Shown: piece by piece, positions 1 through 64,000 of the stretch
How the letters are laid out: the number at the start of each line of letters is the position of its first letter
Position numbering within the stretch: the stretch's first letter is position 1
Virus record (IMG/VR): IMGVR_UViG_3300013105_000022
Location: 72,516-136,515 of that record
Strand: one strand, 5' to 3'
Source of the DNA: a virus
Lineage: Duplodnaviria > Caudoviricetes
Length of the DNA stretch: 64,000 bases
Translations under genes and position numbers: made by a program
Notes under the pieces: model-generated
What the model was told of the DNA's origin: nothing
The model's input: the letters and a program-made list of their open reading frames with translations, nothing else
Database searches by the model: none

Positions 1-1
1 C

Positions 2-424
2 TGTGACATGGAGCCTGTCTCTCCCATTGAAGGCAGGCTTCCAGAAGCCCCGTGGGCGAGCTACGAGAACGAAGAGGACTGGCGCATCGTCAACGCCGCT
101 ATCGGCGCTCCACAGCCTCAGGATAGCTTCTGGGTAGACCTTTTGACTGGACTACCTGCTCGCTACTTCTCTCGACCCTACGATGAGATGGTGATGTCTA
201 CCGGTCCTGGGTATCTCACCGATTTCTACCATGCGGACGCCAACAACCCACGTCTCTTGATCTTCCCGAAGAGCACATTCAACTCCGTACACTGGAAGCA
301 GATTGAGACCGGTGGAGATGCCACTGGATTCGAGTATCCAGAAAATGCCATCGCCGTCCACCACTGGGGTCACAAGAAGGACGGTCGTACCAACCTGATT
401 GAGGGCAACACTCACCATGCGTAA
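2..424 (+). CDS. Glycosyltransferase, GT32/OCH1-like (5' truncated by window edge)
   Basis: Frame is open from the window start (C-D-M-E-P, tail of a DxD motif); NAAIGAP...FW..LL and TGPGYLT motifs typical of GT32. Confidence 0.7.
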   Translation, partial: CDMEPVSPIEGRLPEAPWASYENEEDWRIVNAAIGAPQPQDSFWVDLLTGLPARYFSRPYDEMVMSTGPGYLTDFYHADANNPRLLIFPKSTFNSVHWKQIETGGDATGFEYPENAIAVHHWGHKKDGRTNLIEGNTHHA

Positions 425-1127
425 GACTCTGTTCATCACAGCCGCTAACCGTCCGGGCTATTTCAGAGAAGTGATGAACTCCTGGCGTATGGTGCGTGGC
501 TTCTACGACTGGAAGGTAGTCATCCGCCTAGAGCCGAGCGACTACGTTCCCGAGCACCTAGCCATCATCGAAGAGCTAGAGCATGAGCACATCCAGGTCA
601 TCGTCAACCCTCAGGTCTACGGTGTTCTTCATCACCCCTGGGTGGGGTTCAACGATCTTTTCCAGTTCTCCGAGTTCGTCGTCCGTGCTGAGGACGATCT
701 GCTCGTGACAGACGACATCCTAGAGTACTTCGAGTGGGCCGCAGAGCAATACCGAGACGATCAGGACGTGGCCGCTGTCATTGGCTTCACACCGGCCAAC
801 CTTGTAGGCGGCGCAAGAGACATCGAGCGCACCCAGTCGTTCTCGCCGTGGGTGTGGGGAACCTGGCAGGATCGCTGGGACGAGTACATTCGCGACACAT
901 GGGACCACGACTACTCGACGTTCAACGAAGCTCCAGGATTCCAGGCCGGATGGGATTGGAACCTAGACACTCGTGTCCTTCCGCGCCTGGGTAAGTCCTG
1001 TGTGCGACCGTACCTCTCCCGCGTCCAGAACATCGGTGTGCACGGCGTTCACGGCACCCCAGAGAACTTCGTACAGGCTGTAAGGTGGCTTCCTCACCTA
1101 GACTCCGTAGAGTACCAAGAGCGATAG
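417..1127 (+). CDS. GT-A fold glycosyltransferase
   Basis: ITAANRP, AEDDLLV, PWVWGTW, GWDW and SRVQNIG motifs; ATG at 417 overlaps the upstream gene end. Confidence 0.75.
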   Translation: MRKTLFITAANRPGYFREVMNSWRMVRGFYDWKVVIRLEPSDYVPEHLAIIEELEHEHIQVIVNPQVYGVLHHPWVGFNDLFQFSEFVVRAEDDLLVTDDILEYFEWAAEQYRDDQDVAAVIGFTPANLVGGARDIERTQSFSPWVWGTWQDRWDEYIRDTWDHDYSTFNEAPGFQAGWDWNLDTRVLPRLGKSCVRPYLSRVQNIGVHGVHGTPENFVQAVRWLPHLDSVEYQER

Positions 1128-1129
1128 TA
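1121..1129 (+). promoter_or_regulatory. Putative late promoter motif GCGATAGTA (leaderless, ATG 15 nt from motif start)
   Basis: One of 12 exact copies seen before virion genes. Confidence 0.7.
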
Positions 1130-1135
1130 GTAGAT

Positions 1136-1600
1136 ATGAGTGAAGAGACTGACGCCCTACGAGACCTAGACGCCGCCCCAGCGAATCCGCTAGACGGCAT
1201 CTTCGTCCTGCCTGGACACATTGCCGCAGACCCGCTCATCCAGGGTTGGTATGACGAGATGGTAAGGCAACTCCGTAGGGAGGCTGAGGGTATCCCTATG
1301 AAGGCCGCTCAGTTCACGCTAATGGAGCGAATCGCTTACTTCTACGCCAACATGCGCTACCAGGAACTGAACGATCCTGACATGTCTGATCGTCAGCGCC
1401 AGGCCAACATTTCTACATGGCAGACGATGCTTGACCAGTTCAACCGTCTCCTGGAGAAGCACAACGACAAGCTAATGAACGAGATGGTCCTGAAGGTTCA
1501 GGAGATTCTAAAGAATCGTCTCGCGCTCATCTCCGACCCTTCTGAGAGGGCCGCACTCCGCCGCGCATACGCGGAGGACTTCGCAAACCTCGACCTCTAA
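1136..1600 (+). CDS. Hypothetical helical protein (possible terminase small subunit)
   Basis: ATG at 1136 follows the late motif; position upstream of TerL; no diagnostic motif. Confidence 0.45.
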   Translation: MSEETDALRDLDAAPANPLDGIFVLPGHIAADPLIQGWYDEMVRQLRREAEGIPMKAAQFTLMERIAYFYANMRYQELNDPDMSDRQRQANISTWQTMLDQFNRLLEKHNDKLMNEMVLKVQEILKNRLALISDPSERAALRRAYAEDFANLDL

Positions 1601-1609
1601 GGAGAGACC

Positions 1610-1768
1610 ATGTGTGACGGTAAGTGTGATTGTGAGACAGGACCCCAGGAGGCTCAGCGCCTTCAGCGTGACGCTACGAAGTCTCGCGCCGATGGACCAC
1701 TGGGACCTGTAGTAGACCCTGAGGATAACGACAAGCCTCAGCCAGGAACAGAGGATGTGCCAGTATGA
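1610..1768 (+). CDS. Small hypothetical protein (52 aa, MCDGKCDC...)
   Basis: AAGGAG RBS; ATGA overlap with the next gene; below the ORF-track size cut-off. Confidence 0.6.
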   Translation: MCDGKCDCETGPQEAQRLQRDATKSRADGPLGPVVDPEDNDKPQPGTEDVPV

Positions 1769-2061
1769 GCGGCATGATGGAACACGAAGACTTCTACTTC
1801 GCTATCAAGCTTTCTAGCTCAGCTTCTCTGGATGAATCACCTAAGCACAACTGGGTTGAGGATGCCGGTGGGCTTCCTCCCTATGTTCGAGAACTCGCCC
1901 GAGGCATCATGAAGAGCGGAAAGAGTAAGTCGCAGGCAATTGCTATTGCCATCAGCCGCATCAAGAAGTGGGCCTCGGGCGGGGATGGCGTTGATCCGGA
2001 TACTCGTGCAAAGGCCGCGAAGGCTCTGGCACAGTGGGAAGCACTAAAGGCCAAGAAGTAG
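1765..2061 (+). CDS. Small basic head-associated protein (NWVE..GGLP.Y...IA.A....KKWA type)
   Basis: Motif resembles small domains in actinophage head modules; has an IKLS site like other head proteins here. Confidence 0.5.
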   Translation: MSGMMEHEDFYFAIKLSSSASLDESPKHNWVEDAGGLPPYVRELARGIMKSGKSKSQAIAIAISRIKKWASGGDGVDPDTRAKAAKALAQWEALKAKK

Positions 2062-2080
2062 AACATTTGGGCGAATGTAC

Positions 2081-2089
2081 TGCTAAGAT
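2081..2089 (+). promoter_or_regulatory. Extended -10 promoter (TGcTAAGAT), leaderless terminase mRNA
   Basis: TGn-TANNNT ending 6 nt before the ATG; no RBS. Confidence 0.55.
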
Positions 2090-2095
2090 GGTAGT

Positions 2096-3991
2096 ATGTC
2101 CAAATTCATGACCATGCATGAGTTCTTCAGCGAGCCTGAAGAAACTCTACAAGAGGGAAGTCTAAGCTCTATCTTTGCCGAGGAGCCGGTAGACCTTCGT
2201 ACCTTTATCCGAGACCCCAAATTCCTCGGACAGACGAACGTCGAGCTATCTCCAGAACAGGCGCGTGCCATTCAGGTAATTGAGCGTGTCTACTACCCAG
2301 ACCTATATCCGCGCATGGCGGAAGAGTTCGAATTCGGTGAGTACTGGGGTCAGGACATCCCTAGCGCTAACCTCATCACTCTCCAGTGGGGTAAGGGTTC
2401 TGGTAAGGACGCCATTTGCCGTTGGGCCTCGCTCCGTGTGGCATATCTACTTCTCTGCCTCAAGTCTCCGCAGTTGTACTTCGACATGCCTGAGACTGAC
2501 TCCATTCACCTTCTGAACATTGCCGCTAACGCTCCTCAGGCTAACCGAGCGTTCTTCAAGCCTATGACCACTGCCGTCAAGCAGGGATGGTTCAAGGGCA
2601 AGGCAATCATCCGTCAGGGTGAAATCGAGTACGACAAGAACATCTTCGCCGTGTCTGGTCACTCTGACGCTGAAGGTCAAGAAGGTCTGAACATCATGCT
2701 TGGTGTTGCTGACGAGATTGACGCCTTCAAGGCCAAGGATGAGATGGTCGGAACGGGTAAGAAGCTCCGTGAGGCTTCCACATCCGCTGAGTCGATTCTA
2801 GAAATGCTGAAGACCTCCGCATCTACTCGATTCCCGAAGACCTACAAGCGCGTAGCCATTTCCTACCCTCGCTACCTTGGATCGACTATCCAGCAGTTGA
2901 CCACAGAAGGTCGTGAGTCGAACGAGAAGTACGGCGCGCGCTCTATTCACTACGTCTCCGGACCCCTAGCTACTTGGGATGTCAACCCCCGTATCTCTGG
3001 TAAGGAAGACTTCTTCGAGGACTATGAGAAGGACCCTGTAGGTTCTGCCGCCAAGTACGAGTGCAAGCCTTCCCGAGCTATCGACCCGTTCTTCCGCAAC
3101 ATGGACATCTTCAAGCTGGCCGTGGATAACGATGTCATGCCTCTCACCATCGACTACAAGCCGGTGAACTACTACTCCCCTCACTACCACCGCAATGTGC
3201 GTGGCTGGGAGCCGATCTTCCACTTCTCTCCTGACTTCAAGCCGATCCAGGGTGCTCGCTACGCACTCCACGGTGACCTTGCTATCAAGGGTGACCGTGC
3301 CGGTATCGCTATGAGCCACGTCGAGAAGTGGGAACACTTCGACGCCACTCTGGTGGACAATGAGGGAGCGAACTATCAGAAGGAGATTGTTCGTCCTCTG
3401 ATTCGCAATGACTTCACCATCTCGTTCGAGGCTAAGGCTGAGGCACGAGACACCAATGGTGACCCACTTCCCCGCGAAATCCAGATTCGATGGGTACGAA
3501 TGCTGGCTGAAGAACTCCAGAACCGTGGATTCCCTATCAGCCTATTCACTTTCGACAGCTTCCAGTCTGCGGACACTATTCAGATTTTCACGTCCCAGGG
3601 CGTGGAGTCAAACAAGGTATCTACCGACCGTGATCCATCCCTATGGTCGTCCCTCAAGGACGTAGCATCTGAGGGTCGTCTACGCATGCCATTCGATCAG
3701 CTACTTATGAATGAGCTTGAGGCACTTTCTAGAATTGACAACGGAAAGGTAGATCATCCGCCGAACGGCTCTAAGGACTTGGCGGACGCATTCTGTTGCT
3801 CAATCGCTGGTGCCATTGTCGTAGGTGGAGAGGAATCCCCCGATGGCGCGATAGTAGATGTCGGAGGCGCATACTTCATGACGGGTCCTGCGCTTAGCCC
3901 GCTAGAGGGCATGGACGACGTATCGCAGACGTTGGGCGATCCGATGGGTATGCCACTAGGATTCCCGGATAGAGGAACATATGGCTGGTAA
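2096..3991 (+). CDS. terL: Terminase large subunit
   Basis: Walker A WGKGSGKD, Walker B GVADEID, nuclease motifs HGDLA..GD and DHPPNGSKDLADA. Confidence 0.92.
   Translation: MSKFMTMHEFFSEPEETLQEGSLSSIFAEEPVDLRTFIRDPKFLGQTNVELSPEQARAIQVIERVYYPDLYPRMAEEFEFGEYWGQDIPSANLITLQWGKGSGKDAICRWASLRVAYLLLCLKSPQLYFDMPETDSIHLLNIAANAPQANRAFFKPMTTAVKQGWFKGKAIIRQGEIEYDKNIFAVSGHSDAEGQEGLNIMLGVADEIDAFKAKDEMVGTGKKLREASTSAESILEMLKTSASTRFPKTYKRVAISYPRYLGSTIQQLTTEGRESNEKYGARSIHYVSGPLATWDVNPRISGKEDFFEDYEKDPVGSAAKYECKPSRAIDPFFRNMDIFKLAVDNDVMPLTIDYKPVNYYSPHYHRNVRGWEPIFHFSPDFKPIQGARYALHGDLAIKGDRAGIAMSHVEKWEHFDATLVDNEGANYQKEIVRPLIRNDFTISFEAKAEARDTNGDPLPREIQIRWVRMLAEELQNRGFPISLFTFDSFQSADTIQIFTSQGVESNKVSTDRDPSLWSSLKDVASEGRLRMPFDQLLMNELEALSRIDNGKVDHPPNGSKDLADAFCCSIAGAIVVGGEESPDGAIVDVGGAYFMTGPALSPLEGMDDVSQTLGDPMGMPLGFPDRGTYGW
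3848..3856 (+). promoter_or_regulatory. Late motif GCGATAGTA inside the terL 3' end, upstream of portal
   Basis: Exact motif copy 133 nt before the portal ATG. Confidence 0.55.
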
Positions 3992-5879
3992 GGACGACGA
4001 AGACAACAAGCTTGAGGCAGGCGAGGTCGCGGCTAACAACCCGAACGCCTTCCCAAAGCCGAAGGACAGTGAGCTTGGCATCGAACTCGGTGTGGAGCAA
4101 AACCTGCCCTTTGCTGTACCCTTCAGCGACGGCCTTGGAAAGAAGGCACGCCAGGACAAGGAGCTACGAGAGCTTCTTCGTGACGAGTCCGAAGAGCAGG
4201 GTCCTTCTGTATCCCAGCTAATCGCTATGCGCCGTCTGGATGGTCAGGCTCGTGCTCTGTATCGTCTACTCACGCTCCCTCTGCGTGCCGCTCTCTCCAA
4301 GAGCACCTTCATCCCCGCCGATGGGGGAGAAGAAGAAGCAGAGTTCATCGATCACCAGTTCAACCTCCCACCGGCATCCGGTGGTATGACTGTGACCTTC
4401 CACAGGTTCATGGCTCAGCTTCTCCAGGCTCTGTTCGACGGGTTCTCTCCTTTCGAGATGGTCTACGACTACTCTACGTACGGTCCTATGAAGGGCAAGT
4501 ACTACCTGAAGAAGATGGCCTACCGCCAGCCAAACACCATCACCGTTATCGAGGACGAGGATGGCCACTTCGCTGGCTTCCGTCAGCGCGCCTACGCTAA
4601 CGGCAAGGCTTACGATGTCGTGATCCCTCGCGAGCGTGCGTTCTACTTCGCCGCTCAAGAGGAAGAGCGCAAGTACTACGGTGTGAGCTTCTTCCAGAGT
4701 GCGTTCTACCACTACGACAAGAAGATCAAGATGTACTACATCGCCCACCTGGCCGCTCAGCGTGCCGCCGTGGGTACTCGTGTGGGTAAGTTCCCGACCA
4801 ACATGTCTGAGATTCAGAAGCGCCAGTTCGCTCAGAACCTCTCCAACCTGGCCGTGGCACAGTGGATGCTCGTTCCGATGGACGCTGAGGTTGAAATCCT
4901 CAAGGACAGCGGTTCCTTCGCGTTCCTGGACTACATCAACCACCACAACCACATGATGGCTCAGTCCATCCTTGCGGGCTTCTTCGACTCTGACACAGGT
5001 ACAGGCGAGAGTGACAACACTCTCGTCAAGTTCGGCACGCCTGGCGACACCATGTTCTTCCTGATGCTTCAGGCCATCATGGACGACATCGCCAACTCGA
5101 TCAACCACTACATCATCCCGCCGCTCATCGACTGGAACTTCTCGGGTGGAAAGTACCCGACATTCCAGTGGTCTGAGATTACGGCTGAGCAGAAGTCTCT
5201 CATCTACGAGACCTTCAAGACGCTCGCCAACGCCGAGACTGTATCCCCTGAGTTCACCCGTGAACTAGAAATCAAGATGGCCGATGACATGGGCCTTGAG
5301 ATTGACTGGGATGAGGTCGAAGCTCGCGAGGCCATTGAGAAGGAATCCGAGAACATGGTCAACGGTCTCGACGCAGACGGTAAGCCTCTGCCGAAGGACG
5401 CTATGGGCAACCCGATCCTCCCAGGTCAGGACAACCCGGATGCCGCCCTCCAGGCTTTCGAGACTCAGGCCGCTGGCGCTGGTGCCATTCCAGAGGCTAC
5501 AGATGAAGAGAAGAAGGCTGTCAAGCTCTCTGCCGACGAGAGCCTACTAGACATGGCTTCTGACCTTCTGAAGCTCGCCCGTCCTACCTCCGGCTCGTAC
5601 CGAACGGTACGTACTCAGGAGGGTGCAGAGCGCTTCGACGTATCCATTGGTCAGCAGATTCCTGCTGGCGCTGGACGAGACGAAGAGGGCGGCAAGCGCA
5701 AGGTAACTGTCGAGCGTCTGATGTCTCTCCGTTCCCAGTTCGATGAGGCTAAGCGCGCCGGTAACCAGGCCGTTGCCGACAAGGCTATGGAAGCCCTGAA
5801 GAAGGCAGTCTACGACTACACAGGTTCCTGGTCTCCTTCCATGTTCATCCAGACGATGAAGAAGCTCCCGACTAAGTAA
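3981..5879 (+). CDS. Portal protein with C-terminal extension
   Basis: Follows terL; LFDGFSPFE, YYGVSFFQSAFYHY and IIPPLIDWNF...YP features of Mu gp29/DUF935-like portals. Confidence 0.85.
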   Translation: MAGKDDEDNKLEAGEVAANNPNAFPKPKDSELGIELGVEQNLPFAVPFSDGLGKKARQDKELRELLRDESEEQGPSVSQLIAMRRLDGQARALYRLLTLPLRAALSKSTFIPADGGEEEAEFIDHQFNLPPASGGMTVTFHRFMAQLLQALFDGFSPFEMVYDYSTYGPMKGKYYLKKMAYRQPNTITVIEDEDGHFAGFRQRAYANGKAYDVVIPRERAFYFAAQEEERKYYGVSFFQSAFYHYDKKIKMYYIAHLAAQRAAVGTRVGKFPTNMSEIQKRQFAQNLSNLAVAQWMLVPMDAEVEILKDSGSFAFLDYINHHNHMMAQSILAGFFDSDTGTGESDNTLVKFGTPGDTMFFLMLQAIMDDIANSINHYIIPPLIDWNFSGGKYPTFQWSEITAEQKSLIYETFKTLANAETVSPEFTRELEIKMADDMGLEIDWDEVEAREAIEKESENMVNGLDADGKPLPKDAMGNPILPGQDNPDAALQAFETQAAGAGAIPEATDEEKKAVKLSADESLLDMASDLLKLARPTSGSYRTVRTQEGAERFDVSIGQQIPAGAGRDEEGGKRKVTVERLMSLRSQFDEAKRAGNQAVADKAMEALKKAVYDYTGSWSPSMFIQTMKKLPTK

Positions 5880-5887
5880 GGGGCGCT

Positions 5888-6673
5888 ATGACCTCCTTCA
5901 AGGAGCAGATGCGAGTACACGAGGCCTCCAGGGAAGCAACCTCTGCCCTGGAGGCTGTGTCTCGTAGCGCCATCGAGCGTATCTTCTCCGAGTGGGAGTC
6001 AGACATTCATGATGCCCGTAGCGTGCGCTGGGAGCTAGAACGAGTAATTCGTAACGCCTACCGATCCAGCGCTAACGTAGCTCGTAACGTGGCCTCTGAA
6101 TCCTCTGGCCTGCCTGACTGGTCATCTGCCGAAGTCTTCAACTCTTCCTACCTCCAGTCGCTGATCCTGGACGTTCGTCGCAACCTCCGTGACTACAAGA
6201 GCGGCAACCTCTCCAGGGAAGGTGCAGTCTCTCGAATCCAGCACTCTGCCGGTGTAGCCGCACAGCGTGGATACACGGATCAGACCATCGCTTCCTACAC
6301 AGAGCTTGAGGACTTCGGCCTGGAGCTACGCAAGTACTGGGTGGCCAACTTCGTCAACAACACCCCGTGCCCTGCATGCACGCGCCTACACGGCACGGCT
6401 GTGGGATTGCATGAGATGTTCCGCACGGAGACAGGCGAGCCTGGAGTCTACCGTGACCTCATTGGTCCTCCCCGCCATCCGAACTGCAAGTGCCGCCTCT
6501 ACATCTTCGTGGTCTCGCTGGAGAACGCCTTTGAGTCTCCCAACTTCGAGAAGCCTCAGGAAGCTCCTCAGATGATGAGCACTGACGACGTGAAGAAGAT
6601 GCCGCTGTCTATCTTTGGAGCCGTCAGAGCGAGCCTGAGCGCCATTCTGAGCTTCCTACGAAAGGGACGCTGA
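5888..6673 (+). CDS. MuF-like minor head protein
   Basis: PCPAC..LHG and PPRHPNCKC motifs; directly after portal. Confidence 0.8.
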   Translation: MTSFKEQMRVHEASREATSALEAVSRSAIERIFSEWESDIHDARSVRWELERVIRNAYRSSANVARNVASESSGLPDWSSAEVFNSSYLQSLILDVRRNLRDYKSGNLSREGAVSRIQHSAGVAAQRGYTDQTIASYTELEDFGLELRKYWVANFVNNTPCPACTRLHGTAVGLHEMFRTETGEPGVYRDLIGPPRHPNCKCRLYIFVVSLENAFESPNFEKPQEAPQMMSTDDVKKMPLSIFGAVRASLSAILSFLRKGR

Positions 6674-6894
6674 TGCACTTCCAATCCTCCCGTATCATGT
6701 TCGACTCCCTGGACGCCGCAGTGGAGGGACTACTGGTTGTGCTCGAAGACGCACGCGAGACAGTCTTCAAGTACAGCTTCGGTTCCCTATCCGCAGAACA
6801 GGTCTACGCCTCTGGTCTCATGCTCATCGGAGAGATTGAGGAAGTCACCCACAAGCTGGAGCAGATCGCGGGCACTACCCGGTACGACGACTGA
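6673..6894 (+). CDS. Hypothetical protein
   Basis: TGATG coupling with the MuF gene. Confidence 0.55.
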   Translation: MHFQSSRIMFDSLDAAVEGLLVVLEDARETVFKYSFGSLSAEQVYASGLMLIGEIEEVTHKLEQIAGTTRYDD

Positions 6895-6896
6895 GC

Positions 6897-6905
6897 GCGA
6901 TAGTA
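6897..6905 (+). promoter_or_regulatory. Late motif GCGATAGTA upstream of the giant gene
   Basis: Exact intergenic copy; an extended -10 (TGgTATGAT) also lies at 6951-6959. Confidence 0.65.
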
Positions 6906-6992
6906 ACGGTAAATCTTCTTTCCCCGCTAGAGAATTCTTCTTCAATCTTCTGGTATGATGGAGAGGTACGTCCAGAGACTTTAGGAGTCTGC

Positions 6993-9900
6993 GTGAGCAC
7001 CGAACTAGAACTTGAGTTCATCGAACTAGCCGTAGGTAAGGGCCGTCGAGTCCAGACCGCTGAAGGTGCTAGGTTCTACGGTCAGCCTATTGGCACGCTC
7101 ATCACGCCGGACATGATTAAGAAGGCGCGCTCTGCCGCCAAGGCAAAGGGCATCACCCCGCCCAAGGGTGGCCTCTCTCCGAAGAAGGCACCCCAGGTAT
7201 CTGTAGGTGCTGGCAAGGCGTCTCCCGCTGGCAACTTCAATGCTGATCCATCCGCTGGAGCACCTGTAGGCGCTGACACTTCCGGCAAATTCCAGGTGAA
7301 GCCCTCCTCTATCAAGGGTCCTCAAGGATTCAAGGTCGGCGCTACTCAGTACTCCGCTCCTTCCGGCTCTAAGCTCATTCGTCCGAAGAATCAGGAAGAG
7401 TTCGCGTACGTCGTAACTCCGGATGGTTCTGTTCACGCCTTCACCGCCGCCGGTGAGCTAGACGTACCCGACTACCTAGAGCCTGTCCTTACGAAGAAGT
7501 TCAAGGACCTCAAGGGTGATGACACCCTCTACAAGGTAGACACCTTCGATGCCCCGTCCTCCTTGGCTGAGCAGAAGCCAGGCTCTACGCTGTCCAAGAA
7601 CGGCAAGCCTCTGTTCAAGAAGCAGGCCAACGGCGTGTGGATGAACGAGGACATCGGTGCTGAGCTTACTGACGATGACCTACAGCGCCTCTACGATGGT
7701 GGTAGCTTCGATCTGGAGCCTGCCAACACTGTCGAGGACATCGACTTCTCAAAGCTGACTACTGACGAGCTTCAGGCCGCTCTTGAGGCTATGCCTGACG
7801 GCAAGCAGATGAAGTTCTCCAAGACTGTCGTAACCAAGAAGAACGGCAAGTGGAACTCCTCCGCCACAGGAAAGAACACTTCCTCTGAGGACCTGGCATA
7901 CATGTCAGCAGGTACCGGCTCTATCACAGACAAGCTCGACAACCCTGAGGTAGCCCCAGAGCCTGGTAAGGCTGACAAGGCCGCTAAGGAGAAGGAAGCT
8001 TCTGACCCGCTTCGTAATCCAGAAAATGAGCTAAATGAGACAAATGCTCAGAAGAAGAAGGCGACAGAAGCCAAGGCTACGGGCGCGGAAATTCTAAAGT
8101 CCGAAGTCGGAGCAGTGGTATACCATGACGTTGCCGGTGCCCTCACCAAGCAGGACAATTCCACCTGGGAGAACACTGACGGAGCCTCCTTCGCAGAAGT
8201 AAATATTGTTGACTCTGCCAACATGGGTTACATCTCTAATGAGCCTTGGACTCCAGAGCAGAAGGATGCTAAGGAGAAGTTCGACGCCGAGAACACCCTG
8301 ACGGTTGGGGGCAAGGAGCTATCCACCGTAGGTAAGTTCGGTGAGAACGACCGCTCCGAGGCCATCAAGGCAGATGGCGGATCGACACCGAACGTCTTCG
8401 AGCTAGAAGCTACTCCAGAGAACGTTAAGACGTTCCGTGACGCCATGCAGAAGTCGCTTGAGGGAAACCCTTACTCTGCATCCGTGTACGTCTACGACGA
8501 GTCCGACTACGCGGGTATGCGCCTCTTCCTGTCCGACGATGGAAAGAGCGGTATCGCCCTGCACGACGGAGACGAGATTGTCTCCGTCTTCAGCGACCCC
8601 AAGAGCAAGAACAAGAAGGTAGCTCGCCACCTAATCTCCGTAGCTGTGGAGAACGGTGGAAAGCGCCTAGACGCCTTCGACACAGTGCTACCGGGAATCT
8701 ACGCTAAGGAGGGCTTCATTGTCAAGTCTCGCCTGAAGTGGGATGACGACTTCGCCCCGGAGAACTGGAACAAGGAAACCTTCAAGAAGTTCAACAACGG
8801 CGAGCCGGATGTTGTCTTCATGCAGTACGAGAAGGGCATGGAAGACCTCGACTACGAGCCGGGTTCCGGAGACTACGTAGATGACTACGACAAGGGCCTA
8901 GCATCCACCGGCGGTAAGGCACAGGACGAGAACGACTATCGTCCTGAGATTGGCGACCCTGATAACGAAGAGAACAGCGTAGAGACCACCAAGAGCGGCT
9001 ACGTTGTCAACGATGAGGTCAAGTCTTCCCTAGCTGAGGGTAAGAAGATCAACGCCATCCTCAACCTGAAGAACTCCAACAAGGGGATGTCTCTGGCTGA
9101 GGCCAAGAAGGAAATCGACGCGATGGTTCTCGAAGGGTACCAGCCCGGAGACACCGTAAGTGGAAACATGCTCTGGGAGCTTCCAGAGGGTGCCAAGATC
9201 AAGACCGCTTCAGGTGGAGAGTTCACCAAGAACGAGAATGGCAACTGGGTCACCAAGAACGGTGGTGTCTTCTCTTCGAGCGATATGTACGATGACGGTA
9301 TGGATGCTGAGATTGTAAGCAACCCTGCCGCCAAGCAGAAGAAGATCGAAGCACCGAAGGTTGAAGAGCCTGAGGTTGATCCTGATGAGGAGTTCCACAG
9401 CCTTCTCGAAGCGAATGAAGTCACAGTCGAGAAGCTGATTGACCTCAAGGCCGGAGACATCATCTCCAACGGTGAGTTTGAGTTCACCAAGGATGAGAAC
9501 GACAAGTTCGTCAACGACCAGTTCCTATACGAGTTCGACGCTGACGACTTCTCCCAGGACATCGACAATGGCAAGATTTCCATTGTCGAGCAGACCGGCT
9601 CTGACGATGAAGAAGCCGTAGATGCAGACACCGCAACTGTAGACGACCTCAAGGCTATGAAGCCGGGTGACTCCGTGAACATCGCGGATTTCAAGTACGT
9701 CATGAATGATGATGGGAAGCTGGTTTCGGACACGAGCGGGTGGCTGTTTGACCCGCAGGAATTCGAGCAGGACCTAAAGACGTGGGGTTCTAAGAAGAGT
9801 GACATCACTCCGTCTCAGACTGTCGAAAAGTACGGCGAGAACGGCAACGAGTTCCTTCCAGAGGCTCAGGCTAAGCAGGCCATCGAGTCCCTGGAAGCAC

Positions 9901-12900
9901 ACTCTGGTTTCCAGATCAAGTACGGACTGAAGTCTCTGCCTGAGGATCACCCGCTCAAGAACCAGGAGTACCTTGACGGGTACCTCGCTGACGCCAAGCA
10001 GAACTTCTCCGACCTTTCCCCTAAGGCCGCTCTGCTCGCTCAACTGAAGCTGGATGCCAAGGTAGAGAAGCTGGACGAATGGGAGAAGGAGCTTCTTGCA
10101 GAGGGAAGCACTGACAAGATTCAGATCGGCTCTCGTACCCCGAAGACAAACGCTACCGGTGTAACCGGAGGACAGTTCAACAAGGGCGACGTTCAGAGTG
10201 CCATCGACATCCTGGAGAACTACAACGGCAAGCTGTTCAAGAGCGAACTGAACAAGAAGGGCAACCCTCTCGGTAAGCTGTCCCCGAACGACATCGTAGG
10301 CTTCGATAAGGACAAGACCCTTACCAAGCAGAAGTTCATTGATCTTCTGAAGAAGAAGGTTGCTCCGAAGGAAGCTCCTGTAGAAGAGGCTATGAACAAG
10401 CAGTTCGACATCTCTCAGGAGCCTGAAGAGGGTAAGGTTGTCGCCGCTGATCCGGACATGAGCGCTCTCAAGAATGCCCCGGTGGGTACCATTGTGAGCA
10501 GGCCCACTCCTCCTTACATGGGTACGCCTAACGGTCTTCAGAAGTACCAGAAGAACGAGGACGGCACTTGGTCTAACATTGAGGGAACTACTCCACCAAA
10601 GCAGTCTGATAGCGTCTTCTTCTACAACACAGCCATGAGTGGTGGGCTGAAGTGGAGCGCTCCGGATGTTCCAGAGAGGGAAGACAACGGCCAGTACGCT
10701 GACGGTGACCTGATCCAGTCATTCGAGAACTTCAAGAATCTGCCGGTCGGTTCTGAAGTTAGCTTCCAGTCTAAGTACGGTGGAGACCCCTCTACCTATG
10801 TAAAGACGCGCCCCGACACCTGGGTAGTATCCGATGACCCAGACCTCAAGCTGAAGGATCAGAACTTCAAGAACTCCGTCGAGGGTGGATCACTCAGCTA
10901 CAAGAAGACAGAGCCTACCGCTCCTGATGCCGACGACTCCCTGGATGCTACGCTCGACGCGCACTTCCAGATCATGGCCGAGCTTGACAAGGCTGTTTCC
11001 GTTCTGCCCGCTGAAGAGCGCGGCGAGAACGGTGATGGCTATGTCATCGTGCACACGGAGAAGGGTCCAAAGATCACGTGGGGTAAGTTCGGTGGTGGAG
11101 GTATCGCTACCGTAGCCACGGACGAGAACGGTGTGAAGAAGGTCCTCATCGGTAAGCGTGGAGACCGCGATGAGTGGTACCTGCCGGGTGGAGCTATCGA
11201 TGAGAACGAGAGCCACCTTCAGGGTTCGCTCCGTGAGTTCACCGAAGAAGTAGAAGATGGTGACGCCATTCTGGACAGCATCCAGATCACGCAGGCGTAC
11301 CAGGCTGTCATCGGAAAGATCGAAGGAACGGACAAGGACTGGAAGTACGTCACGTCTGTTGCTACACTGCCTTCCATGATCGATGTCAAAGCACCGGATA
11401 GCATCGAGGATTGGGAACTCAAGGAGTACCAGTGGTTTAGTGCTGAAGAGCTTAATGTGCTCGATGCTGAGGGTAAGCTTCACCCTGCCCTGGGAGGAGG
11501 AAACCTTGCCAAGATGGTAGGTTTCTACGACACGGAAGTTGACGACCTCCACGCAGACATCCTCTCCCTCATGAACGAGCCGGACAACCTCAACGAGGAT
11601 CGATACGACATCTCCAACTGGAAGAAGGTCGATGGAGGTCAGGGCGGATCGAACCCTGGCGGCGTGTACGAAGACCCTCTGGGCAACAAGTACTACGTCA
11701 AGGAGTCCAACGGCGGCGAAGCACCGATGCATAACGAGGTCATCGGTGGCGCACTCTACAAGGCCGCTGGTGTCAACAGCAACGAAGTCTTCTTCGTTAC
11801 TAAGGGCGATCAGCGTCTTCTGGCGACCCCGTGGATCGAGAACAACGGGCAGAAGATGCTTGACGTTCTCGACGGCAACGAAAATGAGTTCAGGAAGAAG
11901 GCCCAGGCTGACTTCGCTATCGATGCCTGGCTGGACAACTACGATGTCGTCGGTATCGGCCCGTGGAACCTTGTGGCTGACGAGAACGGTGATCCTCTAC
12001 GACTTGATCCAGGCGGCTCGATGATGTTCCGTGCTACTGGAGCAGAAAAGTCGTGGTGGAGCGACGAGCCTACCGCTATCGATGACATGCGCTTCGGTTC
12101 CAGCAACTCCAGTGCCTACACTTACCTCCCGAATGTCTTCGGTGATATGACGGGCGATCAAGTGAAGGAATCTGCGAAGAAGCTCCTCGCGGTGACCCCC
12201 GAGAAGATCAGCACTATCGTCAACTCTTCCGGGCTTGACGAGGATACTAAGGCCAAGCTGTACTCGACTCTGGTGATCCGCCGTGAGAAGATTCTGGACC
12301 GCTTCGGTCTGACTCCTGAGGGAACGACGATTGACGTGCCCGAAGCCGTTTCTGGTACCCCTGCATTCACTAAGGGTACGACAGTCAAGCTGAAGGGTAC
12401 CGGTCAGCAGTTCCAGGTTGAGCTTTCTAACAATGAGGCTACAGCCGGTCTCGTAGACGGCAAGTTCCTGGTCTTCCTGAACGACGAGCTTACGGGCGAT
12501 CTGGAAGCTAACTTTAGTGCTCAGCACGCCTTCACATCGAACGGTGAGAACTTCAAGCAGGCTGAGGCCGTTGAGGTCATCGACCCGAAGAACCCCGGAC
12601 AGAAGATTCCAGGATTCGTCATGAAGGCCGACTGGTCAAGTGGTCTCGTACAGGTCATGACAGGCGCTGAGGGTGGAGAAACAACCAGCATCGAGGTAGA
12701 CAAGTCTCACATCACGAAGATGCCTCAGCAGGCTCCACAGCGCGTCGAGCTTCCAGAGGGCTACGCTAAGGTACCTGAGGGCCAGAAGGCATTCGGCAAG
12801 TACCCGAACCTGGGTTACTACGTCACCGTGGACGAGAGCGACGAGACTCACGTCTATGGAATCGATGGCAGTTCTTGGGCAGGAGGACCTAAGGCCGCTT

Positions 12901-14861
12901 ACGAGCAGGCATTCAAGAACCCTGAAAGCTCCTGGGAAGCTTGGAGCGGAGATGGTTCCGCTCCAGAGCCGCAGGCTACCCCAGAGGTCGAGACTCCTGC
13001 CGATGGCCCGAAGGACAGCGCGGGTCAGGTGGTCGCTATGGGCGACAACGTGACTATCGTCAAGTACAACAAGGGCGGACTCTCCAACAAGGCCACCATC
13101 GTCTCGATCAACTCCGAGAAGGGAACCGCAAAGGTTCGCCGTCTGGATGAGAACGGTGTGCCTATGGTGGGCGAGAACGGCAAGCCTCTGTACGCTACGA
13201 TGTCGCTGTCCAGCCTCCGCAAGGACAACCAGACCGTGAACGAGAGTGGTCTGCCTACAGGCATCACCATGTCTGGTGGAGACAAGAACAGCCCTCTGTA
13301 TGGACAGCCTGAGCCTGTCGCACCGGCGGCTACTCCACAGACCGAATCTGATGCCCCAATCGTCTCTGACGAGTGGATCAGCAAGGCCACAGAGGCTTAC
13401 AAGGCCTACCGCTCCAAGAAGGGCCTCCCTGAGAAGGACCTGAAGCTGTCTACCACGGCTTGGGGTCCTATCGAGAGAGCCATGAAGGGTGACGAGTCTG
13501 CGCTGACCGCTATCAAGACCAAGGGTTACCTGGACGAAGACCCGGCCCTGTATGAAGAAATTCAGCAGGCCATCGACGCACAGAAGCTCAAGTACGCTGA
13601 CATCATCGCTCAGCACGAGCAGGCTGTAACCGAATACCAGAAGCAGAAGTCCGAATGGATGACTGCCAATGGTGTTGCCTCCTACACGCCGATCAAGCAC
13701 GAGCAGACTCTTCAGATGAACGAGAACGAGTCCAAGGACTGGGCACTCAAGAAGTACACCAACATCTTGAGCAAGCTGACCTCGAAGGCTAAGCAGGGTC
13801 TCCAGAGTCAGAAGGTCTCGTCGGACTGGCAGACGGTCATTCGCAAGCTTCCAGCCATCCTGGGTCTTCGTCGTGAGGACGTAGCTAGCGCGCCTGGAGT
13901 GCATGAAGCGAACATGCAGACGTGGGACAACATCAAGGAAGCCACAGACCAAGCAGGGCCTGTAGGAGAGGCCTTCCGCGCCGTACGTACCATCTCATTC
14001 GACCGACTGGTTGGCCCGGACGGTAACCCTCTGACCTCTGATAGTGACCTGACCAAGATCATCGGTTCCATTCAGAAGGATCACGGAGCTATGGAGATTG
14101 TTCCAGGTTCCGTCGATCACGGTGGTAAGATCGCTGACTTCTACCCTGTCATCATGGACCTCGCGGTTCCTGCCGACGCCAAGGGAATGTACACGGGCTT
14201 CGAAGAGTTCTCTTACAACGAAGAGCACGGAATCATCATGGAGCCTGGACTGGCCATGTACATCTGGGGTGCCGAGCAGAAGAAGATTCCTCAGTTGGGT
14301 GGACTTACGAAGTGGGTCGTCAAGGCCTCTATCATCCCGCGCGATGTTCTGCCGTACATGAACAACTTCCAGGGTGATCCGATGAGTCACAACATCCTGA
14401 TCCCTGGTAAGGACACCACGACCGGTATCACTTCATCTCCGTTCTCGGAAGAGAACTGGGGAAAGAGCACTCTCGCGGAGATTAAGAAGGCCAAGATCGA
14501 TGACGCCGTTGTGGACTTCGATGGCAAGCAGTGGAAGAAGATCAACGACATCTCAACGGGAACGAAGATTTGGTGGCAGAACGGTACAGGTAAGAAGGCC
14601 TCTGACCAGTTCCTCTTCGACAACTTCATGGGCGAGAAGCCCGCTCCGGAAGTCTTCGAGACCGTACAGCCTAAGGGATACAGGTGGACTGAATCCAAGC
14701 TGGACAATCTGAGCATCGGAGATAACGTCGTAGACAGTGACGGAGATATCTGGCAAAAGATTTCTGGCGGTGAATGGAAGCTGATCCAGAAGAATGGCCC
14801 TAGCAACTACCTCGAAGTGGGCGAAGTTCGCTCCAGCTATGCCGTCGCATCCTACATGTAA
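6993..14861 (+). CDS. Giant polyvalent protein (GNAT-like, L7/L12-CTD-like, Nudix, PI3K/HipA-like kinase, degenerate ART, repeats), probably packaged in the head
   Basis: AGGAG RBS + GTG; full Nudix box G-AIDEN-E-SHLQGSL-REFTEE; kinase motifs GGSNPGG, YYVK, NE, DAWLDNYD, RLDPGG; located between MuF and protease. Confidence 0.8.
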   Translation: MSTELELEFIELAVGKGRRVQTAEGARFYGQPIGTLITPDMIKKARSAAKAKGITPPKGGLSPKKAPQVSVGAGKASPAGNFNADPSAGAPVGADTSGKFQVKPSSIKGPQGFKVGATQYSAPSGSKLIRPKNQEEFAYVVTPDGSVHAFTAAGELDVPDYLEPVLTKKFKDLKGDDTLYKVDTFDAPSSLAEQKPGSTLSKNGKPLFKKQANGVWMNEDIGAELTDDDLQRLYDGGSFDLEPANTVEDIDFSKLTTDELQAALEAMPDGKQMKFSKTVVTKKNGKWNSSATGKNTSSEDLAYMSAGTGSITDKLDNPEVAPEPGKADKAAKEKEASDPLRNPENELNETNAQKKKATEAKATGAEILKSEVGAVVYHDVAGALTKQDNSTWENTDGASFAEVNIVDSANMGYISNEPWTPEQKDAKEKFDAENTLTVGGKELSTVGKFGENDRSEAIKADGGSTPNVFELEATPENVKTFRDAMQKSLEGNPYSASVYVYDESDYAGMRLFLSDDGKSGIALHDGDEIVSVFSDPKSKNKKVARHLISVAVENGGKRLDAFDTVLPGIYAKEGFIVKSRLKWDDDFAPENWNKETFKKFNNGEPDVVFMQYEKGMEDLDYEPGSGDYVDDYDKGLASTGGKAQDENDYRPEIGDPDNEENSVETTKSGYVVNDEVKSSLAEGKKINAILNLKNSNKGMSLAEAKKEIDAMVLEGYQPGDTVSGNMLWELPEGAKIKTASGGEFTKNENGNWVTKNGGVFSSSDMYDDGMDAEIVSNPAAKQKKIEAPKVEEPEVDPDEEFHSLLEANEVTVEKLIDLKAGDIISNGEFEFTKDENDKFVNDQFLYEFDADDFSQDIDNGKISIVEQTGSDDEEAVDADTATVDDLKAMKPGDSVNIADFKYVMNDDGKLVSDTSGWLFDPQEFEQDLKTWGSKKSDITPSQTVEKYGENGNEFLPEAQAKQAIESLEAHSGFQIKYGLKSLPEDHPLKNQEYLDGYLADAKQNFSDLSPKAALLAQLKLDAKVEKLDEWEKELLAEGSTDKIQIGSRTPKTNATGVTGGQFNKGDVQSAIDILENYNGKLFKSELNKKGNPLGKLSPNDIVGFDKDKTLTKQKFIDLLKKKVAPKEAPVEEAMNKQFDISQEPEEGKVVAADPDMSALKNAPVGTIVSRPTPPYMGTPNGLQKYQKNEDGTWSNIEGTTPPKQSDSVFFYNTAMSGGLKWSAPDVPEREDNGQYADGDLIQSFENFKNLPVGSEVSFQSKYGGDPSTYVKTRPDTWVVSDDPDLKLKDQNFKNSVEGGSLSYKKTEPTAPDADDSLDATLDAHFQIMAELDKAVSVLPAEERGENGDGYVIVHTEKGPKITWGKFGGGGIATVATDENGVKKVLIGKRGDRDEWYLPGGAIDENESHLQGSLREFTEEVEDGDAILDSIQITQAYQAVIGKIEGTDKDWKYVTSVATLPSMIDVKAPDSIEDWELKEYQWFSAEELNVLDAEGKLHPALGGGNLAKMVGFYDTEVDDLHADILSLMNEPDNLNEDRYDISNWKKVDGGQGGSNPGGVYEDPLGNKYYVKESNGGEAPMHNEVIGGALYKAAGVNSNEVFFVTKGDQRLLATPWIENNGQKMLDVLDGNENEFRKKAQADFAIDAWLDNYDVVGIGPWNLVADENGDPLRLDPGGSMMFRATGAEKSWWSDEPTAIDDMRFGSSNSSAYTYLPNVFGDMTGDQVKESAKKLLAVTPEKISTIVNSSGLDEDTKAKLYSTLVIRREKILDRFGLTPEGTTIDVPEAVSGTPAFTKGTTVKLKGTGQQFQVELSNNEATAGLVDGKFLVFLNDELTGDLEANFSAQHAFTSNGENFKQAEAVEVIDPKNPGQKIPGFVMKADWSSGLVQVMTGAEGGETTSIEVDKSHITKMPQQAPQRVELPEGYAKVPEGQKAFGKYPNLGYYVTVDESDETHVYGIDGSSWAGGPKAAYEQAFKNPESSWEAWSGDGSAPEPQATPEVETPADGPKDSAGQVVAMGDNVTIVKYNKGGLSNKATIVSINSEKGTAKVRRLDENGVPMVGENGKPLYATMSLSSLRKDNQTVNESGLPTGITMSGGDKNSPLYGQPEPVAPAATPQTESDAPIVSDEWISKATEAYKAYRSKKGLPEKDLKLSTTAWGPIERAMKGDESALTAIKTKGYLDEDPALYEEIQQAIDAQKLKYADIIAQHEQAVTEYQKQKSEWMTANGVASYTPIKHEQTLQMNENESKDWALKKYTNILSKLTSKAKQGLQSQKVSSDWQTVIRKLPAILGLRREDVASAPGVHEANMQTWDNIKEATDQAGPVGEAFRAVRTISFDRLVGPDGNPLTSDSDLTKIIGSIQKDHGAMEIVPGSVDHGGKIADFYPVIMDLAVPADAKGMYTGFEEFSYNEEHGIIMEPGLAMYIWGAEQKKIPQLGGLTKWVVKASIIPRDVLPYMNNFQGDPMSHNILIPGKDTTTGITSSPFSEENWGKSTLAEIKKAKIDDAVVDFDGKQWKKINDISTGTKIWWQNGTGKKASDQFLFDNFMGEKPAPEVFETVQPKGYRWTESKLDNLSIGDNVVDSDGDIWQKISGGEWKLIQKNGPSNYLEVGEVRSSYAVASYM

Positions 14862-14872
14862 GGAACTAGAAA

Positions 14873-15301
14873 ATGGCAAATGAAATCCTAGTCATCAGCC
14901 CTGAACTGAAGAAGCTGATCGATTCTGTTCCTGTAGAACTTCTACGCAGGGGGCCAGAGCGTTACGACTCTCTGCGCCCCTCTGCGCGAGGCTCCTGGAA
15001 GACTGTCCTATACGACGGCCTACCCATCGCTGTGGCGTGGACGGACTGGAAGGAAGGCTTCGGGATTATCAACCTGAAGACCGAAGAACCCACAGACCGT
15101 CTAGAGAATTACGTCATCACAGCTAAAGCGCTTGACATCCCCGCCGGTTGGGCGTATACTTCACTTGAGACAGTTGTATCTAAGTACGAGTTTGACCGAG
15201 AGGTAACCCTATCCGGTCAGACGGACGGCAAGCTGAGCAAGCTCACACAGGACGAGGAGACAGAAGTCGATACGGAAGAGGATGACGATGACACTGAATA
15301 A
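14873..15301 (+). CDS. Hypothetical protein with acidic tail
   Basis: AAGGA RBS; directly after the giant gene. Confidence 0.7.
   Translation: MANEILVISPELKKLIDSVPVELLRRGPERYDSLRPSARGSWKTVLYDGLPIAVAWTDWKEGFGIINLKTEEPTDRLENYVITAKALDIPAGWAYTSLETVVSKYEFDREVTLSGQTDGKLSKLTQDEETEVDTEEDDDDTE
15132..15160 (+). promoter_or_regulatory. Consensus housekeeping-sigma promoter TTGACA-N17-TATACT inside a CDS
   Basis: TTGACA 15132-15137, TATACT 15155-15160, preceded by GGCG like the other early-class promoters. Confidence 0.65.
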
Positions 15302-15614
15302 GAAGCTTGAGGGCGACATCACACAGGTTGAGGGGTACTACCTCGCCGTAGCTCGTGGTGCCGATTCGGGTGAGTTCATCGGCTTCTATGGCTTCACTCC
15401 TGACGGAACCTACATCCGCAACGCGGGTAACTGGATCACCGCCACAGGCCCTGCCCTGAACAAGCTCAACGGTGCTCAATTGGTCGAGATGAAGAACACA
15501 TTCATCCTCCGCTTTGACGCATTGGACAAGAAGGGACTCCTCCCTCCCGGAGATGATGTCCTGGAAGAGAAGAGCACAAAGGGCAATCCAGGCTCCTGGG
15601 ATTCACAGAACTGA
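15288..15614 (+). CDS. Hypothetical protein
   Basis: GAGG RBS 6 nt before ATG 15288 (alternative start 15282). Confidence 0.7.
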   Translation: MTLNKKLEGDITQVEGYYLAVARGADSGEFIGFYGFTPDGTYIRNAGNWITATGPALNKLNGAQLVEMKNTFILRFDALDKKGLLPPGDDVLEEKSTKGNPGSWDSQN

Positions 15615-15645
15615 AATAAAGGATCGTCGTTCATACCGACATAGT

Positions 15646-15654
15646 GCGATAGTA
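15646..15654 (+). promoter_or_regulatory. Late motif GCGATAGTA (leaderless, ATG at 15661)
   Basis: Same 15-nt offset to ATG as at 1121. Confidence 0.7.
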
Positions 15655-15660
15655 CTAGGT

Positions 15661-16773
15661 ATGGACGACGATCTTGTTTATGTACCCGACGAAGGCAACT
15701 CCTTCGTTGAGCTTTCGCGCACCCCTTCGGGTAAGCTGTACCGCAAGCACATCCTTACCAAGGGTCCTCTTTACTACCCTGGCGTAAAGGGCGGAAAGAT
15801 TGACGTAGACGACAAGTTCCTTGATACGGTTGTCAAGAACTTCAACGATCACGTCGTATCTCACGTACAGGCACCGGTGGTCGATGGAAACAATTCCCAC
15901 ACCGAAGACCCGTTCCGTAACATTGGTGAAGTTATCAAGGTTGAGCGTGAGGGTGATAAGCTATACTCGTACATTGACGTACGTGACGAAAAGGCTGTCC
16001 CTCTTGTAGGTAAGACTCTTCTTGGTGCTTCTGCTATGTTCTCCCTCGACTGGAAGAACAACAAGACCAACATGCGTGTTGGACCGGCCCTGATTCACAC
16101 GGCCATTACCAACAACGCTCATGTCAACGACCTCGAAGATTTTGAGGAAGTGCGACTCTCCAATGGAGTGAGCGATAGTAATACACGACAGAAGGCAGTG
16201 GTACTTTCCGCTAGCCCAGACGACAACACTAAGGATGGTTCCGCAATGGACCTAGACGAACTGATTGCAGTCCTTAAGGACGAGCACGGTATCGACGTTC
16301 CTGAGCTTCAGAAGGCGGCTGGCAAGGCTGACAAGTTCGCCAAGCTTTCTGCTGAGCTTCAGGAGAAGCTTGCTACGGGCGAGGATGCAGTCCTCAAGCT
16401 GAGCAACACCGATGACGAGGCTTCTGCCGAGGACATCGTTGCCGCAGTTGCTGACCTCGTACAGTCCCGCGTAGAGCTTTCCTCCAAGGTCGATGGCCTT
16501 GTCAAGGATGCCGCTACCGCTAAGGCTGAGGCTCGCATCGAAGAGCTTGTTGCCGGTGGCTTCATCGCCCCTGCCAAGCGCGCCGAGAACCTGGAGCTTC
16601 TGCTCTCCAACGCCGAGCTATTCGAGCGTATGGTTCCTGAGAAGCCGCTCGTCAAGCTCTCTGCTGAGGACGGCCAGGAGCACAAGGATGACTCGCACGA
16701 CGAGACTGTCGCAAGTGAGGTCGCCCGTCTTTCCGCCGATGCCAAGGCCAACGGCCTTCTCATCGAGGCCTAA
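15661..16773 (+). CDS. Capsid maturation protease fused to scaffolding protein
   Basis: Mu I-like protease region (H...IGEV, GASAMF, LIHTAITNNAHV) plus helical C-terminal half; upstream of decoration and MCP genes. Confidence 0.8.
   Translation: MDDDLVYVPDEGNSFVELSRTPSGKLYRKHILTKGPLYYPGVKGGKIDVDDKFLDTVVKNFNDHVVSHVQAPVVDGNNSHTEDPFRNIGEVIKVEREGDKLYSYIDVRDEKAVPLVGKTLLGASAMFSLDWKNNKTNMRVGPALIHTAITNNAHVNDLEDFEEVRLSNGVSDSNTRQKAVVLSASPDDNTKDGSAMDLDELIAVLKDEHGIDVPELQKAAGKADKFAKLSAELQEKLATGEDAVLKLSNTDDEASAEDIVAAVADLVQSRVELSSKVDGLVKDAATAKAEARIEELVAGGFIAPAKRAENLELLLSNAELFERMVPEKPLVKLSAEDGQEHKDDSHDETVASEVARLSADAKANGLLIEA
16172..16180 (+). promoter_or_regulatory. Internal late motif upstream of an in-frame scaffold start (ATG 16246)
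   Basis: Exact motif; AAGGA RBS before the in-frame ATG. Confidence 0.6.
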
Positions 16774-16803
16774 GCCCCTACTACCAGCCCCTAGGAGAAC
16801 ATA

Positions 16804-17214
16804 ATGGTAGAATACGCAGGTAACGCGATTCCAGCCGCTGGCATTACGCGCGGTCAGAACGTACCCGACGACGAGATTCTGTACTCGACTGTCGGATTCA
16901 CACAGAAGGGTGTCACTCTAGCCGCTGGCCAGGGTACGCTCCTTGCAGGTACCGCCCTTGCACGTAAGACTTCCACGAAGGAATACGTCAAGTTCGCTTC
17001 CGGTGGTGGAGATGGTACGGGCACTCCGCTCGGTATCCTCCGCAAGACGGTTGCAACCGGTTCCGACGCAAACGGTCAGAAGTACATGGGTAACATCGTT
17101 ATCGCTGGTATCCTCAAGCTTCAGAAGGTTTCTTCGGCTAACGGCGGTGTCTCGAACATCACGACTCCTCTTGGAGCAGTCGCTAACGACGTACTCCAGA
17201 CGTTCAAGTTTTAA
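16804..17214 (+). CDS. Head decoration protein (lambda gpD-like)
   Basis: VTLAAGQG.L.AGT.L and P.GIL motifs; between scaffold and MCP. Confidence 0.75.
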   Translation: MVEYAGNAIPAAGITRGQNVPDDEILYSTVGFTQKGVTLAAGQGTLLAGTALARKTSTKEYVKFASGGGDGTGTPLGILRKTVATGSDANGQKYMGNIVIAGILKLQKVSSANGGVSNITTPLGAVANDVLQTFKF

Positions 17215-17315
17215 CCCATCCCTCGCCCCGAGCGGGGGTACTGAAAGCAGATGGTCGGCTATTTGGTCGTCTATCTGGGGGGCTGAAACATAAAACAGCG
17301 GGACGCTGAGGGTGT

Positions 17316-17340
17316 GACTCAGAATTACATATTCTGAGTC
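17316..17340. repeat. Perfect inverted repeat GACTCAGAAT-N5-ATTCTGAGTC
   Basis: 10-bp arms ending 21 nt upstream of the MCP late motif. Confidence 0.8.
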
Positions 17341-17361
17341 CATCCCTGAGTAGCCCAATGT

Positions 17362-17370
17362 GCGATAGTA
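17362..17370 (+). promoter_or_regulatory. Late motif upstream of major capsid gene
   Basis: Exact GCGATAGTA. Confidence 0.7.
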
Positions 17371-17490
17371 TCAATCAGAAGTAAAAACTCAAACTTAGAT
17401 CAACCAAGTGACATCTTCGGATGTGGTGCAGATCGGGCCTTCGGGTCGCTGATTCCCTGTAGATAGGCATTTCTACCTTAGGAGATTCCA

Positions 17491-18519
17491 GTGCCTGATA
17501 TTTCACTCTTCCAGCCAACGGTGCTGATGGGTGTCGTTGAGAAGTTCACGGCACCTGAGAATCTTACAATGCTCAACCGCATTGACAAGACTCCGCACCC
17601 GTTCCCGACTGCACAGTGGGACGTTATCCGTGGTTCGCGCGCTATTGCTCGCCCGAACGTTCCGAACTCTGAAGCCCACATCGTACCTCGCCTCGGTCGC
17701 GAGCAGATGGCCGCTAGCTTCATCTACCTTCGTGAGAAGAAGGTATTCGAGCCGACGACTCTGTACTGGCTACGTACCCCTGGTGAAATCGCCAAGGTAA
17801 ACGCCGAGCGTGCAGTTCTCCGTGAAATCACGGACCTGAACCGTCGTTTCGACAACTTCGCTGAGTACGCCATTTGGCAGATGTTCACGGGTCAGTTCAA
17901 CCTTCCCGAGGACGGCGATGCTCCTGCTATCAACGTTGACTACAAGCTCCCAGCTTCGCACAAGGTCAACGCCGGTACTTCTTGGGCAACCGCTACTCCG
18001 AAGCAGATCATCGCTGATGTTCGCGCTTGGAAGCGTCTCGTCAACCGTGACGGTCAGGTAGTTGCTAACGAGGCTTACGCTTCCGAGAACTCCATCACCG
18101 CCATCTTCGACTCCTTCGCTTCGGCTGGTACCACTCCCGCGTACCTCCTGTCCGACCGCATGAAGGACCAGTACTACCGTGAGGGTCTGCTTCCAGGCTT
18201 CCTCGGTATCAACTGGAAGATTCAGGATGCCGTCTTCGACGCCACGGGTGCCTCGTACACCGAGAACCCGACCGATCCTGGTGCAGAGAAGCCGTTCCTG
18301 GCCGACAACCGCATCATCTTCGGTAACTTCACCGAGGGTCGTCCGTTCGAGATGATCGTTGGACCGACCGCTGACCTTGAGGCTCCTCAGGGCTACACGG
18401 GCAAGTTCGCCAAGACCTGGCAGGACAAGGACCCGTCCGGTCGTCAGTACCTCCTAGAGTGGAACTTCCTGCCGGTTCTGAACCGTCCTGAGCAGTTCGT
18501 TTACGCCAACGTCGCGTAA
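17491..18519 (+). CDS. Major capsid protein (lambda gpE-like)
   Basis: AGGAG RBS + GTG; 342 aa; DP...YL......PVL..P C-terminal pattern; follows decoration gene; strong terminator after it. Confidence 0.88.
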   Translation: MPDISLFQPTVLMGVVEKFTAPENLTMLNRIDKTPHPFPTAQWDVIRGSRAIARPNVPNSEAHIVPRLGREQMAASFIYLREKKVFEPTTLYWLRTPGEIAKVNAERAVLREITDLNRRFDNFAEYAIWQMFTGQFNLPEDGDAPAINVDYKLPASHKVNAGTSWATATPKQIIADVRAWKRLVNRDGQVVANEAYASENSITAIFDSFASAGTTPAYLLSDRMKDQYYREGLLPGFLGINWKIQDAVFDATGASYTENPTDPGAEKPFLADNRIIFGNFTEGRPFEMIVGPTADLEAPQGYTGKFAKTWQDKDPSGRQYLLEWNFLPVLNRPEQFVYANVA

Positions 18520-18532
18520 GCTCTAACAGGCT

Positions 18533-18559
18533 AGCCCCCATCTTCGGGTGGGGGCTTTT
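18533..18559 (+). terminator. Rho-independent terminator
   Basis: AGCCCCCATC-TTCG-GGTGGGGGCT followed by a T run. Confidence 0.88.
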
Positions 18560-18604
18560 CTGTTCCCTTTTGCGGTAAGATAGAAGTTCCGAAGCTCCTC
18601 TGGA

Positions 18605-18613
18605 GCGATAGTA
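18605..18613 (+). promoter_or_regulatory. Late motif
   Basis: Exact GCGATAGTA after the terminator. Confidence 0.7.
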
Positions 18614-18634
18614 GATAGAGACCCAGGAGTCCTA

Positions 18635-19318
18635 ATGCCCCGAACAGCAAACACCACACCTAAGACCACAGCGGCAAAGAAGCCAGCCGCATCTAAGGTC
18701 GTCACCGACCCCAAGGAAGTTCTCGATGGCGGACCCAGCGCTCCTGCCGTAGGAGATGACGACCAGGAGCAGACGACCGAAGAGCACGACAACGGTCAGA
18801 ACGACAGCGCTCCTACCATCGAGCAGATCGAGCTAGAAGAGCTTCGTGCACAGCTAGCCGAGTACAAGGCCCGTGAAGAGGCAGAGGCCGCTCAGGGCCG
18901 CGCTCAGGCTACCCACTACGAGCCTGTGGATGAGTCCACCCTGTCTCCGGAGCAACTTCAGATTCGCTCCCTCCAGGACCAGCTTGCAAAGGCCAAGGGC
19001 AAGGAAATCGACAAGGCTGAAGAGGTCTACGAGGAGAACGTCGAAGGCGGCATTCTCGTGCACTTCCTAGAAGATGGACTGTCCTCCAACGGACGCAACT
19101 TCTACCGTGGCCAGGAGGTCACCTTTGGCCCTGAGGCCTATGAGGAGACTCTGGATCGATTCGGAGATTCCTGGATCAACATGAACGACGATGAGCAGTA
19201 CGCACGTTGGGGAGAGGTCAAGTTCCGTAAGGGACCGTGGCCGGGTCGTCGCACCTATGAGGAAGACGCCCTCAAGAACAAGTCCATCTCCGAGCAGGCA
19301 CCGCTCGTCCGTATCTAA
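18635..19318 (+). CDS. Hypothetical protein (low-complexity N-terminus, coiled coil)
   Basis: AGGAG RBS; first gene of the neck operon. Confidence 0.7.
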   Translation: MPRTANTTPKTTAAKKPAASKVVTDPKEVLDGGPSAPAVGDDDQEQTTEEHDNGQNDSAPTIEQIELEELRAQLAEYKAREEAEAAQGRAQATHYEPVDESTLSPEQLQIRSLQDQLAKAKGKEIDKAEEVYEENVEGGILVHFLEDGLSSNGRNFYRGQEVTFGPEAYEETLDRFGDSWINMNDDEQYARWGEVKFRKGPWPGRRTYEEDALKNKSISEQAPLVRI

Positions 19319-19326
19319 GGAACCCA

Positions 19327-19863
19327 ATGGCCGCTTTTCCTGAATTTGACGTAGACGACCTTGCCGCTTTCTCCGGTAGGATCACTTCGGAGTACACGAA
19401 CACGGCCTACGTTCCGTCAGCTATCGCTCAGGCAACCCTTCTGTTCAAGCTGGGCACATGTCTGGGCGATAGCTGGCCAGATGACCCTACACTCGCACAG
19501 CTAGCGCAGATGGCCATTCTGTCTATGGCAGAGGCTATCTACGCTGTACAGCCCTTCCAGACCGTTCTAGCGAACCCGTTCTCTTCTGAGACCATCGGTA
19601 GCTATTCCTACTCTAAGGTCTCTGGTGCCGTCATGGGAGGTCTCCCAACAGGCATTACGTGGTTCGACCTAGCCCTGTCTAAGCTGAGCGTGTGCGACCT
19701 CACTTCTGGAATCATGGGTGGAGGCATCGAGGTCTTCGAGTTCGATGGTGCATTCGGTCCCGGATACCTTGACGGCAACGTTCGTTTCCTCAGCCCTGTA
19801 GACCTAGATCGACACGAGCGTTGGATGCACGACCCGTCTGAAGGATACCCCTACTCTGCATAA
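19327..19863 (+). CDS. Head-to-tail adaptor
   Basis: SETIGSYSYS motif; synteny. Confidence 0.75.
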   Translation: MAAFPEFDVDDLAAFSGRITSEYTNTAYVPSAIAQATLLFKLGTCLGDSWPDDPTLAQLAQMAILSMAEAIYAVQPFQTVLANPFSSETIGSYSYSKVSGAVMGGLPTGITWFDLALSKLSVCDLTSGIMGGGIEVFEFDGAFGPGYLDGNVRFLSPVDLDRHERWMHDPSEGYPYSA

Positions 19864-19937
19864 GCTTTAGGACCCCCGCGCAAGCGGGTCATTAGGAAGC
19901 CTTGGAGCTTATATCAGTAACAACAAGGAGATGGCGT

Positions 19938-20210
19938 ATGCCTGAAATTGAAATCGACAAGCCGACCATCTTCTCCCAGCCAGGTTGCGTGCAGTGTTCC
20001 GCTGTCAAGCGCAAGCTCAAGGAGAAGAACGTCGAATTCCAGGAAATTGACGCCTCACAGGTGCCAGAAGCATTTGCTCTAGTCAAGGATGAGTGGGGAT
20101 ACCAGCGTGTGCCGGTTACCTACTTCCAAGGAAAGCATTTCGGCGGATACAACCCGTCCGAGGTAGATGCTCTGGTTGAAAGCTACCACTCCGTGTCGGT
20201 AGCCGCCTAA
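19938..20210 (+). CDS. nrdH: NrdH-like glutaredoxin
   Basis: CVQC active site, GYQRVPV, GYNP; AAGGAG RBS. Confidence 0.85.
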   Translation: MPEIEIDKPTIFSQPGCVQCSAVKRKLKEKNVEFQEIDASQVPEAFALVKDEWGYQRVPVTYFQGKHFGGYNPSEVDALVESYHSVSVAA

Positions 20211-20219
20211 GCGATAGTA
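20211..20219 (+). promoter_or_regulatory. Late motif
   Basis: Exact GCGATAGTA directly after the nrdH stop. Confidence 0.7.
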
Positions 20220-20236
20220 GTAGCGAGGAGCTAATC

Positions 20237-20623
20237 ATGGATCATCTATTCGCAAGCGTAGTGAAGGTACAACGCCTTACTCGTACGCGCACCGATGGAG
20301 TGACCAAGATGGAATGGCTGGATCAGCCTGCTCCTCTCAACGCTATCAGGTGTCGCCTGGATTTGAACTTCCTTCGCCCTGGTAAGGACGTACCTCCGGC
20401 CTATGAAGCCGGAACCGCTCCTGACCGCGTAGGAGTCATGTTCTGTCGCGCAAACAACGCCCTCAGGGCCGGGGATCGCATTGTGACGGTCTCCGGTCCT
20501 GTGAGCGGCGTATTCGATCTGAAGGTCATCCCCGACATCGCTGTTGACTTCTCCAGCGCTCACCACATTGAAGTACAGGTCATCGAGTCCGTTCAGAACC
20601 TGGATGGGAAGTGGCCGGAGTGA
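20237..20623 (+). CDS. Head-to-tail stopper
   Basis: LRAGDRI and HHIEV motifs; synteny. Confidence 0.7.
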   Translation: MDHLFASVVKVQRLTRTRTDGVTKMEWLDQPAPLNAIRCRLDLNFLRPGKDVPPAYEAGTAPDRVGVMFCRANNALRAGDRIVTVSGPVSGVFDLKVIPDIAVDFSSAHHIEVQVIESVQNLDGKWPE

Positions 20624-20982
20624 CCATTCAGATCAAGTCGAACTGGAGAGCAGTCGAGCGTGAGCTTGACCGTCTAGAGCACTCTCCTGAAATCGCCGCA
20701 GTGTATCTGGATGCTGTACTGAATACCGGCTTCAAGGCCACCCAAGGTGCCGTCCACATCCTTACCGGATCGCTCAAATCGTCTGGTAAGAAGTCCTCCT
20801 CATTCGATGGTGACACCTGGACGGGAGAAATCGTCTACGGTGGTGTCAGCCTGGGAGTGAACAACCCTGTAACATACGCCATCTACGAAAAGGCAAGAGA
20901 TGGCGACCACGACTTCTTTACGCCTCTGAAGGCGCTAGACTCGATGTATGTAAGAGCAATCCTGAAGGCCCTAAGCAAATGA
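20620..20982 (+). CDS. Neck/tail completion protein (HK97 gp10-like)
   Basis: TGSLKSS, YAIYE and FF.P motifs; GTGA overlap. Confidence 0.65.
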   Translation: MTIQIKSNWRAVERELDRLEHSPEIAAVYLDAVLNTGFKATQGAVHILTGSLKSSGKKSSSFDGDTWTGEIVYGGVSLGVNNPVTYAIYEKARDGDHDFFTPLKALDSMYVRAILKALSK

Positions 20983-21479
20983 CTCAACTCGCCTACGCCG
21001 CGCGCAATCTGCTTGCACAGTTCCCATCTGTGACAAGCCTACTTGGCGTGGACGAGCTAGATGATCCGATGCTGTACCCGAACCGCCCTGAGGCTACAGT
21101 GGAGAACACCGGCAAGTGCCTGGTGGTCATCCGTGTCGATGGTGGATGGGGAGCTAACCAACACAACACCGCCCGCTTCCCTACTCTTGTCGTAGACATC
21201 TGGGCGGACCCTACTCGCAACTCCGATGGCTCTGTACAGATGCAGGACGCCTCCCTCAAGGCTGAGGCAGTGTTCAAGGCCATCGACAAGATTCTGCATC
21301 AGGTGAACAACTCCCTTCCAGGTGGCGGTGCCATCTACTGGGGAACTCTCACGCAGATCACGAACAAGACCGGAGTCAGGATCACATCCTCCTCCCGCAC
21401 AAACGATCCGGACGAACGACCAGCCTTTGACGACCAAGGAGCCGTCATCTGGCAAGTCCGATACAACGTATCGATCTGA
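20979..21479 (+). CDS. Tail terminator
   Basis: Synteny; LVVDIWA pattern. Confidence 0.6.
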   Translation: MTQLAYAARNLLAQFPSVTSLLGVDELDDPMLYPNRPEATVENTGKCLVVIRVDGGWGANQHNTARFPTLVVDIWADPTRNSDGSVQMQDASLKAEAVFKAIDKILHQVNNSLPGGGAIYWGTLTQITNKTGVRITSSSRTNDPDERPAFDDQGAVIWQVRYNVSI

Positions 21480-21507
21480 ACTAGAAAATGAAGCCCTGGA
21501 GGCTCTT

Positions 21508-22629
21508 GTGAAGGTACTACTCAACATCCCCCTATCGCCGTTCAGCGGCTACGGAAACGACGGCATTGGTCTAGCTCGTGCCTTCATGCGCTGGGGCGCT
21601 GACGTGTACCTCCAGCCCTCTGTAGTGCAGTCTCCTCTCCCGGAGGACGTAGCTCATCTGCTCACGAAGAAGCTCGAAGCTCCCTTCGATCTGATTATCA
21701 ACCACCACGACCCTGCCGCCCTGGTCTCCTCAGAGGAGCAGAAGCGTGCGGGCCATGTCGTCGTCGCATGGACAATGTGGGAGTACTCCAACTTCGGCAA
21801 CCTTCCGGGGCGCTCGAAGATGAAGAAGAATCTGAAGTACTTCGATGCTCTTGTAGGCTACGATCCTGTGTCCTCTGACTGTCTTCGTGAGTACTCCCGC
21901 AAGGGACAGCCGGTGCTCACCGTACAGGGAGGCTTCTGGCCGGAGGACTGGCCTAAGAGCGAGGAGCGTGACTGGTACAGCGAGCGCTTCGGATTCTGCA
22001 TGGTGGGCCAGCTTCACATGCGCAAGGACCCGTTCGTGGCCATCCAGGCGTTCCAGGAACTGAAGAACGACCCCGACATTGAGTTCGAAGGTGCAGAGCT
22101 TCACCTGAAGACCAACCTGCCCGGACTACACAGTTCGATGGAACAGGTCATCCCCAAGCTTCGCATCCACTACGCTGTGTGGCAGAACGAACTCCTGTAC
22201 AAGTTCTACGAGTCTCAGCACGTCCTCCTGGCACCTTCCCGTGGCGAGGGAAAGAACATGCCCGCCCTGGAGATGCAGGCCACTGGCGGTACAGTCATCG
22301 CGACGAACTGGGGAGGTCACCAACAGTGGCTCAACAAGGAGTACAACTACCCTCTGGACTACACGCTAGCTCCAGTAGACAGTGACTCTCCGAACACCCT
22401 CAATGCACGTGCTGACATCGATCACCTGAAGGAACTCATGCTTGAGGCCTACCAGAACCGCGACGAGGCTCGACGCAAGGGTGACCTCGCGGCACAGATC
22501 ATTCCCAAGCTATCCTCTTGGGACTCCGTAGTAGAGCGTCTTCTGCTACAACTCAAGGACTCCACTGAGAATGGGGAGCGACTATGGGCGGCGGCTCAGG
22601 CATGCCGTAAGGGAAGGCCAGAACTATGA
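21508..22629 (+). CDS. GT4 (GT-B fold) glycosyltransferase
   Basis: SGYG, RK and PSRGEGKNMPALEMQATG (E-x7-E); GGAGG RBS before GTG 21508. Confidence 0.85.
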   Translation: MKVLLNIPLSPFSGYGNDGIGLARAFMRWGADVYLQPSVVQSPLPEDVAHLLTKKLEAPFDLIINHHDPAALVSSEEQKRAGHVVVAWTMWEYSNFGNLPGRSKMKKNLKYFDALVGYDPVSSDCLREYSRKGQPVLTVQGGFWPEDWPKSEERDWYSERFGFCMVGQLHMRKDPFVAIQAFQELKNDPDIEFEGAELHLKTNLPGLHSSMEQVIPKLRIHYAVWQNELLYKFYESQHVLLAPSRGEGKNMPALEMQATGGTVIATNWGGHQQWLNKEYNYPLDYTLAPVDSDSPNTLNARADIDHLKELMLEAYQNRDEARRKGDLAAQIIPKLSSWDSVVERLLLQLKDSTENGERLWAAAQACRKGRPEL

Positions 22630-22850
22630 CCTCAAGATCAATCGAAGTCAGGTGCCCATACGGCCCCCAAAGGCTTTTTATGAAATTGAAGCTTGCCGGT
22701 GAATCCCCCACAATCACGGACGACAACTACATGGAATTCTCCTGCTCTGACTGCAAGAGAAACCTCCGTCGTCAGGGGTTCGAAGTGGATAGGGTCATTC
22801 ACCAATACGACTTCCTAGGCAATTGGGTAGACACCTTCTTGGAGTACTGA
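22626..22850 (+). CDS. Small Cys-containing hypothetical protein
   Basis: RCP...CSDC...H possible metal ligands; ATGA overlap. Confidence 0.6.
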   Translation: MTSRSIEVRCPYGPQRLFMKLKLAGESPTITDDNYMEFSCSDCKRNLRRQGFEVDRVIHQYDFLGNWVDTFLEY

Positions 22851-22869
22851 CCATAGGTTCGTACAACGC

Positions 22870-22878
22870 GCGATAGTA
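22870..22878 (+). promoter_or_regulatory. Late motif upstream of major tail gene
   Basis: Exact GCGATAGTA. Confidence 0.7.
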
Positions 22879-22916
22879 GTAGCTAGAGTAATCCCACTCT
22901 AGCTACTTCTATTTCT
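22878..22916 (+). terminator. 12-bp hairpin with T-rich tail overlapping the late promoter
   Basis: AGTAGCTAGAGT-N6-ACTCTAGCTACT then TCTATTTCT. Confidence 0.55.
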
Positions 22917-22927
22917 AGGAGGCCCAA

Positions 22928-23509
22928 GTGGCAACCCCAATCGTTGAAGGTTTCAGCCTTTCACACGCCGCGATTCTGGACGGTACCACAGGTGCCGAGG
23001 CAGTAAACGGTGACATTTACGGTATCCGTTCCGGTTCCATTGAACTGGACACGGACTCGTACGACAACACTGGAGACGACGCTGTTCTCTCCACGTGGTA
23101 CTGGTTCAACAAGGCTACGCTAACCGTTCAGTCTGGTTACGTTCCTTTCAACACCATTGCCCTTCTGTCCGGTTCTAAGGTTACCTCTTCGGGTGCCGCA
23201 CCGAACGACTTCTACACCCTTCCTCTGTGGGAAGAGCGTCAGCAGAACACGACTCCGCGTCCTGTTCTGATTCGCGTTCCTTCCAAGGACAAGGACGGTG
23301 TTATCCGTACCCTGGACTTCGTTCTCTACAAGGTACAGTTCCAGCCGATTTCGTTCGACGGTCCTACCTACAAGGACGGCCTCCTACTGAACTACACGGG
23401 TACCGCTCTTATGTCCGACAAGGACGAAAAGGGTAACCCTGTTCTGGACTCGCAGACCGGTCTTCCGACCAGGGCAATTGGACGACTGGTAAGCCGTCCT
23501 CAGGTCTAA
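22928..23509 (+). CDS. Major tail (tube) protein
   Basis: AGGAGG RBS; 193 aa beta-rich; precedes chaperones and TMP. Confidence 0.8.
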   Translation: MATPIVEGFSLSHAAILDGTTGAEAVNGDIYGIRSGSIELDTDSYDNTGDDAVLSTWYWFNKATLTVQSGYVPFNTIALLSGSKVTSSGAAPNDFYTLPLWEERQQNTTPRPVLIRVPSKDKDGVIRTLDFVLYKVQFQPISFDGPTYKDGLLLNYTGTALMSDKDEKGNPVLDSQTGLPTRAIGRLVSRPQV

Positions 23510-23559
23510 GTCTGATAAGCTAGATACAACTTCAAATTAGTCTGATCCCTGGAGGACAA

Positions 23560-24057
23560 ATGACAACCGAGTCCAACGACGTTGAGGCTCTAGCGCCAAG
23601 CTCCGATACTCTTACCCTAGAGTCGGGGCTTGTCGTACGTGTAGAGCGACTTCGCACCCGAGGCATGTTCAAGCTCCTGAAGGTCGTCACCCGTGGTGGT
23701 GGACCGATCCTAATGCAGATTGACCTTGACTTCGAGAATACCGAAGCCTTCGTACAGCAGTTCCTTGCAGTAGTCATGATGGCTGTTCCGGAAGCGGAGC
23801 AGGAAGCCGTCGAGTTCATCCAGTCTATGGTGACTCCCGCTGACTACGACGAGAACGCTAAGACCAAGGCGGCTCATCAGAAGAACCAGGAACTCATCGA
23901 TAGGCTTGTTGCCGAACTCGATGACCCTGCCATTGGTGACACGCTTGAAATCATCATGAAGATCGTTCAGAACGAGGCTTCAGACATTGCGGCACTGGGA
24001 AAACGCCTAGCGGCGACGTTGAAGATTCAGACGGCTTCACTGGAAGCCAAGAACTGA
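23560..24057 (+). CDS. Tail assembly chaperone (short form)
   Basis: Between MTP and TMP; slippery site near the 3' end. Confidence 0.8.
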   Translation: MTTESNDVEALAPSSDTLTLESGLVVRVERLRTRGMFKLLKVVTRGGGPILMQIDLDFENTEAFVQQFLAVVMMAVPEAEQEAVEFIQSMVTPADYDENAKTKAAHQKNQELIDRLVAELDDPAIGDTLEIIMKIVQNEASDIAALGKRLAATLKIQTASLEAKN

Positions 24058-24542
24058 TTCTCAGTGAGGTCCAGGAAATTGATCCGGACGGTCTCCTAGG
24101 AGGCTATAGCATCTCATTCGATCTAGTGTCGAAAGAGTATGGCTGGACAGACGATCAAATCCTGGACCTCACCGTACGCCGCTTCAGACAGATTGTTGCC
24201 GCTATTCGCAGGCGACAGCTTTTTGAGCGCCGCGAGCGCATCACGTTGAATTCGTGGATGACTCGCCAGCTAGCCACGTTCATTGCCGGTGGGTACATGG
24301 TCGATGGTAAGCACGGTAACCCCGCCCTGGATCAAGCACGCAATCTCGCCTTTGACGATATTGAAAAGCTCCAGCTAGAGGAATCCGACCTCCGCAACAA
24401 CCGTGGCGGAAACCTTATCTATGGTAAGGACGAACACGGTAGGGAAGTTGTCACGGAGATTGTCACCGACCTCTCCAATGTCAAGTCCGATGCATCCGTT
24501 ATGGCCGCGTTTGGTGATCCTAGTAAGTGGCGTGCGCGATAG
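23560..24542 (+). CDS. Tail assembly chaperone, long form via -1 frameshift at G-GGA-AAA (23997-24003)
   Basis: The -1 frame is open from the slippery site into ORF 24126-24542 (YGWTDDQILDL). Confidence 0.8.
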
Positions 24543-24544
24543 TA
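24536..24544 (+). promoter_or_regulatory. Late motif upstream of TMP
   Basis: Exact GCGATAGTA. Confidence 0.7.
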
Positions 24545-24571
24545 GATAATACGGGAGCCTGAGGAGGCGAG

Positions 24572-27500
24572 ATGGCGGAGGCAAACGAGACCAGAGCCTT
24601 TTACAAGGTTGTCTCAGACTTCAACAACCTCCGACGCGACCTCACACGCACCCGTCAGGAACTAGCCAAGACTCAGGCCGCTGAAAAGGCATTCAACGCC
24701 GCCTCTGTCAAGGATCGCGCCGCCTCTACTAAGGCCGCGACTACTCGCGCCAAGGCACTGGCATCTGAGAACGTCAGCCTCAAGGCAGTACTCTCCAACC
24801 TCACGAAGTACCGTGAGCGTCAGCGCTCCCTACTGGCCCCGGTTGTCGCGGCAACCAAGGCTATCAACGCGCAGAACCGCGCACTGAAGTCCAACGCTAC
24901 GAATCTCTCAGCGGCGGCTATCGCGGCAAAGGCATACGCCGATGCACAGAAGTCAATCAGCCGCTCTACGGGCGTGTCTTCTGATGCTCTTCGCACTCAG
25001 AAGGAGTTCGCTAAGGCTCAGCGTAAGGTCAAGTTCGACACGGACGACACTACCGAGTCGATCAAGAAGCAGAACGTCGCTATCGATGCGGCACACAAGC
25101 TTCGCAACCGATTCAAGGGCACAGGAAAGCTCGACAACTTCCTAGACTCTCGCTCCCTGGTACGCTTCCGCGAAGAGGGCAACAAGCTCGCTCCGGTCTT
25201 CCGTCAGATCGAGATGGGTGGTAAGAGGGCTTTCGATAGCCTTCAGAAGTTCGGTAACTGGCGTCCACGTCTGGTACCGCCATTCGTCGCGCTCATCCCG
25301 ATCATCGGTGCCGTTATCGCGGCTCTGAACCCTCTCGTATCCCTCCTGGGTGCTGTGGGTGGAGCCGCTATCGGTCTCTCTGGGCAGATCGGATCGCTCG
25401 CAGGTGCCTTCCTAGCTCTCCCAGGTATCCTTAGCGCAGTAGCCGCCGGTATCGGTGGTGTCATCGCTTCTATGGGTGGTGTCGGTAACGTCTTCAAGAC
25501 GTACGGCGCTATGCAGAAGGCTCTGGGTAAGAGTCCTGGTAGCGGAGGCGGTCAGACTCAGGAAGAGCGAGCAGAGGCTCTAGCCGATGCAGAGCGCAAC
25601 CTGGCCAAGGCACAGCGCAACGTACAGAAGGCTCAGGAGAACCTAAACAAGGCCCGCGAGGAGGCCCTGAAGGACCTGATTGACCTTCGTCAAGAGGTCG
25701 GACGCGCTTCGCTTACTGAAGAGCGCGCCATTGCCGACCTCCGACTGGCTCAGGAAGCCTACTGGAACGTAATGGCCGACCCTGGCTCTACGCTGGGTGA
25801 CAAGCTCGACGCCGCCGCCAAGATCAAGGAAGCCGAGGCGGACCTTCAGGATGTTCGAAAGAAGAACATCAAGAATCAGAAGGACCTTGTTGACGCCGAG
25901 AAGAAGGGCATCAACCAGTCCGATAAGGTACTGGATGCTCAGGAGAGCCTAGCTGATGCCTATGACGCACAGCGTAAGGCTCAGCGTGCCCTCAAGACGG
26001 AATCCGCCGGTGGTAGCTCTGCCGTACAGGCACTGAACGACTACAACGCCGCTCTGAATGAGCTTTCTCCCTCTGCTCGCAGGTTCGTGCTTGCCATCAT
26101 TGGTATGCAGGACCAGTGGAAGGCATTCCGCAAGGACCTTCAGGAAGAATTCTTCGGTCGCTTCGTAGATGACCTAGACCTTCTTCCTCAGGCTCTACGT
26201 AACCTCTCTGCCTTCCTGAAGCCTGCCGTAGGAGCGATGGGTGACCTTGCCGGTGCCTTCCTCCGTATGTTCACGTCCCCCGAGTGGTCACGTGACATGG
26301 CCACCATTGGTGAGCAGAACGGTGATGTCATCCGAAACCTGGGAGACGCCGCACTGTCGCTCTCCACGGCTCTGAAGGACATCGTAATCGCCGCTGGTCC
26401 GTTCACGGATTGGCTGACGGGTAAGTTCGCTGAGGGTGCCGCCAACTTCTCTGACTTCGTAGCTGATGCTCGTGAGACGGGTTCCCTGGCCGGATGGCTT
26501 GACAACGTAGCTGACCGCCTTGAGCGTTGGTGGACGATTGTCAAGAACATCGGTAGGACTGTCTTCAACTTCTCCTCTGCCGCTTCCGAGTTCGGTGACT
26601 GGATCACTGACGGTCTTCTAGAAATGACCGAGAACTGGGTCAAGTTCAGCGAAGAGCAGACCAAGCCTAACTCGCCGTTCAAGAAGTGGCTAGAGGACAT
26701 CAAGCCTCTTCTCCAGGCTGTCGATGACCTACTCGGTGCTTTCTTCTCGTGGTTCGCGGAAGAGGCCGCAGACCCGGAGAATATCCAGTCTGCTATCGAC
26801 CTTCTGAAGATTCTGACGGATGACGTAGGCCCTGCCCTAGCGCGCCTGATGGACACTCTGGCAGATACAGACATCGATGAGGCCTTCCTGAAGGCTCTGA
26901 CTTCGATCATCGAGTCCATCGACACCATCATGGAGAACGGCGGTAGCGCCGCTTTCGAGACCTTCTTCGACATCGTAACGGGATTCTTCGAAGGTGTGGC
27001 TGAGTTCACATCTCAGATTCCGAAGCCTGTTCTTGAGGGTCTACTTAGCCTGCTCGGATTCCTTGCCGGTGTGACCTTCGTCGGTAAGTTCACGGGTCTG
27101 ACGAGCCTCCTAGGTGCAATCCTTGGATTCTCCGGAAAGACGACACTCTTCGCCGCCATCTCCACGATGGTGAAGGACTTCGGCAAGCTCGATAAGATGA
27201 AGTTCAGCGCCCTTCTGGGTAAGGCCGGACTTCTTGCGGGTATTGCATCTCTCATCGTCGTAACCTGGAACCAGAACCAAAACACACAGCCTTTCCAGGA
27301 CTCTCTCGGTAACGCTCTTACGGACCCAACCAAGGAAAACGTCAAGAATGCCCGTGACGAGGGTATCAAGGACGGAAACGGACTTAAGTGGCTTACCGGT
27401 CCAACTAGCCCACTGAACATTCTCACGGGTGGTCAGAGCCTAGTGAACCTGGGTGCCATCAGTGAGATTCTGCACTTCATTGACGACCTTATGGGTACCA

Positions 27501-29206
27501 ACCTGGCCGGGGAATTCGATAATTTCCTCCAGGACATCATGCAGGGCCTCAACGACTTCTCCACAGACGTGGGGAAGTGGATCGATTCGACGTTCCTTCC
27601 TATGTGGAATGGATTCTGGGGAGGAATCGGTACCGGATTTGGTACAACCTGGAATGTCGTTACAGCTAACTGGAACAAGTTCACTCAAACTCTGAGTGCT
27701 AACTGGAACAAGTTCAGCGCTCAGTTCAAGATCGGATGGGACTCTTACTGGGGCGGAATCCGCAACGGATGGAACTCCTTCTGGGGTGGCGTAGGAGCAA
27801 CCTTCCAGGGCGCAGTAAACAACCTAGCCAACGTGTGGTCCGGAATTCAGGAAAAGTTCCGTGGACCGGCCAACTGGGTTATTTCCAACGTATGGAATAA
27901 GGGAATCCTTACGTTCTGGAACAACGTAGCGGGAAGGCTCGGTCTTGCTAAGATCGCCGCCGCTCCGCTGATTGGTGGTGCTCCGAAGTCACAGGGTACC
28001 TCTCTTGGAAAGAGTGTTGGGTCTAAGGCGGCGTCTCGATACGCTAAGGGTGGCGTCTACGGGGATCAGGGTGTCCTTCCTGGATACACACCTGGCCGCG
28101 ACGTGCACACCTTCCACTCCAACACAGGTGGAACTCTCAAGCTCAGTGGTGGCGAGGCCATCATGCGTCCGGAGTTCACCAAGCTCGTGGGCGGAATCGC
28201 TGGAGTCAACGCGCTCAACAGCAAGGCTCGTAAGGGTCAGCTAGCGTTCGCCACCGGTGGTGTCTACCAGAAGAGCATGGGTAGCTCTATCGGAAAGAAG
28301 GCCGGAACTACTCTTCAGAAGAAGGCTGACAAGGGAGGCGACCTGGATTCTCTAGGTCGCATCTTCACCGACCCTGTAGGATTCGTAGGTGACGGCCTGA
28401 AGAAGGTCGCCAGCACTCTTCTATCCGGCATGAGCAACGATGGATGGTCGGGCGTAGTAAAGAACATCCCAAGTAAGCTCATCGACGGAATGGTTGGCAA
28501 TGTAAAGTCCTGGTTCAGCGCCAACCCTTCCGGAGGCGGAGCGGGCGCGAACAATCTCGGATGGCAGAGGCAGTGGGCCATCATTCAGAAGCAGTTCCCT
28601 AGTGCTCGACTGACATCTGCATACCGTAGCCCCGGTGGTAACGCCGCCGTGGGTGGAGTGAAGGGTTCCTACCACACCCAGGGACGAGCCATTGACGTTA
28701 CGCCGTCTATGGAAATCTTCAACTGGATTCGTAAGAACTTCCCGAACTCCCGAGAGCTTATCTACTCCCCTGCCGGAGGTCGTCAGCTTCAGAACGGACA
28801 GAACAAGCTCTGGGGAGAGCCTGTACGTAGTAACCACTGGGATCACGTTCACTGGGCCATGAAGAATGGTGGCGTCATCCCAGGTCTATACGACAATGGT
28901 GGATGGCTACCTCATGGTGGTCTTGCGGTCAACAAGTCTGGCAAGCCAGAGGCTGTTCTTGATCCTCAGGAGAGTCGCGCACTGAAGGCACTCCTTGGTG
29001 GATCGGGACTCATGGGACGTAGCACCTTGGGTTCATCTCCGGCTTCCGTGCTCTCTCAGGGTGCACCTAAGATCACGGATAACTCGATCAACATTGATAA
29101 GGTCATCATGAACAACCCTGTTCCTGAGAAGCCTTCCACTTCCCTGCCGAAGGCCATTAGGAACATTGCATACATGAGTCTGGCCCGCACCGGCTCAGAT
29201 TCCTGA
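24572..29206 (+). CDS. Tape measure protein with C-terminal M15-like peptidase
   Basis: Long helical protein with W/F-periodic repeats; TSAYR...N..VGG...SYH..GRAID...HVH. Confidence 0.9.
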   Translation: MAEANETRAFYKVVSDFNNLRRDLTRTRQELAKTQAAEKAFNAASVKDRAASTKAATTRAKALASENVSLKAVLSNLTKYRERQRSLLAPVVAATKAINAQNRALKSNATNLSAAAIAAKAYADAQKSISRSTGVSSDALRTQKEFAKAQRKVKFDTDDTTESIKKQNVAIDAAHKLRNRFKGTGKLDNFLDSRSLVRFREEGNKLAPVFRQIEMGGKRAFDSLQKFGNWRPRLVPPFVALIPIIGAVIAALNPLVSLLGAVGGAAIGLSGQIGSLAGAFLALPGILSAVAAGIGGVIASMGGVGNVFKTYGAMQKALGKSPGSGGGQTQEERAEALADAERNLAKAQRNVQKAQENLNKAREEALKDLIDLRQEVGRASLTEERAIADLRLAQEAYWNVMADPGSTLGDKLDAAAKIKEAEADLQDVRKKNIKNQKDLVDAEKKGINQSDKVLDAQESLADAYDAQRKAQRALKTESAGGSSAVQALNDYNAALNELSPSARRFVLAIIGMQDQWKAFRKDLQEEFFGRFVDDLDLLPQALRNLSAFLKPAVGAMGDLAGAFLRMFTSPEWSRDMATIGEQNGDVIRNLGDAALSLSTALKDIVIAAGPFTDWLTGKFAEGAANFSDFVADARETGSLAGWLDNVADRLERWWTIVKNIGRTVFNFSSAASEFGDWITDGLLEMTENWVKFSEEQTKPNSPFKKWLEDIKPLLQAVDDLLGAFFSWFAEEAADPENIQSAIDLLKILTDDVGPALARLMDTLADTDIDEAFLKALTSIIESIDTIMENGGSAAFETFFDIVTGFFEGVAEFTSQIPKPVLEGLLSLLGFLAGVTFVGKFTGLTSLLGAILGFSGKTTLFAAISTMVKDFGKLDKMKFSALLGKAGLLAGIASLIVVTWNQNQNTQPFQDSLGNALTDPTKENVKNARDEGIKDGNGLKWLTGPTSPLNILTGGQSLVNLGAISEILHFIDDLMGTNLAGEFDNFLQDIMQGLNDFSTDVGKWIDSTFLPMWNGFWGGIGTGFGTTWNVVTANWNKFTQTLSANWNKFSAQFKIGWDSYWGGIRNGWNSFWGGVGATFQGAVNNLANVWSGIQEKFRGPANWVISNVWNKGILTFWNNVAGRLGLAKIAAAPLIGGAPKSQGTSLGKSVGSKAASRYAKGGVYGDQGVLPGYTPGRDVHTFHSNTGGTLKLSGGEAIMRPEFTKLVGGIAGVNALNSKARKGQLAFATGGVYQKSMGSSIGKKAGTTLQKKADKGGDLDSLGRIFTDPVGFVGDGLKKVASTLLSGMSNDGWSGVVKNIPSKLIDGMVGNVKSWFSANPSGGGAGANNLGWQRQWAIIQKQFPSARLTSAYRSPGGNAAVGGVKGSYHTQGRAIDVTPSMEIFNWIRKNFPNSRELIYSPAGGRQLQNGQNKLWGEPVRSNHWDHVHWAMKNGGVIPGLYDNGGWLPHGGLAVNKSGKPEAVLDPQESRALKALLGGSGLMGRSTLGSSPASVLSQGAPKITDNSINIDKVIMNNPVPEKPSTSLPKAIRNIAYMSLARTGSDS

Positions 29207-29234
29207 TAAGATATATGTAGGAGGCTAGAAGCCT

Positions 29235-30077
29235 ATGGCACTAAGCACAGATACGTACTGGGACATCAACGGTGTTCCACTTCAGACGTATGCCTACAAC
29301 GTAACCACGTGGGGTGGAGACCTACAAACTCCTCCACCCCTTCGTGGTGAGGATTTGACCATTCCATATCGTCCCGGAACGGTGTTTCAGACACGTCGCC
29401 CTGACGGTAGATCAATGAGCTTCAATATGTGGGTTCAGGGTTCAGATTCCGATGGAAATGTACCTGCCAACAAGACAATGCGCGCTGAGTTCGAGAAGAA
29501 CTTTATGATGCTACGCAACCTGTTCTGGAATCAGGGTAAGCAGGTAACAATCACCAAGCGTTGGCGAGACTACACTACGGGTAACATGCGTTCTGCGTCT
29601 GCCCGAGCAGTATTCGCAGGAGGCATCGCACCATCCATGCATGGTAATGCTCACGCTAGTTTCTCTGTCGAGATGTACCTATCTGATCCCTTCTTCTACG
29701 GTGCGGAAGTTACCGCCAACTTTTCCGCCGTGGCTACATCTACGCTAGCTCTGGATGTTCCCGGAGATTACGAGACCACTGATATCCTGATCGACTTCCA
29801 AGGTGCCCGTAACAACTTCCGTCTCACCAATGTGAGTGAAGCTGTATACGTGAACGTCAATCAGAATCTTGCCAGTGGTCAGCTTATCCGTCTCGATGTG
29901 AACAACTTCCGAGCGTCCAAGAACCCAACTACATCACCTTCTAACGTGATTGGGTCTGTGACCAACTTTGGTCACCCCTTCTGGTTCGTCCTACGTCCAG
30001 GAGTTCAAAATCTTACTCTATCGTCTTCTTCCGGTACCGGTGCAGGAACACTGAAGTACCGCCCTAGGTGGTTGTAA
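29235..30077 (+). CDS. Distal tail protein (Dit)
   Basis: Follows TMP; DPFFYG and L.PG.Q.L motifs. Confidence 0.8.
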   Translation: MALSTDTYWDINGVPLQTYAYNVTTWGGDLQTPPPLRGEDLTIPYRPGTVFQTRRPDGRSMSFNMWVQGSDSDGNVPANKTMRAEFEKNFMMLRNLFWNQGKQVTITKRWRDYTTGNMRSASARAVFAGGIAPSMHGNAHASFSVEMYLSDPFFYGAEVTANFSAVATSTLALDVPGDYETTDILIDFQGARNNFRLTNVSEAVYVNVNQNLASGQLIRLDVNNFRASKNPTTSPSNVIGSVTNFGHPFWFVLRPGVQNLTLSSSSGTGAGTLKYRPRWL

Positions 30078-33000
30078 TGGCAGATACTTGGATTGATCTG
30101 TGGTCCGGAATTTGGGACAACGTGTGGGGCGTCCTTTACGTCCCTGTGGATGCTGAAGACAGTGAGTACTTCAACACCCAAATTGAAATCTACGCTGACA
30201 CCAATACAAATGTCATGCTGGACATTATCAACGCTCGTGTGGAGCCTACCTGCCTCACTGAGCTTCGTGCTCACGGTGCAGGTAGCTTTAAGGTGTCTAA
30301 GAACGATAGCAAGATTCTAGAAAATCCTAGCCTTCTTGACTACCGCAAGTACGTCAAGGTGCGCCTGAATGGCACGGTCGTGGGTGGGTTCATCATCCAG
30401 ACAAAGAAGACCGTCATCGTCGGTGAGGGCGAAGAAGCAGACGAGTCCTGGGAGATTTCTGGAGAAGGACAGCGTTCTGCATCTCGTGACGCCGCTGTGT
30501 ACCCTGCCCTAGGTCTGAAGGCTACGAGTGCAGACACTCGATACTTCAACTTCGCCACTGAGCAAGGGTCCTGGTACAAGCCTAGTGAGTGGGCTAACGC
30601 AACCACCAACTGGACGATTCGTAACAAGGGAAACCCTTGGGGAACCGCTCCTGCCGAGTGGCCAGACGCCCCACTGGCGTACTGGATTTGGGATCGTTGG
30701 CCTGCCCCTATGCCTCAGGGATATGTGTACTTCCGCAAGGAGTTCACTGTAGCTACCGCCGCTTCTCACTCCCTGTTCATCGCCGTCGATGATAGAGCCG
30801 AAATCTACGTGGACGGTGAGCTTCTTCTGACGACCGCCGAGAAGGGTTGGCAGACCACCAACCGTATCGACATGGAGCTAGAAGCGGGTCCCCACGTCAT
30901 CGGGGTCAAGGCCTACAACATCGCCAGCGGTGCCGCTAGCATGGTCGCATCATTCTTCAAGTTTGGCGACCCTCTAGTTCCTTCGAGCGCTCAGCTTCTG
31001 TTCGTGTCGAACAACACGTGGAAGGTTCGTGGATATCCGGCAGTGGAGCCAGGATGGACCATTGGCGATATTCTGCTGACCCTTCTAAACGAGGCAAAGG
31101 CACGAGGAGTACGCTTCGCAAACAACTGGACACCCACATTTACAGCACTGAATGACAGTGCGGGTCAGCCCTGGGGAGAGCCTATTCAGTTCTCTCTCTC
31201 GGTAGGTGCTACCTACGAAGATGCAATTTCCGCTCTGGAAGAGATGGGTTGCGACATCTTCGTAGACCCTGATACTCTAGCTGTTAGCGCCTGGAAGAAG
31301 CGCGGATCGGATAAGTCTCTAGGCCCTGGTCCTGTCTACAATCCAGATGCCATTATCTTCTCTCCAGGTCACAACCTTCGAAGCGCAGAAGAGACGGGTC
31401 AGGCTGAGATTGCCAACACCCTCATGCTTCACTCTAAGGAGGGTTGGAAGGAGTCTGCCTACACGGACACGACTTCCATTACTCGTTACGGTCGCGTGGA
31501 GACTCAGCTTTCTACTGACCTCTCCGCCGCCGGTGCCGCACCTATCGTTCAGGAGCTTTTCCGTACCAAGGCCCTGCCTGAAAAGAGTGCCACCTTCGAC
31601 ATCGTGTCAGTGGATGACATGATTCCGTTCCTCAACTTCAACGTAGGAGATATCGTCTCTGCACCTGGCGAGGTCCCAGGTCTCATGGAGTCTCGCAGGA
31701 TCATGTCTATCTCCTTTTCCGAGGACTCGGGAACAGGAAGGCCTGAGTTTTCCCTGGAGTTCGACACGATCTTCAAGGATCGTCAGACGGAGCTTGAGAA
31801 GTGGGTATCTCGCATCTCTAACTCTTCTGCTATCGGAGGAGGATTCACCAACTCCTCCTCGCTTCCTCCGACCTCTCAGGTGGGTCAGCCTGGTACACCG
31901 GTTGGAAACGTACCAGACGCGCCTACGGGCCTCGTTGTGTCCTCTTTGGGTAAGTTCTCCGCAGACGGAACAAGCTCCTCCGACTTCGGACTTACTTGGA
32001 ACCCCGTTGTCACCGGCTCGGGTTTCGGTACCATCACCATTACGCAGTACGAGGTTTGGGGAAGACTAGCGACGGAGACCGAGTTCTCCCTTCTCGGTAT
32101 CGTTTTCGATTCCTTTGCCTACCTAACGGGGTTCCGTACCGGAGACTCATGGGTCTTCAAGGTGCGCGCAGTTTCTAGTTCTGGAGGTCCCGGAGATTTC
32201 TCAGAGGAGGTAGCCCTGACCGCCGCTAACCCGGCCATCGTCCTGGGCAAGCCAACAGCACCTTCTCTATCCTCCAGCATGGGTACAGTTACCATCCGCT
32301 GGGATGGTCTGATTGCAGGAACTCCAGCACCAGGATATGTACGATACGTTCGAGTAGAGCGCACGCGGCAAGGTAGCACGGGTACTTGGGAAGAGAAGCG
32401 TCGTAACGTGTTCGCTAACCCTTACGCCAAGTCCTCCCTGTCCAGGTTCTCAAGCTCGGGCGGTACTGACGTATCTCTCAGTCTTCGTACTGACATGACA
32501 GCGCCGACGACAACGGCAGTGCGTTCTACCCGAAATAGCACAGCATCTAGCGTCCGCCTGGTGGACTTCATTGCGGGCACGGAGATGCTGGCCTCTACCT
32601 CATATCGAACCCGTGTCAGGGTACGCTCCTCTCACGAACTGACTGGTGTCATTGTGGCATACAGGCCTGCCGTTGGCACGTCTGGAGTATCAGTAGTAGC
32701 CGACACCGTGGACATCCCCGTAGGAGTCTCCTACGTGGACGTTATCGGATTGACGCACGTGAACGCTCCTACAGCTACGGCAGGAGTGTCCTTCATTCAC
32801 TCAGGCGGCACTATCGGTGCGACCCTAGATGTCACGGACATCTCCATCGAGAAGATGCCAAGTGACGGTACTATGGTGGCTGGAGACCTCACTTCTTCCG
32901 ACCCCACAAAGAGGTACCGCTGGCTGGGAACTGCTGACAACTCGGTATCCGTCTACGAAGAGCTTGACGCTTGGGTTGCGGTAGGAACGTTGGTACGTGG

Positions 33001-34162
33001 ATCGACTGTTGACGCCTCTGTGCTCACTGGCAAGAGCTACGACTACCGACTGGTAGCGATTGACACATACGGCGGCGAAAGCCTGGCGTCTGACAAGTCC
33101 ACCATCATTGTCAAGGGTGTTCAGTCCGGAGACATCACAGGAGGACTGGCTTCTCAGAACCTCGTGGCTAATGGTTCCTTCGAGGACGACCTTGCCAACT
33201 GGGTTGTCAAGTCCATCTACCCCAACGGTGGTTCATCCGCTGTTGTGGTAACTGGAGGTATTGCCGGGTTCAAGTATCTGCGACTGACACGTGGCGTCGA
33301 GATTCCGGGAGCCGAGACCGAGCTAATTGTTGCTCAAGACTCTGCCAGCCTGGTTCCTATCTCCTCCGTGGGAGCATCCGGATACTTTGTATCTGCTAAG
33401 GTTGCCTCCTCCACCGCAGAAGCAGAGGGCTTCTCGATGCGAGTCTACTGGTACACTGGCGATAAGGTGACTCCAGCGAGCACCGCCGTGTCTACAGTAG
33501 TGGACGAGCAGAACGTATCTACCACCGCTCAGTACTTCGTGGGTCAGGTATTCCCACCTGACGACGCTAGATTCATGCAGGTAGCTGTCGTATCTGCTCG
33601 CCAAGACAGCATTCTGTTCGTGGATGACGTTGTTGCCCGAGAGGTTATCTCTGAGGGCATGATCGGTCAGGGTGCTGTTACTGCTCCTCACCTATCCGCA
33701 GGTTCGGTAACAGCTAACGCTCTACAGGCCGGATCAGTAACTGCTGATGCACTTGCGGCTGGGTCTGTAGTGGCGGACAAGATCGGTGCCGGAGAGATTC
33801 AGACCAACCACCTTTCTTCGGATGTGGGTGCTTCTCTTGACATTTCTTCGAACGCATCTGTGAACATTCTGATTAACAGGACTGATACACTTGAGGGTGA
33901 CCTTGAGAGTACTCAAGGTGCAATTACGGACCTTCAGACCTATTACTCTTTCACTTCCGAGGGTGCCGTGATCGGTAAGACCGACAGCGCATTCAAGCTC
34001 TTCCTGAAGAACGACAGGATCGAAATTCTAGAAAACAACGTAGTTGTTTCCTACTGGGACTCAGGACAGATGGTTGTAAAGCGCTTCGTCGGAGAGGAAG
34101 TTGTTCTCGCTAATCACAAGATCGAGAAGTACACCACAGGAACGATTGTGAAGAAGCTCTAA
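30077..34162 (+). CDS. Minor tail / tail-tip hub protein with FN3 and carbohydrate-binding modules
   Basis: PDAPTGL...W..V...YEV...FKVRAV FN3; NLVANGSFE CBM start; AGSVTA repeats. Confidence 0.8.
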   Translation: MADTWIDLWSGIWDNVWGVLYVPVDAEDSEYFNTQIEIYADTNTNVMLDIINARVEPTCLTELRAHGAGSFKVSKNDSKILENPSLLDYRKYVKVRLNGTVVGGFIIQTKKTVIVGEGEEADESWEISGEGQRSASRDAAVYPALGLKATSADTRYFNFATEQGSWYKPSEWANATTNWTIRNKGNPWGTAPAEWPDAPLAYWIWDRWPAPMPQGYVYFRKEFTVATAASHSLFIAVDDRAEIYVDGELLLTTAEKGWQTTNRIDMELEAGPHVIGVKAYNIASGAASMVASFFKFGDPLVPSSAQLLFVSNNTWKVRGYPAVEPGWTIGDILLTLLNEAKARGVRFANNWTPTFTALNDSAGQPWGEPIQFSLSVGATYEDAISALEEMGCDIFVDPDTLAVSAWKKRGSDKSLGPGPVYNPDAIIFSPGHNLRSAEETGQAEIANTLMLHSKEGWKESAYTDTTSITRYGRVETQLSTDLSAAGAAPIVQELFRTKALPEKSATFDIVSVDDMIPFLNFNVGDIVSAPGEVPGLMESRRIMSISFSEDSGTGRPEFSLEFDTIFKDRQTELEKWVSRISNSSAIGGGFTNSSSLPPTSQVGQPGTPVGNVPDAPTGLVVSSLGKFSADGTSSSDFGLTWNPVVTGSGFGTITITQYEVWGRLATETEFSLLGIVFDSFAYLTGFRTGDSWVFKVRAVSSSGGPGDFSEEVALTAANPAIVLGKPTAPSLSSSMGTVTIRWDGLIAGTPAPGYVRYVRVERTRQGSTGTWEEKRRNVFANPYAKSSLSRFSSSGGTDVSLSLRTDMTAPTTTAVRSTRNSTASSVRLVDFIAGTEMLASTSYRTRVRVRSSHELTGVIVAYRPAVGTSGVSVVADTVDIPVGVSYVDVIGLTHVNAPTATAGVSFIHSGGTIGATLDVTDISIEKMPSDGTMVAGDLTSSDPTKRYRWLGTADNSVSVYEELDAWVAVGTLVRGSTVDASVLTGKSYDYRLVAIDTYGGESLASDKSTIIVKGVQSGDITGGLASQNLVANGSFEDDLANWVVKSIYPNGGSSAVVVTGGIAGFKYLRLTRGVEIPGAETELIVAQDSASLVPISSVGASGYFVSAKVASSTAEAEGFSMRVYWYTGDKVTPASTAVSTVVDEQNVSTTAQYFVGQVFPPDDARFMQVAVVSARQDSILFVDDVVAREVISEGMIGQGAVTAPHLSAGSVTANALQAGSVTADALAAGSVVADKIGAGEIQTNHLSSDVGASLDISSNASVNILINRTDTLEGDLESTQGAITDLQTYYSFTSEGAVIGKTDSAFKLFLKNDRIEILENNVVVSYWDSGQMVVKRFVGEEVVLANHKIEKYTTGTIVKKL

Positions 34163-36243
34163 TGGCAGTAGTTCAAGGAACATTCAACGGTCGTACGCAG
34201 TACTCACTGCAACTGACCGTTACTCAGGGTTCCCAAAGCGTGACCAACAATACATCCGTGGTGTCCGTTTCTCTGAGGATCAACGAATCCCCTAACTGGG
34301 GTTCATGGACCAATGAAGACCTCACATGGTCCTGGAATGTTGCGGGTCAATCTCGATCCGGTTCTACGAGCTACGACTTCCGAAACTACGACACTCTCCT
34401 TCTATGGTCTGGGTCTATTTCAGTAGCTCACAGGGCAGACGGTACGCAGTCTATTTCCTTCTCTGCCAGCGCCGGTGGTGGAACTATTATTGGTTCTGCT
34501 AGCTGTAGCGGTTCTATGTCTTTGACGACGATTCCTCGTGCGTCTCAGTCTACGTTTGCGGCGAGCGGTCCTAAGTATCCTGGTGTTTCTTACGTTATCA
34601 ACACCAATCGAGCTTCCACAGGATTTACTCACACCCTTCAGTACAACTTCGGTTCTAGTGGATGGGTGACTATTGCCACGGGCGTCGGAGGTTCCACTTC
34701 GTGGACCCCACCAATGTCACTGTTGAACGAGTTCCCAAGCTCCCCTACAGGTGCCGGAGTCATCCGTACGACTACCTACAGTGGTGGTACCAATATCGGT
34801 AGCAAGGACTCCAACTTCACGCTCACCGTCCCCGACGACGTTGTTCCCACTTGGACCTCTGTATCAGTGTCCGAGAATAACTCTGCTGTCGCGTCCGCCG
34901 TGGGTGCCTATGTTCAAAGTGTGTCGAGACTTGAATACGCTATCAACGGAGCCGCTGGTGCTTACGGCTCTACCATCTCTCTGAGAAGGTTCACCGCCGC
35001 AGGACAGACCGTAGACGGTGCTACTGGCGTTACTCCTCTGCCTATCTCCTCTTCGGGAACCGTTCCCGTAACCTGGATGATTCAGGACTCCCGAGGAAAG
35101 CAGAAGACTCAGACTCAGAACATTACGGTTCTCTCCTACGCTACGCCTAAGATCAACTCTGCCACGGTAGTTCGAGCACTCAGCGACGGAACACCCGATC
35201 CAGACGAAGGAACCTATCTTCGTTTGAGCTTGAATGCTGTTGTGCAGTCTCTGATGAACGTAACCGAGAGGAACATTCTTCAGATCAAGGTTCGTGCGCG
35301 ACTATTCGGAAGCGCTACGCCGTGGACGGATGCTTCGACGCTGAAGGCAACAGTGAACCCGTCAGGAGTCACCTACAACTCGAATATCACGGTGGCGGGA
35401 CCGTTCGGTGTGGATGATTCCTATGAGATTCGTATTGAGGTACTTGACCGATTCAACACATCTGCATTCCAGACCTCTATCGCTGTTGGTGCTGTATTTA
35501 TGCACTGGGGAGACGGTCTAGGTGTAGGAAAGTACCATGAGAACGGAATCCTGGATGTCAATGGTGATATCTACCAGAAGAGCAAGAAGGTATACTCTCT
35601 ACAGCAGACTCTCTACTACACGACTAGCGGTACCTTTACGAAGGCAACTTACCCCTGGCTAGCTCAAGTACGAGTGAGGCTCGTGGGTGGTGGCGGTGCT
35701 GGTGGAGGCGCTTTTGCCGGTGGCAGTGGTCACTCATCAGGCGGTGGTGGCGGTGGTGGCGGATATGCCGAGCGTGTAATTCCCGCCTCTGATCTTGCCT
35801 CTAGTGTTACAGTTACAGTGGGTGCCGGTGGTACAGGTTCTTCAGCCGCTTCAGGTGGAGACGGAGGAGCATCTTCCTTCGGCACAACAGTTGTAGCTAC
35901 CGGAGGTCTAGGTGGTGGAACTTTCGCGGCTAACACTCTCATGATCGGCGCACTCTCAGGTGCCGGTGGTGAAGGAACCTCAGGATCATTCATTTCCGCC
36001 GGTAATCCAGGAACTATGGGAAGTGGTAACGCAACCTTGGCACACAGTGGTAACGGCGGTGGTTCGATGTTCGGTGGCGGTGGCCAGGGATCATATACGG
36101 GCGCTGGTGGTGGTTCCTCTGATGGAGTTGCTGGAGGTAGGTTTGGCGGTGGCGGGGCTGGAGCTAGATCGAACCAGAGCGGAGCCGCACAAAAGGGTGG
36201 AGACGGATACTCCGGACTAGTGATTGTCGAGCTATTCGCGTGA
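34162..36243 (+). CDS. Minor tail protein (siphovirus DUF859-like, Gly-rich C-terminus)
   Basis: QSVTNNTS.V and LTTIPRAS motifs; GGGGAGG repeats ending G..GLVIV. Confidence 0.75.
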   Translation: MAVVQGTFNGRTQYSLQLTVTQGSQSVTNNTSVVSVSLRINESPNWGSWTNEDLTWSWNVAGQSRSGSTSYDFRNYDTLLLWSGSISVAHRADGTQSISFSASAGGGTIIGSASCSGSMSLTTIPRASQSTFAASGPKYPGVSYVINTNRASTGFTHTLQYNFGSSGWVTIATGVGGSTSWTPPMSLLNEFPSSPTGAGVIRTTTYSGGTNIGSKDSNFTLTVPDDVVPTWTSVSVSENNSAVASAVGAYVQSVSRLEYAINGAAGAYGSTISLRRFTAAGQTVDGATGVTPLPISSSGTVPVTWMIQDSRGKQKTQTQNITVLSYATPKINSATVVRALSDGTPDPDEGTYLRLSLNAVVQSLMNVTERNILQIKVRARLFGSATPWTDASTLKATVNPSGVTYNSNITVAGPFGVDDSYEIRIEVLDRFNTSAFQTSIAVGAVFMHWGDGLGVGKYHENGILDVNGDIYQKSKKVYSLQQTLYYTTSGTFTKATYPWLAQVRVRLVGGGGAGGGAFAGGSGHSSGGGGGGGGYAERVIPASDLASSVTVTVGAGGTGSSAASGGDGGASSFGTTVVATGGLGGGTFAANTLMIGALSGAGGEGTSGSFISAGNPGTMGSGNATLAHSGNGGGSMFGGGGQGSYTGAGGGSSDGVAGGRFGGGGAGARSNQSGAAQKGGDGYSGLVIVELFA

Positions 36244-36533
36244 GATATGCAATTGTAAAAAATGGCGAGGTCATCAACATCATCGAGTGGGATGGCTTGG
36301 CCGAGTACCTGCCTGCCGAGAACTGTGATGTCTATGACGTAGTTCCTGAGGTATCTATTGGCTGGACTTTTGTCAATGAGGAATTCGTTGCCCCGGACCC
36401 TCCTATCCTTCCGGAGGAGCCTACAGAGGACCCAGCTATTACAGAGGCCAAAGAAGCGGCGTCACAGGAACTGATGGCTTTGGGTATCTCAGAAGCAAAT
36501 GCTCGCATCATTGTCGGTCTTCCTCCTCTCTGA
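36240..36533 (+). CDS. Small tail-fibre-associated protein
   Basis: YAIV.NG.V.NII and IGW.F....F.AP motifs typical after Gly-rich fibres. Confidence 0.6.
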   Translation: MRYAIVKNGEVINIIEWDGLAEYLPAENCDVYDVVPEVSIGWTFVNEEFVAPDPPILPEEPTEDPAITEAKEAASQELMALGISEANARIIVGLPPL

Positions 36534-36556
36534 GAAGCTATCGATACCTCTACGGC

Positions 36557-36565
36557 GCGATAGTA
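36557..36565 (+). promoter_or_regulatory. Late motif upstream of holin
   Basis: Exact GCGATAGTA. Confidence 0.7.
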
Positions 36566-36581
36566 GTAAGCGGAGGTTCTT

Positions 36582-37175
36582 ATGCTAGAAAACATTCGCA
36601 ACTGGTTCACGCCAGCTACTCGTGAGAAGGTCTACACGGCTATCGCCGCGCTGGCCCCTATTTTCGTGGCCGCAGGACTCATCACTCCCGGAAGTGTTGA
36701 GCCGTGGCTTGTCATCGTCGGTGCTGGACTACAGGCTCTTGCCGGTCTTCTGGCTCTTGCTAACCTAAAGCCTACAGACGCCGCACGTTGGTTCGGTACA
36801 GTAGGCCGTGGTCTCATCTACGGTGGAGCTACTGCCGTAGCTGGTGCCGTCGTTACACTCGGGTTCATCACGCAGGACTGGGCTACAGGAGCGCTTACTT
36901 ACGTGTCCCTGGGTCTGACTGCTCTCCAGGCTGTCCTTGCTGTCGTTACTCCGAAGGAAGTAGCGTTCGCACCTGAGGACATTCCTGTTGTCGTCAAGGC
37001 CGTCGTCACCAAGGATGACGCCGTTGTTGCACCTGTCGTAGAGACGGGCACTGTTGTTGCTACCTCTGTAGAAGAGGGCACTGTTGTTGCTACCTCTGTT
37101 GAAGAGGGCACCATCCCAGCCCCCGTCGTCCTTGAGGAGAACGTTGAGCCTCAGGCTGACGGTCGCGACCTTTAA
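36582..37175 (+). CDS. Holin-like membrane protein (internally duplicated)
   Basis: About four hydrophobic helices in two similar halves (WFTPATREKVY / WFGTVGRGLIY); acidic tail. Confidence 0.65.
   Translation: MLENIRNWFTPATREKVYTAIAALAPIFVAAGLITPGSVEPWLVIVGAGLQALAGLLALANLKPTDAARWFGTVGRGLIYGGATAVAGAVVTLGFITQDWATGALTYVSLGLTALQAVLAVVTPKEVAFAPEDIPVVVKAVVTKDDAVVAPVVETGTVVATSVEEGTVVATSVEEGTIPAPVVLEENVEPQADGRDL
37046..37111 (+). repeat. 30-bp tandem repeat (2.2 copies) in holin tail
   Basis: GGGCACTGTTGTTGCTACCTCTGT(A/T)GAAGA twice, then GGGCAC. Confidence 0.9.
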
Positions 37176-37213
37176 GTAGAAGTACCAAGCGGGCCTAGCG
37201 CCCTGGAGCTACC

Positions 37214-38284
37214 ATGCCTGTATACTCATTCCCCACAAACATCCAGCCGGGAGACACCGGTCAAACGTCGTGGGCAAATTCTATCGGCACGGCTCTGAAT
37301 GCGCTAGGCCCGCTTGTTGACACCAAGGCGGATGATTCTGCCGTCGTCAAGCTCACTGGAGCACAGACGGTTGCCGGAATCAAGACCTTCTCATCCGCAC
37401 CTGTAGTACCCGATGCCTCCTTCGCTCTAGCTAAGGTATCGGGACTTGTCTCTGCCCTCGCAGGCAAGGCAAGCACCACAGACCTCGATAACGTCTTCGG
37501 TATCGCAACCGCCGCCGTGCCTCAGTCCAGAACTGTGGCTGGTAAGGCCCTGACAGCCGATGTAACGCTCGCAAAGGCCGATGTGGGCCTGGGTAGTGTA
37601 GACAACACTTCGGACGCTAGCAAGCCTGTATCGAGCGCACAGCAGACGGCTCTCAATCTGAAGGCCAACCTAGCTAGTCCTACCTTCACGGGAACCGTAT
37701 CGGGTATTACTAAGGCTATGGTGGGACTGGCCAACGTAGACAACACAGCCGATAGCGCCAAGCCTGTTTCTACCGCTCAGCAGTCTGCACTCGATCTGAA
37801 GGCCCCTCTAGCTTCGCCTACCTTCACCGGCACAGTTTCCGGCATCACGAAGGCTATGGTTGGTCTAGGTAGTGTAGACAACACCGCAGACTCTGCTAAG
37901 CCTGTATCGACTGCTCAGCAGTCTGCACTCGATCTGAAGGCCCCTCTAGCTAGTCCTGCCCTCACCGGTACTCCTACGGCACCTACAGCCGCTGGTGGTA
38001 CCAACACGACACAGGTTGCTACGACTGCATTCGTTACGACGGCAGTTGCGGGAGCAGGAGGTTCGACTCCTGACGCATCGACTACTGTCAAGGGTAAGAT
38101 CGAGATTGCTACTGATGCCGAAATGCAGACGGGCACAGACAGCACTCTTGCTCTTGTCGCGTCTCAGGTAGTTAACGCTCAGAACGAGACCATGCTTGCC
38201 AAGGTACAGTTCATCCCATTCGGTGGCACAGTCACCGGATCACCTGGCCCATACGCTATCATCATTGAGGCGGCTTCTGCCTAA
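37214..38284 (+). CDS. Tail fibre protein
   Basis: TGAQTVAGIKTF, TKAMVGLGSVDNT repeats, SPALTGTPTAPT, ATTAFV, ASTTVKG. Confidence 0.8.
   Translation: MPVYSFPTNIQPGDTGQTSWANSIGTALNALGPLVDTKADDSAVVKLTGAQTVAGIKTFSSAPVVPDASFALAKVSGLVSALAGKASTTDLDNVFGIATAAVPQSRTVAGKALTADVTLAKADVGLGSVDNTSDASKPVSSAQQTALNLKANLASPTFTGTVSGITKAMVGLANVDNTADSAKPVSTAQQSALDLKAPLASPTFTGTVSGITKAMVGLGSVDNTADSAKPVSTAQQSALDLKAPLASPALTGTPTAPTAAGGTNTTQVATTAFVTTAVAGAGGSTPDASTTVKGKIEIATDAEMQTGTDSTLALVASQVVNAQNETMLAKVQFIPFGGTVTGSPGPYAIIIEAASA
37568..37981 (+). repeat. Three 138-bp (46-aa) fibre repeats
   Basis: ITKAM at 37706 and 37844 (period 138). Confidence 0.85.
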
Positions 38285-39861
38285 TGACCACAGTTCCAGC
38301 CCGCGTAGGATACGCGACAGTCACAGCTAACGGAACTAATGCTTGCAGTATCGACATCAGTTCCGTACCTACTGGTGCCTGGATTATCGTTCTTCTGACG
38401 ACAGACACCACGGGTATCTCTGCCCTGCCTTCCTCTCCCTCTACAGGGTGGCGTAATCTCCTTCAGGCGGGAAACTTCCAGCAGGCGACAGGTTCGCGTA
38501 GAACTGGTATTGCCACCAGGATCAAGGCCTCCGGAGAGAACACCCTAGTGTGGTCCTCTACCGGCTCCTCCAACAAGCGTATGACCGCTTTCTGGGGAAC
38601 AGGATCGAAGCCTGTAGCGGATTTTATCATGGGTACCATCGGCGTTCGTAATGCCGCTGACATCGTTTCTGGACAGTCCGTTCAGGCCGGTACCTCGACT
38701 ACGACTATTGCTCCATCAGTGACAGTAGGCGAAGCAAACTCTCTAGTTCTCTCTGTGTTCATGGAAGCTTCTACTTCTACGGGAGCGGCCTCCATCACAG
38801 CCGGTGGCGCTACTCTCTGGTTCAATGCCGGAGACGAAGCCACATACATCGAACAGCACTCGACTGCTTACCTTGCGCCCTCTACAGGTGCCACGTCCGC
38901 CGTTACGGCTACATACTCACAAACTCAAGCTTCCAACAGCTTTGGTTTCCAGATCGTCATTCCTCCGTCCCCAGACGCAGTGGTTACTCCTATTGGTCTA
39001 CCCATCAAGGTAGGTAGTGGCTCTACGTCTTACCTCTCCTTCGTCAACGGATCGAGTACCCGAGTAGCACCTAATAGCATCAGGACATGGCTACCCGGAT
39101 TCTCGAATGTCGCGGAAGTTCCCGCCAAGCCCGGAGTTACTTCCGCGCACCGTGGGGGGTCGCTGAACTGGCCTGAGTATTCTGAAATTGCATATGACCG
39201 CTCTGTGTTCCGAGGCTTCGGTGTACTCGAATTCTCATGCGGATGGACTTCGGACAACGTTCCCTTTGGACTCGGAGACGAGACCCTGGATCGTGCCGCT
39301 GGAGTAGCTGGAACCATCTATCCCACGTCAATGACATGGGCTACTTTGTCTAGCACATACCAGAACAAGCTACGTCCTGTATCTCCGGGCGTATACCAGC
39401 CTTTCTATCGCTTGGATCAGTTTCTAGCCAAGTACACACCTACGCACATTTGCCTTGTAGACCCTAAGTTCGGTTGGTCTACTCCCGCTAAGCTTTCAGC
39501 AATGCTGGACATCTGCGATGCAAATGGCGGTCCTAGTAGAATCGTTATCAAGTTCGACTTCCCACTCACTGATCCGGCAATTGTCAATGCGGCTCATGCT
39601 CGTGGGTACACAACTATGAACTATTGGGGCACCAACCAAGCCGCACTCACGACCGCTTACCATACAGATAAGTGGGACTGGATTGGGGTTGCATACAATG
39701 CCGACCAGGCCATGTACGACGCGGCACTGGCTATCGGTAAGCCCGTTTGGGCCGCAGTCATCCCGGATCAAGCCGGGTACAGCACAGCAGTGAGCCGTGG
39801 AGCAAATATCTTCATGTGCTCTAACGTCGCAGGCATTACGCCCGTATCGAAGTGGAACTAA
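38284..39861 (+). CDS. Virion protein with glycerophosphodiester phosphodiesterase (GDPD)-like domain
   Basis: AHRGGS..PE.S..AY and E.....TSD.V......TLDR motifs. Confidence 0.75.
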   Translation: MTTVPARVGYATVTANGTNACSIDISSVPTGAWIIVLLTTDTTGISALPSSPSTGWRNLLQAGNFQQATGSRRTGIATRIKASGENTLVWSSTGSSNKRMTAFWGTGSKPVADFIMGTIGVRNAADIVSGQSVQAGTSTTTIAPSVTVGEANSLVLSVFMEASTSTGAASITAGGATLWFNAGDEATYIEQHSTAYLAPSTGATSAVTATYSQTQASNSFGFQIVIPPSPDAVVTPIGLPIKVGSGSTSYLSFVNGSSTRVAPNSIRTWLPGFSNVAEVPAKPGVTSAHRGGSLNWPEYSEIAYDRSVFRGFGVLEFSCGWTSDNVPFGLGDETLDRAAGVAGTIYPTSMTWATLSSTYQNKLRPVSPGVYQPFYRLDQFLAKYTPTHICLVDPKFGWSTPAKLSAMLDICDANGGPSRIVIKFDFPLTDPAIVNAAHARGYTTMNYWGTNQAALTTAYHTDKWDWIGVAYNADQAMYDAALAIGKPVWAAVIPDQAGYSTAVSRGANIFMCSNVAGITPVSKWN

Positions 39862-39862
39862 A

Positions 39863-41155
39863 ATGGGACTTTTTGAGCAACTAGCTACAGAGACAGAAGA
39901 ATTCATTGGCAAGGTAGTCGATGAGAAGATTGATGCTCTCCCCACCCCTGCCCCAGGCAAGGACGGGGAAGATGGAACCGATGGGGAAGACGGACTGGAC
40001 GGTGATAGCGCCTACCAGATTTGGCTGAAGCTCGGAAACCAAGGATCAGAGGCTGACTTTATTGCTAGCCTCAAGGGCAAGGACGGTAAGGACGGCCTTC
40101 CTGGGACAAGCACCGGAACTTCTCGCCCCTACGGCATGATCCTGATGGATTCCTACCCTGGCACCGACGACGAGAAGCTGGATGCGGCGATTGCAGACGC
40201 ACGTAGCCGTGCTCAGATTCCCGCCATCGCTCTTCCAGATAATCGAATCCCCACCTTCACGAAGTCTGGACGTGAACTGTTCAGCGGACTGAAGATCGTC
40301 GGCTCTCCCCAAGGACACCACAATCCTGAGCAGGGAACAAAGCTACAGACCACGATGGTAAACTTCCGCTTCGGCACCGCCGCCGACCCACAGCCGTGGT
40401 TCCGAGGCTCCGGCAACGTCTTCAACGTCTACTTTGCTGATTTTGCTGTAAATGGAACCGCAGGTACCTACTTCATCGATCAGCCTAGCGGCTCTCTGTA
40501 CTCGTGTGAATTCCACTCTCTCGCGTTCAACCTTTGCCGTGCAGTATTCGGACTCCCCGGACGCCCCGCTCTGATGACTCAGGTGACCTTCTCGGGGCAC
40601 TGGACCGCTAACAACGCCCGTGGTCAGCAGTTCACTCTCGGAGGTTCGGACAACGACTTCTGGATGGATTCTCAGATCAACATTGGTACCGGACAGTCCC
40701 CCGAACTTACGGGTAACGGTGACCAGTACTACATTCACCTAGCTTCTGTCTCCAAGTCTCGAATCGGATTCATCTACGCATCCGGCCTAAACGGCTGGAA
40801 CTGCATGCGTGTAACCGGATCGGCCACCAGTGGATACGGCAATGATTTTTACGGTGGAGTTTACGAGGGCTTCAAGGACGGCGCGAATTCTGCTTTGGCT
40901 AACCCTGGAAACGTCATTCGTCTCGAAGGCGGTCAGGGTACATTCCACGGCGGTAACTTCGGACAGGGAATGTCGAAGCCTCTCAGCAACCATCTGGGCC
41001 TCATTCACATCACAGGTGGCGACTGGGTATTTATCGCGCCTAAGTTCTACGGAAACTACGGTGCCGCACACATGCATCAGGCCGGTGGAAGGCTCGAAGT
41101 CATCGCTCCGCGTGTCAATAGTGGTATCTCACCAGTTATCACTAAGGCCTCCTGA
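39863..41155 (+). CDS. Collagen-like N-terminus plus probable beta-helix (depolymerase/tailspike-like)
   Basis: GKDGEDG repeats, SAYQIW...G..GSEADFIASLKG, DD..LDAAI, then G/N/aromatic-rich beta region. Confidence 0.6.
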   Translation: MGLFEQLATETEEFIGKVVDEKIDALPTPAPGKDGEDGTDGEDGLDGDSAYQIWLKLGNQGSEADFIASLKGKDGKDGLPGTSTGTSRPYGMILMDSYPGTDDEKLDAAIADARSRAQIPAIALPDNRIPTFTKSGRELFSGLKIVGSPQGHHNPEQGTKLQTTMVNFRFGTAADPQPWFRGSGNVFNVYFADFAVNGTAGTYFIDQPSGSLYSCEFHSLAFNLCRAVFGLPGRPALMTQVTFSGHWTANNARGQQFTLGGSDNDFWMDSQINIGTGQSPELTGNGDQYYIHLASVSKSRIGFIYASGLNGWNCMRVTGSATSGYGNDFYGGVYEGFKDGANSALANPGNVIRLEGGQGTFHGGNFGQGMSKPLSNHLGLIHITGGDWVFIAPKFYGNYGAAHMHQAGGRLEVIAPRVNSGISPVITKAS

Positions 41156-41168
41156 AACCTCTCCCCGA

Positions 41169-41177
41169 GCGATAGTA
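41169..41177 (+). promoter_or_regulatory. Late motif
   Basis: Exact GCGATAGTA. Confidence 0.7.
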
Positions 41178-41219
41178 GTACGTGAGGCAAACGTCTCTCG
41201 TATGTGCTAGGGGAGAGGC

Positions 41220-41669
41220 ATGAATTACATCAAGAACTTGAAGGTCAGGCACGTAGCCTGGGCTTTCGTATTGGGCATTGTATCGGTCTGGTGGCCGTCC
41301 TTTGTCATCGCGACTCCTCCTGACTTCCTTCAGGAGAACATCGATCCCGTCGTGCTGATTGTCTGCATGGTCGTGGCCCTTATCGGTGGTATCGTCAAGA
41401 TTTTCGGGTACCTCGCTTCCCAAATGCCAGGGAAGGTGGGGACGCTTGGTGTATCCGTTGAGCTTGTAGGACTTATCCTAGCCGCAGTAGGTCCGCTAAG
41501 CTACATCGCTGTGTCTCTGTATGGGTTCTGGGAGCCTGGTGTAGATGTGAACTTCTCCTCCGCTTTCATCCTTGCGTGTGGTGTCGCCGCGATCTTCCTA
41601 TACAGGGCAATCATCATTGTGCCTAGGTTCATCTTCGAGGCGCACGATCCCGCAAAGGATGATGCCTGA
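41220..41669 (+). CDS. Membrane protein (about 4 TM), possible lysis accessory
   Basis: Hydrophobic helices; downstream of late motif. Confidence 0.65.
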   Translation: MNYIKNLKVRHVAWAFVLGIVSVWWPSFVIATPPDFLQENIDPVVLIVCMVVALIGGIVKIFGYLASQMPGKVGTLGVSVELVGLILAAVGPLSYIAVSLYGFWEPGVDVNFSSAFILACGVAAIFLYRAIIIVPRFIFEAHDPAKDDA

Positions 41670-42067
41670 TGGACCTACTTAGCATTCTCCTGGGTGGAGG
41701 AGTTGGTGTCGCTGTTGTCGCCGCCGCATCCATCATCACCCAAGTAATCCTCAACAAGAAGCTTCGAAGCCCTGCCGACCGCACCGCTGAAGTCACCGCG
41801 ATCCTCACCTTCTTCAAGGAGGGCATCGCTGATAGTCGTGCCGACCGCACGGCTCTGGAAGAGACCACTAAGGACCTCCGCGAGTACGTAGCTCAGCTTG
41901 AGAAGGACAACCGAGAGAACTACGCTCTCCGTGTCAAGCTCGAAGACCGCATCACCGATCTTGAGCGTCGTATCCGTGAGAAGGATGAGCGAATCGCTTA
42001 CCTCGAAGAGGAGCTTCAGAAGTATGCCGGGTACCACGCCGACATCGCTGAAGGGGCCGTGGATTAA
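41669..42067 (+). CDS. Single-TM coiled-coil protein, possible lysis accessory
   Basis: N-terminal TM with GGG, then heptad coiled coil. Confidence 0.65.
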   Translation: MDLLSILLGGGVGVAVVAAASIITQVILNKKLRSPADRTAEVTAILTFFKEGIADSRADRTALEETTKDLREYVAQLEKDNRENYALRVKLEDRITDLERRIREKDERIAYLEEELQKYAGYHADIAEGAVD

Positions 42068-42090
42068 GAGAAACTTGCTACACTAGAGGT

Positions 42091-42261
42091 ATGCCTAAAG
42101 CCTTTAGTGTGGAACGTTTCTCCGAATTGGTCAAGGAGGGCCGTAGAGCCTTCCTGACCGATTCCGCGTACGCCATTGCCATCGCCCGTCCTGCCGGTGC
42201 ACTAGCCGCCCGCCGTCGAGAGAAGGAAGCTACTGTAGACGTAGCAACCTCAGGCGTATAG
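42091..42261 (+). CDS. Small hypothetical protein (56 aa), leaderless
   Basis: Extended -10 TGcTACACT (42076-42084) ends 6 nt before the ATG. Confidence 0.55.
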   Translation: MPKAFSVERFSELVKEGRRAFLTDSAYAIAIARPAGALAARRREKEATVDVATSGV

Positions 42262-42263
42262 AT
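42253..42263 (+). promoter_or_regulatory. GGCGTA-class promoter (leaderless, GTG 16 nt from motif start)
   Basis: GGCGTATAGAT. Confidence 0.65.
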
Positions 42264-42268
42264 AGAGG

Positions 42269-43945
42269 GTGACATTGCTACCCTTTGACGTACGACGCTT
42301 CTCCGACTCCTCCCGAGAGAGCATGGCTTGGCGCGTCCACAACGAGCAGGACTTCGCCCTACCCAAGCTAGATGTCTGGAACTACTCCCCTTGCCGTAAG
42401 CATGCAAACGGATGGGTAGAGGAGTTCTGGGATGAAGAGCGCCAGGAAGATCGACACCGCACGGTCTACGACCGACCAAAGCCCGGATGCCGCTACTGTG
42501 GAATCCTCTTCCGTCAGCACCAGCGTGTAGGCATCGCTTGGCTGTACCTGAAGAAGCGAGGACTCCTAGCTGACACGATGGGTACGGGTAAGACCGTGCA
42601 CGCCGCTGGACTCCTGGCCATGCTCCACCAGACCGGCGAGCTAGAGTCGGTAGGACGATCTATCATCATCCCTCGCGCTCCTGCCCTCTCCCAGTGGCAA
42701 CACGAGCTACAGCGTATGATCCCCGGACTGAACCTCATCATGGCTCAGGGTGATCCGGCCAAGCGTCGAGAGCTATACGCCTCTGACTGGTCTACGCTTC
42801 TCATCTCTCCGCAGACGTTCAACAACGACAGCGACATCTTCCGCAACCACTTCGATCTGTCTCTTCTCCTGACAGACGACATCGACGCGCTCCGAAACCG
42901 AGACACGGACACAGCCAAGAACATCAAGGCAGTGGCCCGCCAGAGTGATCGCTTCATCGTCATGACGGGTACCCCGATCCAGAAGCATCTCCGCGAGATG
43001 TGGAGCACCCTGGAAGAGGTTGGCGGTCGCGAGGCTTTCGGCACTCAGGAAGCGTTCGAGGCACGTCACGTCACCACGGCTACAGTTCGAGAATATGACG
43101 AGCGCACCGGCCTACAGACGAAGGTACGAACCGTGCCCGCCTACAGGAACATGACTGAGGTTAAGGAGAAGATGGCCCCGATGGTTCTTCGCCGCAAGGT
43201 GGAAGACCTGAAGGATGTGAACCTTCCCGAGGTCAACGTCAACGACGTATTCCTGGACCTGTATCCAGCACAGCGAAACAAGTACGACGAGCTACGTGGA
43301 AACGTCCTTCGCATTATGAAGGAAGAGGGTTCTGAAGTCAAGCACATCACGGCCCTCACCAAGATTCACTACGGTGCCCAAATCTGTGGCGGTCTGGCAA
43401 CTCTGGGCGAGTCCGATGGCCCCAACACGTCTGTTAAGATGGACTGGATTCTGGAGACTCTTCAGGGTGACCTAGACGGGGAGAAGGTCGTCCTCTTCGC
43501 CAACTACAAGAACTCGGTGCGTGCTCTGCAAGAGCGCTTCCGCACAGCCGGTATCGGCTTCGAGACCGTGTGGGGTGAAGAGCCGAACAGGGATGCTCGC
43601 AAGCGCTCGCAGGATCGCTTCTGGGACGATCCCAACTGCCGTGTGCTCATCGGTACCCAGGCTATTGAGCAGTCTCTGAACCTTCAGATCGCTCGCCATC
43701 TTGTCAACATGGACATGATTATGAATCCGAGCCGTATGGCTCAACTTGCAGGTAGAATTAGACGTGATGGCAGTGCACACAAGCACGTCTTCGTGCACAA
43801 CCTACTGACCGTCAACACACAAGAAGAGCGCTACCTCCCACTCTTGGAGCGTGAGCAGGCGGTAGCAGATTTCATCTGGGATGAAAACAACGAACTATTT
43901 GCTCAGTTGAATCCCATGACTCTACTGCAACTAATCTCTGGATGA
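42269..43945 (+). CDS. SNF2-family helicase/ATPase
   Basis: LLADTMGTGKT, MTGTPIQ, VLRRK, EQSLNLQ, NPSRMAQLAGRIRR. Confidence 0.88.
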   Translation: MTLLPFDVRRFSDSSRESMAWRVHNEQDFALPKLDVWNYSPCRKHANGWVEEFWDEERQEDRHRTVYDRPKPGCRYCGILFRQHQRVGIAWLYLKKRGLLADTMGTGKTVHAAGLLAMLHQTGELESVGRSIIIPRAPALSQWQHELQRMIPGLNLIMAQGDPAKRRELYASDWSTLLISPQTFNNDSDIFRNHFDLSLLLTDDIDALRNRDTDTAKNIKAVARQSDRFIVMTGTPIQKHLREMWSTLEEVGGREAFGTQEAFEARHVTTATVREYDERTGLQTKVRTVPAYRNMTEVKEKMAPMVLRRKVEDLKDVNLPEVNVNDVFLDLYPAQRNKYDELRGNVLRIMKEEGSEVKHITALTKIHYGAQICGGLATLGESDGPNTSVKMDWILETLQGDLDGEKVVLFANYKNSVRALQERFRTAGIGFETVWGEEPNRDARKRSQDRFWDDPNCRVLIGTQAIEQSLNLQIARHLVNMDMIMNPSRMAQLAGRIRRDGSAHKHVFVHNLLTVNTQEERYLPLLEREQAVADFIWDENNELFAQLNPMTLLQLISG

Positions 43946-43948
43946 TTG

Positions 43949-44359
43949 ATGGATAACTCTAAATGGACTGTAGTCGAATCGGGGTGCTGGGAATGGAACG
44001 GTACCCGATTTGAGAACGGAGGGTATGGTAGGATCGGAGAGAGAAGAGCCACCCGTGTACTCATGGAAGAGCTTTTGGGGAGACCTCTTGAGAAGTTTGA
44101 GTGGGTTCTTCATTCTTGCGATAATCCTCCATGTGTAAATCCTTCACATCTACGTCTAGGCTCTCCCGCAGAGAACTCTCAGGATCGAGAGAAGAAGGGA
44201 CGCGGGGGACGCTCAAACTATACAGTTTGTGTCAACGGGCACGACCTGACCAAGCCTGAAAATACCTACCCACGTGCTGATCGTAAGAAGCCGCGATGCC
44301 GAGAATGCTCTAAAGCTGTTTCTAGAGCGAGGTATCAGCGCAAGAAGGAACTCACATGA
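43949..44359 (+). CDS. HNH homing endonuclease
   Basis: GCWEWNG, GYG, VLHSCDNPPCVNPSHL..G...EN..D, C.NGH...CREC. Confidence 0.9.
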   Translation: MDNSKWTVVESGCWEWNGTRFENGGYGRIGERRATRVLMEELLGRPLEKFEWVLHSCDNPPCVNPSHLRLGSPAENSQDREKKGRGGRSNYTVCVNGHDLTKPENTYPRADRKKPRCRECSKAVSRARYQRKKELT

Positions 44360-45105
44360 CGAAGAAGGACGAACCCCTCACACCGGAGGAGCATGGACTA
44401 GTCAAGAACAATCTTGCCCTAGCTCAGTATCTCTTCCACCGATTCCGCGCGAACATGCAGAGACGAGCAGATTATGGCATCGATCAGGATGAGTTGCTGT
44501 CTCAGGCATACTTCGGGCTGATCCGAGCGGCTAAGCGCTACCGTAAGTACGGCGAGAAGCATGAATACTCCGAGGAGTCCATCGCCTCAGGTCAGTTCTT
44601 CAGCGTCTTCGCCCGCCGTTTTATCAACGGACAGATGCTCGACTACCTCCGCAACCTGGATCACGTGCACTCCATCGTGCGTAAGGATTACAAGTCCCTG
44701 GTGGAGCACGGGTACGGCACCGAGAAGACGAATCAAGAAGTTGCGACCAGCGCCGACCTCACCCTAGAGCGGGCCGAGAAGGTAATCAAGCTCGTACACT
44801 CCAAGCCCGTGTACCTAGATGACTCCCTCAGCGGCGCTGAGACCACCGTAGGCGAGGGATTGGCCGATGCACGTACCGTCGAGTCATCCGCTCTAGAATC
44901 GTCTCTCAGGGAGGCTCTGGTCGATTGCATCGATTCCCTGGATGATGAGACCCAAGTCATCATCTACCTGAAGTACTACGTGGGTATGGAGCTACCTGAG
45001 ATTGCCGAAGAGGTTGAGGATACCCTAACCTCCGTTCGCAGGCTTCACACAGAGGCACTGTCCCGAATCCACGGATCGCTTGTCTCTCGCGTCCTTGGGG
45101 CGTAA
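44356..45105 (+). CDS. RNA polymerase sigma-70 factor (FliA/WhiG-like)
   Basis: DELLSQAYFGLIRAAKRY, F..FARRFINGQMLDYLR.LD, region-4 HTH LPEIA...VRRLH.EAL. Confidence 0.85.
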   Translation: MTKKDEPLTPEEHGLVKNNLALAQYLFHRFRANMQRRADYGIDQDELLSQAYFGLIRAAKRYRKYGEKHEYSEESIASGQFFSVFARRFINGQMLDYLRNLDHVHSIVRKDYKSLVEHGYGTEKTNQEVATSADLTLERAEKVIKLVHSKPVYLDDSLSGAETTVGEGLADARTVESSALESSLREALVDCIDSLDDETQVIIYLKYYVGMELPEIAEEVEDTLTSVRRLHTEALSRIHGSLVSRVLGA

Positions 45106-45109
45106 ACAT
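45099..45109 (+). promoter_or_regulatory. GGCGTA-class promoter (leaderless, ATG 45115)
   Basis: GGCGTAAACAT with the same 16-nt offset. Confidence 0.6.
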
Positions 45110-45114
45110 GAGTC

Positions 45115-45567
45115 ATGACACATTCTCTAGAAGAACTAATCGAGACCTCCGGCCAGAACGCTGAGGACAAGGGCTTCCACGATGACGGAAACCTACTGCG
45201 TGCCGTCCTGGATCACCTGGAGCACACAACGTCTGATCCCGTTCTGAGCATCAAGACTCCATACGGTGACGTGCAGATGACGCTTTCTCACACCTTCTGG
45301 ACTCGACTCTATGCGGCCTACAAGGGCAACCGACAGTTCCTGATTGTCAGCGAGGTCGTAGAGGCTCTGGATGAAGTTCGCAACGGCAAGCCGAGCATCT
45401 ATGAGGTAGACGGCAAGCCTGAGGGTTCCGCAGTCGAACTTGGTGACGCTGTGATCCGTATTGCGGACTACGCCTTCGAGTTCAACGAGCCGGTCGTTGA
45501 GGCTATCGACACCAAGGCCGCATACAACAAGACCCGTGAGAAGATGCACGGTGGAAAGCTGAGCTAA
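45115..45567 (+). CDS. MazG-like nucleotide pyrophosphohydrolase
   Basis: LIVSEVVEALDEVR, ELGDAVIRIAD, K..YN.TR...HG. Confidence 0.8.
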   Translation: MTHSLEELIETSGQNAEDKGFHDDGNLLRAVLDHLEHTTSDPVLSIKTPYGDVQMTLSHTFWTRLYAAYKGNRQFLIVSEVVEALDEVRNGKPSIYEVDGKPEGSAVELGDAVIRIADYAFEFNEPVVEAIDTKAAYNKTREKMHGGKLS

Positions 45568-45815
45568 TGGGACTACCCAAGCCATTTCAACGCCCTTCTA
45601 TCAATCTAGGTGGCGGTCCTAAGAAGGACTGGCAAGAGGTAGAGGCACAGCGCGTCTCCGCAGGCGACATCGTTCGTGGTTGGGGTCTGGTGACAGACAT
45701 CCGTCCAGCAGAAGACAGCACTACAGATCGCTTCCTTGACATCTACTTCAAGAGCGACGAACACCCAGTCACCTTCGTGAAGACCGAAACAGTTACCGCC
45801 TTCACAGCAGTCTAG
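45567..45815 (+). CDS. Hypothetical protein
   Basis: TAATG coupling; small beta domain. Confidence 0.6.
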   Translation: MGLPKPFQRPSINLGGGPKKDWQEVEAQRVSAGDIVRGWGLVTDIRPAEDSTTDRFLDIYFKSDEHPVTFVKTETVTAFTAV

Positions 45816-45822
45816 GAGTCAC

Positions 45823-47295
45823 ATGACCACGGCCAAGGAACACGGTCGTATCGTTCTGTCCGGCATCATTCCGGCACGACTCGATCTACTCCAGCAGGTT
45901 CTCAAGGAACTCTCGCCGGAGCACTTCGTGGACTCTGTGCAAGGTCACATCTTCCGCTTCCTGGATGCCTACTTCCAGAAGACGGGCGGTATCCTCACCA
46001 CAGGCGCTCTGGGGGACATGCTCTCTCGGAGCGCCTGGGATGCAGGCCGCAAGGCTCTGTATGAGGAGACCTACGAAGACTTCAAGCTCAACAAGGTCGA
46101 TGACGCAGACTTCCTGTGGTCTGTGCACGAGCTACGCGAGGAGCTAGCTGAGACCAAGATCAAGGAAATGCTCGTAGAGGGCATGGAGATTGTGGTCAAC
46201 GGCAAGGAACTCAAGGACGGCGAAATCCTGAAGGGTCAGGAAGCCGCCCGAGAGTTCATCGTGGATAAGATGTCCGACCTTGAATCCATTGCCGGTGAGC
46301 AGGACGTACCTCACGGTGACCTCAGGGATGAAGGAACGACGATCCTTCAGGAGTACACCCAGACGAAGCAGATGCGCGAGCAGGGTCACGTCTCCGGTAT
46401 CCAGTTCGGTATCCCCGAGTTGGATGATAAGGTAGGTGGACTCCAGCGAGGAGACCTAGTACTCTCTGCCGCCTACACGAACGACGGTAAGACCACACTC
46501 TGTGTCCAGCTAGCCTGGAGCGCGGCTGTGGAGCAGGGCAAGAATGTCCTCTTTCTCTCGACAGAGACAGTCAACACCGTCGTCCGTCGTAAGATCGTGT
46601 CCCGTCACTCGAAGCACCCGAAGTTCCTGGATCAGGGCCTACCTGAAGGTCTGAACTCCAAGGATCTGAAGCTCGGTACTCTCAACCCGCACGAAGAAGA
46701 ATTCATGCAGGAGGTCGTCACTGACCTCACCACGAATCCTGAGTACGGACACATCTACATCCATCAGGTTCCTCGTTTCGCGACGATGGATCAGGTGGAG
46801 CGGATCATGTACGAGGTCCAGAAGAAGTTCGACATCGACCTTGTGGTCTGTGACTACCTTCAGCTTCTGAGGCCTCAGGGAAACAGGAACACCGACCGAG
46901 AGAGCCTATCTGGAGTTCTGAAGAACGCCAAGCAGGTAGCGGTTTCCTTCAACAAGGGACGCGGAGTTCCGTTCGTATCGCCGTGGCAGGTAAGCCGAGA
47001 CGCTAAGACTCAGGCTGACCAGTTTGGTCGCTACACATCCAAGGCCCTTGCAGAGACGGCAGAGGCTACCAACACCCCAGACATCATCGTGTCTATCTTG
47101 GCCCCCATCGAGAACACGGACAGATATGCCAGTCTAGCGGCTCAGGTGCTGAAGCACCGAGACGGGGAGACGGCAGATGGAATCCAACTCACGGTAGACT
47201 ATGCTACTAGCCACTTCTCCGGAAGAGGAACAATGGACTCCTTCTCGAACGCCGCATTCACCACTGGTGGCGGCGGTCTGGACGATCTGATTTGA
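45823..47295 (+). CDS. dnaB: DnaB-like replicative helicase
   Basis: GGLQRGDL...AYTNDGKTT, FLSTE, VCDYLQLL, QVSR, LKHRDG. Confidence 0.88.
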   Translation: MTTAKEHGRIVLSGIIPARLDLLQQVLKELSPEHFVDSVQGHIFRFLDAYFQKTGGILTTGALGDMLSRSAWDAGRKALYEETYEDFKLNKVDDADFLWSVHELREELAETKIKEMLVEGMEIVVNGKELKDGEILKGQEAAREFIVDKMSDLESIAGEQDVPHGDLRDEGTTILQEYTQTKQMREQGHVSGIQFGIPELDDKVGGLQRGDLVLSAAYTNDGKTTLCVQLAWSAAVEQGKNVLFLSTETVNTVVRRKIVSRHSKHPKFLDQGLPEGLNSKDLKLGTLNPHEEEFMQEVVTDLTTNPEYGHIYIHQVPRFATMDQVERIMYEVQKKFDIDLVVCDYLQLLRPQGNRNTDRESLSGVLKNAKQVAVSFNKGRGVPFVSPWQVSRDAKTQADQFGRYTSKALAETAEATNTPDIIVSILAPIENTDRYASLAAQVLKHRDGETADGIQLTVDYATSHFSGRGTMDSFSNAAFTTGGGGLDDLI

Positions 47296-47302
47296 GGTCA
47301 GC

Positions 47303-47533
47303 ATGTTCGAAGACGTAATTCAACTAATCATCTGGGCAGTCATTGGACTGTTCATCACCTGGGGAATCTTCTACGCCTACGTGGGATTCCGTATGGTGTC
47401 CGCACAGAGACAAAGCAAGGTTGCCAGGGTGGCCGCATTCAGCGCCCTCACCATCGGCATCTTCTGGATCACTCTGTGGGTGTCCGCCGTCGTATGGAAC
47501 GTACTACAGATCATCGGAGTAATTGAGACATGA
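47303..47533 (+). CDS. Membrane protein (2 TM)
   Basis: Two hydrophobic segments; GAGG RBS. Confidence 0.65.
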
Positions 47534-48333
47534 CCATCCCTACCCCCTATGAAGACCTTCTCAGGGACGTTCTAGAAAATGGCCAGCACAAGGAAGACAG
47601 GACCGGCACCGGAACTACGAGCGTCTTCGGCAGGCAGATTAGATTCGACCTGTCAGAGGGCTTCCCGCTCATCACCACCAAGAAGGTGCACTTCCCTTCC
47701 ATCGCTCATGAACTCCTATGGTTCCTTCAGGGTGAGTCGAACATCGCCTACCTGAAGGAGCACGGCGTGAAGATTTGGGACGCATGGGCAGACGAGAATG
47801 GAGACCTGGGACCTGTCTATGGAGTCCAGTGGCGAGCATGGCCGACTCTTGACGGTGGCACCATCGACCAGATCGCGAAGGTGGTAGAGTCTATCCGCAA
47901 CAACCCGGACTCCCGTCGCCACATCGTGACGGCTTGGAACCCTGCCGAGGTTGACGACATGGCTCTCCCGCCCTGCCATGCACTGTTCCAGTTCTACGTG
48001 GTAGACGGCAAGCTCTCTTGCCAGCTTTATCAGCGTTCCGCAGACCTCTTCCTGGGTGTCCCCTTCAATATCGCTTCCTACGCCATGCTGACGATGATGA
48101 TTGCTCAGCAGACAGGACTTGAGCTTGGAGAGTTCATCTGGACAGGTGGTGACTGTCACATCTACGACAATCACCAGGAGCAGGTTCGTGAGCAACTGAG
48201 CCGGGAGCCATACCCTTACCCCACTCTTAGTCTCGGTCCCGCTCCGGAATCGATCTTCGAGTACAAGTACGAGAACCTTTCACTTCTCGACTACAACTAT
48301 CACCCCGCCATCCGAGGTTCGGTAGCGGTCTAA
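47530..48333 (+). CDS. thyA: Thymidylate synthase
   Basis: [49 protein letters not shown]. Confidence 0.97.
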
Positions 48334-48351
48334 CAGTCCCTGGAGGACGAA

Positions 48352-48999
48352 ATGACAGATGAAAAGTACACTCACATTGCGGTCATCGCTGACCGCTCCG
48401 GTTCTATGTCCACCATCGCGAAGGACATGAACGGTGGTCTAGAGGAGTTCCTGAAGGAGCAGGCCGAGTTTGACGGCACACTTCTAGTGGACATCACCAC
48501 ATTCGATGGATCGGTAGAGACCGTAGCTAAGGGAGTCAAGGCTTCTGAAGTCTCTCACCCGATTATCGTCCCTCGCGGCATGACTGCACTCAACGATGCC
48601 ATCGGCATCACTGTCGCCAACCTTGGTGAGCGCTTTGCCAAGCTGGAGGAGAGTCAGCGTCCAGGCAAGGTCATCGTCATGGTGGTCACTGACGGAGGAG
48701 AGAACTCTTCTAGCGAGTACACCACAGAAAAGGTCAAGGAACTTGTCACCCGTCAGCAGGACGAGTGGAAGTGGGAATTCCTGTTCCTGGGAGCCAACAT
48801 CGACAGCTTCAACGTTGCCGGTGGATACGGTATCCTCAGGGGTTCCACGATCAACTACGAGGCAAGCGCCGCAGGAGCCAACTCCGTGATTGCCACGGCT
48901 AGTGCTTACGTCACGCGCACCCGCTCCGGTCTGGAAGCAGACTTCACCGAGGAAGAGCGCGCCGCCACGATGGGAAACCTCAAGGCGGACACGAAGTAA
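48352..48999 (+). CDS. vWA-domain protein
   Basis: MIDAS DRSGS...T...TDG; FLFLGAN. Confidence 0.85.
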   Translation: MTDEKYTHIAVIADRSGSMSTIAKDMNGGLEEFLKEQAEFDGTLLVDITTFDGSVETVAKGVKASEVSHPIIVPRGMTALNDAIGITVANLGERFAKLEESQRPGKVIVMVVTDGGENSSSEYTTEKVKELVTRQQDEWKWEFLFLGANIDSFNVAGGYGILRGSTINYEASAAGANSVIATASAYVTRTRSGLEADFTEEERAATMGNLKADTK

Positions 49000-49003
49000 G
49001 TAG

Positions 49004-49033
49004 TTGACATCTGTCTCCTGAGGGCGTATACAT
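49004..49033 (+). promoter_or_regulatory. TTGACA-N17-TATACAT promoter (GGCGTA class) embedded in an inverted repeat
   Basis: TTGACA 49004-49009; GGCGTATACAT 49023-49033. Confidence 0.65.
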
Positions 49034-49062
49034 AGAGATACCGACCCTCAGGAGGCAGTTTC

Positions 49063-49185
49063 ATGTATCAGGATGTTCACGAAAAGGACTACGGCTCGTT
49101 CGCCGTCATTGGTATCCTTGTGGGCATCATTGAGATGATCGTAGGACTTGCAAGACTTGCCGTATGGGCCTGGAGAAACCGTTGA
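49063..49185 (+). CDS. Small membrane peptide (40 aa)
   Basis: GGAGG RBS; one TM; TTGA overlap with the probable prim-pol start. Confidence 0.6.
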   Translation: MYQDVHEKDYGSFAVIGILVGIIEMIVGLARLAVWAWRNR

Positions 49186-50264
49186 ACTACCTAGAAATCG
49201 CACTAGCAAACGCACGCCGAGGATACCCGCAGTTCCCCGCTCAGCGAGAGAACAAGCGCCCCAAGCCGGGGTTCACCGACTGGGAGAACAACGCCACGAC
49301 TGACCTAGATCAGATTCGTGCTTGGTGGGACGAGGGAGACTGGCTTCCAGCTATCCCGCCCGGACGTGTAGGCAAGGCTGTCATCGACGTAGACCGTCAC
49401 CCTGGACAGCCTGACGGGTTCGAGGTTCTAGACGCCGAGGGTGTGGTCCTGAAGTCCCAGGTCTTCGGCACATCCCTATCCGGCAACGGTACCCACTTCT
49501 GGCACCACCATGACGTAGGATCGCTCAACGGTGTCCTGACCTCTGTAGACCGCAAGGCCCGAGGCGGATACGTTGTTGTCCCCTACCTTCTTCCCGACCT
49601 CTCCGAGATTACCGAGCCTCTTCCCGAGAAGCTTGCTGGCGGTATCGCCTCAGCAGATGTTGAGCGCGTTGCCATGTCCAACCGACAGTTGAACCTATGG
49701 CTCAAGGACATCGGTGCCGGTGAGCCTGACGACGCCATGTGGGAAATCGTAGACAGGTTCCTCCCACGAGGCAACCAGCAGATGTCTGTGCTCGTAGCCA
49801 AGGCTGTCTCTCTGGCCGCTCAAGGTCACCCAGGAGCCAACATGGCATTGGATCGCATGGAGGAAATCTGGCTGAGCGGCATCCACAACTCCGGAGACCC
49901 AGAAGAAGAATTTTACGCCAACGTCAAGAGTGCCATCGAGAAGTTCGGTGAGCCGGTCCCCGACACATCAGCCGAGGACAAGATGAAGGCACTGGCCAAC
50001 CCTCCGGCCCCTCTCGTAGATGCTGTAGCACTGCGAGACTCCCTGCTACAGCACTGCATCAACTACCGCTCTGACTTCCTACACCTACTGGGTACGAACC
50101 AGAGAGTGCATGATGCCTTCGTGCAGTGTGACAACATCGCCAAGACAATCAAGCCTGAAGAGAACGAGAAGGCCGAGAAGTGGCGCATCGCCGCCACAGC
50201 GGCCATGAGGAGAGTATTGGATCGTGAGCAAGAAACTGACACAGCGGGAAATCCCAGAGCTTGA
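49182..50264 (+). CDS. Bifunctional primase/polymerase (prim-pol)
   Basis: NKRP, ATTD..QI..WW, VIDVD, SG.GTH, RGGYVV; GGAG before TTG 49182 (alternative ATG 49164). Confidence 0.8.
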   Translation: MNYLEIALANARRGYPQFPAQRENKRPKPGFTDWENNATTDLDQIRAWWDEGDWLPAIPPGRVGKAVIDVDRHPGQPDGFEVLDAEGVVLKSQVFGTSLSGNGTHFWHHHDVGSLNGVLTSVDRKARGGYVVVPYLLPDLSEITEPLPEKLAGGIASADVERVAMSNRQLNLWLKDIGAGEPDDAMWEIVDRFLPRGNQQMSVLVAKAVSLAAQGHPGANMALDRMEEIWLSGIHNSGDPEEEFYANVKSAIEKFGEPVPDTSAEDKMKALANPPAPLVDAVALRDSLLQHCINYRSDFLHLLGTNQRVHDAFVQCDNIAKTIKPEENEKAEKWRIAATAAMRRVLDREQETDTAGNPRA

Positions 50265-50454
50265 GGGGTGGCTGACTATCCCAGACGCGGCTAAGGCTCT
50301 GGAACTGTCGAGGCAGTACGTACACCGCCTTGCCGCATCCGGGACCTTCACATCCCTGCATAGGGTAGGATCGACGTTCATTGTCTCCTCATGGGAGGTC
50401 GAAGACCTCAAGGGGAACTACGAGCGGGTTGACACCGAGGAAGCTATCAGCTAG
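50224..50454 (+). CDS. Helix-turn-helix (excisionase-like) DNA-binding protein
   Basis: LTIPDAAKALELSRQYVHRLAASG. Confidence 0.8.
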   Translation: MSKKLTQREIPELEGWLTIPDAAKALELSRQYVHRLAASGTFTSLHRVGSTFIVSSWEVEDLKGNYERVDTEEAIS

Positions 50455-50491
50455 GCTCTTACTACACTGCCAACAGAACGAAACGAGTGAC

Positions 50492-51058
50492 ATGACTATT
50501 GCACAGGTGCCGACGAGTGACGCCGAGGTTTTCCAGGATTACTTCGCACTCATCAAGTGGCACGTTGTGAAGGCCAAGATCAGTGACGGCGCAGTGGAAG
50601 ACTACGCCATGACTCTCATGGAGCGCTTCATTCAGCACGGTCTTCTGGCTCAGTACGATCCATCCAAGGCCAACTTCCGTACGTTTCTCTCGGGGTTCGT
50701 CACGAGCTACCTCCGCCACTTCAAGGCGCAGGACCTGAAGCAGATCGAGCGTTCCTACCTGTCCACCGACTTCACCGTGGGTGACAAGGACGACACTCTC
50801 ATCCTGGACCTGAAGGGCTACTGTGCTCCCGACCAGATCGAGGATGCAGAGACGAAGGTCTCTCTGGAGCGCATCCGCGCCAAGCTGGTCAGCGAAGAAG
50901 AGCCGAAGCTTCTGCTCTTCTTCGACATCCTCATGCTTCAGATCGAGGAGCACGGTCAGTTGGACATCTCGGAACTGAAGGAGTTGTTCGACGTGTCCTC
51001 CCAGACGATCTACAACTGGAAGAAGCGTCTGCGTCCGTACTTCGAGGAGCTTGCGTGA
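50492..51058 (+). CDS. Sigma-70/ECF-like protein
   Basis: AVEDY, YDPSKANFRTFL region-2-like segment and C-terminal HTH EL..LFDVSSQTIYNWKKRL. Confidence 0.6.
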   Translation: MTIAQVPTSDAEVFQDYFALIKWHVVKAKISDGAVEDYAMTLMERFIQHGLLAQYDPSKANFRTFLSGFVTSYLRHFKAQDLKQIERSYLSTDFTVGDKDDTLILDLKGYCAPDQIEDAETKVSLERIRAKLVSEEEPKLLLFFDILMLQIEEHGQLDISELKELFDVSSQTIYNWKKRLRPYFEELA

Positions 51059-51849
51059 AGCCATACTTCGGGCACGAGAAGAACGTGAGGGCGGTGCACA
51101 TGCATCTGCCCTCCGTTCTCCTCTTCCTGGGTCCAGAGTCCGTGGGTAAGTGGGAGCTTGCAGAGCATATCCGCGTGAAGTGGAAGTTCAAGAAGGCTGA
51201 CACGCTCCGGATCAAGCGACTGACTCAGGAGAACGCACGCTTCGCCGCCAAGTTCGCCTCAGAGCGCCCCAGAGGCTGGCGGAAGCTCATCATCGTACGG
51301 TTGGACAAGAAGGCTACAGTAGGCGCTCAGAACGCCCTTCTGAAGTCTATGGAGGAGGCTCAGGACGCGACGTACATCATCGTTGCAGAAGAACCTCCCA
51401 TCACGACCGTGATGAGCCGCGCGGTGACCTATCCGTTCGGACTTCTGACCCAGAAGAACATCTACGACATCCTGACCCAGCGGCTCAACTTCTCGGAGGA
51501 TCGGGCTGACACGCTCTCCAAGATCGCCGGAGGTAGAGTCAAGAAGGCTCTGTCCTTCAAGGAGGATCAGGAGAGTAAGATGGTGGTGTCGAAAGCACTC
51601 GACGCCGTGAACCGCAAGGACAACAAGGCTCTGGAAGCTGTAGCTCCGCTGTGGCAACAAGAGCACACCGAGCTTCTGATTCAGTGGTGCTACGAGACCC
51701 TGACCAAGAAGTGGAAGCTCTTCGTCCCCGGAGAGATTAGCATTCAGGGAACGAAGGTGCCTCTGCGTATCCTCATCGCCCTCAGAGAAGACCTGAGGCC
51801 CCGCCTGGTCGTAAGAGCGGCCCTGGCCTCCGTACTGCAAGGAACATGA
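51055..51849 (+). CDS. Clamp-loader subunit, DNA Pol III delta'-like
   Basis: YFGHE, LLFLGPESVGK, AQNALLKSMEE, TVMSRA. Confidence 0.8.
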   Translation: MKPYFGHEKNVRAVHMHLPSVLLFLGPESVGKWELAEHIRVKWKFKKADTLRIKRLTQENARFAAKFASERPRGWRKLIIVRLDKKATVGAQNALLKSMEEAQDATYIIVAEEPPITTVMSRAVTYPFGLLTQKNIYDILTQRLNFSEDRADTLSKIAGGRVKKALSFKEDQESKMVVSKALDAVNRKDNKALEAVAPLWQQEHTELLIQWCYETLTKKWKLFVPGEISIQGTKVPLRILIALREDLRPRLVVRAALASVLQGT

Positions 51850-52064
51850 AAATGGATGACGAAGACCTCATTCCCGACCACGAGTATGAAATCACAGCTA
51901 CCTTCCGCTCGCAGTTTGCGGGAGACTGTACGCTGAATCAGACTCACCGCATTCGCAAGCAGGATTGGGTGAGCAAGCTTCGACGTGCCGACAACCCACT
52001 CATCAGCATCCCCGGCGTAGCATGCTCCGTATGCGCGCTGGACATCCCGAGAGCGAAGGCCTGA
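51846..52064 (+). CDS. Small Zn-binding hypothetical protein
   Basis: C....H...CSVC; ATGA overlap. Confidence 0.6.
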   Translation: MKMDDEDLIPDHEYEITATFRSQFAGDCTLNQTHRIRKQDWVSKLRRADNPLISIPGVACSVCALDIPRAKA

Positions 52065-52127
52065 AATGGAATGGCTTGTCCTTATCCCCGGCATCTGGCT
52101 CTTGGTCTCGTGGTTGGCGGGAGACGA

Positions 52128-53099
52128 TTGAGCACGTTCAGTCAGTGGTGGCTCTCCTTCAAGAAGAATCCAGTCGCCAAGCAGATCACATGGGTGTGTG
52201 GGTCCGAACCTGTCCTAGTAGATGAGGTTGTGGACCTTCTGAAGGGTGCCATCACGGTAGACCCGATCAACCTTGTGTACCTGGATGCGAGAGACGACAG
52301 CCCGAGGCACATCTGGAACGAGCTTCGACAGTACCCGTTCGGCAATAATGCCACGAGGCTTACCATCGTACGCGGTGCTGAGGAACTTCCACTCGATGAG
52401 AACTTCACTCAGTACGTCAAGGATCGCAGTGCTCTACCGAGGAACTACGTCATTTTCATCTCGACCGAGGATCAGCTTCGGAAGAAGGAAGAGACCCGCT
52501 CCCTGGCGGATGCTCTCGACTACCTGAAGGGTAGAGGATCAGTCATTGAGTGCCGACCATTCACCGTATCGACAGCCAAGCACGCCGTCACATGGGTGAA
52601 GGAGAAGGCAGACCTCCGAGGTCGTGTGGCTGAGTACGTCCTGAACCGAGCTACAGGAGACCTACGACTGGTGCGAGACACGCTGAACAAGCTCTCTGTG
52701 ATCGATGGAGAGGTCAGCATGCGCCTGGTGGATGAGATGTTCGAGGCTCGCCCCGACGACACCTTCCTGGGTGCTCTCTTCGCTCTGGACCGCAAGACAG
52801 CCCTCGCGTCTCTCAGGGAGATGCCCAAGAGCGAGTACAGCCGAACCATCGGCCTGGTAGATGCTCGACTTGACCTCGCCGGTCTCGTGCATGACCTGAT
52901 GATTGAGCAGAAGACTTCGGGAGAGATTGCCCGAGCGGCAGGCAACAAGGGATTTCTTGTTCCTGACATGCTCCCTCACGCCAAGCACTACGACAAGAAG
53001 CGCAGGCTCCGTATCCGCAAGTACCTCGCCACCGTGGACGGCTACTCCGAGTATGGAGTTCCAGACGGTGCCCTAGAGGGATTGGTAGCTATCTGGTGA
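52128..53099 (+). CDS. Clamp-loader subunit, DNA Pol III delta-like
   Basis: CGSEPVLVDE, YPF....RL.IVR.AE, GDL.L....LNKL; GGAG before TTG 52128. Confidence 0.7.
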   Translation: MSTFSQWWLSFKKNPVAKQITWVCGSEPVLVDEVVDLLKGAITVDPINLVYLDARDDSPRHIWNELRQYPFGNNATRLTIVRGAEELPLDENFTQYVKDRSALPRNYVIFISTEDQLRKKEETRSLADALDYLKGRGSVIECRPFTVSTAKHAVTWVKEKADLRGRVAEYVLNRATGDLRLVRDTLNKLSVIDGEVSMRLVDEMFEARPDDTFLGALFALDRKTALASLREMPKSEYSRTIGLVDARLDLAGLVHDLMIEQKTSGEIARAAGNKGFLVPDMLPHAKHYDKKRRLRIRKYLATVDGYSEYGVPDGALEGLVAIW

Positions 53100-53104
53100 C
53101 GAGA

Positions 53105-53115
53105 GGCGTATAGAT
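53105..53115 (+). promoter_or_regulatory. GGCGTA-class promoter (leaderless, ATG 53121)
   Basis: GGCGTATAGAT with 16-nt offset. Confidence 0.65.
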
Positions 53116-53120
53116 AGAAC

Positions 53121-53279
53121 ATGGATTGGCTAATCTTCTGGACCATCCTAGCTCAGCTAGGCATCGCGTCCGTCGCGGGTATCGTTTTCTCTTTCATCAT
53201 CCGACTCTGGACTATCTGGTGGCCTAGCTCATCAGACAACGATCACAACATCTTCTCTGGGGGAAACAATGACTACTGA
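53121..53279 (+). CDS. Small membrane protein (52 aa)
   Basis: MDWLIFWTIL... hydrophobic; start fixed by promoter offset; overlaps polymerase start. Confidence 0.6.
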   Translation: MDWLIFWTILAQLGIASVAGIVFSFIIRLWTIWWPSSSDNDHNIFSGGNNDY

Positions 53280-55722
53280 GAAAGACTATGGTGCCATCCT
53301 CACTGTAGAGGAGCTAGGCGCGGAAGTCAAGCGCATCCGAGACAGCGGACAGCCCTTTGCCTTCGACATCGAGACCGGATACGACGGTCCCGACCAGAAG
53401 GGTGTCGCCAAGATGCCCTTCCATCCAAACTTCAAGGTCGTGGGCATCAGCTTCAGCGACAACCCGGACTGGGCACGCTACGTACCGTTCGATCATGACG
53501 AGGGTCCGAACGTATCCAAGCTCGCTGTAGCACGCCTCTTCTGGAACCTACTGAACACCGGCATGGGTGTGCCTCACAACGCCATGTTCGAGCTTCAGGG
53601 TATGAGCCGTTTCTTCCGCGAGAACCTATGGGACGACACCTTCTTCGGTAAGGCTGTGCGTGCGTCTCAGGGTCTGTACCCTGTTCGCTCTGACACGATG
53701 ATCGAAGCCAACATGATGCAGTGCTACCAGCCTCTCAACGCTGGGCAGGGTGTAGGTGTGGGTCTGAAGGGTCTCACCAAGCACATCTTCGGTCACCAGA
53801 TGACCGAGTTCATGGACCTCTTCCCAGAAGAAGAATCCGAGCTTGGCCCTGGTACCCCCAAGAGCAAGCGCACCACTGTACGATTCAACACCCGTCGAGT
53901 GTGCCCACAGGTTATCGAGTACGGCTGTGAAGACTCCGCGTGGACGTTCGCACTGCACCTGAAGCACTACTCAGAGGTCGCAGAGACCCTGATGTTCCGC
54001 ACCGAAATCCTCCTGCTTCCCGTGCTATGTGAGATGGAGCTAGAGGGTCTGGCACTGGACTGGGACGAATACGAGCGCCAGGAAGCCATCGTGTCTGCTT
54101 TCAAGGATGCCCTTAATGAAGAAATTCAGGCAGAGCTATCCGAGCGCATGGGCGAGCTTGTCAAGGTCAACTTCAACTCACCGGCACAGGTACAGGTACT
54201 TCTCTACGAGAAGATGGGCCTTCCTGTTCAGATGAACAAGAAGACCAAGAAGCCGACCACCGACGAGAAGGCAATGACCAAGCTGGCCAAGGAGACGGAC
54301 GACCCCGCACTGCTCAAGATTCTTGAGTGGCGAGGAGTGGCTAAGCTTCTCTCCTCCTACATCACGAAGTACCTCAAGGAACTCCGCTACGATCCTTCCG
54401 GACGCGCCCGCCCGAGCCACAACCAGCTTGGAGCAGGTACCGGTCGCTTCTCTGTGGATGGTGTCTCCTACCAGCAGTGGCCAAAGCCGTACCACTTCGA
54501 ACTGAAGAACGGCCAGGAGATGGACCTGAACTACAGGAACTTCTTGGTGGCTCCAGATGAGTACCGCATCATCGGCTTCGACTTCTCGCAGGTTGAGCTT
54601 CGAATCCTTGCTGGCATGACCAACGAGACTGACATGCTCCACGCCTTCGCGAGCGGCATCGACATTCACAAGGCCACGGCTTCGGCCATGCTCAAGATTC
54701 CGCTGGAAGAACTGACGGTGAAGGACCGTGCTAAGGGTAAGACCCTGAACTTCGGTATCGTCTACGGTCTTGGCGCTGACTCCCTGGCTGAGACGCTGGG
54801 TATCTCTCTCGATGAGGCTAACGAGCTTCTAGAGAAGTACTACGAGGGATTCCCCAAGCTTCGCGCCTGGATGGATGACCGTGTGCTAGAAGGTGCCGCT
54901 AAGTGGGAAGTCTCTACTCTCTTCGGTCGCCGCTTCCACATCTGGGAGTACGACAAGGCTGAGTGGCTATCTCAGAAGGCTTCTCGCGAGGAAGGTGACG
55001 AGCGTAGGAAGACTCTGAACTGGATGCGTAACGAGCGCTCCAAGGCCGACCGCATGTGTGTCAACGCTCCCGTGCAGGGTGGTGCCGCCGACTACATCAA
55101 GCTCGGTATGGTGCGCGCCTCGCGCAAGATCAAGGAACTGGGATGGCAGGGCAAGGTGAACATGGTCATGACCATTCACGACGCCATCGAGTTCTACGTT
55201 CACGAGTCGATCAGCACTCAGGATGTCATCACGGAACTGAACCCGATGTTCTCCTTCCCCGTACAGGGACTGCCTGAGATTCTTGCCGAGTGGCACGAGG
55301 GCAAGCGCTGGGGTGAGGTTGTCGAAATCAAGCTCGACGCCAACAAGATTATCACCGGCTACGAGTACACCACGAAGATCGACGGCGTGGAACTGCACGG
55401 CGAGTTCTCTTCGATGGAAGAGGCCTACGCTTGGCAGGAGAACCCACCGATCCCAGAGAAGGCCCCAGAGCCGGAGACCGAGACCATTCTCTTGATCGAG
55501 ATGAGCGAGTTTCCCGAGGCTGAGCCGTGGACAGCCGCAAAGGATTTCATCTACGATCACGCAGAGGGCGAACTGGGCGAATACCCCGTGTGGGTACAGA
55601 TCGGTGACCAGCGCAAGTCTCTAGACATCACTCTCAAGGGACGTGATTGGGAGCTTGAGGAGTTGCGGTTCATCCTTCCATCCGCTAATATTCGCACCGT
55701 AGAGTTGGAACTTGCCTCCTGA
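53269..55722 (+). CDS. polA: DNA polymerase I family (Pol A) with 3'-5' exonuclease
   Basis: FDIET, HNAMFE, YGCEDS; TGRFS, DFSQVELR, R.KGKTLNFGIVYG, NAPVQG, IHDAI. Confidence 0.95.
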   Translation: MTTEKDYGAILTVEELGAEVKRIRDSGQPFAFDIETGYDGPDQKGVAKMPFHPNFKVVGISFSDNPDWARYVPFDHDEGPNVSKLAVARLFWNLLNTGMGVPHNAMFELQGMSRFFRENLWDDTFFGKAVRASQGLYPVRSDTMIEANMMQCYQPLNAGQGVGVGLKGLTKHIFGHQMTEFMDLFPEEESELGPGTPKSKRTTVRFNTRRVCPQVIEYGCEDSAWTFALHLKHYSEVAETLMFRTEILLLPVLCEMELEGLALDWDEYERQEAIVSAFKDALNEEIQAELSERMGELVKVNFNSPAQVQVLLYEKMGLPVQMNKKTKKPTTDEKAMTKLAKETDDPALLKILEWRGVAKLLSSYITKYLKELRYDPSGRARPSHNQLGAGTGRFSVDGVSYQQWPKPYHFELKNGQEMDLNYRNFLVAPDEYRIIGFDFSQVELRILAGMTNETDMLHAFASGIDIHKATASAMLKIPLEELTVKDRAKGKTLNFGIVYGLGADSLAETLGISLDEANELLEKYYEGFPKLRAWMDDRVLEGAAKWEVSTLFGRRFHIWEYDKAEWLSQKASREEGDERRKTLNWMRNERSKADRMCVNAPVQGGAADYIKLGMVRASRKIKELGWQGKVNMVMTIHDAIEFYVHESISTQDVITELNPMFSFPVQGLPEILAEWHEGKRWGEVVEIKLDANKIITGYEYTTKIDGVELHGEFSSMEEAYAWQENPPIPEKAPEPETETILLIEMSEFPEAEPWTAAKDFIYDHAEGELGEYPVWVQIGDQRKSLDITLKGRDWELEELRFILPSANIRTVELELAS

Positions 55723-55723
55723 A

Positions 55724-55734
55724 GGCGTAAGGAT
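55724..55734 (+). promoter_or_regulatory. GGCGTA-class promoter (leaderless, ATG 55740)
   Basis: GGCGTAAGGAT with 16-nt offset. Confidence 0.6.
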
Positions 55735-55739
55735 AGATC

Positions 55740-56057
55740 ATGAATGTACGTCTAGGTTGGTCTGGGGACATCCACGGTGTGTGGACGAAGATGGATGTAG
55801 AGGTCGATGAATCCGACCTCATCCTGCACTTCATGGACTCCGGAATCGAGAACCCTCTGTTGCTCCGGTACTCTCCGCTGGAGAAGTTCAAGCTGATGTA
55901 CTCCATTGCGGAGACGTTCGTACAGCTTCACAAGATGAGCCGCTTTCCGGACATCTTCGGATCGGACAAGGATAAGACCGAGCTTCAGGGTCTCATCACA
56001 GCCCGTGACAAGCTGACCAAGCTCATCACCGAGAGGACCACGGCGAATGCCGAGTGA
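55740..56057 (+). CDS. Hypothetical protein
   Basis: ORF start matches the promoter offset. Confidence 0.6.
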   Translation: MNVRLGWSGDIHGVWTKMDVEVDESDLILHFMDSGIENPLLLRYSPLEKFKLMYSIAETFVQLHKMSRFPDIFGSDKDKTELQGLITARDKLTKLITERTTANAE

Positions 56058-56559
56058 GAACGTAGAGGCACAGCTACTACAGTGGGCCTCCGAAGCTCTA
56101 GAGCTACGCCACGGTGATGCGGGGGATACCGGAGGTCGAGTACGACTACCGGCATTCGAGCTAGGACAGCCCGCCGTCGTGGACATGCTGGGTCGAGTGC
56201 GTCAGCGCCTTGACCGAGTGGAAGAACTACAGGCTCAATCTCGACAGGCACTAGGCCGCGTGGTTCGTCTTCGTGAAGAGGCCGAGTATGAACTGAGCCT
56301 GAAGTATGACGACGCGATTTCGAACAACAAGAATCGCTACGTGGACTTCCAGAGTGCAGATGAGAAGCGAGCAGACGCCGCCCTCAAGTCCCTAGAGGAG
56401 AAGCGCAAGCTTCACCAGATGAAGCGCCTAGAGAGCCACGCCAGGGAAGTCCTAGATGTGGTCACTCAGTGCTACTGGGGACTGTCCAACCTCCGTGAAG
56501 ACCTTCTCCAGATGTTGAAGATTCACACCTTCGTAACCGCCGAAGAACTTCAGACTTGA
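56047..56559 (+). CDS. Coiled-coil hypothetical protein (possibly UvsY-like mediator)
   Basis: All-helical; next to SSB and RecA; function is a guess. Confidence 0.45.
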   Translation: MPSENVEAQLLQWASEALELRHGDAGDTGGRVRLPAFELGQPAVVDMLGRVRQRLDRVEELQAQSRQALGRVVRLREEAEYELSLKYDDAISNNKNRYVDFQSADEKRADAALKSLEEKRKLHQMKRLESHAREVLDVVTQCYWGLSNLREDLLQMLKIHTFVTAEELQT

Positions 56560-56640
56560 GGCCGTGGGCCGCGAGAAACCCAGTAGAATAGATAGTGAGC
56601 CACCCGCTCCCTATCATAGAACAAAAACAAGGAAAACGCA

Positions 56641-57627
56641 ATGCCTAGAGTAGAATTTGTCGAAGAGAACGTCAAGAAGAATGACTACGACTACCCGAAG
56701 TTCAAGCTAGAGAAGAAGGGCGAAATCGCCCGAGTAGCTGTTCTGGAAGCTCCGGTAGCCGAGTTCGTTCACAACCTGCGTAAGCCGAAGCTTGTCAACG
56801 GTGTTCCTCAGAAGGAAACCAAGACCAAGCGCAACGGCGAGCAGTACGAGGACTACGTATACGAGTTCGTTGCACGCCCCATCTGCCTGGGCGACTACGG
56901 TGTCCTTGAGTCCGATGGTTCTGACCCGGACAAGTGCCCGATCTGTGCAGAGGCAAAGCGCTCTGACCGCTTCTACGCCCCACAGCGTCGATTCGCTATG
57001 CACCTTGTGCGCTATGAGACCCGCGCCAACAGCGCTGAGGTCAAGGAGCCGTTCAGTGCCCGCACTGAGGTCTACTCCTTCACCGATAAGGTTTTCGGTG
57101 AACTGTACAGCTTCAAGCAACAGGGTTTCGACCTACGCAAGCACGACATCATCTTCAAGGCCGAGAACCCTACCTTCGCCGGTTACAACCTCTCGACCAC
57201 GATGGATGCTGAGTGGCTGAAGTCCGATGAGCGCAAGAAGTACGTTGCTGGTCTGATGCAGGCCGACAACCTGGCCCCTGACCTATCGATTTTCTGCGGA
57301 TCGCGCAAGAGCGAGAAGCAGATCGAGTACGACATCCGCGCAATCAACGAGGCATGGGAAATCGCCACGGGTGTTCGCACTCAGTCCGCGACCGATGCCG
57401 CGCTGAGCACCGTTGGTGGAAACCTCAGCCTGGTCGATGGTGGTCTCGATGACATCCTTGGCACTTCTTCGACCGCTACTCCGGCAGTGGTTGAGGACCC
57501 GAAGGATGCCGATGGCTGGGCCATCACGGACACGCCTTCCGAGCCTCTAGGCTTCGGGGACCTGACGGCAGATAGCTCTTCGTCTGACGACGGAGACGAC
57601 ATCGACGCCCTACTCAAGGGCCTCTGA
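56641..57627 (+). CDS. Single-stranded DNA-binding protein (gp32-like)
   Basis: H..C...CPIC Zn site, aromatic-rich core, acidic tail DDGDDIDALLKGL. Confidence 0.7.
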   Translation: MPRVEFVEENVKKNDYDYPKFKLEKKGEIARVAVLEAPVAEFVHNLRKPKLVNGVPQKETKTKRNGEQYEDYVYEFVARPICLGDYGVLESDGSDPDKCPICAEAKRSDRFYAPQRRFAMHLVRYETRANSAEVKEPFSARTEVYSFTDKVFGELYSFKQQGFDLRKHDIIFKAENPTFAGYNLSTTMDAEWLKSDERKKYVAGLMQADNLAPDLSIFCGSRKSEKQIEYDIRAINEAWEIATGVRTQSATDAALSTVGGNLSLVDGGLDDILGTSSTATPAVVEDPKDADGWAITDTPSEPLGFGDLTADSSSSDDGDDIDALLKGL

Positions 57628-57630
57628 CCC

Positions 57631-58224
57631 TTGTTCTACCTGACGGTGGACCTGGCCTCTAGATTCTCAGCCGCTGTGCTACGAGATGATACAGGCCGGG
57701 TCCGCTGGCAGGGCGACTCTGGAGGAGTCTCGCCTAAGGCGTGGGTCAACACTATCGCAGATGTCACCCACCGTCTAGAGGAGCAGGGGCACGAGGTTCA
57801 CGTCCTTGTGGAAGACGTGCCCTATGGTGTATCCTCCCAGGCTATGACCAAGCCGGTGACCCGACTCCAGGGTATGCTCATGCTGGCAATGGATCGTGAT
57901 TTCTACTTCATCAGTCCAACGACTTGGATGAAGGATTACGAAGGCGTGGCACGCGCACCCAAGGGTATGACTAAGGCTGACAGCCTGAAGTACCGAGATG
58001 CTAAGGCACTAGAGCACGCCGCGAATCTAGGCTACAATCCACCTGACCTCATTCAGGCGTACATCGACTCACTTCCCGAGGGTACGAAGGTTCTGAAGAA
58101 GAACACGAACCCTCTCGCCAAGTCCATGACGGACTACGTTATGGCGTTCCTGATTAACGATTGGCTCGTCCGACACGAGGACGAGTACACCACTCTTACG
58201 GGCGTGCAGATCGCCCTCATTTAA
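57631..58224 (+). CDS. RuvC-like Holliday junction resolvase
   Basis: TVDLA, VLVED, SPTTW and late D; between SSB and RecA. Confidence 0.65.
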   Translation: MFYLTVDLASRFSAAVLRDDTGRVRWQGDSGGVSPKAWVNTIADVTHRLEEQGHEVHVLVEDVPYGVSSQAMTKPVTRLQGMLMLAMDRDFYFISPTTWMKDYEGVARAPKGMTKADSLKYRDAKALEHAANLGYNPPDLIQAYIDSLPEGTKVLKKNTNPLAKSMTDYVMAFLINDWLVRHEDEYTTLTGVQIALI

Positions 58225-58232
58225 GGACGAAC

Positions 58233-58457
58233 ATGAAGATCAAGGTAAAGTTCCCGCACGACTACCAGATGGCTCAGAAGCTGGGGGAACTCTTCTGGAC
58301 TGAGACCTTCACCCCAGAAGAGATGGCAGACCTGGATTACCACGTTACACCTTCCGGTGATTCCTACTTCACCTACGAAGATGTGCTGTTCCGCCTGGAG
58401 AAGTACAAGGAGACAGAGAAGAAGGTTGTCTTCATCGCTGAGAGGGAAGATTACTGA
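58233..58457 (+). CDS. Hypothetical protein
   Basis: AAGGA RBS before ATG 58233; TGATG coupling to recA. Confidence 0.6.
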   Translation: MKIKVKFPHDYQMAQKLGELFWTETFTPEEMADLDYHVTPSGDSYFTYEDVLFRLEKYKETEKKVVFIAEREDY

Positions 58458-59713
58458 TGGCTGACGAATTCGCATCCAAGCTGGCACAGGTCCAGAAGAA
58501 GTTCAACACGGGTGTAGGTCCCGTATCTAAGATCGCTAGGCCGTCCTACTTCCTGTCCACAGGCAACATGGCCCTGGACAAGATCATCGGTGGAGGACTA
58601 CCTCTAGGTCGCGCTGTCGAGCTTGCCGGTCCTCCGTCCTCCGGTAAGACGACGACCGCCCTACAGACAGCCGCCGGTCTCCAGAAGATCATCATGTCTG
58701 GTGGTGGCACGATCATCGGCTCTGACGGTTCTGCCTTCGAAATCAAGGCCACAGACAAGATTCTGTACATGGACTACGAGGCTACCATCGATCAGGAGTA
58801 CTGCACGAAGCTGGGGCTTGATATCGATGATGACAGCTTCCTACTCGCTCAGCCTGACACGCTGGAGGACGGTGCCAACCTGGCCATCGAACTCATCGAG
58901 ACGGGCTACATCCGCTTGGTCATCTGGGACTCTGTAGCTTCCATGCTACCGTCTGCCAAGTCTCAGGCCGAGATTGGTAAGAGCCTCCCCGCCGTCCAGG
59001 CTAAGCTCATGAGTGACGTGGGTGCCAAGCTGGTACCTCTCCTGTACAAGCACCAGACTCTCAACATTTGGGTGAACCACCTGAAGGAGATGCTGGACAT
59101 GTCTGGCCGTCGTCCGGCTCACCTGGGACCGAAGATGGGTACCCCTGGTGGTGTCGCCCTGAAGTTCTACGAGACTGTGCGTATCGAGTACAAGCAGATC
59201 AAGCAGATCAAGGAGAAGGAGATTGACGTTCTCTCTGGTCAGGAAGTAGAAACTCCGGGCGCTACTGAGGTCGAGGTCAAGGTCGTCAAGAACAAGATCG
59301 CGCCTCCGTTCAAGAAGGCAGTCGTCCGTGTCCGCTACGGTCGCGGTTTCGACAACTTCTGGACGGCTCTGCTCTTCCTCATCTCCCAGAAGGAAATCAT
59401 GTACTCTGCGGGGTACTACTACTTCCACAAGGTCGAGGACAAGGGTCTCGTGCCTGACTGGATGCCACGTGCCAAGACAGGTACACAGCGACCGAACATC
59501 CGTACGGACGCGGCTATCCTCCAAGCGGCAGACGACAACCCTGTATGGCGTCAGGCAGTCATCGACTACGCGGCAGAGCTACTGAAGAACACCGACATCA
59601 AGGTAATCGCTGGTCAGTCTCCAGAAGAGGCCGAAGAGGATGCCAAGATCGATGCTGAGCTTGCCGAGATTCTTCCCATCCAAGAGGGTGAGAACCGAGT
59701 AGGTCTGCTTTGA
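58457..59713 (+). CDS. recA: RecA-like recombinase
   Basis: STG..ALD..IGGGLP.GR.VELAGPPSSGKTT, QPD..E, WDSVA, TPGG.ALKFY, VVKNKIAPPFK. Confidence 0.93.
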   Translation: MADEFASKLAQVQKKFNTGVGPVSKIARPSYFLSTGNMALDKIIGGGLPLGRAVELAGPPSSGKTTTALQTAAGLQKIIMSGGGTIIGSDGSAFEIKATDKILYMDYEATIDQEYCTKLGLDIDDDSFLLAQPDTLEDGANLAIELIETGYIRLVIWDSVASMLPSAKSQAEIGKSLPAVQAKLMSDVGAKLVPLLYKHQTLNIWVNHLKEMLDMSGRRPAHLGPKMGTPGGVALKFYETVRIEYKQIKQIKEKEIDVLSGQEVETPGATEVEVKVVKNKIAPPFKKAVVRVRYGRGFDNFWTALLFLISQKEIMYSAGYYYFHKVEDKGLVPDWMPRAKTGTQRPNIRTDAAILQAADDNPVWRQAVIDYAAELLKNTDIKVIAGQSPEEAEEDAKIDAELAEILPIQEGENRVGLL

Positions 59714-59727
59714 TTTTCTCGTTCTGA

Positions 59728-59738
59728 GGCGTATACAT
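59728..59738 (+). promoter_or_regulatory. GGCGTA-class promoter
   Basis: GGCGTATACAT, intergenic. Confidence 0.6.
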
Positions 59739-59759
59739 GAAGTGACTTAAGGAGTCCCA

Positions 59760-59921
59760 ATGGCTACAAGTAACTCAGTCACGCGAGAGCGTGCAGTTGA
59801 AATCGCATACAGGGTCGCTGGTGTTGACATCACCAACATCGTCAGTGTAGCGAACGAAATCGACAACTTCATCACCAATGGTGCACCGGCTGAGGAGAAG
59901 AAGCAAGATGGTAGCGTTTGA
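59760..59921 (+). CDS. Small hypothetical protein (53 aa)
   Basis: AAGGAG RBS; overlaps the start of the next gene. Confidence 0.6.
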   Translation: MATSNSVTRERAVEIAYRVAGVDITNIVSVANEIDNFITNGAPAEEKKQDGSV

Positions 59922-61068
59922 CACAATGAAGGACAAGCTCCTCTCCCTGGATGAGGTCCAGGAGAGGATTTCCTTCACCGAGCCGTTGACTCAGCAGTTC
60001 GTGTCGAGTGACCAGAAGGTTCACTTCGCCTTCGACCCCACGTGGGCCATTGGTCTGGAAGACAAGCACGGTACGTCGGCAGTGGATGCTTCCATTACCA
60101 TCGACGGTACCGAGCGTAGGCTGACCAAGGATGCCGCTCTTCAGGTAGGTGCCGAGTTCGGCTACCCTGGAAAGCTCACCGCCATCACGCCTTCCGCTCT
60201 CCTGGAGCAGAACCTGAACTACTGGTGGAACGCTGGCATGGGGGACAAAGAGTTCAACGTCCTGTCCACCGGTGCAGATCAGCATGTCGCGGCTCTGACC
60301 CGTCCGACGATCAATCCGTTCTCCAACCGCCTTCTGGTGCAGGAGACTGTCGATGGCATCCGTGACTACTACGGTCAGGACACGGAAATCTACGCTGACT
60401 ACAAGTTCAACCACAGCCTGATCCGTACGGACATCCGCTTCATCATCCCGGATGCCATTCGCCTCATCAGCGGCGGTGGACTGACGGACATCCCTGACGG
60501 TGAGCGCGACGAGTGGTCTGGTGGTATCCACCTGACGAATTCTCTGATCGGTAAGAGTCAGACCAAGCTCGAAACCTACCTGTTCCGCTGGTGGTGCACC
60601 AACGGTGCGACGACTCAGCTTGAGAACATCGGACAGGTCTTCAGCCGCCGTGGAGAGCACCAGACGGAGGATGTGTACGATTGGGCACGCGAGGCCGTCA
60701 ACGACGTTCTGGGCGGCTTTGAGAGCCAGTTTGACACCATCCAGGCTCTGACCTCCCTCAAGCTCGGCTCGAACACGGGTGAGGTCGTCAGCGAAATCTT
60801 CGACACATTCAACGTTCCTGTGACTCAGCGCAAGCGTGTCATCGAGGCACTGGAGACAGCCGAAGAACTGAACATGTACGTTGTGATGAACGCCATCACT
60901 CAGACGGCCAACGATCCTGACCTGTCAGATGACCGTATCGACAAGATTCTCCGCATCGGTGGAGCTATCCCTGGCGCTACGTTCAACTCGATCAAGGCTC
61001 GCCTCTGGGAAGAGGGTCACACCGCTGACTCGACTCAGCCGAACCCCTACCGTCTGCACATTTCCTAA
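59908..61068 (+). CDS. DUF932-like protein
   Basis: GI.LTNS..G.S......LFRWWCTNG and Y.VMNAIT motifs. Confidence 0.6.
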   Translation: MVAFDTMKDKLLSLDEVQERISFTEPLTQQFVSSDQKVHFAFDPTWAIGLEDKHGTSAVDASITIDGTERRLTKDAALQVGAEFGYPGKLTAITPSALLEQNLNYWWNAGMGDKEFNVLSTGADQHVAALTRPTINPFSNRLLVQETVDGIRDYYGQDTEIYADYKFNHSLIRTDIRFIIPDAIRLISGGGLTDIPDGERDEWSGGIHLTNSLIGKSQTKLETYLFRWWCTNGATTQLENIGQVFSRRGEHQTEDVYDWAREAVNDVLGGFESQFDTIQALTSLKLGSNTGEVVSEIFDTFNVPVTQRKRVIEALETAEELNMYVVMNAITQTANDPDLSDDRIDKILRIGGAIPGATFNSIKARLWEEGHTADSTQPNPYRLHIS

Positions 61069-61101
61069 GCGTCCCGCCTCCTTACCGCTTAGGAACCCCG
61101 A

Positions 61102-61148
61102 GAGGGCCACCAAGACTCCATGAGAGCACGGTGGCCCTCTTTCTTCTT
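61102..61148 (+). terminator. Terminator (preceded by a second 10-bp hairpin at 61062-61095)
   Basis: GAGGGCCACC/GGTGGCCCTC followed by TTTCTTCTT. Confidence 0.7.
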
Positions 61149-61156
61149 GTTTGTAG

Positions 61157-61186
61157 TTGACAGATGTCGCACAAGGGCGTATAACT
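61157..61186 (+). promoter_or_regulatory. TTGACA-N17-TATAACT promoter for lsr2
   Basis: TTGACA 61157; GGCG then TATAACT at 61180. Confidence 0.75.
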
Positions 61187-61230
61187 GTTAGTGAGCGCAA
61201 GCTACTACATCACAGAACAGGAACAAGACA

Positions 61231-61533
61231 ATGGCAGTGAAGACTCGCACTATCACCACACGAACTGACGACCTGGGAGGAGCCGGTGAGGCCCACAGCA
61301 ACACCCTGACTCTCAACGGACGTACGGTCAAGATCGACCTCAACAAGCGCAACGCAGAAACGCTGGCGCGTCACCTGGAGAAGTACTTCTCCGCCGGTGA
61401 GGAAGTCACCCCCGATCACTACCCTCAGGGATCAGTCCGCAAGTGGGCACTGGAGCACGGCTACGAGGTCAAGCCTCAGGGACGTGTCCCCCTGGAGGTT
61501 GAGTTCGCTTTCCTCCAGGCACAGCAGGCCTAA
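61231..61533 (+). CDS. lsr2: Lsr2-like nucleoid-associated protein
   Basis: DDL.G, IDL...NA..L...L..Y dimerisation domain; VRKWA..HGY.V..QGRVP...AF. Confidence 0.88.
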   Translation: MAVKTRTITTRTDDLGGAGEAHSNTLTLNGRTVKIDLNKRNAETLARHLEKYFSAGEEVTPDHYPQGSVRKWALEHGYEVKPQGRVPLEVEFAFLQAQQA

Positions 61534-61545
61534 GCACTTCCCCAA

Positions 61546-61574
61546 AGAGGCTCACCTACGGGTGGGCCTCTTCT
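61546..61574 (+). terminator. Rho-independent terminator
   Basis: AGAGGCTCACC-TACG-GGTGGGCCTCT then TCT. Confidence 0.75.
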
Positions 61575-61578
61575 GCAT

Positions 61579-61607
61579 TTGACAAACGAGAAAATAGCGC
61601 GTAAGCT
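61579..61607 (+). promoter_or_regulatory. TTGACA-N17-TAAGCT promoter
   Basis: Consensus spacing; GCG before the -10. Confidence 0.75.
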
Positions 61608-61637
61608 CGTTCTTACAACCAACGAAAGGACAAGCTC

Positions 61638-62417
61638 ATGTGGCTTTTCACAGAATTCGGGTATCTTCTCCCGACCATCACCTTCGATGACGACCCCATG
61701 CGTTCCACGGATCAGTGGGATCACTACTCCGTGGGTGGACAGTTCACCTTCCAGATTCGTGCTCGCCTCAAGGAGCACCTGGACTACTACTTGGCCAACT
61801 TCGCTGAAGCAGGCACGTACGGTGACATCTGGGCAACGCCCGACCACGACTACAACTTCCGTGTCTTCACAACTCAGGAGGCATTCGCCACCGCAACTGC
61901 TAAGATGGTCATGGCCATCGACTACCGGCACTTCAAGGACGAGTCCACGAAGTATCCGCGTGGTCACGAGTATCACAAGCTCCTGTTGGATGTCTGGCAG
62001 GACTCTGCGGAACTGGGAGACGGCCCTGGCGGCTTCTATGGTCCCTGGTCACCCGAGAACCCCAAGGGATACCGGCGTGCGCGTCAGTACAACGGCTGGG
62101 GCTGGGCAGACTATGAGGGTCGCCGTGTAGGTGACACCTTCGAGGGCATCGACTTCGGAGATGAGGATGAGCAGGAAGACTCCTGGTACCTGGACCCTCG
62201 CTTCGAGGATGCAGAGAACGAAGACCTCACCGATGACGAGCGCAAGGCGCGTGAACTGATCGAGGAGATGGATCGGTACGGTGTCTCTATGGAGGACTGG
62301 CACCTGAACATGCTTCCGAGCGAGTTCGAGACGGTCATCCCTGCTCTGCGTCAGAGCTTCAGCAAGAAGAAGATCAAGCGTTGGCGTGCGGAGAACCACC
62401 GGAACTTCGTCCTCTGA
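61638..62417 (+). CDS. Hypothetical protein
   Basis: AAAGGA RBS; MWLFT..G, IRAR..EHL, DY.FR, IDY..FK pattern. Confidence 0.75.
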   Translation: MWLFTEFGYLLPTITFDDDPMRSTDQWDHYSVGGQFTFQIRARLKEHLDYYLANFAEAGTYGDIWATPDHDYNFRVFTTQEAFATATAKMVMAIDYRHFKDESTKYPRGHEYHKLLLDVWQDSAELGDGPGGFYGPWSPENPKGYRRARQYNGWGWADYEGRRVGDTFEGIDFGDEDEQEDSWYLDPRFEDAENEDLTDDERKARELIEEMDRYGVSMEDWHLNMLPSEFETVIPALRQSFSKKKIKRWRAENHRNFVL

Positions 62418-62437
62418 GAAAAAAGTTGCCGTTTAGG

Positions 62438-62467
62438 TTGACAGATGCTCAGAAGTAGCGTATAACT
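62438..62467 (+). promoter_or_regulatory. TTGACA-N17-TATAACT promoter of the RNA cluster
   Basis: TTGACA 62438; GCG then TATAACT at 62461. Confidence 0.78.
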
Positions 62468-62474
62468 GAAGTAA

Positions 62475-62707
62475 GACAAACGGGAACCACTTAGACACCA
62501 GCCCCGGCGATCTTGCCCAAGACCTAAGAGCACGAAGCAAATGGTGAGTATGTGTGGGAATGCGGATACTTAGGCACTCAACTTCATAGACTGCGGTTCC
62601 ATAGGACAGCGAATCCACTGCGTGTGGGGCATCCTAGCCGCCGGGTCAGCCTCCAGGTCTCCTTTCTGGTTGGTAGCTTTCGAATGGTTCGGAGGCTGAC
62701 CCCTTCT
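62475..62707 (+). ncRNA. Putative structured RNA / leader of tRNA cluster
   Basis: 12-bp perfect stem 62643-54/62691-702 and crossing long-range helices; no credible ORF. Confidence 0.5.
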
Positions 62708-62780
62708 GCCCCACTAGGCAATGGAAGACCATCGATTCTCAAAAAGTCGAATGCTGTCGGTTCGAATCCGACGTGGGGTA
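62708..62780 (+). tRNA. tRNA-Leu(CAA), short variable loop
   Basis: Acceptor GCCCCAC/GTGGGGT, loop CT-CAA-AA, T arm GTCGG-TTCGAAT-CCGAC, A73. Confidence 0.8.
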
Positions 62781-62830
62781 CGGAGTGTACGATAGTATGG
62801 TACACTGGTAGAAACAACTGAAAGACGTAT

Positions 62831-62901
62831 GCGCCTATGGTGTAGTGGGAACACAAGAGCTTCCAAACCTCTTGACTCGGGTTCGATTCCTGGTGGGCGT
62901 G
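62831..62901 (+). tRNA. tRNA-Trp(CCA)
   Basis: Acceptor GCGCCTA/TGGGCGT, loop TT-CCA-AA (C31:C39 mismatch), TTCGATT T loop, G73. Confidence 0.75.
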
Positions 62902-62922
62902 CGGTATAACTGAACAACGTGT

Positions 62923-62995
62923 AGCGCGGTGCAAGTAAAGGTAACTGGACAGCCTCATAAGCTGATCGATAGGGGTTCAACTCCCCTCTGCGCAA
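62923..62995 (+). tRNA. tRNA-CAT (Met/fMet/Ile2 uncertain)
   Basis: Loop CT-CAT-AA, T arm AGGGG-TTCAACT-CCCCT, A1:A72 mismatch. Confidence 0.75.
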
Positions 62996-62996
62996 C

Positions 62997-63235
62997 GAAG
63001 ATGAAGAAATTCATCGACTTCAGGCCATACGGTCTGAAAACTACTGTAAGGTAAGAGTATGAGCAAGTTTGAGTATGAACTCCCCCTGGATCACCCAGGC
63101 AGGCTTTGAGTACCCAAATTAGCTGTACTCGAAGCCTCTGACACGGAAAATGTTAGGGGCTTCTTGCATCCCAGGACGCGGAGACGTATACCTGAGATAG
63201 CGATTGAACTTCGGGTCAAGCGGGCAACCGGCTCC
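62997..63235 (+). ncRNA. Putative multi-hairpin structured RNA
   Basis: At least six stems including a 13-bp one (63101-13/63125-37), with GNRA loops. Confidence 0.5.
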
Positions 63236-63261
63236 CCAACAAATCAACAGAGGAATCTTAT

Positions 63262-63337
63262 CTAGATGTAGCTCAGCTTGGTATAGAGTGCTCGCCTCGG
63301 ACGCGAGAAGTCGTGGGTTCAAATCCCACCATCTAGA
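63262..63337 (+). tRNA. tRNA-Pro(CGG)
   Basis: CTAGATG/CATCTAG, loop CT-CGG-AC, canonical D and T arms, C1:G72, A73. Confidence 0.9.
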
Positions 63338-63378
63338 CGACAGGGTTGTAGGTATACCGGTTAGTGGAACCTTCATGA

Positions 63379-63449
63379 CAGGCTGTGGCGTAATGGTAGC
63401 GTGTTTGGTTTGGAACCATAGGGCGGGAGTTCGATTCTCCCCAGCTTGA
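63379..63449 (+). tRNA. tRNA-Pro(TGG)
   Basis: CAGGCTG/CAGCTTG, loop TT-TGG-AA, TTCGATT, A73. Confidence 0.88.
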
Positions 63450-63527
63450 CGAGACGGAGACGAGGGTTCGATTCCCTCCACCGGGCCTTGTGCCTGGTGT
63501 AGTTCAATGGTAGAACACCGTCGTGAG
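63450..63527 (+). ncRNA. Circularly permuted tRNA-like RNA (YrlA/Y-RNA-like architecture)
   Basis: Order is T arm, loop-closed 8-bp acceptor stem, D arm, all closed by GACGG/CCGTC. Confidence 0.8.
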
Positions 63528-63600
63528 CGCGGGATAGTGTAAATGTGCACGGCCACTAGGGAGTGGTTAGTTCAGGGGTAACGACCTGATCCTGTGACCA
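63528..63600 (+). tRNA. Atypical tRNA-Pro(AGG)-like RNA with encoded CCA
   Basis: Four intact stems, C1:G72, A73, CCA; non-canonical D, anticodon and T loops. Confidence 0.6.
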
Positions 63601-63698
63601 ACTTCCGGTGAGGGTCTTTGACCTTTAGCCGGTTGCGGAGAGGGCCTAGTTACGTAGGCAAAGTACATGTGCCAGGTGGGTAGGAGCTTGTACATTAT

Positions 63699-63773
63699 GG
63701 TGGTAGAGGCAGAGCGGTTGTTGCAACAGGTTGTGAGCCTGTCCCCTGGCGGGTTCGATTCCCGTCTATCACC
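63699..63773 (+). tRNA. tRNA-His(GTG)
   Basis: G-1:C73, GTGGTAG/CTATCAC, loop TT-GTG-AG, TTCGATT. Confidence 0.9.
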
Positions 63774-63775
63774 CG

Positions 63776-64000
63776 AGTACAGGTGGGAGCACCTGGACTA
63801 AGAGAAGTAGCAGGATGCAGGTACACTGAACCTGCCGGGGTCTCAATCCCCGTCCGACTACAGCAGAGGCTTGGTGGTCTACTCAACCTCAAGCCAGGTA
63901 AAGGCGCTGTTGCTATCTCGAACCCAGAACCTATGTGGCCCGTGCAGGGTACGTGTGGATAGGACGCACAACGCGGAGACCGGGAATCCGTACTGAAAGA
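63776..64000 (+). ncRNA. Putative structured RNA (may run past the window edge)
   Basis: Stems CAGGTG/CACCTG, GCAGGT/ACCTGC, CGGGG/CCCCG, GGCTTG/CAAGCC; no credible + strand ORF. Confidence 0.45.

Follow-up and report, generated by a model that had tools for sequence, protein, structure and literature searches.

The window, by which we mean the whole stretch of 64,000 nucleotides of phage DNA that was analysed, contains a head module with a Mu-like portal gene, genes for a MuF-like minor head protein, a giant multi-enzyme protein and a probable prohead protease/scaffold protein, and the major capsid gene, which forms its downstream boundary (Table 1). Portal_Mu covers residues 83–427 of the portal protein (121.6 bits, with a gathering score of 23.9 as the cut-off), followed by an acidic linker and an appended C-terminal module, and the protein is 55% identical to gp13 of Microbacterium phage Magritte over residues 26–496. 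The MuF-like protein is matched by Phage_Mu_F at 27.7 bits, which is under the cut-off of 29.6, and by several PHROG head-morphogenesis families. The true start of the protease/scaffold gene may lie downstream of 15514. The giant protein has a Nudix domain (PF00293, 34.9 bits) and a GNAT-like region (phrog_2563, E 4e-11), together with kinase-like and ART-like regions that were read by eye only; it is termed polyvalent here, as it combines at least two unrelated enzyme domains and its gene lies between the MuF and scaffold genes. Searches of the giant protein against Pfam and PHROGs found no MuF domain, hence it is not a MuF-effector fusion.

Table 1. Features of the head module, with positions in the window.
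Feature	Position	Strand	Details
Portal gene, 632 aa	3981..5879	+	Portal_Mu PF06074 E 5.8e-35, phrog_113
LLKLA, candidate maturation-protease site	5565..5579	+	portal residues 529-533
Motif copy 1	5601..5660	+	portal residues 541-560, RTVRTQEGAERFDVSIGQQI; external-HMM E 9.6e-5
gp14-like module, fused to portal	5601..5876	+	motif plus roughly 50-aa helical bundle
MuF-like minor head protein, 261 aa	5888..6673	+	Phage_Mu_F E 4.8e-6
Giant polyvalent protein, 2622 aa	6993..14861	+	N-terminal tag, GNAT-like region, Nudix
Acidic 13-residue N-terminal leader	6993..7031	+	candidate propeptide, ends in FIELA (7017-7031)
Motif copy 2	7044..7103	+	giant protein residues 18-37, RRVQTAEGARFYGQPIGTLI; external-HMM E 1.8e-13
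Mu-like prohead protease/scaffold protein (probable)	15514..16773	+	Mu-like_Pro E 8.6e-4, below cut-off
Major capsid protein (lambda E type)	17491..18519	+	Phage_cap_E E 1.7e-29, phrog_29

Two copies of one motif in the head module

A reading of the sequence alone had proposed that the C-terminus of the portal and the N-terminus of the giant protein carry the same motif, and the peptides that it quoted are reproduced exactly by translating 5565–5660 and 7017–7103 (the latter being residues 9–37 of the giant protein). The consensus of that reading has 2 matches in the six-frame translation of the window, compared with 3e-8 expected by composition. The proposal was confirmed with an HMM of 108 copies from unrelated proteins, all from outside the source genome, which in a six-frame search of the window finds exactly these two sites, the next best match having an E-value of 0.46; no third copy was detected, either in the window or elsewhere in the 136.5-kb genome. 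When the two proteins or segments were compared directly, pairwise BLASTP gave no significant alignment because the match is short, and family HMMs were used instead. At the DNA level, 29 of 60 positions of the two copies are identical and the same codon is used at 2 of the 9 shared residues, which argues for conservation at the protein level rather than recent duplication; megablast of the region against phages gave no match. The blank BLASTP comparison is what a chance or compositional resemblance without common function would produce, but this explanation has a negligible probability and is refuted by the E-values of the external HMM, by an eight-copy alignment in which R, V, T, E, G, A, I, G and I are invariant across four divergent phages, and by 802 clusters of proteins with the same core (see below); the motif is moreover kept in both contexts in a relative at 55% identity. 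The portal copy is somewhat degenerate, having D-V-S at the consensus G-x-P, and is modeled by AF2 as strand-helix-strand with a pLDDT of about 80, and AF2 folds the copy in the giant protein confidently into a compact unit, with a pLDDT near 90 for residues 21–40.

The same reading had placed a (K/E)LA site shortly before each copy, and both are present: LLKLA lies 7 residues ahead of the R that opens the core in the portal (R-T-V-R-T), and FIELA lies 4 residues ahead of it in the giant protein (R-R-V-Q-T). Homologous giant proteins have ILELA, IIELA, VVELA or VLELA at the position of FIELA, and AF2 predicts a helix at residues 3–13 of the leader. In relatives, LLELA, LLALA or LLSLA is found at the place of LLKLA, and the portal of Magritte has the equivalent MVALS 8 residues before its stop. 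The portal of phage Mu, gpH, is reportedly trimmed in the course of maturation; literature searches on how this portal is processed gave no usable result.

The last ~100 residues of the portal correspond to a separate 108-aa gene (gp14) in Magritte (tblastn E 4e-7), and the module (AF2 model m3664573b6480) aligns end to end with the protein P0008 and with 12 metagenomic proteins of 107–109 aa at 32–40% identity. It directly follows the portal gene in some relatives and is fused to the portal in others. Judged from these relatives, the portal tail is an appended module, and the portal of the window is therefore about 100 residues longer than those of its relatives. Where the sequence-only reading had spoken of an appended cargo domain, the stand-alone relatives of ~108 aa bear out the word appended, and the role as cargo is retained only as a part of the mechanism proposed below. 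No recognisable effector domain was found in the module with Pfam and NCBIfam.

A motif family in actinophage head modules

The core of the family comprises 23 nearly invariant residues, R-x-V-R-T-P-E-G-A-x-x-Y/F-G-x-P-I-G-S/T-x-I-x-x-D, and with the external HMM the window copies fall within its form R-x-V-R-T-x-E-G-A-x2-[YF]-x3-I-G-x2-I. A word-indexed search gave 190 matches, and an exhaustive search of 1.84 billion representative proteins gave 802 clusters at E≤1e-3, with copy numbers that reach 6–7 in single proteins. The motif is all but missing from 185,579 prokaryotic genomes: in 596 Gb of prokaryotic sequence, a degenerate DNA pattern finds 4 loci, two of them on a single phage-like 126-kb contig, compared with 23 loci in IMG/VR. 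When one 60-aa copy was compared with genome contigs, none of 600 pattern matches was confirmed by tblastn. The family is apparently undescribed. Motif segments matched no family in Pfam or NCBIfam at E≤1, no PHROGs family covers either motif region of the window at E≤0.01, and there was no match to the PDB; with the AF2 models, neither Foldseek (best E 1.4) nor VIA-align (best Z 2.2) found a credible fold match, and a literature search for the string RTPEGA returned no paper.

Copies are usually N-terminal or directly preceded by a candidate prohead-protease site. Of 184 proteins, 112 (61%) have their first copy no more than 45 residues from the N-terminus and 26 open directly with the motif, and E-x-K is found at most 11 residues upstream in 52% of the internal copies. 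All 15 records checked have at least two copies, and the named hosts are all Actinobacteria, namely Microbacterium (Magritte is grown on M. foliorum), Gordonia (phage DalanDe) and Brevibacterium (phage Cantare). The core has a charge of about +4 and is typically followed by linkers rich in Lys, Arg and Pro. Two copies resemble each other more when they come from the same protein than when they come from different ones (62.6 vs 56.6%, permutation P<5e-4, with close relatives, hence non-independent entries, among the multi-copy proteins); same-protein copies share rare variants, and their flanks are unrelated. Rather than co-evolution, such similarity could reflect recent duplication or gene conversion limited to the motif.

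In line with the earlier suggestion that the motif is common to head-module proteins, all copies that could be placed in annotated phages sit there: in the complete annotated genomes of Magritte, DalanDe, Cantare, Forza and ChisanaKitsune, 14 of 14 copies are flanked by the portal gene on one side and the capsid gene on the other, those of GMA6, a sixth complete genome, lie between a Phage_portal ORF and the capsid gene, and the motif genes of the window are likewise found within the head module, from portal to major capsid. The domains attached to the motif are Topoisom_I (topoisomerase IB), 2H ligase, Zeta toxin/kinase, ADPrib_exo_Tox, GNAT, PI3/4-kinase, Peptidase_S78, Phage_Mu_F and Portal_Mu; two motif-bearing proteins (P0012 and P0129) contain MuF, and in two portals (L028 and L033) the motif is joined to a different downstream domain. 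Motif-bearing phages differ both in their portal (Portal_Mu vs Phage_portal) and in their capsid (lambda-E vs HK97), hence a single conserved phage partner is not obvious. Of 27 loci, 18 have a MuF domain no more than a few kb from the motif. Among the head proteins, only MuF is shared by motif-bearing phages, and it is a frequent component of head modules in general. Gene neighbourhoods were taken from IMG/VR loci and annotated phage records.

The (K/E)LA element is a special case of a broader pattern, hydrophobic-hydrophobic-x-L-[A/S], with 12 sites in the window: five are in the protease/scaffold protein (0.28 expected from shuffles), one lies before the motif in the portal, which has no other, and one before the motif in the giant protein. 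The same distribution is seen in Magritte, whose gp19, the homologue of the protease/scaffold protein, has six such sites. Capsid delta domains and portal-MuF linkers also contain sites of the form E-x-K-[AGS], and scaffold and capsid proteins carry candidate sites without the tag. From the sequences, this distribution is a candidate for the pattern expected of a maturation-protease site, both patterns being short and defined after the data had been seen. As a mark of the delta-domain boundary, E-x-K is suggestive at most, since its sites fall at inconsistent places across four HK97-type capsids aligned with HK97 gp5, and the specificity ascribed to the protease is therefore tentative.

A putative tag for proteins carried in the head

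Taken together with its genomic setting, the motif probably marks proteins that are carried inside the phage head. We give about an even chance to a specific form of this reading, in which a mini-domain of ~23 residues tags in-head proteins of large lytic phages of Actinobacteria and serves in docking or retention once it has been exposed by the protease. Cleavage, encapsidation, docking and ejection of the tagged proteins are all steps that we infer. Tagged proteins would be built into the procapsid close to the portal/MuF vertex, and the prohead protease would cut just upstream of the tag, at hydrophobic-hydrophobic-x-L-[A/S] in the Mu-like lineage and at E-x-K-[A/G/S] in HK97-type lineages, so that the tag is left at the mature N-terminus. 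It could then dock to a phage-encoded partner or to a second copy of the tag, and the docked cargo would remain at the portal up to its exit with the DNA. In the phage studied here, the pair would consist of the gp14-like module (~100 aa, either released from the portal C-terminus or tethered to it) and the giant protein, and the MuF-like protein may be a partner of the tag or a neighbour of it.

Three other functions can be considered. The tag could be a small nucleic-acid-binding unit that keeps internal proteins on the packaged genome or its leading end, in which case the cargo would leave the head with the DNA and a specific protein partner would be unnecessary. The positive core with its basic linkers, the frequent fusion to DNA enzymes such as topoisomerase IB and the retention of the tag despite differing portal and capsid families, which fits a generic ligand, all speak for this function, but we consider it unlikely, as Pfam and NCBIfam at E≤1 gave no HTH, HeH, SAP or ribbon-helix-helix model over the motif, the fold searches yielded no credible match, and nothing in this function readily accounts for the N-terminal position rule. 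The rare lineage-specific substitutions common to same-protein copies are unexpected for a generic DNA ligand and argue against plain DNA binding. A HeH/SAP identity was rejected, as the matches in P0014 and P0103 sit away from the motif copies.

It seems quite improbable that the tag is a mere exosite, C-terminal to the scissile bond, that guides the prohead protease and has no role after cleavage. The short distance of 4–7 residues from site to the first R of the core in the window, the presence of E-x-K no more than 11 residues ahead of about half of the copies and the abundance of the same sites in scaffold and delta domains are consistent with an exosite, but the 26 proteins that start with the tag have nothing upstream to cut, the same is true of the whole ~108-aa gp14-like family, and scaffold and capsid substrates have the sites but no tag. 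Equally slim is the prospect that the tag acts after injection by binding a conserved actinobacterial host factor, for example to localise or stabilise enzymes. Although the restriction of the named hosts to Actinobacteria and the effector-like nature of the attached domains would agree with this, the tag is also present on portals and on proteins containing an S78 protease, which act in assembly, as well as on the gp14-like module, in which no effector domain is recognisable, and the within-genome co-variation points to a partner on the phage side.

Relation to known targeting systems

The putative head tag has likenesses to three types of signal. In phage T4, a capsid targeting sequence (CTS) is present on the internal proteins IPI-III and Alt and is removed by the prohead protease gp21 (PMC3012670). 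Both are short N-terminal elements, the proteins that bear them enter the head and are injected (as predicted for the tag), a prohead-protease site adjoins the CTS and a candidate one the tag, and both have an ADP-ribosyltransferase among their cargo. However, the sequences are unrelated, the CTS is a leader that is cut off, whereas the actinophage tag comes after its candidate site and would be retained by the mature protein, and the tag, unlike the CTS, is repeated within polyproteins, is also found on portals and occurs in actinophages rather than T4-like phages. For the HK97 maturation protease, work by Duda and colleagues reportedly identified a C-terminal encapsidation signal, a short terminal segment that suffices to bring a protein into the procapsid. 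An S78 (HK97-type) protease domain is present in some of the motif-bearing proteins, yet the HK97 signal sits at the C-terminus and serves the protease alone, whereas the actinophage motif is common to many cargo proteins.

Encapsulin cargo-loading (targeting) peptides, with the consensus D-G-S-L-G-I-G-S-L-K-G, are similar in that a short conserved peptide steers diverse enzymes into an HK97-fold shell (PMC7925596). They are C-terminal, extended and about 10 residues long, whereas the phage tag is N-terminal, of about 23 residues and with a predicted helix. The second half of the motif has a superficial I-G-S-(V/L) resemblance to these peptides; in place of a C-terminal G-S-L core, the phage tag is N-terminal in 61% of proteins and has the core I-G-[ST]-[VIP]-I. 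We do not propose homology, as the resemblance is limited to four residues and supported by no test.

In terms of cargo, a parallel is offered by the polyvalent proteins and MuF-linked effectors, giant multi-enzyme proteins of portal/MuF head modules for which packaging and injection have been predicted (Iyer et al., 2017; PMC5512222). Their domain repertoire overlaps the partners of the tag (ART, 2H, Nudix, GNAT, and Zeta-like kinases), and the link to the head is drawn from MuF/portal domain fusions and gene context; a keyword search of that text found no comparable small tag at the N-terminus (PMC5512222). The giant protein of the window is unlike the MuF-linked effectors in having no MuF domain, as MuF is encoded by a separate gene.

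A further generalisation, which is tentative and which we regard as somewhat doubtful, is that the element is a portable, general head-cargo tag of actinophages, of which a copy at the mature N-terminus suffices for docking at the portal/MuF vertex (or to another tag) and for delivery with the DNA. If true, it would be the phage counterpart of the encapsulin targeting peptides and the T4 CTS, and the adjoining protease site would turn giant polyproteins into separately tagged effectors. How giant polyvalent proteins enter and leave heads has largely been a matter of inference, with MuF/portal fusions and the T4 targeting sequence as the handles. As a sharply conserved and readily spotted element on portals, a small portal-associated protein, prohead-protease fusions and dozens of effector types, the tag would offer a concrete peptide for tests of encapsidation and ejection and might serve as a tool for loading foreign proteins into heads in hosts such as Microbacterium or Gordonia, and it would provide a sequence rule by which the injected proteome of large actinophages could be predicted.

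Two copies of one peptide in the window

Related peptides had been quoted by the sequence-only reading from the portal tail and from the N-terminus of the giant protein, and translation of the window, which is part of a complete virus record of 136.5 kb, gave identical sequences for both. The giant is a polyvalent protein, in which profile searches located a GNAT-like region (residues 501-612; phrog_2563) and a Nudix domain (residues 1374-1490), and inspection by eye a PI3K/HipA-like kinase segment (residues ~1550-1700) and an ART-like C-terminal region. The protease/scaffold ORF has no PHROG match, and its actual start codon is probably downstream of the TTG at 15514.

BLASTP between the two proteins or their segments found no match. 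Two matches to the consensus are present in the six-frame translation, where 3e-8 would be expected, and no third copy is present in the window or across the whole genome. An external HMM, trained on 108 copies that all come from unrelated proteins elsewhere, selected exactly the two window sites (at E 1.8e-13 and 9.6e-5, the next best hit having E 0.46). The DNA of the two copies is identical at only 29 of 60 positions and the same codon is used at 2 of the 9 residues common to both, hence selection acts on the peptide. We hold with high confidence that this is a real conserved tag of head-module proteins.

Features of the window and of compared phage loci
Feature	Position	Evidence or remark
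Portal, Mu-type	3981-5879; Portal_Mu at residues 83-427	Pfam E 5.8e-35; phrog_113
Motif copy 1 with upstream site	residues 529-560 of 632-aa portal	translation
MuF-like minor head protein	5888-6673	between the two tagged genes
73-aa ORF		also between portal and giant genes
Giant protein	6993-14861	
Motif copy 2 with upstream site	residues 9-37 of 2622-aa protein	translation
Mu-like protease/scaffold, weak match	15514-16773	PF10123 E 8.6e-4, below cut-off; downstream of giant
Lambda-D-like decoration protein		downstream of giant gene
Lambda-E-type capsid protein		downstream of giant gene
Cantare portal-MuF fusion	L003 3960-6341	Phage_portal + Phage_Mu_F; annotated 'portal'
ChisanaKitsune portal-MuF fusion	L034 5670-8324	Phage_portal + Phage_Mu_F; annotated 'portal'
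GMA6 Orf11, portal-MuF fusion	L035 5324-7891	Phage_portal + Phage_Mu_F; annotated hypothetical
2H/'RNA ligase'-type gene, DalanDe	L002 948-1913	directly downstream of portal
2H/'RNA ligase'-type gene, Cantare	L003 6713-7417	1-2 genes on from portal
2H/'RNA ligase'-type gene, ChisanaKitsune	L034 8532-9503	1-2 genes on from portal
2H/'RNA ligase'-type gene, contig L020	L020 6150-7013	1-2 genes on from portal

A family of tagged head-module proteins

R, V, T, E, G, A, I, G and I are invariant among eight copies taken from four widely divergent phages (that of the window, Magritte, Gordonia phage DalanDe and Brevibacterium phage Cantare). A word-indexed profile search returned 190 proteins; when 1.84 billion representatives were searched exhaustively with a profile, 802 clusters reached E<=1e-3 (135 of them E<=1e-10), with a maximum of 6-7 copies per protein; many giants of 2500-3400 aa carry a single N-terminal copy. 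Among 124 distinct copies the core spans -4 to +18 around the Thr and reads R(93%)-[RYHK]-V(98%)-R(98%)-T-[PAV]-E-G-A-x-x-[YF]-G-x-P(97%)-I(97%)-G-[ST]-x-I(100%)-x-x-D(69%), percentages being given only for positions left free or loosely set by the selecting pattern. No Pfam, PHROG or NCBIfam model covers the tag and the core string does not occur in the searchable literature; a polyvalent-protein survey (PMC5512222) and a study of Microbacterium phage genomics (PMC7302621) describe giant virion genes and MuF/VIP2 fusions without describing the tag. A 38.7-kb IMG/VR contig (L029, 3301-14990) carries at least five copies, distributed over four neighboring ORFs that surround a Portal_Mu gene; every one belongs to a single sub-type (...G-A-P-I-G-T-P-I-V-x-D-x-x-x-G-K-L-K-A), which suggests an extra beta hairpin after the core.

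In 596 Gb of prokaryotic genome sequence a degenerate DNA pattern of the core matched just 4 loci, versus 23 in IMG/VR. Two of the four (L007 and L009) are on a single 126-kb contig of a 'Cellvibrionaceae' MAG (CAZIWB010000017.1), which has a MuF-like ORF alongside two tagged proteins, one of 127 aa and the other a giant of >2300 aa (3186-aa open frame); the contig has the appearance of a Magritte-type phage genome assigned to a bacterial MAG during binning, which makes the host label doubtful. The only copy found in the genome of a bacterial isolate is in a ~240-aa open frame of Gordonia amarae NBRC 15530 (L008, NZ_BAED01000034.1 7769-7809, minus strand), and may be a prophage remnant.

In five annotated genomes (Magritte, DalanDe, Cantare, Forza and ChisanaKitsune) all 14 copies are on the coding strand, in the stretch from the annotated portal gene to the annotated capsid gene; those of GMA6 lie between a Pfam-identified portal ORF and the capsid gene. 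At least two copies were present in each of 15 records checked. At 18 of 27 loci the few kb retrieved near the motif include a MuF domain, and the domain is present in the window and five directly checked reference genomes. It has a gene of its own in the window and in Forza, and is joined to the portal in Cantare, ChisanaKitsune and GMA6; in Magritte it is the homologous gene gp15, which served as a MuF seed and was not scored separately.

Topoisomerase IB is the commonest domain attached to the tag, others being 2H/2'-5' ligase, Zeta toxin/AAA_33, ADP-ribosyltransferase, PI3/4-kinase-like, GNAT, PG-binding/LysM, S78 prohead protease, MuF and Portal_Mu. The 2H/'RNA ligase' domain, fused to the tag in some phages, is encoded separately after the portal in others (see table). 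At locus L019 a Portal_Mu portal (1938-4493, minus strand) is split by an intein (Intein_splicing + HNH_3), and the next downstream gene (260-2065) combines a MuF domain with the tag. In Forza (L004 ~11980-12022) a degenerate copy, I-R-K-V-K-S-A-A-G-A-E-R-Y-D-Q-P-I-G, lies in frame just 5' of the annotated start of gp85, which is probably too far downstream.

The portal tail as an appended module

The suggestion that the last ~100 aa of the portal are an appended module held up in relatives, where the module is a separate gene in Magritte and fused in others. In Magritte, a Microbacterium phage and the closest cultured relative (portal 55% identical over residues 26-496), the portal stops earlier and an overlapping 108-aa gene, gp14, follows, which begins M-V-E-R-K-V-R-T-P-E-G-A... 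and aligns over its full length with the window portal tail. The gp13 (portal)/gp14 overlap is 8 nt (L001 10665-10672), and the Magritte portal retains a candidate site, MVALS, 8 residues ahead of its stop; by sequence, the arrangement looks like a split of an ancestral portal-gp14 fusion, or else the window form would be a fusion via stop-codon loss. About 12 metagenomic proteins of 107-109 aa are of the gp14 kind, and the fused form occurs in six tag-bearing proteins (P0051, P0054, P0056, P0061, P0062, P0078) and virus record G003. The Magritte giant gp17 begins ...I-L-E-L-A-A...R-Y-V-R-T-P-E-G-A-E-K-Y-G-L-P-I-G, and the tagged pair of a small protein at or after the portal and a giant was present in 9 of 9 Magritte-like records examined. 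In two Portal_Mu portals (L028, L033) the motif lies ~100 residues past the portal domain and is followed by a different domain, hence portal-tag fusions have more than one origin.

Upstream sites, structure and possible function

Of 184 proteins, 112 have their first tag copy no more than 45 residues from the N-terminus, and 26 open with the tag itself. E-x-K occurs at most 11 residues upstream of 65 of 124 internal copies, far above the composition-based expectation; the window lineage has hydrophobic-hydrophobic-x-L-[A/S] in its place (portal, LLKLA; giant, FIELA; relatives, ILELA, VVELA or VLELA). This element occurs 12 times in the ~20,500 residues of window ORFs, five times in the 419-aa protease/scaffold versus 0.28 expected (0 of 5000 shuffles reached five) and once each in portal and giant, exactly ahead of the tag; in the first 25 genes of Magritte it is confined to the C-terminal end of the portal, the giant (N-terminus and one more) and scaffold gp19 (six). 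Capsid delta domains, the protease tail and portal-MuF linkers of HK97-type lineages are rich in E-x-K-[AGS], and the sites do not align to a single fixed boundary across HK97-type capsids. Each inter-domain linker of the Cantare, ChisanaKitsune and GMA6 fusions holds an E-x-K-[AGS] site. The first candidate site of the protease/scaffold and what follows, FVELS-RTPSGKLYRK, resembles the portal LLKLA-RPTSGSYRTV. On the simplest reading, the upstream elements would be maturation-protease sites, and the tag would become the N-terminus of each mature product.

AF2 modeled the portal tail (19-row alignment) at a mean pLDDT of 68, with the motif as strand-short helix-strand at ~80 followed by three helices. 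For the giant N-terminus (26 rows; pLDDT ~90 across residues 21-40) it gave a leader helix (3-13), a short helix (23-29) between single beta bridges, and a helix (39-51) followed by disorder. A PDB search with both models found no credible match.

Copies within one protein are more alike than copies between proteins (62.6% versus 56.6% over 26 residues; permutation P<5e-4), a difference to be read with gene conversion and the non-independence of related proteins in mind. Rare substitutions (A at +2, D or K at +8, A at +9) recur among copies of one protein, and the sequences flanking these copies are unrelated (7-11% identity). This pattern points to a lineage-specific partner, be it a phage protein or a second copy of the tag, and away from generic DNA, and DNA binding by the tag appears unlikely. 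That the tag, lying just behind candidate cleavage sites, acts as a protease exosite is somewhat less probable again, and a host-directed function following injection deserves the same low weight.

The actinophage tag is related to no known tag by sequence or fold. In its working the T4 capsid targeting sequence would be closest, and the tag-bearing proteins belong to the polyvalent class; in contrast to both, the conserved element comes after the putative cleavage site, repeats inside polyproteins and is also found on portals. A likeness to encapsulin targeting peptides (PMC7925596) comprises four residues, I-G-S-L, and homology is not claimed. The lineage-specific copies, the fusions to portal and protease, the head-module context and the N-terminal rule favor a docking or retention role, to which we give about an even chance: the tag would hold internal head cargo at the portal/MuF vertex.

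Follow-up and report, generated by a model that had tools for sequence, protein, structure and literature searches.

A free-standing, circularly permuted tRNA-like element without a Ro60-binding handle in the tRNA array of an actinobacteriophage

The DNA analysed here (the window) is the final 64 kb (64,000 nt) of a 136,515-bp IMG/VR virus record, IMGVR_UViG_3300013105_000022, which CheckV rates as 100% complete. The phage encodes Lsr2, RecA, a family A polymerase and DnaB, and since its RecA is closest, at 44% identity, to that of Microbacterium phage Magritte, its nearest cultured relative by this protein, we consider it an actinobacteriophage. A tRNA array begins near window position 62700 and resumes at the start of the record. 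ARAGORN makes 44 tRNA calls across the complete genome, covering 20 of 20 amino acids; tRNA-His, which sits in a 119-nt repeat at the record ends, is counted twice, so that there are 43 tRNAs. The repeat is exact (record positions 1-119 and 136171-136289, the latter being window 63656-63774) and includes the tRNA-His, and the last 226 nt of the record are unique. A simple overlap of the record ends does not account for this, and there may be two copies of tRNA-His in the genome. The base directly 3' of the discriminator is C in almost all of the 44 calls, with the remainder of CCA not encoded, and no CCA-adding enzyme is encoded in the complete phage genome.

Within this array, on the plus strand at window 63453-63522, lies a circularly permuted tRNA body, the parts of which are listed in Table 1. 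It starts 3 nt past the discriminator of tRNA-Pro(UGG) and ends 5 nt ahead of an aberrant cloverleaf. A preliminary description, made from the letters of the sequence, had picked out the elements of a tRNA core here, with the 3' half ahead of the 5' half; all of these elements are present, and the minimum free energy structure predicted by RNAfold, which coincides with the centroid, is the proposed permuted fold (-32.6 kcal/mol, 75% of the ensemble). This fold has a z-score of -2.98, with two of 200 shuffled sequences folding equally well. Its closing stem comprises 5 bp plus at most two extra pairs that are not conserved.

Table 1. Positions of the parts of the permuted tRNA-like element and of its immediate neighbours (window coordinates)
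Feature	Position	Strand	Basis and remarks
tRNA-Pro(UGG), upstream neighbour	63379..63449	+	ARAGORN; Rfam tRNA 61.6 bits; discriminator 63449
3-nt linker	63450..63452	+	sequence; first base is the C after the discriminator
Closing stem, 5' strand, approximately anticodon-stem positions 39-43	63453..63457	+	pairs with 63518-63522
Variable-loop equivalent, 4 nt, AGAC	63458..63461	+	sequence; same bases in G001 and Gordonia phage copies
T arm, 5-bp stem and 7-nt loop, tRNA T-loop consensus	63462..63478	+	sequence, fold, YrlA alignment
Acceptor-like hairpin, 8 bp, 5-nt closing loop	63479..63499	+	sequence, fold; outermost pair G(-1):C73-like
U8 and A9 equivalents (two linker bases)	63500..63501	+	sequence
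D arm, 4-bp stem and 7-nt loop with A14, G18, G19	63502..63516	+	sequence, fold, YrlA alignment, copies
Position 26 equivalent (63517) and closing stem, 3' strand (positions 27-31)	63517..63522	+	sequence, fold, copies
5-nt linker to next cloverleaf	63523..63527	+	sequence
Aberrant cloverleaf ending in ACCA, downstream neighbour	63528..63600	+	fold -28.2 kcal/mol, z -2.68

The same description placed the element between two tRNA-Pro genes. This is correct on the upstream side, where tRNA-Pro(UGG) is found, and does not hold downstream: the D, anticodon and T loops of the cloverleaf are all abnormal, and it goes uncalled by ARAGORN and by the Rfam tRNA model (RF00005), even with the cutoff relaxed to E <= 10. 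Both tRNA-Pro genes that are called (CGG and UGG) are upstream of the element. As far as position is concerned, the arrangement agrees with the earlier suggestion that processing of the tRNA-type units on either side would set the element free. Because no promoter-like or terminator-like site is found within 62300-64000, co-transcription of the element with the array is plausible.

The tRNA island holds other features of note. Just downstream, at window 63602-63693, is an RNA of ~95 nt with three hairpins and no Rfam match, which is 78-80% identical to a stretch between the tRNA-Pro genes of the cultured Microbacterium phages Cece and Pumpernickel and shows compensatory changes in eight of its 28 predicted pairs. 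Outside the window, the island includes a metallophosphoesterase gene (record 3116-4336; 406 aa; Pfam Metallophos, PHROG 20266). A second permuted tRNA-like element, at record 6301-6384 and likewise outside the window, sits between two tRNA-Ser genes and is built differently: its closing stem has 8 bp, its T stem has 4 bp, and its acceptor loop is of ACCA type; the covariance model R1, described below, does not detect it.

We considered several known RNA classes for the element. A canonical tRNA was rejected for 63453-63522, given that a native-order cloverleaf with an anticodon loop is absent and that ARAGORN and RF00005 make no call over these positions. A two-piece (permuted) tmRNA was rejected on a score of 9.5 bits against 47 with RF04321; ARAGORN finds no tmRNA either, and the third acceptor pair of the element is U:G rather than the G:U of an alanine-type acceptor. 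Nor can histidine identity be read from the G(-1):C73 pair, as this feature is not maintained among the sister copies. When the phage genome was searched for a parental tRNA, no close parent emerged.

The topology is instead that of the tRNA-like module of YrlA, an RNA described by Chen et al. 2014 (PMC4201824) and for which Wang et al. 2018 reported a structure (bioRxiv 10.1101/312249). YrlA has the same permuted layout (T arm, loop-closed acceptor-like stem, D arm, and ends on the anticodon side) and, like the element, keeps the bases that make tertiary contacts in tRNA. This likeness had been pointed out in the preliminary description, and the Infernal search proposed there returns a partial match below threshold: the Rfam YrlA model (RF02553) aligns to the element at model positions 28-81 only, with 28.8 bits against a gathering score of 69, and model positions 1-27 and 82-114 are unmatched. 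A full-length YrlA was rejected on this score. There are three further differences. YrlA has a Ro60-binding terminal stem, or handle, whereas the element has none and closes with a stem of 5 bp; YrlA adjoins a Ro60/Rsr gene, whereas the element has none nearby or genome-wide; and the element, unlike YrlA, is embedded in a tRNA array, where it abuts a tRNA 3' end.

That no Ro60 gene is present, first remarked for the window, extends to the complete genome of the phage, in which searches for TROVE, DUF2828 and vWA gave no matches and tblastn with the Ro protein of Magritte found nothing; the TROVE search did detect its positive controls (Magritte, G006 and G007). No carrier of the minimal, handle-less form has a detected Ro gene, and these carriers include two complete genomes, that of the window phage and that of the cultured Gordonia phage Octobien14, in which there is no TROVE gene.

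A comparison with M. smegmatis YrlA is instructive. Its host is also an actinobacterium and its acceptor stem is tRNA-length, at 7 bp compared to 8 bp in the element. In vivo, it is cut by RNase P, after which CCA is added (PMC4201824; bioRxiv 10.1101/312249), and the site of the cut is the acceptor loop (PMC4201824). M. smegmatis YrlA is, however, bound by Rsr and encoded beside rsr, whereas the window phage lacks an Rsr module, and the acceptor arms of the sister copies introduced below are, in contrast to that of M. smegmatis YrlA, too short for RNase P.

YrlA-type RNAs with a long stem do occur in the same wider phage group, in carriers whose RecA and PolA identities are 44-51%. In Magritte, G006 and G007, a TROVE gene has between one and three such RNAs directly upstream. 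Cece and Pumpernickel have YrlA-type RNAs of the long-stem kind only; adjacency to Ro is established for Magritte, G006 and G007. All of these RNAs share the tRNA-like core of the element, scoring 24-45 bits with a model built from it, but in addition have two features that the element lacks, a conserved 5' handle and a long terminal stem. The Ro-less relatives G008-G010 have no matches of either the element type or the YrlA type. Without a long terminal stem and without a Ro60 gene, docking of the element to Ro60 is very unlikely. Two observations concern the long-stem RNAs themselves. The copies in L131, L182, L184, L181, L195 and L194 and at many IMG/VR loci all have in common the motif GGUUAUC, followed by a hairpin resembling an anticodon arm, just 5' of the tRNA-like module. 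In Magritte (L131, OR553905), three YrlA-type RNAs stand in tandem at 75781-76136, directly upstream of the annotated Ro-like gene at 76553-78184; the third of them overlaps a tRNA-Arg(tct) annotated at 76028-76104, which is probably a mis-call.

To find sister copies of the element we scanned IMG/VR with a sequence pattern and then applied the covariance model R1. Five further copies came to light: three on a metagenomic phage contig, IMGVR_UViG_3300037483_000443 (G001); one in a close relative of the window phage (G002/L130), with RecA 73% and PolA 67% identical; and one common to four cultured phages of Gordonia terrae (Octobien14, Sephiroth, Kudefre and Syleon), where it is unannotated and, in NC_060134, lies at 57719-57778. 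Only four independent lineages are known to carry the minimal element. On G001, one copy is found 2 nt after tRNA-Pro(GGG) and 4 nt before tRNA-Ala, a second between tRNA-Phe and tRNA-Pro(GGG), and a third without an adjacent tRNA. The L130 copy begins 3 nt past a tRNA-Pro and is followed by an odd cloverleaf (15660-15737), the counterpart of that at window 63528-63600, while the Gordonia phage copy begins 4 nt past the discriminator of tRNA-Lys. Overall, five of the six copies begin 2-4 nt past a tRNA discriminator, several end 4-8 nt ahead of the next tRNA-type unit, and the tRNA upstream is a tRNA-Pro in three of the phages, the Gordonia phages having tRNA-Lys instead. We also note that the tRNAs of the G001 contig have CC directly 3', and that L130 has an ORF between tRNA-Met and tRNA-Pro (~15100-15490) where the window phage has non-coding sequence.

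Covariation in related phages was another check that the preliminary description had called for. Plain MAFFT alignments were structurally unsound and we therefore relied on model-guided ones. When the six minimal copies (the window copy, three from G001 and one each from L130 and Octobien14) are aligned by fitting them to the model, which in itself favours pairing, 99.2% of pairs are formed and 16 of 21 pairs show changes on both sides. None of 500 shuffles reaches these values, and slid controls are 43-58% paired. The T arm is 100% paired across the aligned minimal copies, and none of the six lacks any of the five closing-stem pairs, in which compensatory changes are seen. The stems plainly differ in sequence from copy to copy and yet remain complementary. 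With seven YrlA-type modules added to the six copies, 95% of pairs are formed and both-side changes extend to 18 of 21. The window copy and the main G001 copy are 77% identical, more than any of the 33 pairs of same-anticodon tRNAs between the two phages (median 61%); the two phages have no PolA homologue in common.

The copies do not resemble each other in every part. The acceptor arm, by copy, has 8 bp, 7 bp, a branched form, 5 bp or ~2 bp, the Gordonia phage copy being almost stemless. A14, G18, G19 and the T-loop consensus are found in the window copy, in G001 and in the Gordonia phages. Of the six copies, four retain the elbow nucleotides. In L130 the elbow consensus is gone, the T loop having an A at position 56 and the D loop no GG, and most of the acceptor arm has disappeared as well. 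Conservation across the copies extends to the closing stem, to both the D arm and the T arm, and to the location behind a tRNA.

The minimal handle-less form is rare. Applied to 99 further tRNA-rich IMG/VR loci, R1 returned tandem tRNAs or long-stem YrlA-type RNAs and no minimal copies. A broad T-loop/D-arm pattern in IMG/VR, from whose matches those 99 loci were taken, hit mostly tandem tRNAs, and a pattern of T loop, D arm and closing stem matched only ordinary tandem tRNAs in a metagenome collection and nothing in bacterial and archaeal genomes. Blastn with the element found no match among PLSDB plasmids.

What might such an RNA be for? In the reading that we favour, at a probability of roughly 0.55, the element is a genuine gene for a non-coding RNA, maintained by selection, and its product is a free-standing mimic of the tRNA body that occupies a host factor recognising tRNA. 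In terms of kinship, as suggested by layout and sequence, it is best read as the effector (tRNA-like) module of YrlA-type Y RNAs minus the Ro60-binding handle. The preliminary description had already raised a minimal Ro60-independent tRNA mimic as one option, and with neither a handle nor a Ro60 gene in evidence we arrive at the same interpretation.

There are other scenarios that might explain the element. One is that it acts in cis, as a processing or stability element of the array that recruits or positions RNase Z or RNase P, blocks 3' exonucleases or insulates tRNAs from misfolding, and that has no function once released. The abutment of five of six copies on a tRNA 3' end, the 4-8 nt that separate several from the next tRNA-type unit, and plausible co-transcription in a region (62300-64000) devoid of promoters and terminators are all consistent with such a role. 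If the array needed elements of this kind, however, it would be hard to see why about 40 other array tRNAs mature without such a neighbour, why one G001 copy has no tRNA beside it, why the element is so rare, and why elbow nucleotides are kept in four of six copies when a plain hairpin is enough for insulation. On balance we think a purely cis-acting role unlikely. It is also quite unlikely, in our view, that the element is a tolerated by-product without function, left behind when a tRNA of the proline group was permuted by tandem duplication and loss. Arrays of tRNAs do evolve through duplication, the element is found in the proline group beside another aberrant cloverleaf, and the L130 copy has lost its elbow consensus and most of its acceptor arm, much as one might expect of a relic. 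Yet compensatory changes have preserved all four helices across the six copies and their four lineages, the element is conserved between distant phages at least as well as genuine tRNAs, and the genome contains no closely similar tRNA that could be the parent.

An alternative that takes the YrlA resemblance at face value holds that the element is a true Y RNA, served either by a host Ro60 or by a Ro60-like phage protein too divergent to detect. Some Actinobacteria, M. smegmatis among them, do encode Rsr (PMC4201824), and related phages pair Ro60 with YrlA-type RNAs. What makes this improbable is that the parts concerned with Ro60 are missing: there is no handle or long terminal stem, only 5 bp and at most two non-conserved pairs; YrlA positions 1-27 and 82-114 have no match, and the GGUUAUC motif is absent along with the long stem; and the TROVE, DUF2828 and vWA searches were all negative. 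Permuted tRNA genes provide a different precedent. In those of Cyanidioschyzon merolae, a normal anticodon loop is rebuilt via a circular intermediate by splicing endonuclease and ligase. As in the element, the 3' half of these genes comes before the 5' half and the two are joined through the acceptor ends, and the 8-bp acceptor hairpin of the window copy would be a plausible site for RNase P. The element might accordingly be circularised or ligated at the anticodon side and opened by RNase P in the acceptor loop to give a working tRNA, a ligated and re-opened precursor having been the second option of the preliminary description. Joining the flanks, however, would yield a loop of 8 nt in the window copy and of 6, 10 or 12 nt in relatives, and neither a U33-like base nor an anticodon nor any other feature of an anticodon loop is conserved, so that, unlike the C. 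merolae genes, the element rebuilds none; the phage genome encodes no such machinery, lacking RtcB, Rnl2-type and T4 Rnl1-type ligases; the Gordonia phage copy has almost no acceptor stem to open; and 43 tRNAs already serve all 20 amino acids, leaving no isoacceptor to supply. We reject a ligate-and-reopen precursor on the loop lengths and the absence of a phage-encoded ligase, and regard a permuted tRNA gene in general as very improbable. The probability of an artefact, finally, is negligible. Dimeric tRNAs, in which the T arm of one tRNA stands beside the D arm of the next, can score with YrlA-type models (PMC4201824), and we saw many such false matches. But here a complete tRNA-Pro ends 3 nt ahead of the 3' half, and a separate cloverleaf comes after the 5' half, so that neither half belongs to a tRNA, and the acceptor strands are complementary over 8 bp; the complete tRNA-type units that flank the element directly exclude a dimeric tRNA. 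Mis-assembly with swapped halves, a concern voiced in the preliminary description, is excluded, since assemblies made independently and the finished genomes of four cultured phages show the same order.

Returning to the free-standing tRNA-body mimic, we can sketch how it would be made and what it might do. The element would be transcribed together with the tRNA array. Its 5' end would be generated by cleavage after the discriminator of tRNA-Pro(UGG), that is, by tRNA 3' processing, and its 3' end by RNase P cleavage at the 5' end of the cloverleaf at 63528-63600. The released RNA is predicted to adopt an L-shaped tRNA body with an intact elbow between D loop and T loop. Having no anticodon loop, it cannot decode, and it would most likely occupy a host factor that recognises the elbow or body of tRNA. 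Candidates are PNPase, RNase P, RNase Z, tRNA-modifying enzymes and tRNA-directed nucleases; the effector module of a Deinococcus Y RNA touches the KH and S1 domains of PNPase (bioRxiv 10.1101/312249). Elbow recognition cannot be the whole story, as the elbow consensus is lost in L130. With its 8-bp acceptor hairpin stacked on a 5-bp T stem, the window copy should be a substrate for RNase P, as M. smegmatis YrlA is, with the cut predicted between 63491 and 63492, and the nicked RNA could then gain CCA; for the short-armed Gordonia phage copy no cut is predicted. Since the phage has neither an RNA ligase nor a CCA-adding enzyme, any further processing would be the host's. Keeping in mind that the length of the acceptor arm varies, with 2-5 bp in relatives, nicking by RNase P and CCA addition are not a general, conserved function of the element.

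A more specific and more tentative proposal, which we put forward as a doubtful but interesting possibility, is that actinophage tRNA arrays hold a family of Ro60-independent, free-standing mimics of the tRNA elbow, which would inhibit a host enzyme gripping the body of tRNA or act as competitive decoys for it. This enzyme could, for example, be PNPase or a tRNA-cleaving nuclease of defence or toxin type; actinobacterial toxins that cut tRNA are exemplified by MazF-mt9 (PMC4756823).

The tRNA-like module of YrlA is itself already known; what is new here is a YrlA-type module without a handle in the tRNA array of a phage without Ro60, and we found no paper on handle-less modules of this type in phage tRNA arrays. 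The module of Y RNAs that was described in 2014 is met here in natural, free-standing form, without the Ro60 handle and without Ro60. As four cultured Gordonia phages, which can be grown and engineered, carry the element, the function of the tRNA-like module can be tested independently of Ro60. More generally, real RNA genes that are overlooked by tRNA finders and by Rfam thresholds occur in the gaps of phage tRNA arrays. Should the decoy proposal be true, nicking by RNase P and addition of CCA could turn the window copy into a two-piece acceptor with a histidine-type G(-1):C73 end, and the tRNA-like module of Y RNAs would be an autonomous device for binding effectors.
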